Below are positions 1 to 44,110 of a DNA stretch of 44,110 bases, piece by piece. The notes under the pieces are model-generated. The model searched no databases. It was not told the origin of the DNA and saw nothing but the letters and a program-made list of their open reading frames with translations. Positions within the stretch are counted from its first letter, which is position 1; every line of letters starts with the position of its first letter. Source of the stretch: Patescibacteria group bacterium UBA661 (GTDB taxonomy: Bacteria; Patescibacteriota; Minisyncoccia; Phycocordibacterales; UBA918); contig DBNX01000017.1 of NCBI GenBank assembly GCA_002299465.1, positions 1 through 44,110 of the forward strand. The letters run 5' to 3'. Both the position numbers and the translations under genes were made by a program.

Positions 1-189
1 TGCCAATTTTGGGGTACCTTTCAGGGTGTGTTTTTGTGGCGAGGCGGGAGAAAGTGATTAAATGTCACTTTCGTTAGGATTCGAAAAGGTTCGTCAGATA
101 TTTTGGTAATACTTGAACCAAAATATCGACAACCTGTACTGAAGCTGCAAGCTTCAAACATCCTACCGCGGAGCCTAATAAAGGTTTAG

Positions 190-210
190 CCACGCGATAG
201 CGTGGTTTTT
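190..210 (+). terminator. Intrinsic-terminator-like hairpin CCACGC-GATA-GCGTGG followed by T5
   Basis: 6-bp GC-rich stem 190-195/200-205, 4-nt loop, TTTTT at 206-210. It closes an ORF-free, hairpin-rich stretch (1-210). Confidence 0.45.
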
Positions 211-390
211 GCTTGGGTTCTCGCTTAGCCTGAGCTAAGCTAGTCTAGTGCCTAATTTTTTTACTCTAAAAGAATTAACGGTATAGAGTGCCAAGGATGG
301 TGGACTCATCTAGATAGTCGTGTACAATTTATAAGGAGGCGGTATAAATTGACCTGTATCATCTAGTCCCTTTGTAAAGAGGAGTGTGGT

Positions 391-780
391 ATGGATAAAC
401 TGGAAATCATCATCGTTGATGACGACACAATCTTTATACCCTTTTTGCCCAAAAGAGCTGTGAATTACACATTTGCCAGAACCGAGGCTGAAATGTGGCA
501 AGGTCTCAACGCTAAAATATTTGGTGCCATTTTGCTGGATGGTCATCTCCTTAGCTGGAGACCCAACTTCGACGGCGGTGCTGATGTTGTTCACTCTCTC
601 CGGACTAAGAATATAAAAACACCTATCGTCATGTTCTCTTCGGATGACAACAAAAACAGAGTTGGTCTAGCGGCTGGTGCCAATGCTGCCTGGAATAAGA
701 AAAAATTATACGAGAGTAGGTCTTCTCGAGAAACTCTTATTGCCAAAATCATCTCCATCAAGAAATATAAAAACTTTTAG
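391..780 (+). CDS. Stand-alone response-regulator receiver (CheY-like) domain protein, no output domain
   Basis: 129-aa ORF with a GAGGAG Shine-Dalgarno 6 nt upstream of the ATG. Receiver-like motifs: acidic IIIVDDD near the N-terminus, phospho-acceptor-like Asp in AILLDG, Ser in VMFSS, Lys in AAWNKK. Confidence 0.7.
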   Translation: MDKLEIIIVDDDTIFIPFLPKRAVNYTFARTEAEMWQGLNAKIFGAILLDGHLLSWRPNFDGGADVVHSLRTKNIKTPIVMFSSDDNKNRVGLAAGANAAWNKKKLYESRSSRETLIAKIISIKKYKNF

Positions 781-1113
781 TAGGAGATCTGTACACTCTC
801 CCGCGTTTCTCTCGTCCGCTTTATGACGAGAGCTTAGTAGAAATTTTGAAGTTATTTGAAATTTCTTAGAGATAAATCCCTTGAAACAACGAATCCTTTA
901 TTATTTTACTCTCTTCTGGGTCAGCTGATTATTTGCGTGTTGCACAATACACCTCATTTCTCTTACGACGTTAGACTAAAACTGTAGTCAGGTCCGACCT
1001 TTGGAGCCGTTGGTTTGCTTCCTTAATTAAAACCCGGAGCCTGCAGTGTGTTGGCTGATGCCTATTAGGAAAAATTTGACTTTATTTGCCAGTTTAAATT
1101 TAGTATAAAAATA

Positions 1114-1139
1114 GGGGGTGGAATTTAAATTCCACCCCC
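1114..1139 (-). terminator. Perfect 26-nt palindrome GGGGGTGGAATTTAAATTCCACCCCC, terminator of the 1163-1675 gene
   Basis: Self-complementary 13-bp arms, 24 nt downstream of the minus-strand stop. On the minus strand it is followed by TATTTTTATAC. Confidence 0.7.
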
Positions 1140-1162
1140 TACACTTCAAAATCCGTTTTATC

Positions 1163-1675
1163 CTAGTCAAACAGATTGTTGGTGGCGCTGTAGCAGGTTG
1201 CCACAATGTCGCCATCATTTCTGACTGGCGGGTAAGCCCGCTCGCTAACGCTATTGCCAAAGTGATCAATTAGCAACTCCCGTGTCTCGGTGTAAAGCTC
1301 CCAAACTCGGGTCGAGCTGTAATAATCGTCAGGATCAAGCGGCACGTGGTGCATCATACGTCCATAGATTCGGTAGCAAAAGTCTTGCCAGCCGCGGGTA
1401 TCAAGCACGTGCCAATGCCAGTATTCGTCAACAACCGTCGAAATGGCAAACTGTTGACGCGGATACTCGAGAATTGGCAAAGCGTAATACTGACGAAGTG
1501 CCTCCATTGCTTCGTCCTCAAAAAGAACTGGCGTCTCCCCCCGACACAATTTTTTCTTGTTAGCAAGACGGACCACGGGACGCAAATCCTCCACTTTCAG
1601 CTTACCAAGCCGCATCAGATTTTGCTGTCCCCACCCATACTTGATCTTGGTTTCAGCATAGAAAACAGTATCCAT
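1163..1675 (-). CDS. Hypothetical protein with a GRDP/DUF1399-like WHxHxL...FC...G...HH motif
   Basis: 170-aa ORF with GAGGTG Shine-Dalgarno 5 nt upstream of the ATG. The segment VVDEYWHWHVLDTRGWQDFCYRIYGRMMHHVP resembles my recollection of the conserved core of glycine-rich-domain-protein (DUF1399) families. Confidence 0.55.
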   Translation of the reverse strand: MDTVFYAETKIKYGWGQQNLMRLGKLKVEDLRPVVRLANKKKLCRGETPVLFEDEAMEALRQYYALPILEYPRQQFAISTVVDEYWHWHVLDTRGWQDFCYRIYGRMMHHVPLDPDDYYSSTRVWELYTETRELLIDHFGNSVSERAYPPVRNDGDIVATCYSATNNLFD

Positions 1676-1859
1676 TGCTTCACCTCACACAGTTGAAAGT
1701 TTTGCCCGCCGACACTCTACTGGTCGGTAAGTAATTTATAACATTTTTATACTTTCATCACAAAACTGAAACGACTGAAAAACATCAGAACTTTTTAACT
1801 CAGAATAATTATCAACCACCAACCCTGTTCGGGGTGACACTTAAATCAACATTGTTAGG

Positions 1860-1865
1860 TATAAT
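1860..1865 (+). promoter_or_regulatory. -10 box TATAAT, 8 nt upstream of the MFS ATG (leaderless-type)
   Basis: Perfect TATAAT at 1860-1865, ATG at 1874, no Shine-Dalgarno between them. Confidence 0.5.
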
Positions 1866-1873
1866 CAGAGAGC

Positions 1874-3112
1874 ATGATGCCTGAAGTAAAATTCGGTACT
1901 CGTTGGAGCGTGCCTGTGGCGGGCTTTCTCCTCGCTTTGATGGGTGGCATATCCTACGCCTGGGGAGTTTTTGTGATACCGATGCGTGACACTTTCGGTT
2001 GGAGCACCGCTGAAGCCACTCTGCCCCTAACCGCCTTTATGGTTATTTTTTCTTTGATGATGGTGCCGGCGGGTATTATTCAAGACCGCATTGGTCCGGG
2101 GCGAGTAGCCTTACTTGGCGCTTTACTTTTCTTTGCGGCTTATGCGCTCGCTGCGCTCGTTGTGGTCTTCCCTAGTCCTTGGTGGTTAATCTTTTCTTAC
2201 AGTCTTCTCGGTGGTATGGCGTGTGGGCTGACCTACGCTTGTGTAGCGCCACCAGCGAGAAAGTGGTTCCCTGACAAACCCGGACTGGCTATCGCCGTAG
2301 CTGTGATGGGTTTTGGTTTGGCGGCGGTAGTTTTTGCGCCACTGAAAGCCAATTATCTGATTCCCGAATACGGCATTGCTGGGACTTTTCTCAGCATTGG
2401 TTTATTGACCGCCATTGTTTCTATTTTTGCATCTTGGCTAATCACTAATCCGCCTAAAGACTGGGTACCAGCTGGATTTTCAAAACCGGACAGCTCAACC
2501 ATTCCGCTTATGGCACAAAACGCCACCCCTCGAGAAGTCGTTGCCAGTTCGCAATTTAAGTTGATGTGGTTTACTTTTGTTTGTGTGATTGCTGGCGGTC
2601 TGATGGCGATTGGGCTCATCCCCACCTACGGCGTAGAGATGCTCAGCCTCACAACAGTCGAAGCCGCCATTGCCATATCCATTTTTGCGGCGGTTAATGG
2701 CTTAGGGCGACCGCTAGCTGGCTACCTCAGTGACCGCTTTGGTATTTTAGAAGTTATGCTGGTTACTTACATTGTACAAGCCCTTACTTATTTACTGTTC
2801 CCATTAGCAGTGACCTCCCTACCCACGCTTTACCTCGGAGCAGCTTTGCTCGGCTGGGGTTTTGCTGTTACTTTGGCGTTATTCCCTGTCCTGACCGCAA
2901 ATTATTTCGGTACAAAAAATATGGGTGTTAATTATGGCTTGGTTTTTACCGCTTTTGGTTTTGGAGCGCTCTCGCCCGTCTTGAGTTCACTACTTTATGA
3001 CCACACCAACAGCTATACCCTAATTTTCCTCATTGTCGGCACACTCACCAGCCTCGGTTGTCTTTTGGTAATTTGTCTTAAGAAAAAATTTCAACCAAAA
3101 TCTTCGACCTAA
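1874..3112 (+). CDS. MFS transporter, oxalate/formate antiporter (OFA)-like family
   Basis: 412-aa polytopic protein with about 12 hydrophobic segments. The N-terminus (WSVPVAGFLLALMGGISYAWGVF) and overall layout are typical of OFA-type MFS permeases. Confidence 0.85.
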   Translation: MMPEVKFGTRWSVPVAGFLLALMGGISYAWGVFVIPMRDTFGWSTAEATLPLTAFMVIFSLMMVPAGIIQDRIGPGRVALLGALLFFAAYALAALVVVFPSPWWLIFSYSLLGGMACGLTYACVAPPARKWFPDKPGLAIAVAVMGFGLAAVVFAPLKANYLIPEYGIAGTFLSIGLLTAIVSIFASWLITNPPKDWVPAGFSKPDSSTIPLMAQNATPREVVASSQFKLMWFTFVCVIAGGLMAIGLIPTYGVEMLSLTTVEAAIAISIFAAVNGLGRPLAGYLSDRFGILEVMLVTYIVQALTYLLFPLAVTSLPTLYLGAALLGWGFAVTLALFPVLTANYFGTKNMGVNYGLVFTAFGFGALSPVLSSLLYDHTNSYTLIFLIVGTLTSLGCLLVICLKKKFQPKSST

Positions 3113-3417
3113 GAAAGATATTGCTGACTGTATTTAATCATCGCTTGTTCGATGATTCTTATCCCCAGACCCTTTTTGGTAACTCGATAAAAACCAGTAT
3201 CGGTTTTTTCAATCAATTCTTTTTCCCGTAACTGTTTTAATTTGTTAGTAAGAGTCCGCGTAGAGATGTTTTGTAAATCGGACTCAATCTCACAAAATCG
3301 CTTATCACCCGTCATCAAACTGTGGAGAATTAGCATGGTCCAAGTGTCAGATAATAACCGAGATACTTGCACGATAGGGCAAGGGGTTGGTTTTGTTGTT
3401 GGTTTTTTTGCTGACAC
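3109..3417 (-). CDS. HxlR-family winged-helix transcriptional regulator
   Basis: 102 aa with a GTG start. CPIVQVSRLLSDTWTMLILHSL...RFCEIESDL.NISTRTLTNKLKQLREKELIEK matches the HxlR-type HTH pattern. It is divergent from a nitroreductase, a classic pairing. Confidence 0.85.
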   Translation of the reverse strand: MSAKKPTTKPTPCPIVQVSRLLSDTWTMLILHSLMTGDKRFCEIESDLQNISTRTLTNKLKQLREKELIEKTDTGFYRVTKKGLGIRIIEQAMIKYSQQYLS

Positions 3418-3423
3418 TTGCTG

Positions 3424-3432
3424 AGTATAGCA
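3424..3432 (-). promoter_or_regulatory. Extended -10 TGcTATACT, 6 nt upstream of the hxlR-like GTG (leaderless-type)
   Basis: The reverse complement of 3424-3432 reads TGCTATACT. The GTG start is at 3417. Confidence 0.5.
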
Positions 3433-3438
3433 AAAAAT

Positions 3439-3465
3439 TAGTTACTTTACAATGTAAAGTAACTA
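3439..3465. promoter_or_regulatory. 27-nt palindromic operator candidate TAGTTACTTTACA-A-TGTAAAGTAACTA
   Basis: Perfect 13-bp arms around a single central base. It sits in the divergent HxlR/nitroreductase intergenic region, immediately upstream of the hxlR -10. Confidence 0.55.
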
Positions 3466-3485
3466 TGTCTTAAACGATAATCCTC

Positions 3486-3515
3486 TTTACATTAAAAAGC
3501 TCTGGTCGGTATACT
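3486..3515 (+). promoter_or_regulatory. Candidate promoter TTTACA-18-TATACT for the nitroreductase/DUF305 unit
   Basis: -35-like 3486-3491 and -10 3510-3515, giving a leader of about 35 nt without a Shine-Dalgarno. Confidence 0.4.
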
Positions 3516-3550
3516 GTGGCTGTTAAAAATAAGTTAAAAAATAAATAACT

Positions 3551-4183
3551 ATGAGCAACTTAAATGAAGCCCTGCAGTGGCGTTACGCTACTCAAAAATT
3601 TAATACTGAACAAATTGTAAGCGAATCTGATCTTAATCTGATTATTGAGGCAGGCAACCTAATGCCGACAGCTTATGGTCTTCAGCCCTTTAAATTTGTG
3701 GTAGTAACCGATAAAGCGATCAAAGAATCTTTGGTGGAGCACTCTTACGGACAACGTCATATCGCTGACAATTCACACCTAATCGTCATTGCTGCTCGTA
3801 CTGACGTTGACGAAGCTGCCATCACTGAGTACACAGACCGCATTGAACAAGTCCGTAATTTGGAACCGGGAAGCGTTTCTGGCTTTAAGTCAATTATGGT
3901 TGGGGATCTAACCAACCGCACTGAATCAGACCGTCTAGTCTGGGCACAAAAGCAAGCTTACTTGGCTCTCGGTGGTATGATGGCTGCCGCTTCGATGTTA
4001 AAAATCGACAATCATGCTCTCGAGGGTTTTAATCCGAAAGCTTACAATGACAGCTTGGGATTAGCTGATGAAAATCTACACGCAACAGTGCTTCTCGCTC
4101 TCGGCTACCGTTCCCCTGACGATGCTTGGCAAACCTACGCTAAAGTTCGTAAAGATTTGACAGATTTGGTAATAAGATGCTAA
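3551..4183 (+). CDS. Nitroreductase-family NAD(P)H-dependent oxidoreductase
   Basis: 210 aa. The N-terminal RYATQKF...DLNLIIEAGNLMPTAYGLQPFKFVVV and overall length match the nitroreductase fold family. Confidence 0.85.
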   Translation: MSNLNEALQWRYATQKFNTEQIVSESDLNLIIEAGNLMPTAYGLQPFKFVVVTDKAIKESLVEHSYGQRHIADNSHLIVIAARTDVDEAAITEYTDRIEQVRNLEPGSVSGFKSIMVGDLTNRTESDRLVWAQKQAYLALGGMMAAASMLKIDNHALEGFNPKAYNDSLGLADENLHATVLLALGYRSPDDAWQTYAKVRKDLTDLVIRC

Positions 4184-4193
4184 CCTTAAGCTA

Positions 4194-4817
4194 ATGAATA
4201 AACGTGCTTTGATCATCGCCGGTAGTCTGACTTTGTTGTTTTCGGTGACACTACTTGCCTCAGCACAGTTAGGATGGCTCCCCAACAACGAAAAGCAAAC
4301 CCCCCCCTATTCCGAGACTGAGCCGACTAAAGATTTGTCTTTAGCTAAAGACCACCACTGGCATTTAACTCAAGAAATTACTAACGAACGAGGCTTCATT
4401 GAACATATGATCCCTCACCACCAAGAAGCTGTTGATACTGCTCGAGCAGTACTAGAGCGCGGTGGCAGTATTCCAGAGATAGTTACACTGGCTAACACAA
4501 TTATTGAAACCCAGGAGCGAGAAATCGCCATGATGAAAAGTTGGTATGAATCGTGGTATGGCACACCTTATGTAGACACCGGCGTCTATGTGCCAATGAT
4601 GCGTGATCTTAGCGCTCTCAGTGGTGCCGAGCTGGACCGTGTTTTTCTTGAGGATATGATACCCCACCACATTGCGGCGGTAAAAAAATCCGAGAATCTA
4701 AAACCTTACATTGTCCACCCGGAAATGTCTCTACTTATCGAGTCAGTCATTGCTTCTCAGTCAGCCGAAATCAATCTTATGCGGGAATTACTAACCTCTC
4801 TACCGCAATCACAATAA
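4194..4817 (+). CDS. DUF305-family secreted/anchored protein (four-helix-bundle, His-rich motifs)
   Basis: 207 aa with an N-terminal hydrophobic signal/anchor. The motif is duplicated (FIEHMIPHHQEAV and FLEDMIPHHIAAV), which is characteristic of DUF305. Confidence 0.8.
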   Translation: MNKRALIIAGSLTLLFSVTLLASAQLGWLPNNEKQTPPYSETEPTKDLSLAKDHHWHLTQEITNERGFIEHMIPHHQEAVDTARAVLERGGSIPEIVTLANTIIETQEREIAMMKSWYESWYGTPYVDTGVYVPMMRDLSALSGAELDRVFLEDMIPHHIAAVKKSENLKPYIVHPEMSLLIESVIASQSAEINLMRELLTSLPQSQ

Positions 4818-4841
4818 AGATAAACTCGCCTAGTTAGTAAA

Positions 4842-5075
4842 TCATTCTTCTGTAATTAGACCCAGTTGTTCAACGAATTCCTCATAAGATTCTGTTATAA
4901 GCAAAGCTTCCGTGGGGTAAATTAAACCTTGCGCGTAAGACTTAAGCACACCGGCAATCTCAACATTACTGTAGCCTTTGGCACTAAGTTTTAAAGCCGT
5001 TTCCAACACCAGATTGTCATCTTTAGTACTCTTCATTAGAGCTGCGGCGAACATTTTTTCAAACGGGTGTGCCAT
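4842..5075 (-). CDS. Small hypothetical protein (77 aa)
   Basis: ORF preceded by an extended -10 (TGaTATACT) 10 nt upstream of its ATG. I recognise no family. Confidence 0.5.
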   Translation of the reverse strand: MAHPFEKMFAAALMKSTKDDNLVLETALKLSAKGYSNVEIAGVLKSYAQGLIYPTEALLITESYEEFVEQLGLITEE

Positions 5076-5122
5076 ATTTCCGTGGAGTATATCATTACCC
5101 GGAAAAATGGCACACCCGTTTG
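5060..5122. repeat. 16-bp perfect inverted repeat (CAAACGGGTGTGCCAT / ATGGCACACCCGTTTG) with a 31-nt spacer
   Basis: Arms at 5060-5075 and 5107-5122. The left arm is the start codon plus the first five codons of the 77-aa ORF. The right arm overlaps the -35 regions of both divergent promoters. Confidence 0.7.
5086..5094 (-). promoter_or_regulatory. Extended -10 TGaTATACT, 10 nt upstream of ATG 5075 (leaderless-type)
   Basis: The reverse complement of 5086-5094 reads TGATATACT. Confidence 0.5.
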
Positions 5123-5147
5123 CGTTTTTACTCTATCCACCTACAAT
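5120..5147 (+). promoter_or_regulatory. Candidate promoter TTGCGT-16-TACAAT, 8 nt upstream of the mutM ATG (leaderless-type)
   Basis: -35-like 5120-5125 and -10 5142-5147; ATG at 5156. Confidence 0.5.
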
Positions 5148-5155
5148 ATCCCTAT

Positions 5156-6016
5156 ATGCCAGAATTACCCGAAGTCGAAACGGTCCGCCTCCAGCTCCGC
5201 CAGCAGTTGGTAAAAAAACGCATCAAAGCCGTAACCGTCCTAAATCTCAAAACCGTCAATCACAACAAAAATTTCTCACACCAGCTAGCGGGTAAAGTAA
5301 TCAATGACATTGATCGAATTGGTAAACTAATGATCGTTAGTTTCGCTAAAGAACCAGACTTATTTCTCTTGATCCACTTAAAAATGACCGGGCAATTATT
5401 TTTCAAAAGCCGGGCGGGCGTGCTTGGCGGTGGGCACACGCTAACCGAATCCACCAAACAACTACCCAACAAACACACCCGGGTGGCTTTTACTTTTAGC
5501 GATAACGCCACTTTATTTTTTAATGATATGCGACTTTTTGGTTACGCCAAATTGGTTACAGCTGAAGAATTGGTGGTCATCCGCGCTCGTTTTGGTCAAG
5601 AACCAATCAGTCCTGACTTTGACGGCGCGGACTTTATGCTTAAACTTAAAAAACGAACCGCCACCATCAAAGCCGTTCTGTTAGACCAATCGTTTATCGC
5701 TGGTCTTGGTAATATTTATGTTGACGAAACATTATTTCACGCCACCGTAAGACCCACCAGACGAGCTCATCTGGTCACCAAAACCGAGGCCTTAGCGATT
5801 ATAAAATTTAGCCAAGAAGTCCTAAAACAATCAATCCGCTACGGCGGTACGACCTTCCAGCATTTTCTTGATACCGGCGGTCAAAACGGAAATTACACAG
5901 ACTGTTTGCAAGTTTTTGGAAGACAAAAACTCCCCTGCTTAAAATGCGGTACGCTCATTAAAAAAATTCGTGTGGCTGGACGCGGTACGCATTATTGTCC
6001 AAAATGCCAGCGGTGA
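5156..6016 (+). CDS. mutM: Formamidopyrimidine-DNA glycosylase (Fpg/MutM)
   Basis: The start is set at MPELPEVETV because the catalytic Pro2 must be N-terminal. H2TH region and C-terminal zinc finger CLKCG...YCPKCQ are present. The 29-aa upstream extension in the ORF track is rejected. Confidence 0.92.
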   Translation: MPELPEVETVRLQLRQQLVKKRIKAVTVLNLKTVNHNKNFSHQLAGKVINDIDRIGKLMIVSFAKEPDLFLLIHLKMTGQLFFKSRAGVLGGGHTLTESTKQLPNKHTRVAFTFSDNATLFFNDMRLFGYAKLVTAEELVVIRARFGQEPISPDFDGADFMLKLKKRTATIKAVLLDQSFIAGLGNIYVDETLFHATVRPTRRAHLVTKTEALAIIKFSQEVLKQSIRYGGTTFQHFLDTGGQNGNYTDCLQVFGRQKLPCLKCGTLIKKIRVAGRGTHYCPKCQR

Positions 6017-6069
6017 TTACGCTTTTACCAAGAAGACTCCCTGACCTGTCGCGAAGATAAAAACGTTGA

Positions 6070-6327
6070 TTATTTTTTTCGCTGTCTAGCTTGTCTAAGT
6101 GGCGGACATTTTTGCGGTTCTAAGCCAAGCATACCCCATCTTACCCGACCCCAAGTTCGTTCGTGCAGGTAGTAAAATATTATTTTTGCAGTAACATCAA
6201 TAACACCAACACTGGCCATCAACAGTAAATCACCAGTCATAACATACACCACCAACATCGTAGTGATCGAAGCAATGATTCGCCAAGTAATTCCTTTTAC
6301 AATACTCCGAAAATGCGTCTCTCTCAT
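6070..6327 (-). CDS. DUF2061-family small membrane protein
   Basis: METHFRSIVKGITWRIIASITT...IIFYYLHERTW matches the DUF2061 pattern. The start is set at the second ATG because a TGgTATAAT box overlaps the first one. Confidence 0.72.
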   Translation of the reverse strand: MRETHFRSIVKGITWRIIASITTMLVVYVMTGDLLLMASVGVIDVTAKIIFYYLHERTWGRVRWGMLGLEPQKCPPLRQARQRKK

Positions 6328-6334
6328 AGCGAGC

Positions 6335-6343
6335 ATTATACCA
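6335..6343 (-). promoter_or_regulatory. Extended -10 TGgTATAAT, 7 nt upstream of ATG 6327 (leaderless-type)
   Basis: The reverse complement of 6335-6343 reads TGGTATAAT. Confidence 0.45.
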
Positions 6344-6397
6344 CCAGAGACTGGTGGTCATAATCTAATAGTAGTTGATAGATAAATACAAGCCAAG

Positions 6398-6403
6398 TAA
6401 TAT
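6398..6403 (+). promoter_or_regulatory. -10-like TAATAT, 6 nt upstream of the ung ATG
   Basis: TAATAT at 6398-6403, ATG at 6410, no Shine-Dalgarno. Confidence 0.35.
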
Positions 6404-6409
6404 AGAGAA

Positions 6410-7075
6410 ATGTTGGTGCAAATTGAGCCAAGCTGGCAACTAGCTTTAGAAGAGGAATTCACTAAACCCTACTTCCAATCGCTCGCTTCAGTGGTGAGGC
6501 AATCTTATTTAGACGGTGTTGTTTATCCGCCACCGCAATTAATCTTTAACGCTTTTAAGCTTTGTCCTTTTACCGACACCCGCGTTGTGATACTCGGACA
6601 AGATCCCTATCATGGCCCCAACCAAGCCCACGGGCTTGCTTTTTCTGTTCCCGATGGAGTGAAAACGCCGCCTTCGTTACTGAACATTTTTAAGGAACTT
6701 TCTAGTGACTTAGAGATAACGAAACACGCTACTACCCCCGACCTTACAGACTGGGCGAGGCAAGGTGTGCTGTTGCTTAACGCAACCTTAACGGTACTAC
6801 CCGGACAACCCGGTTCCCACCAAGGCCTTGGCTGGGAAACTTTCACCACCGCCGTCATCAAAACCCTATCTGACCAAAAAAGTAATGTGGTATTTATTCT
6901 CTGGGGCAAGTTTGCCCAAGCCAAACGTGAACTAATTGATTCCACTAAACATTTAATCTTAGAGGCTCCACACCCCTCACCTTTCTCTGCGCACACTGGT
7001 TTTTTTGGTTCACGACCCTTTAGTCAGACTAATCGTTACCTAGAGAAACACGATCTAAAACCAATCCGCTGGTAA
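6410..7075 (+). CDS. ung: Uracil-DNA glycosylase, family 1
   Basis: Catalytic water-activating loop GQDPYHGPNQAHGLAFSV, and HPSPFSA near the C-terminus. Confidence 0.94.
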   Translation: MLVQIEPSWQLALEEEFTKPYFQSLASVVRQSYLDGVVYPPPQLIFNAFKLCPFTDTRVVILGQDPYHGPNQAHGLAFSVPDGVKTPPSLLNIFKELSSDLEITKHATTPDLTDWARQGVLLLNATLTVLPGQPGSHQGLGWETFTTAVIKTLSDQKSNVVFILWGKFAQAKRELIDSTKHLILEAPHPSPFSAHTGFFGSRPFSQTNRYLEKHDLKPIRW

Positions 7076-7076
7076 G

Positions 7077-8579
7077 CTAAGCCAGTCCCGGAAAGAAATC
7101 TTTTTTGATATTTTTAACGCCTAAATCGCGCAGTAGTTTGGTGTAAGCATCCACCATCATCGGTGGTCCAGAAATATACCAAACTCGCTCGAGATAATCA
7201 GGGGCGTGTTTTTTTATAATCTCGGCCGTCAAAAATCCGTACTCATAAAGTGGGATTTTTTCTTTTGCCAACACCGGAATGATTTTCAGTGGTAGAGTTT
7301 GTGTCGATTTCTCCAGCCAATCTTCATAGGCAATCTCCGAAGCAAAATTGTTACAATAAAACAAAATTGTATCCAACTTTGGCACATCGCTAGACATTTG
7401 CATTTGTTCAATTTGACTAATGAATGGCGTTACGCCTATACCACCAGCAATCATGGCTATTTTCTTGTCAGGAAGTGTTGGTAAAAGAAAGTCTCCAGCT
7501 AGCTGGCTAGCAATAATCTTGTCGCCTATTTTCATTTTCCGTAAAGCTTGCTTGTAAGTACTAGTCCTTTCACCTATCCGCACAGTAAAACTTAGAAGTG
7601 GATTAGCGGGAGCGGAAGAAATAGTTAGATAACGTCGCGAACCACGATTATCCGGTGCCTCGTGGGACAACATCCATTCCAGATATTGTCCGGCCCAAAA
7701 ACGCATCCGAGCTGGTTTGTTAAAAGTAAAGACAAAGGTTTCTTTTGCCACTTCGCGAACGGCTACGAGTGGCAAAATTAGTTTTTGTTTCAAGGTTGAG
7801 GGATAGAATAATAGGTTGCCTAAGACCAAGGCCAGTTCGGGTGTCATCTTTATTCCCACTGTCAAAAAAGCGGTTGTCTGAGAAAAGATAGCGACCACGG
7901 CCGCGTAACCCACCTGCAAACCTTTCCGTGGCGGCATAGTAAATGGTTCGGTAAGCATAAAAAAGGCCAAAAATAGACTCGGTCCAGAAAACCAAAAACG
8001 AACTACGGTCTCGTCTGTGATGGTCCCAAAAAAACGCCAGTCCTCAATCAAATAAACTACAAAAGCTACTGTCAGAAAAGTTAAAATCGGAATTTTTTTT
8101 CTTACCTTAGCAACTACCACCACACCCGCGATGAGTAGCGGTATGAATAATTCTCTTTGCCCAATCCACCACGTTGACTCAAAAAACCCAGGAATTGGCA
8201 ATACTTCGTACAAGAGTGCCAATAAAACCAGACCCATGGCGGCCGGATTAAATAGGTGCTGTTTACGCCAAACAAAAATGTATTTAGAAGCGATTGCTAG
8301 TGCCACCACTGCCGCTAATTGCCAAACTTCGCCCACTGCCGTAAGTTGTGGTGGCAAAATAAGAAAGAAGAGAATTAGCCCAGTGATTAGAGCCGATTCG
8401 TGATTGGCGTCTACGTGCCAAAGCTTGCTAAAAATTAAGTTAAGGAGAAGAGCGGTTGCCACCGCCACGATTAGCGCAATTAATTGCTCGGAAGCTCGGT
8501 ACGGTAGCGCCCCCACTGAGCCCAAGAACAGTGAGCAGCCAACCAGAAACAAAAGCGCTAGCGTGACCGTGCGGTACAT
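7077..8579 (-). CDS. Fusion protein: RnfD/NqrB-like polytopic membrane domain plus a C-terminal FNR-like FAD/NAD(P)H-binding reductase domain
   Basis: The N-terminal half has HESALITGLILFFLILPP, LFNPAAMGLVLL and FFMLTEPFTMPP, which resemble conserved RnfD/NqrB blocks. The C-terminal half has RRYLTISS (FAD site-like), MIAGGIGVTPF (NAD(P)H GGxGxxP) and YISGPPMMV. The start is set at MYRTV (8579) because divergent promoter boxes lie inside the longer ORF (to 8714). Confidence 0.75.
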   Translation of the reverse strand: MYRTVTLALLFLVGCSLFLGSVGALPYRASEQLIALIVAVATALLLNLIFSKLWHVDANHESALITGLILFFLILPPQLTAVGEVWQLAAVVALAIASKYIFVWRKQHLFNPAAMGLVLLALLYEVLPIPGFFESTWWIGQRELFIPLLIAGVVVVAKVRKKIPILTFLTVAFVVYLIEDWRFFGTITDETVVRFWFSGPSLFLAFFMLTEPFTMPPRKGLQVGYAAVVAIFSQTTAFLTVGIKMTPELALVLGNLLFYPSTLKQKLILPLVAVREVAKETFVFTFNKPARMRFWAGQYLEWMLSHEAPDNRGSRRYLTISSAPANPLLSFTVRIGERTSTYKQALRKMKIGDKIIASQLAGDFLLPTLPDKKIAMIAGGIGVTPFISQIEQMQMSSDVPKLDTILFYCNNFASEIAYEDWLEKSTQTLPLKIIPVLAKEKIPLYEYGFLTAEIIKKHAPDYLERVWYISGPPMMVDAYTKLLRDLGVKNIKKDFFPGLA

Positions 8580-8655
8580 ACTGATACCATCAAGTTTGTG
8601 TTGTCCTAGACGCCACCAATGCAAAGCCGAATAAGCAACTTTTTTCACAAGATAA

Positions 8656-8664
8656 ATTCTAACA
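8656..8664 (-). promoter_or_regulatory. Extended -10 TGtTAGAAT for the RnfD-FNR fusion gene
   Basis: The reverse complement of 8656-8664 reads TGTTAGAAT, about 75 nt upstream of ATG 8579. Confidence 0.4.
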
Positions 8665-8672
8665 CAAAACAC

Positions 8673-8700
8673 TTGAGTACTTTTATAAGTAAAGTATAAT
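8673..8700 (+). promoter_or_regulatory. Candidate promoter TTGAGT-16-TATAAT for the FMN_bind-like/apbE unit
   Basis: -35 8673-8678 and -10 8695-8700; ATG at 8731. Confidence 0.45.
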
Positions 8701-8730
8701 AGCCAAATAATCACTTAATTAAATATCAGT

Positions 8731-9219
8731 ATGCCAATTGTCGTTGTTATTTTGGGGGTAATTATCATCATTATGGGAGTCGCTTTTTTCTTGATTCCAA
8801 GACCAGCTGATGAAGCGGCCTTACCGCCACCAGTTGCCACCGAAGAAAACAATCGTACGGAAACTATGGAAATAGCTGAGGAGCAAACGGTAGAAACTGA
8901 ACCTCTGCCAAGTATAACCCCAGGCACAATTACTCTTCAGGAAAATGTAACTTATTTAACTCCGGCTCGAACTGAACACCAGCTAGCCGTCACTATGACT
9001 GTCGATAACAATAATATAGTGACTGATGTGAACGTTGTCTACGATGAAACCAATGGTTTTTCTAATGGTCACCAAGAGCGTTTTGATGGTCTTTACAAGG
9101 CCGAAGTAATTGGTAAGCCACTATCAGAAATCTCGCTCTCTCGAGTCGGCGGCGCCTCACTCACCACCGATGCCTTCAATGAAGCCGTGCGCAATATGCT
9201 TGAGCCCCAAGTCAACTAA
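8731..9219 (+). CDS. Membrane-anchored FMN_bind-like (NqrC/RnfG-like) domain protein, putative flavinylation substrate
   Basis: N-terminal TM helix (IVVVILGVIIIIMGVAFFLI) and an acidic/Pro linker. The C-terminal domain has the layout ...VTMTVDNNNIVTDVNVVYDETNGFS...VIGKPLSEISLSRVGGASLTTDAFNEAV. This parallels FMN_bind domains, which end in a [ST]GA[ST] flavin-attachment motif; here it reads GGAS. Confidence 0.6.
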   Translation: MPIVVVILGVIIIIMGVAFFLIPRPADEAALPPPVATEENNRTETMEIAEEQTVETEPLPSITPGTITLQENVTYLTPARTEHQLAVTMTVDNNNIVTDVNVVYDETNGFSNGHQERFDGLYKAEVIGKPLSEISLSRVGGASLTTDAFNEAVRNMLEPQVN

Positions 9220-9226
9220 AAACTCA

Positions 9227-10123
9227 ATGTCGATAGTTCTACCGCCTCTCTCCGCTTTGGGTACTGTCTGGTACGTAGAATTGTTTGATAGTCTCAATCA
9301 AGAAAAGGCGGACGAGACCTCTGGTCTCGTCCGCCTTTTTCTTACCGACTTTGAAGAAAAATACTCTCGCTTCAAACCCCACTCCCTCATCTCCACCCTA
9401 AACAACACCGGCGCCTTAATTAATCCTGACCAAACAACCATTGCCCTGCTCACTCTCGCTCAAAAATTTTACCGCGACACTGGAGGCATCTTTAACCCGC
9501 TCATCGGTGAACACTTACTAGCCCGTGGCTATGATACAAACTACAGCTTTACCCCAAAAACTGAACCGTCAGATTTTCCTTCACCCCTAACCGCCCTCTC
9601 TATTAGTCGAGAAAGTATCAAGCTCACAGCTGGTCAAATTGATTTGGGTGGTTACGGCAAAGGCTGGCTCATTGACCAACTTTCTTTGTTCCTAAGAGAC
9701 CGAGGTTTTCAATATTTTCTTATCAACGGCGGTGGTGATATGTATGCGACCAGTAATTATGATGAACCGATCCCCATCTACCTAGAACATCCCACCTTAC
9801 CCAATACTTACATTGCAGAAACCACACTCAAAAATCAAGGATTTGCTGCCTCAAGTACAGAAAAACGGCGCTGGCAAGTCGCTGGTAAAAAATACTCGCA
9901 CATTGTCGATACCACCAACCCAACCAAAAACTCCTCCGACCTAAATAACGATACCTTTGGCATTTATGTAAAAGCCCCGCTGGCTGTCACCGCTGATGCC
10001 TGGTCAACCACTCTCCTTATTTCAAAACCGGAAACACACCAAGCATTGCTTACCCAAGAGCAAGTAACGCACGCTACCTTTAATGTCCAAAGTGGGACTC
10101 TGATTTCCAGTCCTAATTTCTAA
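9227..10123 (+). CDS. apbE: ApbE-family FAD:protein FMN transferase
   Basis: ApbE blocks IDLGGYGKGWLIDQ, INGGGDMYA, YSHIVDTTNP and ADAWSTTLLI. The start is set at ATG 9227, giving no overlap with the upstream gene. The mature-domain-like LGT motif begins at residue 11, so no signal peptide or lipobox is visible. Confidence 0.85.
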   Translation: MSIVLPPLSALGTVWYVELFDSLNQEKADETSGLVRLFLTDFEEKYSRFKPHSLISTLNNTGALINPDQTTIALLTLAQKFYRDTGGIFNPLIGEHLLARGYDTNYSFTPKTEPSDFPSPLTALSISRESIKLTAGQIDLGGYGKGWLIDQLSLFLRDRGFQYFLINGGGDMYATSNYDEPIPIYLEHPTLPNTYIAETTLKNQGFAASSTEKRRWQVAGKKYSHIVDTTNPTKNSSDLNNDTFGIYVKAPLAVTADAWSTTLLISKPETHQALLTQEQVTHATFNVQSGTLISSPNF

Positions 10124-10141
10124 CACCCCTCACCAATAATC

Positions 10142-10387
10142 TTACAACAAAATCGTTACTTGATTCTGACTAACTTCCAACGTACCTGAAGTCAAAGAAA
10201 ATTTTTCACTAGACCCATCTTCTTTACGCACAGTAATTACTCCCCCCTTAAGGGCAGTCATCAGCGGTGCGTGATTGGCTAAAATTGTCATCTCGCCTTC
10301 GCTCCCCGGCACCGTTACCGAAATTACCGATCCAGCAAAAACGGGTGAATCGACACGAGCAATTGTAAGTTGTAACTGTTTAGACAT
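10142..10387 (-). CDS. atpC: F1 ATP synthase epsilon subunit, beta-sandwich domain only (81 aa)
   Basis: Last gene of the atp operon. LTIARVDSPVFAGSVISVTVPGSEGEMTILANHAPLMTALKGG is typical of the epsilon N-terminal domain. The C-terminal two-helix domain is absent. Confidence 0.85.
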   Translation of the reverse strand: MSKQLQLTIARVDSPVFAGSVISVTVPGSEGEMTILANHAPLMTALKGGVITVRKEDGSSEKFSLTSGTLEVSQNQVTILL

Positions 10388-10395
10388 AAATTTTT

Positions 10396-10725
10396 TTATT
10401 TCTCTTCTAGCTGGGCGGCTTTTCTGGCAAAAAGTACAATTTTATTTCCCCCGATGTATTTGCCATTAACTTCAATCCGACAAGCATTACCAAACAAATG
10501 CCAAGCCGAACCGAGAGTAACTTTAATCATATCGTCACCATAAGGAAAAGTAAAAACTGAACCCATGGCCCGAGACGCTGCCACGTCCGTCATATTGTAG
10601 ATGTTCTCCAACATAACCTCGTCATTGATCGTAATTTTTTCAAGAGAATCACCCGACCAGCTCCAACCGTTCTCTACGGTAATCTGATTATTGTCCCAAT
10701 TTGCTTGCCAGGTTTTTACGTTCAT
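10396..10725 (-). CDS. Hypothetical 109-aa protein encoded between atpD and atpC
   Basis: It is the only long ORF in the gap, with exactly 8-nt spacers to the atpD stop and the atpC start. It is Trp/Gly/Asn-rich and looks beta-rich. I recognise no family. Confidence 0.6.
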   Translation of the reverse strand: MNVKTWQANWDNNQITVENGWSWSGDSLEKITINDEVMLENIYNMTDVAASRAMGSVFTFPYGDDMIKVTLGSAWHLFGNACRIEVNGKYIGGNKIVLFARKAAQLEEK

Positions 10726-10733
10726 AATTAGAT

Positions 10734-12161
<1,428 letters not shown>

Positions 12162-12194
12162 TCACTCTGTGCTCGTACTCTGTGCTTGGTACCG

Positions 12195-12230
12195 CCGAGT
12201 GATAAAGGTCTCTTCCCTTATCACTCGGCA
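12195..12230 (-). other. Intra-operon stem-loop between atpG and atpD (12-bp stem, 12-nt loop)
   Basis: GCCGAGTGATAA ... TTATCACTCGGC. No T-run follows it on the transcribed strand, so it is not a canonical terminator. Confidence 0.5.
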
Positions 12231-12244
12231 CTAACCCGACGTCT

Positions 12245-13150
12245 CTACCGCATCGCCTCGGCGCCAGCGGTGATTTCAGATATTTCGGCTGTAATTTTGG
12301 CTTGACGAGCTTTATTGAATTTAATGGTCAGAGACTTTACCACTTCTTTGCTTTTATCAGTAGCATTCTTCATCGCCACCATTCGCGCGGAATGTTCTGA
12401 CGCCTTACTTTCAAGCAGGGCGTAAAAAATAATAATTTGCACCAACTGCGGTATCAGTACATCAAAAACTGTCTTGGCATTAGGTTCAATCGTATGGTCA
12501 ATAACTTCATCTGGTAACACGACATCATCACTAAACTTACCAGTCTTGGGACGAATACCGCGCATAATGTAATGTACTTCCGCTGGATCAAGCGGCAGCG
12601 CCTGTCGTAGGGTTGGCTCTTGCTCAAAAGTGGAAAGGAAGTTTTGGTAAACAACTTCAACTTTGGCGTAAGTAGCATCTGCAGCGAAGGCGGTAATAAC
12701 TTTATCCGCAATTTCATAAGCATCAGCCACCGTCACATCATCGCCAACATTTGTGTAATGTCCCAGTAAAGTGATGTTCTCTCGATGAGCAAACTCTACC
12801 GCTTTGCGACCAATCGCCACCATAGCAAACTCAACCTTTGCCGCCTTAAGCTCCTCCACTTTTTTAAGTACGGCACTATTAACACTTCCTGCCAAACCCT
12901 TATCGCTAGTCACTACCACCAAGAGACGCTTGCCTGTCTCGCGTTTACTTGCTAACGGGTGGGTTGTCAAGGCCTCAGATTGTGCCACTCGCGTCAATAT
13001 TTTCATCGCCGCGTGAACATAGGGTCGGCTCTGGAAAGCTCTTTCCTGACTTTTGCGCATTTTCACTGCCGACACTGACTCCATTGCCTTGGTGACTTTA
13101 CCAGTTTTTTTGGTGGCAGTTATTTTATTTTTGATTTGCTTGAGAGCCAT
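12245..13150 (-). CDS. atpG: F1 ATP synthase gamma subunit
   Basis: N-terminal IKNKI.ATKKTGKVTKAMESVSAVKMRK and C-terminal NKARQAKITAEISEI are hallmark gamma helices. Confidence 0.93.
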   Translation of the reverse strand: MALKQIKNKITATKKTGKVTKAMESVSAVKMRKSQERAFQSRPYVHAAMKILTRVAQSEALTTHPLASKRETGKRLLVVVTSDKGLAGSVNSAVLKKVEELKAAKVEFAMVAIGRKAVEFAHRENITLLGHYTNVGDDVTVADAYEIADKVITAFAADATYAKVEVVYQNFLSTFEQEPTLRQALPLDPAEVHYIMRGIRPKTGKFSDDVVLPDEVIDHTIEPNAKTVFDVLIPQLVQIIIFYALLESKASEHSARMVAMKNATDKSKEVVKSLTIKFNKARQAKITAEISEITAGAEAMR

Positions 13151-13174
13151 GCAATTATGCTACTAACTGGTAAT

Positions 13175-14743
13175 TTAGAATTGATTATAGTATTGCTTGT
13201 GAGCTTCTTTGAAGTCGGCAATCGCCACGTTTAGCTGACCGCTAGTGTCTTCCGTCAAATCTCGACCAGTCTCAATGGTGGTTAGAATCTCTGGTCGATC
13301 GCGTTCGAGAAAAGCCAGGAAGGACTCCTCAATCAACCGCACGTTGTTGGCTTCCGCTCCTGCCAACAAACCGTTATTAGCACCATAGATTGATGCAACT
13401 TGTTTGTAAAAAGGCATCGGATTACCTTGGGCTTGTTTAAGTAACTCAACATACCGCCGACCACTTTCAATTCTTTTTTTGGTGTCTTCATCTAGGTCTG
13501 AAGCAAACTGCATAAACGCTTCCAGTTCACGAAACTGCGCCAACTCTAGCCGGATTTTGCCAGAAACTTTTTTCATCGCTTTAGTCTGGGCTGAAGAACC
13601 CACGCGCGAAACAGAAATACCAACATTTAAAGCTGGGCGAATTCCCTTGTTAAACAAATCTGTCTCGAGAAAGATTTGACCATCAGTAATTGAAATAACG
13701 TTGGTAGGAATATAAGCGGCCACGTCACCTTCCTGGGTCTCGATAATCGGCAGAGCCGTAATTGAACCGCCGCCTAGTTCTTTGGAAAGTTTTGCGGAAC
13801 GTTCCAGAAGACGTGAGTGTAGGTAAAAAATATCACCCGGATACGCTTCTCGTCCCGGTGGACGACGAAGCAAAAGTGACATTTGGCGATAAGCCACGGC
13901 GTGCTTGGAAAGATCATCAAACACCACCAGCACGTCTTTGCCTTGCTCCATAAAATATTCACCAATCGCCACTCCAGAGAAAGGAGCCAAGAAAAGCATT
14001 GGTGACGCCTCAGCGGCCGAAGCAGCAACAATAACCGTATACTCAAGTGCTCCCGCCGCTTCGAGCTTGGCCATAATGCTGGCGGTCTTAGAACGCTTTT
14101 GTCCAATAGCGACATAAATACAAATTGGGCGCTTGTCTTTTGGTTCGTACTTTTGATTGATGATGGTGTCAATCGCAATTGTCGTTTTGCCAGTACCACG
14201 ATCACCAATGATGAGCTCTCTCTGTCCTCGACCAATTGGAATCATCGAATCAATCGCCTTCACACCGGTGTGAATCGGCTCATTTACAGACGAGCGGTCC
14301 ATTACGCCGTAAGCCACTCGTTCAATCGGCATATTCTTTTTTGCCGTGATTGTCCCCTTGCCATCAATGGCTTCACCGAGCGCATTAACGACTCGCCCGA
14401 CAATCTCCTCGCCCACCGGAACCGACAGTAGCTTCCCGGTCCGCCGTACCACCATCCCCTCCTTGACGAGACTGCTTTCCCCCAACACCACCACTTTTAC
14501 CGTATCTTCCTCCAGATTGAGTACAAGCCCAAAGAGAACTACGCTACGCTTCATGGCGGTTTCCAGTGATTCTCCTCCACTGGTCTCAAACAGCACCATT
14601 TCCATCATCTGGGCTTTTTCCAGACCTTCAATTTCAGCCACACCATCACCCACCGAAACTACTACCCCCACCTCTTCTGGTTTGGCAGTTACGTTAAGTG
14701 ACTCAATCTCTTTTTTAATACGGTCAATAATTACAGTACTCAT
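13175..14743 (-). CDS. atpA: F1 ATP synthase alpha subunit
   Basis: Walker [10 protein letters not shown], with conserved alpha-subunit blocks throughout. Confidence 0.97.
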
Positions 14744-14788
14744 AAATTTTTTGCGTAATTAATAATTTTAAGTGGATAGGGTTTTGGT

Positions 14789-15172
14789 TTACTTGGTAAT
14801 CTTCTCGTAAAGGTTGATTAGAGTCCGTTTATAACTCTTGTCGATAAGCTGACCCCGCACTCGCAATGAAAAGCCGCCGCCAAGAGTTTTATCAATTTTA
14901 ACAAGATACGACTCGTCAGTAGCCCCCAGGAGAGTCAGAGCTTCCTTGATAGCAACGTCTAAGTGCTTATGGTCAGCATCGGCAACTACGACTTGAGGCG
15001 AGGTCCTTTCTAGTTTATTAACTAACTCGCGCTTGGCTGTCTTTAGTATCTGCGACCACAAACGCGAGTGTCCCCGACTTTGCAAAAGCATCTTTAAATT
15101 AGCTAGAGCTGTTTCAGGGCTAACTCCAGCTAAGATATTTTCTACTAAGGCAGTTGCGTAAACGTTTTTCAT
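14789..15172 (-). CDS. atpH: F1 ATP synthase delta (OSCP) subunit, short form (127 aa)
   Basis: Called from its position between atpF and atpA and the C-terminal block KIDKTLGGGFSLRVRGQLIDKSYKRTL, typical of delta. Confidence 0.75.
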   Translation of the reverse strand: MKNVYATALVENILAGVSPETALANLKMLLQSRGHSRLWSQILKTAKRELVNKLERTSPQVVVADADHKHLDVAIKEALTLLGATDESYLVKIDKTLGGGFSLRVRGQLIDKSYKRTLINLYEKITK

Positions 15173-15181
15173 ATAACTAGC

Positions 15182-15634
15182 TTAACCATTAGCTCGTTCG
15201 CGCAAGATTTTTTCAGCGGCTAAAATCGCCAGCTGGGCCACTTCTCTCTCACTTTCTTTCAGGGCTTGTTCCTTAAGAACGGCACTTTTTAGCTCGGCGT
15301 TTTTTACCAATTCGGCTGCCTTAACCTCCGCTAAAGCCAGCATTTCAGCCGTCTTTGCGTCAGCGGCAGCTTTGGCTCTTCCCGCCACCGCCTCGGCTTC
15401 CTGATGAGCAGCGGTTAGTACATTCTGCTTTTCTAGGGCAGCATTAGCTTTGAAACTTTTTGCTTCCTCCGCATCTTTAAGTCCTTGCGCGATTTTTTCT
15501 TCCCGCTCGTTAAGCAGTTTAAGGATTGGTCGATACAGCAAATACCCTAAAGCCAACACCAGGATGGTGAAGTTTATAAGCTGGATAGCAATGAGACGCC
15601 GGTCGATGCCAAAAGCATTGATAATGTCTTCCAT
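15182..15634 (-). CDS. atpF: Fo ATP synthase b subunit
   Basis: Single N-terminal TM helix followed by a long Ala/Glu/Lys-rich coiled coil, in the expected operon position. Confidence 0.85.
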   Translation of the reverse strand: MEDIINAFGIDRRLIAIQLINFTILVLALGYLLYRPILKLLNEREEKIAQGLKDAEEAKSFKANAALEKQNVLTAAHQEAEAVAGRAKAAADAKTAEMLALAEVKAAELVKNAELKSAVLKEQALKESEREVAQLAILAAEKILRERANG

Positions 15635-15726
15635 AAGTGAGGTTTAATTTAAATGATTTTTGCCAAGAGACTAATTCTGAAATAAGTGAGATTCACCGAT
15701 CGCGGAACGGTACTGACATCAACCAT

Positions 15727-16011
<285 letters not shown>

Positions 16012-16093
16012 TTATAATTTTTAATTCCTACTGGACAAGTTACGAGTCACGCCCATTGTTGTTTTTAACGGGACTCGTGATTATCCACTAGCA

Positions 16094-16864
16094 CTAATGC
16101 GGTTCTGCCACCGCGAGTTTAATGAAGAACAAAGTTAAAATTGCAAAAATAGAAGCCTGAATCAGACCAACAAAAACCTCAAAAGCTATTATTGGCACCG
16201 GCACAACATACGGGATAAAGAAAACAATTACCACCAAAAGCGTCTTGCCGGCAAAGATATTACCAAAAAGACGGAAGGAAAAGGAGATTAGACGCGCTAG
16301 TTCGGAAATAAGCTCAATAATACCAATAATAAAAGCTAGCGGTGAGGAAAAATTAATAAACTTACCAGCATATTTAAAGATTCCTAGAGTTACAAAACCA
16401 GCGGTTTGAACAGTCAGGAAAGCGACAATCGCAAAAGCAATTGTGATGTTGAGGTCGGTATTGGCTGGATATAACAATGGCTTAAGACCACCTTCGTACA
16501 ACAACCCGATGGCCGCCACCCCCGGCAACAACCCTGCCCAGTTGAGGGCCAACACAAAAATAAATATCGTCATCACGATCGGAAAATATTTAAGAGCCAA
16601 CTGACGACTCTCCAAAACTTCAGCCATGTAGTTGTAGACACCACCCACCAGCACTTCGGTGGCACTCTGTAATTTACCCGGCACTAATGCTAGTCGTTGT
16701 TTTATAAGAAAAGCCAAGCTGATTATCAAAATCATTGTCAACCAAGTCGTCAATAATGTAGCGGTGATTGGCACACCGAAGAATTCACCAAGCACATAAG
16801 GTCTTAATGAGACTTGAATCCCGGCTTCTTGAGCGGCGTAGACGGTCGGAATGAGTGAAAACAT
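16094..16864 (-). CDS. atpB: Fo ATP synthase a subunit
   Basis: Conserved stator Arg block SFSFRLFGNIFAG; first gene of the operon. Confidence 0.92.
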   Translation of the reverse strand: MFSLIPTVYAAQEAGIQVSLRPYVLGEFFGVPITATLLTTWLTMILIISLAFLIKQRLALVPGKLQSATEVLVGGVYNYMAEVLESRQLALKYFPIVMTIFIFVLALNWAGLLPGVAAIGLLYEGGLKPLLYPANTDLNITIAFAIVAFLTVQTAGFVTLGIFKYAGKFINFSSPLAFIIGIIELISELARLISFSFRLFGNIFAGKTLLVVIVFFIPYVVPVPIIAFEVFVGLIQASIFAILTLFFIKLAVAEPH

Positions 16865-16902
16865 GAAAAACTACAAACCACCAGCCGGCGATTTGCGCGG
16901 GT

Positions 16903-16911
16903 ATTTTACCA
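16903..16911 (-). promoter_or_regulatory. Extended -10 TGgTAAAAT, candidate atp operon promoter (38-nt leader)
   Basis: The reverse complement of 16903-16911 reads TGGTAAAAT. Confidence 0.4.
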
Positions 16912-17109
16912 CAAACACCCTTAAAAACCAAACTGGTTTTGCGGATTAACTTACACAAAACCTTAATTGTAAACAGTAAACCGGATTTTCTGCAAAATTT
17001 TGTCTGACCTTACTTGCCTACGATCCTAAAATCTGAAGAAATCTTGTTTCAAATCGCAAACATCATACTCAAAAAATGTGTTTTACCTGATTGTTTGTGT
17101 AGTAAAAAA

Positions 17110-17118
17110 TGTTATATT
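17110..17118 (+). promoter_or_regulatory. Extended -10 TGtTATATT for the 17157 ORF
   Basis: TGTTATATT, with a 38-nt leader that contains an AGGAG Shine-Dalgarno. Confidence 0.4.
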
Positions 17119-17156
17119 TGAGGTTCATTTCTTACCAGAACTTAAAGGAGATAGCG

Positions 17157-17459
17157 ATGGTGGAAATCAAGCGCCTGGGCACGCTCTGTGGTGTACCAAT
17201 CTGTGTGAGGCACTACAAGGTTGCTCCAAACAGCACTGTAATCAACGCGGTTTGTACAGAAGATGGTTATGTCTTCGATAAAGAGATTCTAAACGACATG
17301 CGGATAGAAGCTAAGGAAATTCGCCACTTTCTTGCTGAGAACCTTATCAAGACAGCTGAGCTTTTTGGTGTAAAACCGTACGATATTAGTATCAGCGGCC
17401 CCGACCAAACTGATGGCAGTATGTTCCTCACCATTTTCACACCCCAAAGAGAAAGCTAA
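17157..17459 (+). CDS. Hypothetical protein (100 aa), monocistronic
   Basis: AGGAG 6 nt upstream of ATG 17157. It has its own promoter-like box and its own terminator. I recognise no family. Confidence 0.55.
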   Translation: MVEIKRLGTLCGVPICVRHYKVAPNSTVINAVCTEDGYVFDKEILNDMRIEAKEIRHFLAENLIKTAELFGVKPYDISISGPDQTDGSMFLTIFTPQRES

Positions 17460-17468
17460 GTGCTCTCA

Positions 17469-17499
17469 CAACCACCTCGTATGAGGTGGTTGAATTTTT
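17469..17499 (+). terminator. Intrinsic terminator CAACCACCTC-GTAT-GAGGTGGTTG plus AATTTTT
   Basis: 10-bp stem immediately after the 17459 stop, followed by a T-run. Confidence 0.8.
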
Positions 17500-17597
17500 G
17501 TTAAAATTTACATCATGACCACTTTTAGACTGCTGACAACCTTACTTTTTGCAGTAAATCACTCTGCCAGTATATTTGCTAAAAAATCGACATTTTG

Positions 17598-17626
17598 TTG
17601 ACTAATCGCTACCAATTTGCTATCGT
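17598..17626 (+). promoter_or_regulatory. Promoter TTGACT-17-(TGc)TATCGT, 10 nt upstream of the rpmG ATG (leaderless-type)
   Basis: -35 17598-17603, TG at 17618-17619, -10 17621-17626; ATG at 17637. Confidence 0.55.
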
Positions 17627-17636
17627 TAGCGACATT

Positions 17637-17816
17637 ATGTCACAAGATTTATTGATTAAACTCGTCTCCGTTGGCGATAAAAAAGGTGTCGGTAAAGGAC
17701 ACGTTTATTACACGCGTTACAACAACAAATCAAAAAAAGATCCGAGTAAAAAGTACGAAACTAAAAAGTTTAACCCGATCGCCCAAGCCCACACTGTCTA
17801 CAAACAAAAGAAATAA
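17637..17816 (+). CDS. rpmG: 50S ribosomal protein L33
   Basis: IKLVS..G.GHVYYTRYNNKSK...KKFNPIAQAHTVYKQKK aligns with my recollection of L33 ([20 protein letters not shown]...RKFDPVVRQHVIYKE). The start is set at ATG 17637. Confidence 0.8.
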   Translation: MSQDLLIKLVSVGDKKGVGKGHVYYTRYNNKSKKDPSKKYETKKFNPIAQAHTVYKQKK

Positions 17817-17820
17817 AAAA

Positions 17821-17848
17821 CTGCCCACCGTACGGTGGGCAGTTTTTT
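17821..17848. terminator. Bidirectional intrinsic terminator CTGCCCACCG-TA-CGGTGGGCAG flanked by an A-run and T6
   Basis: Sits between the convergent rpmG (stop 17816) and aldolase (stop 17874) genes. Confidence 0.85.
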
Positions 17849-17873
17849 ATTTCTTTTGTTTGGCCTGCCTCTT

Positions 17874-18902
17874 TTACTTTAGCTTAGTGTCACTGCGGGC
17901 ATCGTACTTACCCTGACTAGCCAAACTATTCATCTCAGCGGCATAGCGAAGCATTTCTTGAGCTTCTGGTATATTTTCTGGCTTACCTTGCCAGGCCATC
18001 AAAACTGGCTCCTCGAGCGCGCGCGAATAAGAAAAAGTGATAGGCCACGGCTGTTCTCCTAATTTAACGATGGCATTCAGATTTTCAACGGAGCGCTTCG
18101 GTGTCTGACCACCCGACAAAAACACGATACCACCAACTTCGTGCGGTACTGACATATGAAAAGTCCGTAGTGTGGCATTGGCCACTGCTTCGGGTGAAGA
18201 TTGCTCACTCGCCATATCTCCCGCTAAAACCATCGATGATTTGAGGATTAATCCCTCTAAATCAACTCGGTAGTTCATCAGAGTCTGAAATAGTATCTGT
18301 AAAGTACGAGTGGTTACCTGTTCCGCTCGTACAATAGAATGGTCGCCAGCAAAAATTACCTCCGGTTCAACCATTGGCACAATTCCAGCCGCCTGCGCGA
18401 GCTGTGCGTAACGTGCCAACATAATAGCATTCATAGTAATTGCGGCATCGGTGGGAGTGTCTTCCTCATCAATCGTCACGACCGCGCGCCACTTAGCGAA
18501 ACGTGCCCCCAAGTCATAATATTCTTCCAAACGAGCCGTAAGGTCATCCAGACCCTGCGTAACAACTTCTCCCTTAAAACCGTGCAAATCCGTAGTGCCT
18601 TTATCAACCTTAATCCCAGGAACAATACCCTTAGCAGTGAGCACATCTGGGAACGGTGTCCCACCATCGGTAAAATTACGAATTGAGGAATCGTACATTA
18701 TTACTCCAGAAATATACTTTTCAATCCCTAGTGCGGTAAATAATAACTCACGAAAGTCTTGACGATTCTCTGGTTTGTTTGGTAAATGTACTAACGCCAA
18801 CCGTTTGCCGGCTGAGGCATCACTTTCATCAGCCGCGAGGATGCCCTTACCGGGTGCCATCAGGGTCGCTACGGTTTCGTATAACTTGGTGTTCTTTTTC
18901 AT
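17874..18902 (-). CDS. fba: Class I (Schiff-base) fructose-bisphosphate aldolase
   Basis: GILAADESDASAGKRL and LEGLILKSSMV (Schiff-base Lys context) match the class I glycolytic aldolase family. Confidence 0.9.
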   Translation of the reverse strand: MKKNTKLYETVATLMAPGKGILAADESDASAGKRLALVHLPNKPENRQDFRELLFTALGIEKYISGVIMYDSSIRNFTDGGTPFPDVLTAKGIVPGIKVDKGTTDLHGFKGEVVTQGLDDLTARLEEYYDLGARFAKWRAVVTIDEEDTPTDAAITMNAIMLARYAQLAQAAGIVPMVEPEVIFAGDHSIVRAEQVTTRTLQILFQTLMNYRVDLEGLILKSSMVLAGDMASEQSSPEAVANATLRTFHMSVPHEVGGIVFLSGGQTPKRSVENLNAIVKLGEQPWPITFSYSRALEEPVLMAWQGKPENIPEAQEMLRYAAEMNSLASQGKYDARSDTKLK

Positions 18903-18911
18903 ACTTTAACT

Positions 18912-18920
18912 AGTGTAACA
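18912..18920 (-). promoter_or_regulatory. Extended -10 TGtTACACT, 9 nt upstream of the fba ATG (leaderless-type)
   Basis: The reverse complement of 18912-18920 reads TGTTACACT. Confidence 0.5.
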
Positions 18921-19019
18921 AAAAAAGTGCCAGACTCACCATATCAACTGTGAGCAACTCTTAGTAAAAATGTATATAATCAAACCACATCAGATAACTC
19001 TTCGCTAAAAACAACCGTT

Positions 19020-19775
19020 ATGAAAATTACGATCGAACAAGAAATGAAATGGTTATTACAAGAAAAATATAATGGACAAAGCGGCGCTGAGTACGAAGCC
19101 GATTGTGTTCGTCTGAAAGCTGGTGAACCCTTAGCTTATCTGATTGGTCATTTGCCGTTTCTCAATACTACAATCTGGTTGGACTCTCACCCCCTCATCC
19201 CTCGTCCCGAAACAGAATATTGGGTAAACGAACTAATCACCTCCTTTAGAAAAAGAAAATATTCGCCAAAAAATATTTTAGACCTGGGAGCGGGTAGCGG
19301 CTGCATTGGAATAGCGCTAGGTAAAGAATTTACCTCTGCCGCTATAACTTTTGTCGAACTAGAAAACAGACATAGCGCCACCCTTGAAAAAAACTGCGCC
19401 TTTAATAAATTAGAAAAAAATCGTTACCAGATTTTTGTGGGCGACCTGTTTACACCCATCCTTGACCAGCCAACTTTTGATTTGATTGTGAGCAACCCAC
19501 CTTATATTGATGCTTCCTTGAAGCGCACCGCCACCAGCGTAATCAAATACGAACCACCGCTGGCTCTCTACGGCGGAAGCGGTGGAATGGCTATAATTGA
19601 AAAAATAATTATCGAAGCCCCACACTGGCTTAACCCGCACGGTGAATTATGGCTAGAACACGAACCCGAACAAACTGAAACCATAACAAGCCTAGCCCTT
19701 AACTACGGCTTCCGTTGCCATACCCAAACAGACCAATTTGGAACACTGCGTTACTCACAATTAGTGTTACAATAA
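19020..19775 (+). CDS. prmC: Peptide-chain-release-factor glutamine N5-methyltransferase (PrmC/HemK)
   Basis: SAM motif LDLGAGSGCIGIAL and catalytic NPPYI. Confidence 0.87.
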   Translation: MKITIEQEMKWLLQEKYNGQSGAEYEADCVRLKAGEPLAYLIGHLPFLNTTIWLDSHPLIPRPETEYWVNELITSFRKRKYSPKNILDLGAGSGCIGIALGKEFTSAAITFVELENRHSATLEKNCAFNKLEKNRYQIFVGDLFTPILDQPTFDLIVSNPPYIDASLKRTATSVIKYEPPLALYGGSGGMAIIEKIIIEAPHWLNPHGELWLEHEPEQTETITSLALNYGFRCHTQTDQFGTLRYSQLVLQ

Positions 19776-19795
19776 ACAGGCGAGAAAAATCATTT

Positions 19796-20026
19796 ATGTC
19801 GTTTATGTTTTTTACACCATCATTTGACCTTCCGCTTGATTCAATTGTCCTCATCGGTTTTTATCTAGTAGCGGGTTTGTACACTGTTTTTACAATAATT
19901 TTGTACTACCACTGGCAGCAATACAGCATTGACGACAAAGTGTCCCGCTTGACCTACATTGTTTATCTCGTCACTACCCTACCCTTAATCGGCTTGCTTG
20001 GTATTTTAACGTTCTTTATTAATTAA
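19796..20026 (+). CDS. Small two-TM membrane protein (76 aa)
   Basis: Two hydrophobic helices. The start is set at ATG 19796, downstream of the prmC stop. Confidence 0.5.
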   Translation: MSFMFFTPSFDLPLDSIVLIGFYLVAGLYTVFTIILYYHWQQYSIDDKVSRLTYIVYLVTTLPLIGLLGILTFFIN

Positions 20027-20040
20027 AAACTCGCTTACCT

Positions 20041-20607
20041 ATGCTTCTAGAAAAAATCCAACTCGAGCCCAATGAAGAAATCCTACAGACTGTTCGCAAG
20101 CACTGGTTTATTCTATTTTCTGAATTGTTCGGTGTCCTTGTTATGTTACTGGCACCTTTATTTGTGATGGTAGTAGCGGCTTTTATTCCCAACCTACCCG
20201 AAACCTTAAATATTTTCTCAGAATACTTAGTTCTATCATCTTACTTCATCATCGTCTGGATAATCTTTTGCCTCCTTTCCGCCTTCACTATCTGGACTCA
20301 TTATTATCTCGATTTGTGGGTAGTGACTAATCGTCGTTTGCTAGTGATTGATCAAATACACTTCTTCAACCGCAAAGTGAGCAGTTTTCGTCTGGAACGC
20401 CTGCAAGACATCAAAGTGCTAATCAGTGGCGTTATACCAACCTTCCTAAACTTCGGCACAATCCGCGCGCAAACAGCGAGTGCTGCCGACTCTGCCTTTA
20501 CTTCAACCGGATTACCTGACCCGCGCGGCTTACAAGCCATCATTCAAAAAGCTACCGATGAACGCTTGCGTGACCTAAACCAACCAGCATCACTGCTAAC
20601 CGATTAA
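20041..20607 (+). CDS. Membrane protein with a bacterial PH (bPH_2/YdbS-YdbT-like) domain
   Basis: Two TM helices followed by VVTNRRLLVIDQ...FRLERLQDIKV...FGTIRAQT, typical of the bPH_2 layout. Confidence 0.7.
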   Translation: MLLEKIQLEPNEEILQTVRKHWFILFSELFGVLVMLLAPLFVMVVAAFIPNLPETLNIFSEYLVLSSYFIIVWIIFCLLSAFTIWTHYYLDLWVVTNRRLLVIDQIHFFNRKVSSFRLERLQDIKVLISGVIPTFLNFGTIRAQTASAADSAFTSTGLPDPRGLQAIIQKATDERLRDLNQPASLLTD

Positions 20608-20610
20608 AAC

Positions 20611-20639
20611 TTGCATTCCCCTTGCTGCTCACCTAAAAT
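20611..20639 (+). promoter_or_regulatory. Promoter TTGCAT-17-TAAAAT, 8 nt upstream of the hisS ATG (leaderless-type)
   Basis: -35 20611-20616 and -10 20634-20639; ATG at 20648. Confidence 0.55.
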
Positions 20640-20647
20640 TAGCTACT

Positions 20648-21919
20648 ATGAACGAAGAAAAACTCTCCACCGCTCCTTACAAGGGGGTTCGTGATTTTTA
20701 CCCTGAAGATTTGGCAATTTTGAGTTACATAATCAAAACCTGGAGTAAAACCGCCGAGAGTTTTGGCTTTGCTCGCTACGATGCCTCAGTCTTAGAGCCG
20801 GCTGAACTTTACAAAAATAAAGGAGCTGTCAACGCTGAAATTGTCAACGAACAGACTTACACCTTCATTGATCGGGGCGAGCGTGCGGTCACCCTGCGAC
20901 CGGAAATGACTCCGACGGCGGCGCGTTTAGTCGCCGCCCGGGCGCGCGATTTATGCTTCCCGCTACGCTGGTACGCCATACCAAACCTGTTTCGCTACGA
21001 AAGACCCCAACGGGGTCGCTTGCGTGAACATTGGCAATTAAACTGCGATCTTTTTGGTGTCACTGACCGCCTGGCTGATATTGAAATTTTACTTTTGGCT
21101 CACCAAATCTTAATTGATTTTGGCGCCACTTCCGAGATGTTTACCATCCTCGTAAATGACCGCGCCGAAATGACTGCCGCTTACCAAGCACTCGGCATCA
21201 CTGACGCCAACACTATAAATGACATCACACGCCTAACCGATCGCAAACGCAAAATCACTGATGCCACCTATCGCCAAGAGCTCACGACTATTCTTAAGGG
21301 AAACAATGTACTAGCTGAACAAGTGCTAAACTTGCTCGAAACCCCAAATGTTACCCATCCTTTACTCAACGATCTAAAAGAGCTGGGAGTTACAAATGTC
21401 AAAATTGACCGCACGATTGCCCGTGGTTTTGATTATTACACGGGTATGATTTTTGAGGTCGTTGATAATCATCCAGAAAATAACCGTTCCCTCATGGGTG
21501 GCGGCCGATACAACAGTCTAACTGCAATGTTTAGCTCGGAAGCCGTGGCGGCAGTCGGTTTTGGAATGGGAGATGTCACGATGCGTGATTTTTTGATTTC
21601 ACACCAACTCTTACCGAAAAACGTAACCATCACCGCTCCCACTTTAATGATTATCCCAGCCGAACCAGTCAATTCCCTTCCCAGTGAAAAATTAGCTCTT
21701 CTTTTCCGCGCTCGTGGCATAAAAACCGGTGTCGATTTTGGTACCAAAAAATTGGGTAAAAAAATTGCTGACGCGGCAACTAGTGGTGTAAAATACGCCA
21801 TTGTGGTTGGAGAATCAGAGTTGGCGGCTGGGCAGTTTGTTCTAAAAAACCTAGATTTAAATCTCACCGAGACTGGCTCCATTGAGTCTTTAATTACATT
21901 TTTGATTGAACAAACCTAA
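20648..21919 (+). CDS. hisS: Histidine--tRNA ligase
   Basis: Class II motif 2 region FRYERPQRGRLREHWQ, YKGVRDFYPED at the N-terminus, and a C-terminal anticodon-binding domain. Confidence 0.92.
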   Translation: MNEEKLSTAPYKGVRDFYPEDLAILSYIIKTWSKTAESFGFARYDASVLEPAELYKNKGAVNAEIVNEQTYTFIDRGERAVTLRPEMTPTAARLVAARARDLCFPLRWYAIPNLFRYERPQRGRLREHWQLNCDLFGVTDRLADIEILLLAHQILIDFGATSEMFTILVNDRAEMTAAYQALGITDANTINDITRLTDRKRKITDATYRQELTTILKGNNVLAEQVLNLLETPNVTHPLLNDLKELGVTNVKIDRTIARGFDYYTGMIFEVVDNHPENNRSLMGGGRYNSLTAMFSSEAVAAVGFGMGDVTMRDFLISHQLLPKNVTITAPTLMIIPAEPVNSLPSEKLALLFRARGIKTGVDFGTKKLGKKIADAATSGVKYAIVVGESELAAGQFVLKNLDLNLTETGSIESLITFLIEQT

Positions 21920-21924
21920 GCTTC

Positions 21925-22500
21925 ATGCGTTACCTCATTTTTGATTTAGAAACTCAGAATACTTTTCAAGATGTCGGCAGTAGTGATCCGAGCGCTCTTT
22001 CTATCTCAGTTGGATCTTTTTATGATAGCGAGACCGACCGCTACACAACCGTTACTGTCGATGAGCTGAGTCAGGCTTGGCCTCTCATTGAAAATGCTGA
22101 TGCTCTCGTTGGTTTTAATACAAACCATTTTGATATTCCACTCCTTAATAAATACTATCCGGGTGATTTGTTTGCCATCAAAAGTATTGATTTATTAGAG
22201 GCGGTAAAAAAATCCCTCGGCCGACGCTTGCGTTTGGACTCCATCGCTGAAGCTACTGTTGGCGCGACCAAATCGGCTCATGGATTAACCGCTGTGCGCT
22301 GGTGGCGTGAAGGTAAAATTGAAGACATCAAAACCTATTGCGAGCAAGATGTACGCGTGACGAAAAAGCTTTTTGATTACGCTCGCCAACACGGGCATCT
22401 AAAATTTAAAGACGGTAGTAGAAAACGAGAAATACCGATAGATACTACTACTTGGGAAACTAAAGACGACGCGGTCCTAACTCATTCCCTACAATTCTAA
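21925..22500 (+). CDS. RNase H-like fold 3'-5' exonuclease-domain protein
   Basis: DEDD-like blocks LIFDLET, VGFNTNHFDIPLL and YCEQDVRVTKKLF. Confidence 0.65.
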   Translation: MRYLIFDLETQNTFQDVGSSDPSALSISVGSFYDSETDRYTTVTVDELSQAWPLIENADALVGFNTNHFDIPLLNKYYPGDLFAIKSIDLLEAVKKSLGRRLRLDSIAEATVGATKSAHGLTAVRWWREGKIEDIKTYCEQDVRVTKKLFDYARQHGHLKFKDGSRKREIPIDTTTWETKDDAVLTHSLQF

Positions 22501-23303
22501 AGAAACCAAGACACGTACGCGACGAAAATCGCCAAAATAATACTGTACCAAATAAATGGCCACAACGTGTATTTACGAATAAAGTCTAGGAAAAAGTGGA
22601 TAACGATAATTGCTACTACATAGCTAACCACCGCCGCTACGGCAACCGGACCCCAATTCACAGTTTCACCAATGATAATTAGATCGATTAGTTTTTTGGT
22701 GCCCACTCCAAGCGTAATCGGAATTGCTAACAAAAAAGAAAACCGTGCCGCTTCGTAACGAGACAAACCCACCAACATTCCGCCTGCCAAAGTGGCTCCG
22801 GATCGGGAAAATCCCGGAATCAATGCCAAGGCCTGAAAAATACCAATCAAAAAGCCGCGGCGAACGGTGATGCTACCATTCGGTGGCTTAATATGGTAAC
22901 GCCACTCCGCGTACATAAAAAATAAGGCGGAAAGAAAAAGCACGCCTGCCACGAGCAACGCTCGCTCGAAAGTAGACATAAACTCCTCCAGCAACATCCC
23001 GAGAATTACCCCTGGAATGGTACCGACCAACAAGGCATAAAGAAGTGTCGCATCTTTTTCGTTAGTGGGCAGTCGTCCCAATTTACGAATCAGCGTCTGC
23101 ACAAGCACCCACAGCTCCGCCCGAAAATAGGTGATAACGGCTAATGTCGTTGCTAAGTGCAAAACAGCGTCTACTGCAAAACCATTAACATCATCGATGT
23201 TTAGAAAATCGCGCACCATCATCAGGTGACCCGAGGAAGAAATCGGCAAAAACTCAGTAATTCCCTGCAGTAAGCCCAGTATCAGGGCGGTGATTATGTC
23301 CAT
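22497..23303 (-). CDS. uppP: Undecaprenyl-diphosphate phosphatase
   Basis: LGLLQGITEFLPISSSGHL and PGFSRSGATLAG blocks of the BacA/UppP family. Confidence 0.94.
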   Translation of the reverse strand: MDIITALILGLLQGITEFLPISSSGHLMMVRDFLNIDDVNGFAVDAVLHLATTLAVITYFRAELWVLVQTLIRKLGRLPTNEKDATLLYALLVGTIPGVILGMLLEEFMSTFERALLVAGVLFLSALFFMYAEWRYHIKPPNGSITVRRGFLIGIFQALALIPGFSRSGATLAGGMLVGLSRYEAARFSFLLAIPITLGVGTKKLIDLIIIGETVNWGPVAVAAVVSYVVAIIVIHFFLDFIRKYTLWPFIWYSIILAIFVAYVSWFL

Positions 23304-23314
23304 ATTTAGTCAAC

Positions 23315-23323
23315 AGTATACCA
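23315..23323 (-). promoter_or_regulatory. Extended -10 TGgTATACT, 11 nt upstream of the uppP ATG (leaderless-type)
   Basis: The reverse complement of 23315-23323 reads TGGTATACT. Confidence 0.5.
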
Positions 23324-23341
23324 TCGCCAAAAAATAAATCG

Positions 23342-23350
23342 TGTTAGAAT
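23342..23350 (+). promoter_or_regulatory. Extended -10 TGtTAGAAT for the DsbA-like gene (47-nt leader)
   Basis: TGTTAGAAT at 23342-23350. Confidence 0.4.
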
Positions 23351-23397
23351 GTAAACATTGAGATAGGTAAAATTAATCTTAAATCAAAAAATACACT

Positions 23398-24177
23398 ATG
23401 GAACCAAACTTTACACCCAATAATAATCAAAATTCTGTTGTTATACCGATCGCCATCGTAGCTGGTTTTGGCTTGATTGCTTTAGCTATTTACTTTAGTG
23501 GACTAGGCGGAACCAGAGTAGCCACCGCCCCCACTGCCGCTCCTCAGCCAGCCACCGCACCCCAAGCTACTGGCCAAATCAGACCAGTAGACGAGACCGA
23601 TTTTATTAAAGGTAATCCTAACGCCCCGATTTTAATTGTCGAGTATTCAGACTATGAATGTGTTTTTTGTAAGCAATTTCACGAGACAATGCACCGCATT
23701 ATGAGCGAGTACGGTATCAACGGTAACGTAGCGTGGGTATATCGGCAATTTCCCATCACCCAACTTCACCCCAATTCCGAAAGAATCTCGGAAACTGCGC
23801 TTTGTGTCGGTGAAGTAGGTGGCAACGAAGCTTTTTGGAAATTTACTGACAATTTATTCTTTGGTCGAGAAGCTGGTGAGAGAATCGACGTTGCTCAATT
23901 ACCAGTCTACGCCGAAGTGGCTGGTGTACCCCGCGCCGAACTTTTAAGTTGCCTAGACTCTGGCAGACAAAGAACTGTCTTGGAGGCTTCGATCGCTGAT
24001 GGTATACAGGCGGGTGTTCAGGGAACTCCACAGTCATTCATAATTGTCGGCAACCAAATGGAAGCCATCAACGGCGCTCAACCCTATGCTGTTATGAAAG
24101 GAATTATCGACAGTCTATTGGCACAACTAGCTGGTGGCGCTGCCACTCCCCCACCCGCTCCAGCTTCTCCTCAGTAA
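23398..24177 (+). CDS. Membrane-anchored DsbA-family thiol:disulfide oxidoreductase
   Basis: N-terminal TM helix, Ala/Pro linker, and thioredoxin-fold active site YSDYECVFCKQF (CxxC). Confidence 0.82.
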   Translation: MEPNFTPNNNQNSVVIPIAIVAGFGLIALAIYFSGLGGTRVATAPTAAPQPATAPQATGQIRPVDETDFIKGNPNAPILIVEYSDYECVFCKQFHETMHRIMSEYGINGNVAWVYRQFPITQLHPNSERISETALCVGEVGGNEAFWKFTDNLFFGREAGERIDVAQLPVYAEVAGVPRAELLSCLDSGRQRTVLEASIADGIQAGVQGTPQSFIIVGNQMEAINGAQPYAVMKGIIDSLLAQLAGGAATPPPAPASPQ

Positions 24178-24198
24178 CATCTGGCTCTAAAAAATCTC

Positions 24199-24223
24199 AA
24201 AAACCGGCAGTTGCCGGTTTTTT
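24199..24223. terminator. Bidirectional intrinsic terminator AAAAACCGGCA-GT-TGCCGGTTTTTT
   Basis: Sits between the convergent DsbA-like (stop 24177) and helicase (stop 24292) genes. Confidence 0.75.
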
Positions 24224-24291
24224 CATTCGCTGGTTTACTCCATAATGTCATGTACAGAGAAGTAGCCAGCTAACTAAGTAAGCGTTCCTCT

Positions 24292-27200
24292 CTAGGGACA
24301 ATTGCGCCTAAGCCACTGTTCCGCCAACACGGCGTGTTTGCTGGCACCAGCCAATTCTTCATTGTTAAGAAAATCACCACTCCAAAATTCTTGGACAACC
24401 TGTTTGATTGTGGTCTTAAGCTGGTCTATTTCTAGGGCTGTGATCTTAAAAGATTCTTCTCTAATAGAACCATTTTTCAGTGGCTCTACAAAAGAAATTA
24501 CGGTCTCGTCTGTGTGTAAACGCTCATCTTCCTGCCGAGACAGCAACAGTACATAGAATTGAACTTGGCGTAGATAATTACCGTCGCTATTTTTGGTCTC
24601 ACCCAAAATCTCCCCGCGAGTTTTGGGTTTTCCGGTCTTGTAGTCTAAGACCCGAAGGGCCTGCCCATCAGTAGCAAAATCAACCCGATCCATCTTGCCG
24701 GTAAGCAAAATTTCTGGAATCTCCGGCAGGGTCAGTTCTAACTTCGCCTGCAACTTTAATTCCTCGCGAGTCACTGTAGCTGCGGTCTGTTTAAGATGTT
24801 CAAGATATCTCACTAGCATCACGCTTCCCTTCTCATGTAGCTGTGTGTATTCAGAAGTGGTAATTGGTAAACGATGTAACTCAGTTTTAAGCCATTTGAG
24901 CAAATCTGTATTTTCGGGCCAGACTCCGGTCGTCGTGTGTTGCTTAGTTGTCTTGTCTAACACCTGATGCAGAGCTGTGCCAAATTGTAAATGTAAGGGT
25001 TTTGTTGTGGGCACTCGCAACAAATTATCAAAAAGAAAATCCCACGGATTGGCAAGTAAATTATTAAATGAACTTGCTGACAAACCTCGCTCTAAAAGAA
25101 GTGTTTGCAATAATGCCCGAGTAGCTGACTGGTCAGTTTGCTTAACACTCACCAGAGACGCGACGGGTGAGAATTCATTTTCAAACTCACTAACATCGGT
25201 TGGTATCAGTTGTTTTTGGTCACAAAGTTCTGTAATGAGACGAAACGTGGTGGTGTCTTTACCTTGAATGGACTGGGCGGAAGCAGAAAGATGCAGTTCT
25301 TTTTTGGCACGCGTAAACGCCACGTAGAGAAGACGGCGTTCATCGTCAATTGGATCAACGGCAAAATCGGCTGTGTATTTATCAAGGGGTACCTTAAATG
25401 CCTGACGCTGGGCTTTCCCACTCCAGCGAGCATCTTGTAAATGCGGGACAAAAACTACCGCAAACTCTAATCCTTTAGCCTTATGGGCGGTCATTATCTT
25501 TAGTGCTGTCCGACTGGTTACGATGTACGGTGCCACCATTGGTAAGTTATAAGTACGCCGAGTGGCCAGAAGTTTCCTTACCGCCCCTAAGGTACTAACG
25601 CCATCGCGGCTAACCATCGCTTCGATTTCATCATAAATCCGACGGACTACTCTAGCCCCGGCAATTGGATCATTAGCCATCACATGCGTAAGCAGACCAC
25701 TAGCTTCGAGCAGATATTGCACCACGCGTTGCGGTGGTTCATAGACCGCTCGCGCTCTGGCTTCAGTGATAACTTTCATAATGTTAAGGGCCTTTTCTGG
25801 TTCACTCAATCCTAAATCTTTAATCCGCGCTTCAGACGTCAGCAGTAGTGCTAGTGACGTCTCGTAAGAACGAGCGCTTAATAATTTAACGATATCAGCT
25901 GTCGACAAACCCCAGTAAGCTCCCTGCACAACACAAACCAAAGCACTTTCGTCGGCTTCGGTTAGTACCGCCTGCAACAAACCTTCGCTGGTTTGTAATA
26001 TTGGGTGTTGCAAAATATCCCCTTCAGCTGACGCTTCCACCGGAAAACCTGCCTGTCGCAAGCGAACCGAGAAATTTTCAACTTCCTGGTTTGTCCGTAA
26101 AATGACAGCGATTTCGGAGGGGGCTGTACCCGCGTCTATTTTTTTCTTGATGGCATCGACAATCCAGTCATCTTCCACCGCTTGGTGTGAGAAATGTCGC
26201 CAGGAAATTTCTCCGGGGTCAGTAGTTTTAGCTAGGAGCGGCGTCCGTAAACGCATCATTGTTTCGTCCGGTACAGTGATTAACGCTTGTGCCAAATCAA
26301 GAATCTTCTGCCCAGAGCGGTAGTTGTCGGTAAGACTAATTTGCACCGTATCAGGAAAAACCGTAGTAAAGTAAAGGAAATTTTCTAAGGAAGCCCCTTG
26401 AAAACGATAGATGGCTTGTTTCTCATCACCCACCACAAAAATGTTGGGTTGATCGTGAAAATTACAAAGCAACTCTAAGATTTTATTTTGTGCGCCATTA
26501 ACGTCTTGGTGTTCATCCGCCAAAATATACTGGTAGGTTTCTTGGAGATTACGCAAAAGATCTATATCGCCAGTCAACGCCTCTATCGCTTCGTTAAGCA
26601 TATCGTCAAAGTCATACCAACGCAGCGAGCGCAATCCGGCCTCATACCGCAGATAGACGCTATGTAGTTCTCGATTTTTTGCCAGCTCGCGCTCCAGTGT
26701 ACTGTATTCACCTCGCACTTTCCCTTTATGCGCTCCGCCTTTATGGAATTTTTCAACTTTACTAAAATCAGCTTCTTGCTTAGCGATGATGACACTTAAA
26801 GCCGTGGGTGAGATATAAGATTGTTTTAATTCACTTATCATCTTAAGTAGCGTTGGTACATAGTGAGTCTGATTGCCCAGCGGTCGCAAAACAGAAAACG
26901 CGGTGTCTTCAAGAATCGTTTCAATTAAATCAACTTTCTCAATATCAGTAGCGGGTCGACCGCCGATAATCCGCGGGAAGGACTCTGGGTACTCTGTGAT
27001 GAGCCGACTAGCAAAACCATGAAAAGTAAAAATCGGCACACGGTAAGCCAGCGGTCCCAAGTATCGACGCAAGCGTTCGCGCATCGCCTTAGCACCCGAT
27101 TCAGTAAAGGTCAGGGCTAGAACATTCTCCGGTTGCAGATCAGTCCGGTAGAGAATGTTGGCTAAGCGTAAAGCTAGGATTTGCGTTTTACCAGTGCCTG

Positions 27201-27315
27201 GGCCAGCTACCACTAAAACTGGTCCTTCAATCGTCTCTACCGCCTGGCGCTGTTTGGCATTAAGACTATTAAGAGCCTCTAAAAAATCAGCTTCGTGGGT
27301 ATTTTTATTAGTCAT
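24292..27315 (-). CDS. UvrD/PcrA-type SF1 helicase fused to a C-terminal RecB-type PD-(D/E)xK nuclease (AddA-like)
   Basis: Walker A VAGPGTGKTQ, helicase motifs (DEHQD, VGDEKQAIYRFQGA). The C-terminal GKMDRVDF...VLDYKTGKPK...QVQFYVLLL is nuclease-motif-like. Confidence 0.88.
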   Translation of the reverse strand: MTNKNTHEADFLEALNSLNAKQRQAVETIEGPVLVVAGPGTGKTQILALRLANILYRTDLQPENVLALTFTESGAKAMRERLRRYLGPLAYRVPIFTFHGFASRLITEYPESFPRIIGGRPATDIEKVDLIETILEDTAFSVLRPLGNQTHYVPTLLKMISELKQSYISPTALSVIIAKQEADFSKVEKFHKGGAHKGKVRGEYSTLERELAKNRELHSVYLRYEAGLRSLRWYDFDDMLNEAIEALTGDIDLLRNLQETYQYILADEHQDVNGAQNKILELLCNFHDQPNIFVVGDEKQAIYRFQGASLENFLYFTTVFPDTVQISLTDNYRSGQKILDLAQALITVPDETMMRLRTPLLAKTTDPGEISWRHFSHQAVEDDWIVDAIKKKIDAGTAPSEIAVILRTNQEVENFSVRLRQAGFPVEASAEGDILQHPILQTSEGLLQAVLTEADESALVCVVQGAYWGLSTADIVKLLSARSYETSLALLLTSEARIKDLGLSEPEKALNIMKVITEARARAVYEPPQRVVQYLLEASGLLTHVMANDPIAGARVVRRIYDEIEAMVSRDGVSTLGAVRKLLATRRTYNLPMVAPYIVTSRTALKIMTAHKAKGLEFAVVFVPHLQDARWSGKAQRQAFKVPLDKYTADFAVDPIDDERRLLYVAFTRAKKELHLSASAQSIQGKDTTTFRLITELCDQKQLIPTDVSEFENEFSPVASLVSVKQTDQSATRALLQTLLLERGLSASSFNNLLANPWDFLFDNLLRVPTTKPLHLQFGTALHQVLDKTTKQHTTTGVWPENTDLLKWLKTELHRLPITTSEYTQLHEKGSVMLVRYLEHLKQTAATVTREELKLQAKLELTLPEIPEILLTGKMDRVDFATDGQALRVLDYKTGKPKTRGEILGETKNSDGNYLRQVQFYVLLLSRQEDERLHTDETVISFVEPLKNGSIREESFKITALEIDQLKTTIKQVVQEFWSGDFLNNEELAGASKHAVLAEQWLRRNCP

Positions 27316-27325
27316 ATTTCAGTTC

Positions 27326-27334
27326 ATGATAACA
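27326..27334 (-). promoter_or_regulatory. Extended -10 TGtTATCAT, 10 nt upstream of the helicase ATG (leaderless-type)
   Basis: The reverse complement of 27326-27334 reads TGTTATCAT. Confidence 0.45.
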
Positions 27335-27344
27335 GATTTAACTG

Positions 27345-27397
27345 AAAGTGCCGCTTTTAGAAAGACCCCGTGGGGGTCTTTCTAAAAGCGGCACTTT
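27345..27397 (-). terminator. 25-bp perfect hairpin (3-nt loop) downstream of the NhaD-like gene
   Basis: AAAGTGCCGCTTTTAGAAAGACCCC-GTG-GGGGTCTTTCTAAAAGCGGCACTTT, 14 nt after the minus-strand stop at 27411. Confidence 0.6.
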
Positions 27398-27410
27398 TTC
27401 CAACAAACCC

Positions 27411-28682
27411 CTAGAATAAAAGAAACTGTACGTACCAAACCGCAATTCCAGTCACAAAACCAGCCGCTGCTGGAATAGTAGCAATTTTAAGATACTGCAC
27501 AAAAGTCAATTCCTTAACCATACCCATCGCTACTACCCCGGCCGCGGAACCAATAGCCAACATCGATCCTCCTGTACCAACACAGATAGCTAAGAGTACC
27601 CAAATTCGGAAATCTTCAATCTCTAACATATCTATCGCCGCAGCGGTCAATGGAATGTTGTCAAAAATCGCCGATAACGCACCGAGTACGATACTGCCGA
27701 TAATCAACTGCGATGTCCCTGGATTGGCACCAAATAAGGAGTTAGAAATTGAGTCGAGAATACCAAGAAAACCAAGTGCCCCGACCGCAAATAAAATACC
27801 AATAAAAAACAACAGACTAGATATGTCGGTTTTAGAGAGTAACTTCTCAATATCAACGGCCAAATGCGATTCCCGAGTACTCATATTGGCGAACCAGCCA
27901 ATAATCAAACCAACCAAACCAACACCTAATAATAGTCCCATAAAAGGTGGTAGTCCAATGAGTTTAACCAAGGGTGGTAGTGCGAACGAAGCAAAGGCCG
28001 CAATGATAACCACCTTTTCCGAGCGAGTTAGATTCACAACTTCGTGTGTAACCGGTTTCTCGTCCGGTGTATCACCAACAATCTGACGCAAAAATAATAA
28101 GGTGCTAACTATAAAGATTGATAGCGCTGGTAAAAACCCCCAAAGAATAATCTCTAACGCTGTAAACTTACCAGCCAACCAAAGCATGATGGTAGTAACG
28201 TCCCCCACTGGAGAAAAAGCGCCTCCGGCATTAGCAGCAACTACAATCGCCCCCGCCGCTATCAACAAATTTTTTCCTTTGAAAAACCTTCTCGCAATCT
28301 GGACCATCACAATCGTAGTGGTGAGGTTATCGATAATTCCCGATAAGAAAAAAGTGATAATTGAAATCACAATAAACTGCGACCGGTCTTCCAGGCCCAA
28401 TCCGAATAATTTTGCTCGCAGTAAGTCAAAAAACCGATAATGCACCAGTATTTCAACCAGAGTCATCGCTGCCAAGAGAAAAACTATTAGCGAAAAAGTT
28501 TCTCCAGAGATATAATGGAGAGCACTTTCAATCGCATCATGATCATAAGTAGTGAGGGCGATTCCACCCCACAAAATAGCTGCTAAAGCCGTGGCTGTGA
28601 TTGATTTATTGATCTTCCAGTAGTGTTCTAGGGTGATGAGAATATAGCCCACCAAAAAGATGATGCTTGCAATTATTACCAT
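27411..28682 (-). CDS. NhaD/ArsB-superfamily ion transporter, NhaD-type Na+/H+ antiporter-like
   Basis: 423-aa polytopic protein. N-terminus VGYILITLEH..INKSITATALAAILW and block FFLSGIIDNLTTT are typical of NhaD-type permeases. Confidence 0.78.
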   Translation of the reverse strand: MVIIASIIFLVGYILITLEHYWKINKSITATALAAILWGGIALTTYDHDAIESALHYISGETFSLIVFLLAAMTLVEILVHYRFFDLLRAKLFGLGLEDRSQFIVISIITFFLSGIIDNLTTTIVMVQIARRFFKGKNLLIAAGAIVVAANAGGAFSPVGDVTTIMLWLAGKFTALEIILWGFLPALSIFIVSTLLFLRQIVGDTPDEKPVTHEVVNLTRSEKVVIIAAFASFALPPLVKLIGLPPFMGLLLGVGLVGLIIGWFANMSTRESHLAVDIEKLLSKTDISSLLFFIGILFAVGALGFLGILDSISNSLFGANPGTSQLIIGSIVLGALSAIFDNIPLTAAAIDMLEIEDFRIWVLLAICVGTGGSMLAIGSAAGVVAMGMVKELTFVQYLKIATIPAAAGFVTGIAVWYVQFLLF

Positions 28683-28777
28683 ATTGAGTATTTATGTTTT
28701 ATTTTTATTTAATGTTTGCTCTGAAAATAAAAAACAAAAACACCTGGAGACCAATTCGATCCAAAGACCAAATCGAC

Positions 28778-29224
28778 CTACAGGAGTTCTTGATGTTCTA
28801 AATAAGCGATACCAGTTTGCCTGCGCGCTTCCAGTGTAGGCATTAGCCGTCTAGCGCTGTTAGGACGCAACAAGCTGAGCGCTTCCTCCGGAGCGACGAA
28901 ACGATGCTCCAATAATTGCGGAGGCAACTTAATCGCTTTTTTCATTTCTTCTGTGAACACACCACCAGCAAAAATAAACATGACGTATTCGTCATTTTGA
29001 CCACGGTAATCAATACTAAGCAAACGTACTTGCGGAGACACATCGACACCAATCTCAGCGATCATCTCGCGCTGAAACGCTTGGCTTGGTGCCTCACCCA
29101 CCTCAACATACCCGCCCGGAAAAATCCACCCGTCTTTATGAGCTGGTTTTACTATCAAGACCCGATCTTCTTGATCTGTGATTAGTCCAGCCACAACAAT
29201 ATCTTTGGATACTTGATGTTTCAC
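28778..29224 (-). CDS. Nudix hydrolase
   Basis: Nudix box GGYVEVGEAPSQAFQREMIAEIGV. The start is ambiguous (TTG 29230, GTG 29227, GTG 29224). 29224 is chosen because it lies 6 nt from the TGcTAGAAT box. Confidence 0.82.
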   Translation of the reverse strand: MKHQVSKDIVVAGLITDQEDRVLIVKPAHKDGWIFPGGYVEVGEAPSQAFQREMIAEIGVDVSPQVRLLSIDYRGQNDEYVMFIFAGGVFTEEMKKAIKLPPQLLEHRFVAPEEALSLLRPNSARRLMPTLEARRQTGIAYLEHQELL

Positions 29225-29230
29225 CACCAA

Positions 29231-29239
29231 ATTCTAGCA
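29231..29239 (-). promoter_or_regulatory. Extended -10 TGcTAGAAT abutting the Nudix start region (leaderless-type)
   Basis: The reverse complement of 29231-29239 reads TGCTAGAAT. Confidence 0.45.
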
Positions 29240-29326
29240 CGTCTTTATTTTTAAGTCGATAAAAATAAACACCCGATAAGTCTTGTCAGATAAAAACCCG
29301 CCCTAGACTCCATTGAAAACGGCACT

Positions 29327-30691
29327 TTAGTATGACTTCAGCCGCCTAGCTTTGTCGTGTTGTCTGATTTTTTCCAGGGCCTTAGCTTCAATCTGACGAA
29401 TTCGCTCTCTAGTCACCCCAAACTCCTTCCCAACTTCTTCTAGTGTGTGGTAAGTACCGTCGAGTAGACCGTGACGCATTTCCAGGATTTTACGTTCTTT
29501 TTCTGATAACGTGTCTAAGATTTCAGTAATCTGATCAGTCAAAATGCTGTGGGCGACTTCTTGGTCGGGCGAAATTATTTTATCGTCAGCAATGAAATCA
29601 GACAGACTGGAGCGGTCATCATCATCACCAACTGGTAACTCCAGCGAGATAGTATCCTGTGAGATTTTTTCTATTTGGTAGATTTTTTCTACCTCTACTC
29701 CCATTTCAGTAGCAACTTCTTCCGGCATTGGGTCACGACCCAAATCCTGCGCCAACCGGCGTGACACTTGTTTGTATTTAGCCATTGTCTCTACCATGTG
29801 AACCGGAATGCGAATGGTGCGCGATTGGTCAGCCAGAGCGCGGGTGATAGCTTGGCGGATCCACCACGTGGCGTAAGTTGAAAACTTAAAACCTTTGGTA
29901 AAATCAAACTTATCAACCGCCTTAAAAAGGCCGAGGTTACCTTCTTGAATAAGATCAAGTAAAGTTAAATCCGGCGACCGACCAACATATTTTTTGGCAA
30001 TAGAAACAACCAGACGTAGGTTAGCGCGCGCTAAAAGATTACGTGCCTCTTCATCACCCTCGACAATCCGCTTTGCCAACACTCGCTCCTCATGAGCGCT
30101 GAGGAGTGGGTACTGTCCAATTTCGCGTAAGTACATTTGAATTGAATCATAGCCACTGTCACTGCGTTTGAAGGCGTTTTTCTGAGCGATGATATCAATG
30201 CTCGGGTCATCACCCAGCATACCTCCACTCTGGAGAACATCAATGCCAGCCGTAGCGAATCGTTCGTAAAGCACATCCAAAAAAGAAATGTCTTTCTCGA
30301 TTTCTGGAAATGAGCGTAGCAACTCATCGTAAGTTACATACCCGCGCTCTCGACCAAGCTGCATTAGCTCTGACGCTTTGAGCTCAAGAATCTTTTCGCT
30401 TTTAGTAAGTGTCTTTGGCTTGGTGTTGGTTTTTTTAACTGTTACTTTTTTTACTACCGCCTTTTTTGGGTTGGTAACCGGCGCTTTTTTGAGATTGGTT
30501 TTTACACGCGACACAGCCTTCCCAGCCGCTTTAACCGGCTTTTTGCTTACTTTTGTATCTTTTTTAACTACCGGTCTGGCTTTTGCTTTAGTTTTAGTCA
30601 CCACTGCCTTTTTGGCTGGTCTGCTGATTTTTTTTGTTACGGTTTTGGCCGTTTTTTTGTTTGTTTTTTTTGTGGCTTTTTTGATCGCCAT
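29327..30691 (-). CDS. rpoD: Primary RNA polymerase sigma factor (sigma-70 family) with a ~100-aa Lys-rich N-terminal tail
   Basis: Regions 1.1/1.2, 2 ([31 protein letters not shown]), 3 and 4 ([20 protein letters not shown]) are present. An ATG at 30691 is preferred over the GTG at 30700. Confidence 0.93.
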
Positions 30692-30700
30692 AGTGTCCAC

Positions 30701-30706
30701 ACTATA
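30701..30706 (-). promoter_or_regulatory. -10 TATAGT, 9 nt upstream of the rpoD ATG 30691, in the dnaG-rpoD spacer
   Basis: The reverse complement of 30701-30706 reads TATAGT. Confidence 0.4.
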
Positions 30707-30730
30707 CAGAAAAAATCAAAAATGTCCAGA

Positions 30731-32497
30731 CTATTTCTCACCTCCCACTAGCCAGCTCAACTCATAGTCAGGTTGACGCAAGGTCTGCTGTGCTTGCTCT
30801 ACTAGTTTTAGTGCCGCCGCGATTTTTGTCTCGTCTCCTTCCAATTCCGCTTCCTGCATAGTTAGTTTGGCTACTGTCATTTTTCGTTTTGCCATTAGCA
30901 GACGCAAATGATTCAGAGCATTTAACACCTCAGATTCAAAGACAATTCTTGACCGTGTGATAGATTCCGCTTCTGCCCGAAAAATCACTTCGGCCTGAAC
31001 GACACTCGATAAATTAGCTTCCATCTCAGCTACCGAACAACCCATAATTTCTGCCACCGCTTCCCCGAGACGCTTGGCTGTTGTTTCTGGAAACAAAGAC
31101 CTGACACTGATTAAATAAGTCTGTAATTTATCAACCCGAGTTTTTGTTTCGGCTTCTGGCTGGGTGGTATCTGCTTTAATTACATTCGGACTTTTGATCA
31201 TCATCGCTTCGGCTTTGCTAGAAGTTTCCAATAGACGCTCCACTTCGTAGTGCACAGCGGCGGCTGTCGTACCGAGTGCCGCTGCGACTACTTGTTCAAA
31301 ATGTTCCTGATCAATTTTATTAGACAAAATAGCAATAAAAGGTAAGACTTCTTCGCGAGCACGCAATTTCAAAACTCGCGGCGCTAAATCAAGTGCCAAC
31401 AACTGCTCCAACAACCATTCAATTATATGCCCAGACGAACCGACAGCATTCTTAAATAATTTAGGATCTTCTCTAACTAAATCAGCAGGGTCTTTCATCT
31501 GTAGGCGCGCCACTTTCACATCCATACCGCGTCGCAACATAATGTCAGCTGCTCGTTTGGCAGCGGACACACCTGCCTTATCAGCATCGAGTGCGAGCAC
31601 CACTTTAGGCGAAAGCCGTTCCAATAACTGTACGTGAAATTGTGTCAAAGCCGTTCCCGATACCGCCACTGTGTTGCGGTATCCGGCTTGGTGACTCATC
31701 ACTACATCAAACTGCCCTTCTACCAAAAGCGAAAAATCCATCTGACGAATTCCGCTCTTGGCTCGATCGTAGCCATAAAGAAGTTCTGATTTTTTGTACA
31801 ATTCTGTCTCTGGGGAATTTACATACTTTGGCACATCTGGACCTTTATCCAATGTCCGACCCGAAAAAGCCACCACTCGCCCCCCTTGATCAAACAACGG
31901 AAACATAATCCGGTTGCGAAAAACATCATAGGGTTCTTTACCATCTTCAGCTGTCTTGGTCAGTCCCACCTGCGCTAATTCCGCCTCCGAAAAACCTTTA
32001 CTTAAGAGATATTCTCTAGTCGTACGCCAACCCGCTGTGGGTGGCCCGGGCGCATAGCCAATCCGCCAACTCGCAATGGTATCAGCCAACACCCCGCGCT
32101 CTTTTAGATAAGTCATTGCCATTTCGTTTTGTCGCAACTGATTTACATAAAACATCGTCACCGTCTCCAACAGCGCATACCATCGCTCCCGTTGGGTTTG
32201 CTTAGCAGCAGACACTGGCGTCAATTCGACTCTGGCCTTTTCTGCTAAAATCCTAAGGGCTTCCTTAAAATCCACCCCTTCCATCGTCTGAATAAAAGTA
32301 AACATATCTCCACCTTGGTTAGTAGAAAAACAGTAGTACATACCACGATCGGGTGAGACGTAAAAAGACGGAGTTTTTTCGTTGGTAAATGGTGATTTAC
32401 CTTTGAAATTTTTACCCGCCTTATGCAACTCAACGTAAGGCGAAACAACATCCAAAATACTTAGCCGGTCTTTAATTTGCTGTACAGCATCAGACAT
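30731..32497 (-). CDS. dnaG: DNA primase
   Basis: N-terminal NEKTPSFYV block and TOPRIM region (LLVEGQFDVVMSHQAGY, VLALDADKAG). The start is set at the second ATG (32497), 10 nt from TATAAT. Confidence 0.9.
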   Translation of the reverse strand: MSDAVQQIKDRLSILDVVSPYVELHKAGKNFKGKSPFTNEKTPSFYVSPDRGMYYCFSTNQGGDMFTFIQTMEGVDFKEALRILAEKARVELTPVSAAKQTQRERWYALLETVTMFYVNQLRQNEMAMTYLKERGVLADTIASWRIGYAPGPPTAGWRTTREYLLSKGFSEAELAQVGLTKTAEDGKEPYDVFRNRIMFPLFDQGGRVVAFSGRTLDKGPDVPKYVNSPETELYKKSELLYGYDRAKSGIRQMDFSLLVEGQFDVVMSHQAGYRNTVAVSGTALTQFHVQLLERLSPKVVLALDADKAGVSAAKRAADIMLRRGMDVKVARLQMKDPADLVREDPKLFKNAVGSSGHIIEWLLEQLLALDLAPRVLKLRAREEVLPFIAILSNKIDQEHFEQVVAAALGTTAAAVHYEVERLLETSSKAEAMMIKSPNVIKADTTQPEAETKTRVDKLQTYLISVRSLFPETTAKRLGEAVAEIMGCSVAEMEANLSSVVQAEVIFRAEAESITRSRIVFESEVLNALNHLRLLMAKRKMTVAKLTMQEAELEGDETKIAAALKLVEQAQQTLRQPDYELSWLVGGEK

Positions 32498-32507
32498 AAA
32501 CATGTGT

Positions 32508-32513
32508 ATTATA
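32508..32513 (-). promoter_or_regulatory. -10 TATAAT, 10 nt upstream of the dnaG ATG 32497 (leaderless-type)
   Basis: The reverse complement of 32508-32513 reads TATAAT. Confidence 0.45.
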
Positions 32514-32542
32514 CGCGATGTTTAGCAAACGCACGATGTTAT

Positions 32543-32571
32543 TTGCTTTTTTTGTAAAAATGTGCTATAAT
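32543..32571 (+). promoter_or_regulatory. Orphan plus-strand promoter TTGCTT-17-(TGc)TATAAT pointing into the 61-nt palindrome
   Basis: -35 32543-32548, TG 32563-32564, perfect -10 32566-32571. There is no plus-strand ORF downstream. Confidence 0.4.
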
Positions 32572-32583
32572 TAAAAAATAGCC

Positions 32584-32644
32584 GTTGCCCATTCAAAAAA
32601 CAAAGCCACTCAGACTGAGTGGCTTTGTTTTTTGAATGGGCAAC
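32584..32644. terminator. 61-nt perfect palindrome (30-bp arms) containing a bidirectional intrinsic terminator, downstream of rpoC
   Basis: GTTGCCCATTCAAAAAACAAAGCCACTCAG-A-CTGAGTGGCTTTGTTTTTTGAATGGGCAAC. The rpoC stop is at 32651. Confidence 0.8.
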
Positions 32645-32650
32645 TAGACT

Positions 32651-35600
32651 TTAGTCAGCTTGAATTTTCTTGATGAGGTTGAATTTCTCACTGCCAGCAA
32701 AACCAGTACCCGCGGGTATGAGTTTACCAATAATCACGTTCTCCATAAGACCAGTCAAATTATCGTGACTGCCTTTTACGGCAGCGTTAATCAAAACCCG
32801 AGTAGTGTTTTGGAATGAAGCGGCTGACAAGAAACTCTTGCGAGAAAGTGAAGTTTCTGTAATGCCGAGAATTAACCGATCGGCTTTGGCTAATTCTTTA
32901 CCTTCGGCTTTAAGTTTGGCATTCTCTTCGGCAATAATCCATTCCTCAATCACCTCCCCTACCGTAAAGCGACTCTCACCCGAGTGAGTAATCTTCATTC
33001 GAGACATCATCTGCTTCACAATCAACTCAATGTGTTTACGAGCAATCGTCACGCCCTGTAGCTCGTATATCTTGTTGACTTCCGAAATGATGTAGTCCTG
33101 TGTTACTTCTTGACCACCGTATTTGAATAACTCTGGCAAAGAAGCCGAGCCATCTGTCAGTAGCTTTCCAGTCTTCACCGTGTCGCCCTTTGCGACTGTC
33201 ACCACGCGCCGGTAGTGGACCTCGTACTCAATGTTATCTTTTTTCTTAGGCGCACCCTTAGCAGTCATATCCGGTGCCACCACAATTACTTTTTCTCGCC
33301 CTTCCGTTCGAATATCAACCACCTGCCCTTCACAGTGTGAAATGACAGCTGGTATTTTCGGTTCACGTTTCTCAAACACCTCCTCCACTCGCGGCAGACC
33401 AGAAGTCACGTCGCCGCCTACTGAAGCCGCTCCCCCAGCGTGTTTGGTATTCATCGTTAACTGTGTCCCTGGTTCACCAATGGCCTGAGCGGCAATGGTG
33501 CCGACTGCTTCACCGATATCCACTAACTTGTTGGTAGTTAAATCAATACCATAACAGTGCTGGCAAACTCCCCTTAGAGTCTTACAAGTCATCGGTGAAC
33601 GCACTACCACCGACTCACAGGTTGATTCTTCTATAGCAATCGCATCCCGACGCGAGATAAGATGTCCTTGAGCAAAAACAACGCGTCCCTTGCTGTCAAC
33701 AGCGTCTTCAACCAAAATTCTTCCCTTAATGGCTTTCGAAAAAGCAATCTCAATACCCGAAGCAGAAATCCGACCAATCCGAACTCCTTGTTTAGTCTTG
33801 CAATCCGCCTCCGTCACAATCGCATCCTGAGCAACCACAAAGAGACGACGGGTGAGGTATCCAGCCTTTGCTGTCTGCAAAGCCGTGTCCGCCAGACCCT
33901 TACGAGAACCGTGCGTGGTAATAAAGTACTCAATTGGAGACATTCCTTCCTTCATGGAAGATAGAATTGGAAACTCAACCGTTTCGCCTCGAGTATTAAC
34001 AATGAGGCCTTTCATTCCTGCCATTTGAGCAATCTGCCCGAGCGAACCACGCGCCCCAGACTTCCACATTTCGTAAGCTGAACCATTTTCATTAAGAGTC
34101 TCTGGAAGCACCTTCTCAATCTCTGTTTTTGCGCGGTGCCAAACCTCAACAATCATCCGCCGTCGTTCGTCTCGAGAAATCAAACCTTCGTCAAAAGCCT
34201 CAACGATGCCCTGTTCTTCAGCTCGAGCTTTCTCTATGATTTTTGTCTTTTCCTTGGGCACACTCACTTCATCAATACCCCAAGTTGTACCAGAAACCGT
34301 AGCGTACTTCAGACCAAGTTTTTTCAATCGATCAACAATCGGTGGTACGGCTTCTGGGCCACGTGAATCAATAATGTCTATGATTACTGAAAACAACGTC
34401 TTCTGCACAATAACATCGTTAATGAAGTCGTGATCAGATGGTAGGACACTATTAAAGATGAGCCTCCCGACCGAAGTCGCAAAGAGCTTTCCTTCAAACT
34501 GTTTGTATTTTGGTGTATCGGTTGCCAACACTTGAATTTTGGCGCGAAAATCAATTACACCATGATCAAAGGCGTTAATCGCATCGTTCGGTGAGGCAAA
34601 ATATTTTCCTTCGCCTTTAGCACCCGGAATGATTTTTGTCATCCAATACGAACCGAGTGCCATATCAAGGAGTTTTTCTGACACCACCGGTTCGGATGAA
34701 CCGGGCTTCAGAATGTTCTTATTAGCTGAGATGATTTCTCGCGCTTCCAGTTGCGCTTCGTCTGACAGGGGTACGTGAACGGCCATTTGGTCACCGTCAA
34801 AGTCAGCGTTAAAAGCTCGACAAACTAGGGGGTGGACTTGGATAGCATTACCCTCAATCAGTACCGGTCGAAAGGCTTGAATACCCTGTCGGTGCAGAGT
34901 CGGGGCTCGGTTCAAAAGCACGTGTCGATGCCTAATCACATCTTCCAGTATCGCCCACACTTCCGGCACGCCGTCTTCAATCAGTCGCCCCGCGCCTCGA
35001 ATGTTATAAGCTAATTCTTGTTTGAGTAACTCAGCAATCACAAAGGGGCGGAAAAGTTCGAGTGCCATATGCTTAGGCAAACCACACTGATCAAGTGCTA
35101 ATTCCGGACCAATAACAATCACCGAACGACCAGAGTAGTCAACACGCTTACCCAAAAGATTTTGACGGAAATATCCCTGCTTACTTTTTAGATAATCCGA
35201 CAGAGACTTCAGTGGGCGTCTTTGCGCCTGACTCATGGCTGAGTAAGCTCCGCCGCCATGTCGAATTGAGTTGTCAATCAAGGCATCTACCGCTTCTTGC
35301 AAAATGCGTTTTTCGTTACGCAAAATCACATCTGGCGCCTGAATATCCATCAGCTTCTTGAGACGATTGTTACGATTGATAACTCGTCGGTACAAGTCAT
35401 TTAGGTCTGAGGAAGCGTGTCGACCTCCTTCCAAAGCCACCATCGGTCTAATCGCTGGCGGTATGACAGGAATCCGGGTGAGGAACATCCATTCTGGTCG
35501 CACTCCCGCATTATTCATTCCCCTGATTAAGGTCATTCTCTTATCAATTTTTGCCCGCTCCAAAGCTCCGGCTGTCGTTCGTTCTTTTTCGAGTTGAGTC

Positions 35601-36313
35601 AAAAGTGTGTCGAAATTTACAGACTTAAATAAGTCATAAATAGCCTCCGCCCCAATTCGCGCCTCAAACAAAGTACTATACTTGATTGAATAACGGTGAA
35701 AACTCATTTCATCCAAGACTACTCCCGGATTGATGCTGTTAATTTCTCGCTTAGTTTCATCCGCTCTGGTCTGCAGGGCTTGCTGGGCATCTTCGTTTTG
35801 GAGTGATTTGAGCTTTGCCTTAAACTCCGTATCAAGCTCACGCAACAAACGCGCTTTATGTTCCTCGCTCACTTTTGTGACGATGTAACCGGCAAAATAA
35901 ATTACTTTCTCGATTTGAGCAGCTGAGATATCGAGAATCATCGCAATGCGACTCGGTACACCGCGCAAGAACCAAATATGCGAGACGGGGATACAAAGAT
36001 CAATGTGACCCATTCGCTCCCGCCGTACGATAGCCCGCGTGATTTCCACTCCGCATTTTTCACAAACTATTCCCTTGTAGCGAATACCGCGGTATTTTTT
36101 ACAAGCACACTCATAATCCTCAACTGGACCAAAAATTCGTTCATCAAACAGACCATGTTTTTCTGGTCGTTGCGTTCGGTAGTTGATTGTTTCTGGCTTG
36201 GTAACCTCACCGTGCGACCACTCGAGAATAGTATCCGGCGACGCTAGACGAAGGCTAATTCCAGTATACTCGACTGGTGTAGTCTGTTTGTTGAATGATG
36301 ACATTGTTGACAT
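32651..36313 (-). CDS. rpoC: DNA-directed RNA polymerase beta' subunit
   Basis: NADFDGDQM catalytic loop, N-terminal zinc motif CACKKY...CEKCGVE, and full-length beta' similarity. Confidence 0.98.
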   Translation of the reverse strand: MSTMSSFNKQTTPVEYTGISLRLASPDTILEWSHGEVTKPETINYRTQRPEKHGLFDERIFGPVEDYECACKKYRGIRYKGIVCEKCGVEITRAIVRRERMGHIDLCIPVSHIWFLRGVPSRIAMILDISAAQIEKVIYFAGYIVTKVSEEHKARLLRELDTEFKAKLKSLQNEDAQQALQTRADETKREINSINPGVVLDEMSFHRYSIKYSTLFEARIGAEAIYDLFKSVNFDTLLTQLEKERTTAGALERAKIDKRMTLIRGMNNAGVRPEWMFLTRIPVIPPAIRPMVALEGGRHASSDLNDLYRRVINRNNRLKKLMDIQAPDVILRNEKRILQEAVDALIDNSIRHGGGAYSAMSQAQRRPLKSLSDYLKSKQGYFRQNLLGKRVDYSGRSVIVIGPELALDQCGLPKHMALELFRPFVIAELLKQELAYNIRGAGRLIEDGVPEVWAILEDVIRHRHVLLNRAPTLHRQGIQAFRPVLIEGNAIQVHPLVCRAFNADFDGDQMAVHVPLSDEAQLEAREIISANKNILKPGSSEPVVSEKLLDMALGSYWMTKIIPGAKGEGKYFASPNDAINAFDHGVIDFRAKIQVLATDTPKYKQFEGKLFATSVGRLIFNSVLPSDHDFINDVIVQKTLFSVIIDIIDSRGPEAVPPIVDRLKKLGLKYATVSGTTWGIDEVSVPKEKTKIIEKARAEEQGIVEAFDEGLISRDERRRMIVEVWHRAKTEIEKVLPETLNENGSAYEMWKSGARGSLGQIAQMAGMKGLIVNTRGETVEFPILSSMKEGMSPIEYFITTHGSRKGLADTALQTAKAGYLTRRLFVVAQDAIVTEADCKTKQGVRIGRISASGIEIAFSKAIKGRILVEDAVDSKGRVVFAQGHLISRRDAIAIEESTCESVVVRSPMTCKTLRGVCQHCYGIDLTTNKLVDIGEAVGTIAAQAIGEPGTQLTMNTKHAGGAASVGGDVTSGLPRVEEVFEKREPKIPAVISHCEGQVVDIRTEGREKVIVVAPDMTAKGAPKKKDNIEYEVHYRRVVTVAKGDTVKTGKLLTDGSASLPELFKYGGQEVTQDYIISEVNKIYELQGVTIARKHIELIVKQMMSRMKITHSGESRFTVGEVIEEWIIAEENAKLKAEGKELAKADRLILGITETSLSRKSFLSAASFQNTTRVLINAAVKGSHDNLTGLMENVIIGKLIPAGTGFAGSEKFNLIKKIQAD

Positions 36314-36333
36314 AGTGACTATTCTTAAATGAT

Positions 36334-39300
36334 TTATATTTCACGACGAGTACGCTCCAAACGTTCGGCACGTTCCAACTTAACATCCAAAGCCAAACCA
36401 CGCAGCTGATTAACGAGGACATTGAAAGCGGCTGGCGTGTGCGGATGACTAATCCGATCACCTCTAACAATCGCATCAAAAGTCGCCGACCGACCGACAA
36501 TATCGTCAGATTTTATGGTTAACATTTCACGCAAGGTGTAAGCGGCTCCATAACCCAAGAGAGCCCACACTTCCATTTCCCCAAAGCGCTGACCCCCCAC
36601 CTGAGCTTTTCCGCCTAGTGGTTGCTGGGTGATTAGTGAGTAGGGTCCAATCGAACGCATGTGAATTTTATCTTCCACCATGTGATGAAGTTTCAATATG
36701 TACATGTAACCAACTGCCGTCTTCTGAGCAAATGGCTCACCCGTAAGACCATCTCTAAGCTGAATCTTTCCATCTTCAGGTAGACCAGCAGCCTTGAGCT
36801 CGGCCTTAACATGTTCTTCGGTTGCACCTGCAAACGGCGGAACGATAGCTTGATATCCCAGGGTATTAGCTGCCATTCCTAAGTGAAGTTCCAAAATCTG
36901 ACCCAGGTTCATTCGAGATGGCACGCCGAGTGGTGTCAACAGAATATCAATCGGACGACCGTCTTCTGTGTAAGGCATATCTTCCTCTGGCAAAATTCTA
37001 GAAATTACTCCTTTGTTACCATGACGACCCGCCAACTTATCACCGACGGAAACATTACGAACCTGAGCAATCGTGACGTGGATACGCTTTATGACACCAC
37101 TATCAAGCTGGTCGCCATTTTCACGCGTAAACACTTTTACCCCAATCACTCGCCCGCGCTTTCCGGCCTCCAGTCTTAGTGAAGTATCTTTAACATCTTT
37201 TGCTTTTTCGCCAAAGATCGAGCGTAAGAGACGCTCTTCGGGCGTGAGCTGAGTCTCCCCTTTAGGAGTGACTTTACCGACTAGAATATCGCCTGGTCTA
37301 ACCTCAGCGCCGATTCTAATGATGCCATTCTCATCCAGATTGCGGAGTTTGAGCTCCGAGACGTTTGGAATGTCAGCGGAAGTGACTTCCGGACCAAGCT
37401 TAGTATCACGTACCGAGACCTCGAGTTCATCTAGGTGGATAGTTGAAAATTTACTTTGTTTAACTAGTCGTTCTGAAATAACAATCGCGTCTTCGTAGTT
37501 GGCGCCATTCCAGCTCATAAAAGCCACTAATGCATTTTGTCCAACCGCAATCTGTCCATTGTCAGTTGATGAGGTGTCCGCCAAGAGATCTCCGGTTTTT
37601 ACCTTATCCCCAACCGTTACCGCTGGGCGGTGATAGAAAGCTGAGAAGTCATTAGTCCTTTGGAAAGTAGTAAGTGGGTATTCGTGTTTCTTGCCGTCTT
37701 TGTTTTTTACCACAATCTTTTGCGCGTCACACTCCACAACTTCTCCGGCTTCAGACGCATGCACGACACGCCCCACATCACGCGCCACCATCCCCTCCAC
37801 TCCAGTGGCTACCAGCGGTGCCTCGGGTACCACACACGGGGTGGCTTGTTTTTGCATATTTGATCCCATGAGAGTACGGTTAGCGTCATCGTGATTCAAA
37901 AACGGAATCATCGAAGTAGCCACCGAGAAAGGTTGATTCGAGGCGATGTCAATATAGTCAACTTCCTTACGGGGAATGATGTGCGGTTCACCTTTTCTAC
38001 GCGCCTCTACATAATCAGATTTTATCTTCCCGTTTTGGTCTAAAGCGACAGCGGCATGAGCAATGTTAAATCTCTCTTCTTCGTGTGCGTTCATAAAGAC
38101 AATTTCATCAGTCACCACCCCGTTTTTTACCTTTGCGTAGGGCGTCTCGATAATACCAAAGCGATTAACCCGTGCGTACATCGACAAACGCAAGATAAGA
38201 CCAATGTTAGGACCTTCTGGAGTGTGAATCGGGCAAAGACGACCGTAGTGTGAAGTGTGAATGTCCCGCACCTCAAAGCCAGCACGTTCCCGCGTTAGCC
38301 CACCTGGTCCGAGTGCGGATAGTGTTCGTAAGTGCTCAATTTCCGCTAGAATGTTTTGTTGTTGTGAGAATTGCGAAAGCTGGTTGGTGCTAAAAAATTC
38401 CTTGATGGCGGCTTGTAGCGGACGCGGATTAATAATCTGCATCGGCAGTGAAGTCTCGGCCTCAATCGTTGACATACGGTCTTGGATGTTTCGCTTCATC
38501 CGAGTCATACCAACCCGCACTCGCTGTTGTAGCATCTCACCAAAATAACGAACTCGCCTAAAACCAAGATGATCAATATCATCTGGCAAGGCCTCGGGCT
38601 CGTGATTATTGGTAACAATCTGACCCAAAATCAACTGGAGGTCTTTGATTGAAATTACTCGCTCGTTAGTCGCCTTTTCATCAATCGGACGACCGAATCG
38701 TTCGTTAAAGTGGTGACGACCAATCTCAGAAAGGTCATAACGTTCGGGGGAGAAAATTGATTTAACAAATTCCCGTGCGTTCTCTACTGTCGCCAAATCA
38801 CCATCCCGCAGACGCCGATAGATTTCCACATAAGAATCATCGAGAGTCTTAGCCGGGTCTTTCGCAATCGTCGCCTTCATATATTCCTCACCGCGTGGAA
38901 TATCTTTAAGCAGAGCGATTAAATCTTTTTCCTTCTCAAGGCCAATTACGCGCAACAAAGAAGAAATCGGAAACTTCTTTTTTCGGTCAATTTTTACATA
39001 AATGACACCATCGGCCTCTGACTCAATCTCTACCCACGCGCCGCGGGCGGGAATAATTTTCGCCCCGAATAGCTGTCGCCCCTTCACTTCTTCCGACGTG
39101 AAAAAGATACCGTAAGAACGAGCCAACTGCGGCACAATCACGCGCTCCACTCCATTTATGATGAACGTTCCGTGTTCGGTCATAACTGGTAGATCAGTCA
39201 TAAAAATTTCCTGATCTTTTTCGCTTTCAAACGTCTTGTTTTTCAAGATAACCTGAGCGCGTAGTGGCGCTTCGTAAGTTATCTTGTTTTCTTTTGCATA

Positions 39301-39558
39301 TTCCGGAGTACATTTCGGTGCTCCTAATTCGTATTTTTTAAAACGTAGCTCAAACTTTTTTTCTGAATAATCGCTAATCGGTGAAAATTCTGTGAAAATT
39401 TCTTTGAGAGCGGTCTCCACAAACCAGCGAAACGATATTCGTTGCGGTTCAATTAAATCCGGCAAATCAATCCGCGGCGGTTGACTTACTTGGAAATATT
39501 TTTGTGTCATTTTACCGACTGACAACGCTTCCTCTGCTTTGTGTTTTGTTTTTGACAT
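36334..39558 (-). CDS. rpoB: DNA-directed RNA polymerase beta subunit
   Basis: Conserved beta blocks (GRHGNKGV, SRMNLGQILE, and a rifampicin-region equivalent FFSTNQLSQFSQQQN). It lies immediately upstream of rpoC. Confidence 0.98.
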   Translation of the reverse strand: MSKTKHKAEEALSVGKMTQKYFQVSQPPRIDLPDLIEPQRISFRWFVETALKEIFTEFSPISDYSEKKFELRFKKYELGAPKCTPEYAKENKITYEAPLRAQVILKNKTFESEKDQEIFMTDLPVMTEHGTFIINGVERVIVPQLARSYGIFFTSEEVKGRQLFGAKIIPARGAWVEIESEADGVIYVKIDRKKKFPISSLLRVIGLEKEKDLIALLKDIPRGEEYMKATIAKDPAKTLDDSYVEIYRRLRDGDLATVENAREFVKSIFSPERYDLSEIGRHHFNERFGRPIDEKATNERVISIKDLQLILGQIVTNNHEPEALPDDIDHLGFRRVRYFGEMLQQRVRVGMTRMKRNIQDRMSTIEAETSLPMQIINPRPLQAAIKEFFSTNQLSQFSQQQNILAEIEHLRTLSALGPGGLTRERAGFEVRDIHTSHYGRLCPIHTPEGPNIGLILRLSMYARVNRFGIIETPYAKVKNGVVTDEIVFMNAHEEERFNIAHAAVALDQNGKIKSDYVEARRKGEPHIIPRKEVDYIDIASNQPFSVATSMIPFLNHDDANRTLMGSNMQKQATPCVVPEAPLVATGVEGMVARDVGRVVHASEAGEVVECDAQKIVVKNKDGKKHEYPLTTFQRTNDFSAFYHRPAVTVGDKVKTGDLLADTSSTDNGQIAVGQNALVAFMSWNGANYEDAIVISERLVKQSKFSTIHLDELEVSVRDTKLGPEVTSADIPNVSELKLRNLDENGIIRIGAEVRPGDILVGKVTPKGETQLTPEERLLRSIFGEKAKDVKDTSLRLEAGKRGRVIGVKVFTRENGDQLDSGVIKRIHVTIAQVRNVSVGDKLAGRHGNKGVISRILPEEDMPYTEDGRPIDILLTPLGVPSRMNLGQILELHLGMAANTLGYQAIVPPFAGATEEHVKAELKAAGLPEDGKIQLRDGLTGEPFAQKTAVGYMYILKLHHMVEDKIHMRSIGPYSLITQQPLGGKAQVGGQRFGEMEVWALLGYGAAYTLREMLTIKSDDIVGRSATFDAIVRGDRISHPHTPAAFNVLVNQLRGLALDVKLERAERLERTRREI

Positions 39559-39612
39559 AAAAAATAAATCGTCTGTTAATTTTTTGAATTAAACACCGCA
39601 CTGACAAAACCC

Positions 39613-39648
39613 ACTAACAAAAACGCAATGACTTGCGTTTTTGTTAGT
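39613..39648 (-). terminator. 16-bp hairpin ACTAACAAAAACGCAA-(4 nt)-TTGCGTTTTTGTTAGT between trmD and rpoB
   Basis: Perfect stem, followed on the minus strand by GGGTTTTGT. It could act as the trmD terminator and/or an rpoB leader attenuator. Confidence 0.6.
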
Positions 39649-39759
39649 TAAAGTTGTGTCGTTTTGCTAATATCGGCATCACAAATCGCGTGATTATTCC
39701 GCTACTCCAAAAAATCTCCCACCCAAAACACAATCGAGACCTTGTGTGTACGTGGCGGG

Positions 39760-39768
39760 ATTATAGCA
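39760..39768 (-). promoter_or_regulatory. Extended -10 TGcTATAAT about 200 nt upstream of rpoB
   Basis: The reverse complement of 39760-39768 reads TGCTATAAT. It lies between the trmD stop (39817) and the 39613-39648 hairpin. Confidence 0.4.
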
Positions 39769-39816
39769 GAGTCAAAAAAAACCGCAAGTCACCTGCCGTT
39801 AACAAACACCAAGCTC

Positions 39817-40527
39817 TCACTTTTCAATAATCTTACCGGTCGCTTTTGATAACTTTTGCTGCTTAGCACGCCAAGCTTCAATCGCCGCGTGGTTGCCACC
39901 AACCAAAACTTCTGGCACCCGGTACTGCTTTCGTTTATAAACTAGTAGTTCCGGTCTAGTGTACATCTCTCCAGCCGCCGTTCTTTCTTCTTCAAGCGAC
40001 TCTAAAGTACCCAAAACGCCAGGGATGTTGCGAGCCACCGCATCAATAATCGTGAGCGCCGGCAATTCCCCACCCGTTAGCACATAATCACCCACCGACA
40101 CCGCTTCGGCTTGCAAAATATCCTTTACTCGAGAGTCAATACCCTCATACCGCCCAGCCATCAGAACAATGTCAGTATAATTCAGAGCGAGCTCTTTTGC
40201 GTAAGTCTGGTTAAACAAAGTGCCCCGGGGTGACATTAGTAAAATCTTTACTTTTTTAGGATTTTTTCTACCCACGGCTTTAGCTACGGCCTTAAGGATT
40301 GGTAGTGGTTGTAGCACCATACCCGGACCGCCGCCGTAGGGCCGATCGTCTACTCTGTTATGTTTATCAGTGGTGTAGTCTCGCGGATTATAATATGACA
40401 CCGCTAATTTTTTACCACGCACCTTGGCTCCCTTGCCCTTATCGGTTTTTTGAGCACGACCTAAAATACTAGTGTCTGTGTAAACCCTGCACACCTCTGG
40501 AAATAATGTGATGACATGAAAACGCAT
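39817..40527 (-). CDS. trmD: tRNA (guanine37-N1)-methyltransferase
   Basis: MRFHVITLFPE start, PYGGGPGMVL and GRYEGIDSRV blocks. Confidence 0.95.
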   Translation of the reverse strand: MRFHVITLFPEVCRVYTDTSILGRAQKTDKGKGAKVRGKKLAVSYYNPRDYTTDKHNRVDDRPYGGGPGMVLQPLPILKAVAKAVGRKNPKKVKILLMSPRGTLFNQTYAKELALNYTDIVLMAGRYEGIDSRVKDILQAEAVSVGDYVLTGGELPALTIIDAVARNIPGVLGTLESLEEERTAAGEMYTRPELLVYKRKQYRVPEVLVGGNHAAIEAWRAKQQKLSKATGKIIEK

Positions 40528-40533
40528 CTGAAA

Positions 40534-40542
40534 ATCCTAGCA
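40534..40542 (-). promoter_or_regulatory. Extended -10 TGcTAGGAT, 6 nt upstream of the trmD ATG (leaderless-type)
   Basis: The reverse complement of 40534-40542 reads TGCTAGGAT. Confidence 0.45.
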
Positions 40543-40644
40543 CACAAATAACAAAACTGGCACCTTTTTTAATCCTCCCCTCAATTTATAATCTAAAACT
40601 TCTGATTCTACTCCGTATTACGACTTTGTTATCTGGCTAAATCA

Positions 40645-40681
40645 AAAAACAAAGCCCCACTTTCGTTGGGGCTTTGTTTTT
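40645..40681 (-). terminator. Bidirectional intrinsic terminator AAAAACAAAGCCCCA-(7 nt)-TGGGGCTTTGTTTTT after the KH-protein gene
   Basis: 15-bp arms including the A-tract and T-tract; the stop is at 40700. Confidence 0.8.
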
Positions 40682-40699
40682 CTAATAACCCAGTCAGGC

Positions 40700-41053
40700 T
40701 TAGATTTTTAAGTCTTCAATTGCTTCATCTAATGATTTGGGGGTTGTGGCGGGATTGTCTTCGCGCATTGCCTCTGCCATTTCTGCTGACATTCCTCGAC
40801 CGCCTTCTGGCTCGTTAATTTTTAGATTAACACGAGCATCATGCTTCATTCCCACCACCCTAAGTAGAGTACGGATCGCCTTGGCTGTATTTCCTGATCG
40901 GCCGATTATTTTACCCATATCTTCTGCGTGTACATCTAGGGTCAACAATACGCCCATCTCATCTACAGTACGGTTGATTCGAACGCTCTCTGGGTGATCA
41001 ACGAGTGCTTTGACTAAAGACTCGAGAAACTGCTTATCTTCATGCATATCCAT
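40700..41053 (-). CDS. KH-domain RNA-binding protein (YlqC/UPF0109-like) with an acidic C-terminal tail
   Basis: LVKALVDHPESVRI...VLLTLDVHAEDMGKIIGRSGNTAKAIRTLLRVV carries the KH GxxG motif (GRSG). It sits between rpsP and trmD. Confidence 0.8.
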   Translation of the reverse strand: MDMHEDKQFLESLVKALVDHPESVRINRTVDEMGVLLTLDVHAEDMGKIIGRSGNTAKAIRTLLRVVGMKHDARVNLKINEPEGGRGMSAEMAEAMREDNPATTPKSLDEAIEDLKI

Positions 41054-41144
41054 ACATCAATTTTCTTATCTAGGCTGTTAAGCAGACTCCACCATCAGGT
41101 TTTGGTGAGTTGCTATTCATTATGATACGAAAGCTCACTCGCCG

Positions 41145-41184
41145 CGTCAACCGCCCCCTGTAGACATAACGGGGGCGGTTGACG
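41145..41184 (-). other. GC-rich 14-bp intercistronic stem-loop between rpsP and the KH-protein gene
   Basis: CGTCAACCGCCCCC-(12 nt)-GGGGGCGGTTGACG, with no T-run on the transcribed strand. Confidence 0.5.
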
Positions 41185-41200
41185 TGGTCGTTCTTAAAAA

Positions 41201-41497
41201 CTAAGCCGTGACGTCTTTAACGATTGGCTTCTTGCTGGGCAAAACGTTAATTTTTTTGGCGTCAATTATCTTCTTTGAGACAAGCATATTGTGGACAGTG
41301 TCTGAGGCTTTAACACCTTTACTCAACCAATCCTTAGCTTTACTGCCATCGATTTCTACCACTCCAAGTTTAGGATTATAAAAACCAAGCTGGTCTATGT
41401 GTTTGTTACTTTTTGGGCCAGTCCGCTTATCAACCACCACCACTCGGTAAGCTGGTTCATTCTTGCGGCCAACACGCTGTAAACGCATCATTAACAT
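41201..41497 (-). CDS. rpsP: 30S ribosomal protein S16
   Basis: MLMMRLQRVGRKNEPAYRVVV...GFYNP is the canonical S16 N-terminus. Confidence 0.94.
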   Translation of the reverse strand: MLMMRLQRVGRKNEPAYRVVVVDKRTGPKSNKHIDQLGFYNPKLGVVEIDGSKAKDWLSKGVKASDTVHNMLVSKKIIDAKKINVLPSKKPIVKDVTA

Positions 41498-41508
41498 AAG
41501 TATGCGAA

Positions 41509-41537
41509 AGATTATCAGAACAACCTTGTTTGGTCAA
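41509..41537 (-). promoter_or_regulatory. Promoter TTGACC-17-TAATCT, 11 nt upstream of the rpsP ATG (leaderless-type)
   Basis: Reading the minus strand, -35 is at 41532-41537 and -10 at 41509-41514. Confidence 0.55.
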
Positions 41538-41624
41538 GCGCCTCTTAATCCCTCACCACCTTTGAGATTATGAATCTTACGTCTTTCACGAATACAGATT
41601 AGAGTAGCATCTACTGTTAGTCCA

Positions 41625-41633
41625 TGCTACACT
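41625..41633 (+). promoter_or_regulatory. Extended -10 TGcTACACT, 9 nt upstream of the rnr ATG (leaderless-type)
   Basis: TGCTACACT at 41625-41633; ATG at 41643. Confidence 0.5.
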
Positions 41634-41642
41634 CAGCCCGAT

Positions 41643-43592
41643 ATGTCAAACACCACCTTAGAGGAATTAGAAGGTCCCATTATGATTCGCGGTAAGGGGA
41701 CTGGCTTCGTCGCTGTTCCCGGACAAACTGAAGATATTTTAATAGAAAGAGACAACCTCGGTTTTGCCCTAGATGGCGATATTGTTCGCATTAAACTCAA
41801 GAAAAAAGTACCGGGTAGAAGACAGGAGGGCGTCGTTACCACTGTTCTAAAAACCGCTTACCGTGAACTCATCGGGACCGTAAAAGAAAAAACGGTAGAA
41901 AATAAAGTCGTCAAATACCTTCAGCCCGACAATAATCGCATTCACATCAAGCCCCTCCTACCCGAAGCAACCGCTACCGACGTCGGATTTAAGGTGGTCG
42001 TAGAAATTACCAAGTGGCACCAACCGCTCCTTGACCCACTCGCTCGCATAACCGAGACCCTGGGACCAGCCGGCGATCACGAGACTGAGATGCAGGCGAT
42101 TATTCGCTCTGGTGGTTTTTCAAAATCTTTTCCAGAAGCTGTTGGACAAGCGGCTCAGACTATCTATGCTGAGAGAGCAAAAATTTTTACTGAAGCTAGC
42201 CAAGACCCAAAACGCCGTGACCTACGTACTGTCCCAACCTGTACCATTGACCCCAAAGACGCCAAAGATTTTGATGATGCGCTTTCTTGTCGCACTCTAC
42301 CTAATGGCAATTATGAAATCGGTATCCATATCGCCGATGTTTCTCACTACGTACGTGAGAATGACGCTATCGACACCGAGGCCAAAGAGCGTGGCACTTC
42401 TGTTTACTTAGTTGACCGAGTTATCCCGATGTTGCCAGAAGTTCTTTCTAACGATCTTTGTTCCCTTCGTCCCAACGAAGACCGCCTCGCCTTTTCCGCT
42501 ATCTTTGAGTTAACTCCCGAAGCTGATTTGGTAAACGCTTGGTACGGACAGACGATAATCAATTCTGATAAACGTTTTTCTTACGAAGAAGCGCAAACGG
42601 TCTTTGCTGACCAGACCGGTCCACTCTTAAACGAGTTGAATATCTTGATGAATCTTGGTCGCCAGCTCAGACGCCATCGTTACGCCAATGGTGCCATTGC
42701 TTTTGATCAGCCCGAAGTTAAATTTGAATTAGACGAACGCGGTGCACCGCTTAGAGCTTACGTCAAAACGAGAACCGAAACAATGTTGATGATTGAAGAT
42801 TTTATGCTTCTCGCCAACCGTGAAGTGGCTCTTCATATTTATAACCTCGCCCGGGCTCGTAATAAAGAACTGGCTTTTGTCTATCGTATTCATGATGTTC
42901 CTAATCCGGAAAAATTAGAGGAGTTGGCTATCTTTTTGCGAGCGATTGGTTATGAATTTGAGGTAAACAAAGGATTGATTAAAGCCACCACCATCAACAA
43001 CCTTCTCAAAGAAATTGCCGGCAAACCGGAGGAAAATCTGATTAAAACCGCCACCATCCGCTCCATGGCCAAAGCCGTCTATTCCACCAAAAACATTGGT
43101 CATTTTGGCTTGGCCTTCAAGTATTACACTCATTTCACTTCTCCCATCAGACGCTATCCCGACCTCATGGCACACCGTCTGTTACGCAAGCATCTTGATA
43201 ATTCGCACATCGGACCAAAGGAGCTGACTAAATACGAACAACTCTCCATCCAATCCTCACAACGTGAAATGGAAGCTGTTAGTGCCGAACGAGACTCTAT
43301 CAAATACAAACAAGTGGAATACCTGATGAATCGAGTCGGGGAAACTTTTACGGGGGTAATTACAGGCGTGGCTGACTGGGGCATTTACGTCCAAGAGGAT
43401 ACCTGCTTAGCTGATGGGATGGTGCGTTTGGCGAGTATCAAAAGTGATTATTTTGAACATGAAGCCAGTAAATACCGCATCAAGGGACAGAAGACTGGCA
43501 AGATTTATTCACTCGGCGATCGGGTCACGGTAAAATTAGTCCGCGCTGATAAGGAAGAACGGCAACTTGATTTTGCTTTAATTGAAAACTAA
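41643..43592 (+). CDS. rnr: Ribonuclease R (RNB-family 3'-5' exoribonuclease with C-terminal S1 domain)
   Basis: RNB catalytic blocks IDPKDAKDFDDALS and HFGLAFKYYTHFTSPIRRYPDL, with a C-terminal S1-like segment. Confidence 0.92.
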   Translation: MSNTTLEELEGPIMIRGKGTGFVAVPGQTEDILIERDNLGFALDGDIVRIKLKKKVPGRRQEGVVTTVLKTAYRELIGTVKEKTVENKVVKYLQPDNNRIHIKPLLPEATATDVGFKVVVEITKWHQPLLDPLARITETLGPAGDHETEMQAIIRSGGFSKSFPEAVGQAAQTIYAERAKIFTEASQDPKRRDLRTVPTCTIDPKDAKDFDDALSCRTLPNGNYEIGIHIADVSHYVRENDAIDTEAKERGTSVYLVDRVIPMLPEVLSNDLCSLRPNEDRLAFSAIFELTPEADLVNAWYGQTIINSDKRFSYEEAQTVFADQTGPLLNELNILMNLGRQLRRHRYANGAIAFDQPEVKFELDERGAPLRAYVKTRTETMLMIEDFMLLANREVALHIYNLARARNKELAFVYRIHDVPNPEKLEELAIFLRAIGYEFEVNKGLIKATTINNLLKEIAGKPEENLIKTATIRSMAKAVYSTKNIGHFGLAFKYYTHFTSPIRRYPDLMAHRLLRKHLDNSHIGPKELTKYEQLSIQSSQREMEAVSAERDSIKYKQVEYLMNRVGETFTGVITGVADWGIYVQEDTCLADGMVRLASIKSDYFEHEASKYRIKGQKTGKIYSLGDRVTVKLVRADKEERQLDFALIEN

Positions 43593-43596
43593 CCAG

Positions 43597-43640
43597 TTCG
43601 CCCCGCCCATCCCGCCCGGAGGCGGGATGGGCGGGGCGAA
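43597..43640 (+). terminator. 20-bp very GC-rich perfect hairpin directly after the rnr stop
   Basis: TTCGCCCCGCCCATCCCGCC-CGGA-GGCGGGATGGGCGGGGCGAA. A T5 run appears only 9 nt later. Confidence 0.55.
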
Positions 43641-43660
43641 ACCGCAATGTTTTTCCTAAG

Positions 43661-43687
43661 AAAAAAGTCCGCGCTTGCGGACTTTTT
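43661..43687. terminator. Bidirectional intrinsic terminator AAAAAAGTCCGC-GCTT-GCGGACTTTTT
   Basis: Sits between the convergent rnr and 43705-44031 genes. Confidence 0.75.
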
Positions 43688-43704
43688 GTTTGAGTGAGAA
43701 CTAG

Positions 43705-44031
43705 TTAGGCTGCTTTCTTGCGTAGCAAACTACAATCAAAAGAACACCTGATACCCAAAAGATTTTCGAAGGTGTTTTGCATAAAGAATAGTATGTGGTG
43801 TTCTTGATATTCTTCAGCGTAAATACCACACTGTAACCAAAAATGGACTCTTGGCTCTGGCCCGTCGGTAACCTGAAAATCTACCTCCCTGATTTTTAGA
43901 TCATCACGCTGCCTTAGCAACTGTTGTGCCAACAACAGTTGCTTGCGCGACGCCGTCGTCAACAACTGCACGTCCGCTCGCAGTGACCCCAGCGTCGTGC
44001 GCGAACAAACTATGGTGTTACTCTTCTCCAT
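43705..44031 (-). CDS. Hypothetical protein (108 aa)
   Basis: The start is set at MEKSNT because AGGAG lies 5 nt upstream of that ATG. I recognise no family. Confidence 0.45.
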   Translation of the reverse strand: MEKSNTIVCSRTTLGSLRADVQLLTTASRKQLLLAQQLLRQRDDLKIREVDFQVTDGPEPRVHFWLQCGIYAEEYQEHHILFFMQNTFENLLGIRCSFDCSLLRKKAA

Positions 44032-44110
44032 TTGGACTCCTGGGTAGTTGAGGCCGGTCAAACCGCCGGCATCAATAGTATTAACGCAAGGCACTAGAGT
44101 AGCAAATCTT

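Follow-up and report, generated by a model that had tools for sequence, protein, structure and literature searches.

A candidate two-subunit NQR/RNF-like flavin conduit with a signal-less ApbE in a Patescibacteria genome

CPR/Patescibacteria have, to our knowledge, neither respiratory chains nor quinones, and a compact set of redox genes on a contig of Patescibacteria group bacterium UBA661 (DBNX01000017.1, assembly GCA_002299465.1) raises the question of what a membrane-bound flavin relay might do in such a cell. The stretch of DNA analysed, hereafter the window, comprises 44,110 nucleotides. An earlier note had described three adjacent genes within it, namely an RnfD/NqrB-like membrane core fused to a ferredoxin-NADP-reductase-like (FNR) module, a separate FMN_bind protein, and an ApbE flavin transferase, and had read them as an NAD(P)H-to-membrane flavin relay. 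Our analysis favors, with reasonable probability, a two-subunit NQR/RNF-like transmembrane electron conduit encoded together with its maturation enzyme, ApbE.

All three open reading frames are intact at the positions given in Table 1 and carry the motifs that had been read from them, RRYLTISS, GGIGVTPF, and SGPPMM in the reductase half of the fusion, VGGASLTT in the FMN_bind protein, and the RnfD/NqrB blocks HESALITGL..LPP, LFNPAAMG, and FFMLTEPFTMPP in the membrane half. The fusion gene stands as a reading frame, but translation probably begins at the GTG at 8648 rather than at the ATG at 8579 from which the gene had been drawn, because homologs carry a conserved N-terminal extension of ~20 residues ending in "LD...MYRTV". 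The maximal frame, in turn, would overlap a predicted sigma70-like promoter (TTGAGT-16-TATAAT, matching at 10 of 12 positions), which would serve the divergent FMN_bind-ApbE operon. The two genes of this operon are tightly or translationally coupled. As the earlier note had stated, no further nqr or rnf genes are found within the 44-kb window, from which NqrA, NqrD, NqrE, RnfA, RnfB, RnfC, and RnfE are all absent, and no genes of the six-subunit rnfABCDGE or nqrABCDEF operons recur in 80 related loci.

Table 1. Features of the redox locus (positions in the window).
Feature	Positions	Strand	Remarks
Fusion gene	7077..8648	-	523 aa from probable GTG start (8646-8648)
Fusion gene, alternative starts	ATG at 8579 (conservative); maximal ORF to 8714 (545 aa)	-	
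RnfD/NqrB-like membrane domain	7785..8648	-	N-terminal amphipathic helix and about 10 TM helices, without flavinylation loop
FNR-type FAD/NAD(P)H reductase domain	7077..7784	-	RRYLTISS, GGIGVTPF, SGPPMM, C-terminal DFFPGLA; without Fe-S domain
Divergent intergenic region	8649..8730	.	Sigma70-like promoter at 8673-8700, + strand
Membrane-anchored FMN_bind protein, 162 aa	8731..9219	+	PF04205
Predicted flavinylation site V139-G-G-A-S143	9145..9159	+	S143 codon 9157-9159
ApbE flavin transferase, 298 aa	9227..10123	+	PF02424; without signal peptide or lipobox

The N-terminal half of the fusion belongs to the RnfD/NqrB family by both sequence and fold. It scores 43.2 bits with PF03116 (NQR2_RnfD_RnfE; Pfam cut-off 27.7), and an hhalign comparison of the fusion family with E. 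coli RsxD aligns over the full length (95.8% probability, E=3.4e-9). When an AF2 model of the membrane domain (pLDDT 87) was searched against the PDB with Foldseek, the top 15 matches were all RnfD or NqrB chains, with TM scores of 0.50-0.69 normalised to the query. Residues 157-192 of RsxD, including the flavinylated T187, have no counterpart in the fusion family, and a search of the fusion for a [STG]G[AS][ST] flavinylation-type motif found none; on this alignment, the RnfD-type Thr loop for covalent FMN is deleted from the membrane domain, as had been suspected. The distribution of Lys and Arg places both ends of the membrane domain inside, together with the even-numbered loops and the linker to the FNR domain, and leaves the vestige of the FMN loop, GFFESTWWIG, on the outward side.

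A trimmed membrane domain of this kind might also be debris, either non-functional fragments of a decayed rnf/nqr operon or a channel or transporter to which a reductase was fused by chance. The domain is indeed shorter than RnfD, the fusion's score with the NCBIfam rnfD model TIGR01946 (25.7 bits) falls far under the cut-off of 207, and its more distant Foldseek neighbors are urea and Amt channels. Conservation, however, effectively refutes this reading, which we regard as extremely improbable: more than 1,000 full-length homologs carry the identical Pfam pair, about 1,400 clusters at 50% identity are recovered at E<=1e-30, mean column identity is about 60% with many invariant motif residues, and the fusion travels with FMN_bind and ApbE in different phyla; the reading frames in the window are, besides, undamaged.

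The C-terminal half is an FNR-type reductase domain, scoring 42.1 bits with PF00175 (NAD_binding_1; cut-off 22) and combining an RxY[ST] FAD motif (RRYLTISS) and a GxGxxP NAD motif (GGIGVTPF) with a beta-barrel and a Rossmann fold, so that the fusion of an RnfD/NqrB-like core to a reductase was confirmed at both ends. Pfam also reports a weak NAD_binding_6 match, while PF00970 (FAD_binding_6) is called in some homologs and uncalled in the window's fusion. Partial NCBIfam matches include BenC, Hmp, and NqrF, sequence matches in the PDB include GcoB, NqrF, and b5 reductase, and the AF2 model of the domain (pLDDT 88) retrieves flavohemoglobin (Hmp), NqrF, FNR, b5 reductase, and the SpNOX dehydrogenase domain in Foldseek. 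The whole fusion holds only 2 Cys, in keeping with the claim that it contains neither Cys clusters nor an Fe-S domain.

The FMN_bind identity of the 162-residue protein was likewise upheld, PF04205 giving 27.6 bits against a cut-off of 22, a margin of just 5.6 bits; we found 200 homologs of this partner, the majority without a Pfam call. The protein begins with a hydrophobic helix (residues 3-23), followed by an acidic, Pro-rich linker and the FMN_bind domain at about residues 68-160. Within the window's subclade, LSRVGGAS(L)T is invariant, and VGGAS lines up with F-T-G-A-T175 of RsxG and with the DxxSGAT of the broader family, making S143 the predicted acceptor of the FMN phosphoester and supporting the proposal that this separate protein is the flavinylated partner. 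The label "NqrC/RnfG-like" fits in part: an FMN_bind domain, an N-terminal TM anchor, and a GGAS variant of [ST]GA[ST] near the C-terminus are all present, but neither the NCBIfam nqrC nor the rnfG model matches, and the hhalign comparison with E. coli RsxG is weak (0.5-4.9% probability). The likeness is confined to the FMN_bind domain and does not extend to the specific nqrC and rnfG subfamilies. Most partners other than the window's start with MKK and a hydrophobic helix, like NqrC and RnfG, which predicts a C-out orientation for them; the window's partner carries no positive charges at its N-terminus, and its orientation is therefore deduced from the acidic C-flank and from homology.

Fusion, FMN_bind, and ApbE are kept together in 70-73 of 80 species loci from relatives, bearing out their conservation as neighbors, and the partner itself is found in 73. 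No other gene family is universally present across these 80 loci, and no conserved acceptor gene lies near the trio in them. The trio occurs in two gene orders and is found in CPR, Alphaproteobacteria (Mesorhizobium, Devosia), Chloroflexi, and Thermoleophilia; cultured carriers include Mesorhizobium humile VK2B and Ktedonobacter racemifer. At least 546 species loci carry the family, for which a 2021 survey reported 127 clusters (PMC8238504). Since most CPR partners score under the Pfam FMN_bind threshold, CPR carriers were probably under-counted earlier, and in CPR the first reports fell well short of the family's true size, its partners evading Pfam and its ApbEs having no signal peptide.

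The architecture is not new, contrary to what had been implied, having been published as the NQR/RNF-like system (PMC8238504, PMC11334425, PMC10979944). In 2021, Meheust et al. described PF03116 and PF00175 fused beside FMN_bind and ApbE, defining the system by both Pfams on one polypeptide within five genes of PF04205 or PF02424 (eLife, PMC8238504), and the loss of the flavinylated Thr of NqrB/RnfD, together with the partner-flavin model, has also been described (Huang et al. 2024, mSystems, PMC11334425; PMC10979944). In the window, both Pfams lie on one polypeptide with the FMN_bind and ApbE genes directly adjacent; as in the published system, there are two structural subunits only, the flavinylated Thr is not conserved, and the host belongs to the CPR. 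The window's subclade differs in its divergent order, with the fusion facing FMN_bind-ApbE, in its SRVGGAS site instead of DxxSGAT, and in a partner that mostly escapes Pfam detection.

A further difference, left undiscussed in those papers and passed over in the earlier note, lies in ApbE, and it complicates the topology. The third gene scores 126 bits with PF02424 over profile positions 2-259 of 266, in agreement with the ApbE assignment, with residue 12 as the first of the domain. The window's ApbE was found to have neither a signal peptide nor a lipobox or TM segment, and extending the frame upstream to TTG 9110 adds no hydrophobic stretch. Across the family, counting cluster ApbEs with the domain N-terminus present (n=70), an N-terminal hydrophobic stretch is absent in every one, compared with its presence in 72 of 75 partners. 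Judged by its coding sequence, such an ApbE cannot flavinylate a domain already outside the cell. Published models place the flavinylated subunit outside, and their authors leave this maturation problem unaddressed.

If the topology were inverted, the FMN_bind domain would lie in the cytoplasm and be flavinylated there; its covalent FMN, on the flexible linker, would serve as a swinging arm between the FAD of the FNR domain and a flavin site on the cytoplasmic side of the RnfD-like domain, leaving the membrane domain alone to pass electrons on to an acceptor in the membrane or outside. The uniform lack of export signals and the coupling of the FMN_bind and ApbE genes are consistent with this arrangement, as are the cytosolic ApbEs with cytosolic targets of Klebsiella pneumoniae (PMC12052999), the Ala/Pro/Thr/Glu-rich linkers resembling those of cytoplasmic swinging-arm domains, and one homolog auto-annotated as an E2 component. 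We nevertheless consider it unlikely, given that the MKK-plus-helix start of most partners predicts N-in/C-out, the FMN-loop vestige, in which WW is invariant, faces outward, and the published AlphaFold-multimer model puts the partner on the extracytosolic face (PMC11334425).

In the favored two-subunit conduit, cytoplasmic NAD(P)H would reduce the FAD of the fusion's FNR-type domain, from which electrons would pass into the RnfD/NqrB-fold domain, probably via a non-covalent flavin on the cytoplasmic side, and on to the outer face, where an invariant Glu/Trp-Trp vestige remains in place of the lost loop. ApbE, despite lacking a signal, would link FMN to Ser143 of the exported, membrane-anchored FMN_bind protein, whose covalent FMN would occupy the vacated outer site. 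On its flexible linker of ~45 residues, the partner would then hand electrons to an extracytosolic acceptor, with Fe(III) or Cu(II), O2, a quinone or flavin, and a redox-repair protein as candidates. The net outcome in a fermentative CPR cell would be quinone-independent regeneration of NAD(P)+ or the supply of reducing power outside. The relay reading gains support from the publication of the same model from independent data, with a high-confidence AlphaFold-multimer complex (PMC8238504; PMC11334425); our literature search found no biochemistry on any NQR/RNF-like member.

With Na+-NQR (NqrA-F) and Rnf (RnfABCDGE), the system shares the NqrB/RnfD fold, a reductase homologous to the FAD/NADH part of NqrF, an FMN_bind partner anchored N-terminally like NqrC/RnfG, and maturation by ApbE. 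Unlike them, it has no Fe-S centers and no covalent FMN in the membrane domain, its reductase is fused straight onto the NqrB-like subunit, and its electrons are expected to travel in one direction, without the U-shaped loop.

These same parts could form a minimal redox-driven ion pump, compatible with either topology, in which NqrB-like electron transfer would be coupled to H+ or Na+ export, as has been proposed for NqrB in Na+-NQR. Lacking a respiratory chain, the organism could in this way energise its membrane for the ATP synthase encoded next to the trio. In Rnf/Nqr, ions are proposed to pass through the RnfD/NqrB fold, the top structural matches come from sodium-pumping complexes, and several polar or charged residues in predicted TM segments are invariant among aligned homologues (N82, E84, K122, Q130, H131, N134-P, and E234). 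The atp operon also lies directly beside the trio here, as it does in a few relatives; yet support for a link to ATP synthase or for the energy role that the earlier note had raised goes no further than local synteny, which is seen in few loci, mostly close relatives, and is missing from most of the 80. The Na+ ligand signature of c subunits is known from studies of the Ilyobacter tartaricus c-ring. The c subunit next to the trio is H+-type (GPGIAIG...FVEALAIF), without Gln, Ser/Thr, or Tyr at the Na+-ligand positions. Moreover, the window has no genes for NqrD/E or RnfA/E, on which the coupled half-loop of known pumps depends. A pump is, in our judgment, improbable.

We give a fairly low probability to one composite possibility, in which the dedicated ApbE is truly cytoplasmic, the partner being flavinylated before or during Sec export or the FMN domain serving as a cytoplasmic swinging arm, and the RnfD-like core possibly couples electron flow to H+ export. 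If this were true, flavinylation before or during Sec export would represent a new maturation route for which no FAD export is needed, and a two-protein unit exporting H+ would be smaller than any other NQR-type energy converter and would supply membrane potential to CPR bacteria that have no respiratory chain.

The two-subunit conduit also invites comparison with systems outside the Nqr and Rnf families. The NOX/ferric reductase family, including SpNOX of Streptococcus pneumoniae (PDB 8qq7, 8qt6), and Fre-MsrQ resemble it in coupling an N-terminal TM redox domain to a C-terminal FNR-type dehydrogenase, so that electrons from NAD(P)H in the cytoplasm are carried out of the cell, a likeness echoed by the SpNOX dehydrogenase domain among the best structural matches and by the weak NAD_binding_6 match. 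The membrane domain of NOX, however, is an unrelated six-helix di-heme domain, while that of the window has the RnfD/NqrB fold, is presumably flavin-based, and needs a separate, covalently flavinylated partner. In the flavin-based extracellular electron transfer of Listeria monocytogenes (Ndh2, EetA/B, FmnB, PplA), NADH electrons likewise reach external acceptors through an ApbE-flavinylated, membrane-tethered FMN_bind protein in a fermentative organism, but in Listeria the route runs through a quinone pool and other membrane proteins, and the ApbE homolog, FmnB, is exported as a lipoprotein.

As the class is already in the literature, the locus alone adds little. What the analysis contributes is a larger CPR family, a maturation problem that the extracytosolic model has yet to address, an H+-type c subunit next door, and, in M. 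humile VK2B and K. racemifer, cultured carriers where the system could be tested. In this sense, a quinone-independent, two-protein flavin conduit from NAD(P)H to the outside, widespread in CPR, would be a plausible part of the answer to how these cells regenerate NAD+ and keep their membranes energised, whether its role is that of an electron sink, a metal reductase, a source for redox repair, or, conceivably, that of a pump.

The three adjacent genes, encoding a fusion of an RnfD/NqrB-like membrane domain with an FNR-type reductase, a 162-aa FMN_bind partner and an ApbE flavin transferase, form an NQR/RNF-like system by the features that define this class, a PF03116+PF00175 fusion inside a flavinylation gene cluster (Meheust 2021, PMC8238504). 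That survey reported 127 such clusters, chiefly in Actinobacteria and CPR, and Huang 2024 (PMC11334425 / PMC10979944) presented an AlphaFold-multimer model of the Ktedonobacter racemifer complex, noted that the class does not conserve the Thr that is flavinylated in NqrB/RnfD, and proposed that the covalent flavin of the partner samples the flavin site of the membrane subunit. Since architecture and model were already in print, the interpretation in the earlier note re-derives a published hypothesis, and the novelty claimed for the arrangement is not supported. We found no experimental characterisation of an NQR/RNF-like system in the literature.

The window has a GC content of about 45%, and its nearest kin among the matches listed are Patescibacteria MAGs of the Paceibacteria and Kaiserbacteria type. 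All three proposed reading frames are present (table). The fusion gene lies on the minus strand as the earlier note had it, but its start is probably a GTG and not the ATG chosen there, because that codon supplies the ~20 additional N-terminal residues, up to LD...MYRTV, that are kept in an alignment of 23 homologs, while the maximal reading frame of 545 aa recorded by gene callers would overlap a sigma70-like promoter ahead of the partner gene. An 82-bp intergenic region is common to the two divergent transcription units.

Features of the redox gene trio and its surroundings in the window
Feature	Position	Strand	Remarks
Nitroreductase, DUF305 protein, MutM/Fpg, DUF2061 membrane protein, uracil-DNA glycosylase	3551-7075		Directly upstream of the trio
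Fusion gene	7077-8648	-	Probable GTG start, from homolog extension and promoter position
Sigma70-like promoter	8673-8700	+	TTGAGT-16-TATAAT; 30 nt upstream of the FMN_bind ATG
FMN_bind partner gene	8731-9219	+	Hydrophobic helix (aa 3-23), acidic, Pro-rich linker, C-terminal FMN_bind domain
ApbE gene	9227-10123	+	
109-aa ORF	10396-10725	-	Between atpC and atpD in the ATP synthase operon
ATP synthase c subunit	15727-15990	-	GPGIAIG...FVEALAIF; without the Gln, Ser/Thr and Tyr ligands of Na+-binding c-rings
DsbA-like thioredoxin-fold protein	23398-24177	+	PF13462, PF01323; DsbB-type partner not evident in the window

Profile searches placed the fusion in PF03116 (NQR2_RnfD_RnfE, 43.2 bits, curated cut-off 27.7) and PF00175 (NAD_binding_1, 42.1 bits, cut-off 22), and the partner in PF04205 (FMN_bind, 27.6 bits, cut-off 22), as anticipated from motifs. 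AlphaFold2 with the family alignment modelled the fusion at pLDDT 88 and pTM 0.78, its reductase half comprising a six-stranded barrel and a Rossmann fold that resembles flavohemoglobin, NqrF, BenC, FNR, b5 reductase and the dehydrogenase domain of the S. pneumoniae NADPH oxidase; NCBIfam matches of this half to BenC, Hmp and NqrF were partial and sub-threshold. Its RRYLTISS, GGIGVTPF and SGPPMM blocks, together with a DFFPGLA conserved at the C-terminus of the homologs, are what we take to be typical of the FNR superfamily. With just two Cys in the whole fusion, there is no Fe-S domain, as had been read from the sequence.

Homology of the membrane half required Pfam, hhalign and a fold search, the last with a domain-only model (pLDDT 87, pTM 0.84), because matches to FNR swamped the search with the full-length model. 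A single-sequence phmmer search against PDB sequences did not find NqrB or RnfD, and a profile search reached RnfD at E=0.095, no better. In the fold search, the 15 top PDB matches were exclusively RnfD (9eri_D, 8rbq_D, 8ahx_D, 7zc6_D) and NqrB chains (E 1e-5 to 5e-4), followed by urea and Amt channels at E>0.07, and profile-sequence hhalign against RsxD, the E. coli RnfD, covered the whole domain with 95.8% probability (E=3.4e-9). Separately, fusion residues ~155-214, around FESTWWIGQRELFIPLL, matched 6bhp_A, an unnamed 200-aa "Membrane protein", weakly (E about 0.02-0.05) and probably by chance.

RsxD residues 157-192, which bear GIDGISQAT187PLD, the flavinylated Thr site of RnfD, have no counterpart in the fusion family, and a [STG]G[AS][ST] motif is missing from the fusion, so the loss of this loop suspected earlier is real. 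Its "SGPS" was rejected as a cryptic flavinylation site, as it aligns with "SGAT" (276-279) within a transmembrane helix of RsxD and not with the T187 site. The missing Thr loop, an NCBIfam rnfD score far below the subfamily cut-off (25.7 against 207 bits, a partial match) and the absence of partner subunits show that the trio is not a canonical RnfD/NqrB; no further nqr or rnf genes were found within the 44 kb, in agreement with the earlier note. Judged by charge bias (K/R) along the predicted helices, the N-terminus, even-numbered loops and reductase linker lie inside, and the vestigial flavin loop, GFFESTWWIG, in which E and WW are invariant or nearly so, on the outer face, a predicted position with which an external docking site agrees.

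The partner would occupy that side. Most partners start with MKK and a hydrophobic helix, which predicts an N-in/C-out orientation as in NqrC and RnfG; natural FMN_bind fusions able to fix the topology were not seen among 200 partner homologs. Across 21 aligned homologs LSRVGGAS(L)T hardly varies, the wider family carries DxxSGA[ST] or TKVSGSS at the same position, and a broad-profile alignment pairs S143 with T175 (FTGAT) of RsxG, the E. coli RnfG, making S143 the predicted FMN acceptor. NCBIfam nqrC and rnfG matched no trio protein, and hhalign of the partner against RsxG gave 0.5-4.9% probability; "NqrC/RnfG-like" therefore holds in the sense of an anchored FMN_bind protein, and not as kinship with RnfG proper. 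Close homologs (P0122-P0240) mostly lack a Pfam call and are annotated as hypothetical, a few being labelled RodZ or E2 component, so that surveys relying on domain calls overlook the system in its CPR form. Together with a pipeline that demanded a predicted signal peptide within the cluster (Meheust 2021, PMC8238504), this is probably why CPR looked "strikingly underrepresented" in 2021.

We therefore favour, with some confidence, a relay of the published type, in which electrons would pass from NAD(P)H to FAD, the membrane flavin site, the external covalent FMN and an acceptor. In layout the trio resembles NOX and ferric reductases, with an FNR-type dehydrogenase placed after a membrane redox domain; in the trio, flavins would stand in for hemes. 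The redox side of the device envisaged earlier is reasonable and fits the literature, whereas its link to energy conservation has weakened. The atp operon adjoins the trio in the window, but atpC/atpD adjacency occurs in a few of the 80 related loci retrieved around fusion homologs, mostly those of close relatives, and is not general. Lacking Na+ ligands in its c subunit, the ATP synthase looks H+-coupled, and a Na+ cycle with it was rejected on that ground. The NqrD/E-type subunits of known pumps, too, are absent from the window. We regard additional ion pumping, compatible with the other readings, as unlikely; H+ pumping by the NqrB-like core would suit the many invariant intramembrane polar residues of the fusion. 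The 109-aa ORF in the ATP synthase operon has no Pfam match and no homolog at any of the 80 loci, and the atpD-atpC gap of the relatives L002 and L003 is too short for it.

The family is large, with more than 1,000 full-length fusion homologs in a word-indexed search, about 1,400 clusters (E<=1e-30) when 1.84 billion cluster representatives were searched exhaustively by HMM, and at least 546 loci in species-representative genomes. Carriers among the matches listed include many CPR lineages, the isolate Mesorhizobium humile, Devosia, Hyphomicrobiales, Chloroflexia, Anaerolineae, Thermoleophilia and a Spirochaetia MAG. The neighbourhood proved conserved, the partner lying next to the fusion in 73/80 loci and ApbE in 70/80, divergently in the window and its closest relatives and, at most other loci, in the order FMN_bind-ApbE-fusion within one co-directional operon whose stop and start codons often overlap; that the genes are non-functional remnants is very improbable. 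When all ORFs of the 80 loci were clustered in search of a conserved acceptor gene, the trio alone was universal, the biggest extra clusters being antisense shadow ORFs.

Other neighbours are sporadic and inconsistent, among them two-component histidine kinase/response regulator pairs, an ECF sigma factor, a MacAB-like exporter, D-2-hydroxyacid dehydrogenase, a P-type ATPase, MsrA and a His-rich membrane protein. The last, of ~208 aa and membrane-anchored (HVHSDF, HAHVHLHD, HRHDHG), lies 40-660 nt from the trio at CPR loci L007 (4510-5136), L012, L016 and L017, and may serve as an acceptor or as a partner that binds metal. In Mesorhizobium/Hyphomicrobiales (L040, L041, L073, L078), a histidine kinase, a response regulator and a small, possibly PepSY-like protein stand on the opposite strand immediately 3' of the fusion (5-15 nt), and the partners have Pro/Ala-rich linkers of ~150 aa. 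A D-isomer 2-hydroxyacid (lactate-type) dehydrogenase directly beside the fusion in most of L024, L026, L045, L047 and L049 suggests a link to NADH/NAD+ balance; ApbE is distant or absent at all of these but L024. UDG, MutM and DUF2061 flank the trio in close relatives only. The UDG-MutM flank, kept in 6-7 loci of the closest relatives, may be nothing more than local synteny, or it may hint loosely at a shared role in oxidative damage.

Canonical ApbEs are exported lipoproteins acting on exported targets (PMC12052999). The ApbE of the trio scores 126 bits in Pfam, above the curated cut-off, with its domain starting at residue 12, and its frame is open from a TTG at 9110, this sole upstream in-frame extension being hydrophilic. 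Export signals were counted in the 70 cluster ApbEs, from the window and the 80 loci, whose domain N-terminus is present: in 63/70 even the maximal ORF places no more than 20 residues ahead of the domain, the remaining seven have no hydrophobic stretch, and none (0/70) has a signal peptide, lipobox or transmembrane segment. By the same test, 72/75 partners have a hydrophobic N-terminal segment. Judged from these sequences, it appears that the substrate is exported while its transferase stays in the cytoplasm, a pairing discussed neither in Meheust 2021 (PMC8238504) nor in Huang 2024 (PMC11334425). That ApbE gains a signal or an FMN_bind fusion through a programmed frameshift or an upstream start was rejected, since the extension is hydrophilic and ApbE begins directly after the FMN_bind stop at most loci, as was Tat export of a pre-flavinylated partner, whose N-termini carry no twin-arginine motif. 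The mismatch might be resolved if the C-terminal motif is flavinylated ahead of Sec export or in the course of it, if another part of the genome encodes a second ApbE that is exported, or if the FMN_bind domain is cytoplasmic. An inverted variant of the relay, with a cytoplasmic swinging arm, would run against the outer-face loop and C-out partners predicted here, and we consider it doubtful beside the relay to an external FMN. The locus adds another example to a class already described and experimentally uncharacterised, so its significance is modest; the loose end worth pursuing in the trio is the maturation of the partner by a signal-less ApbE.
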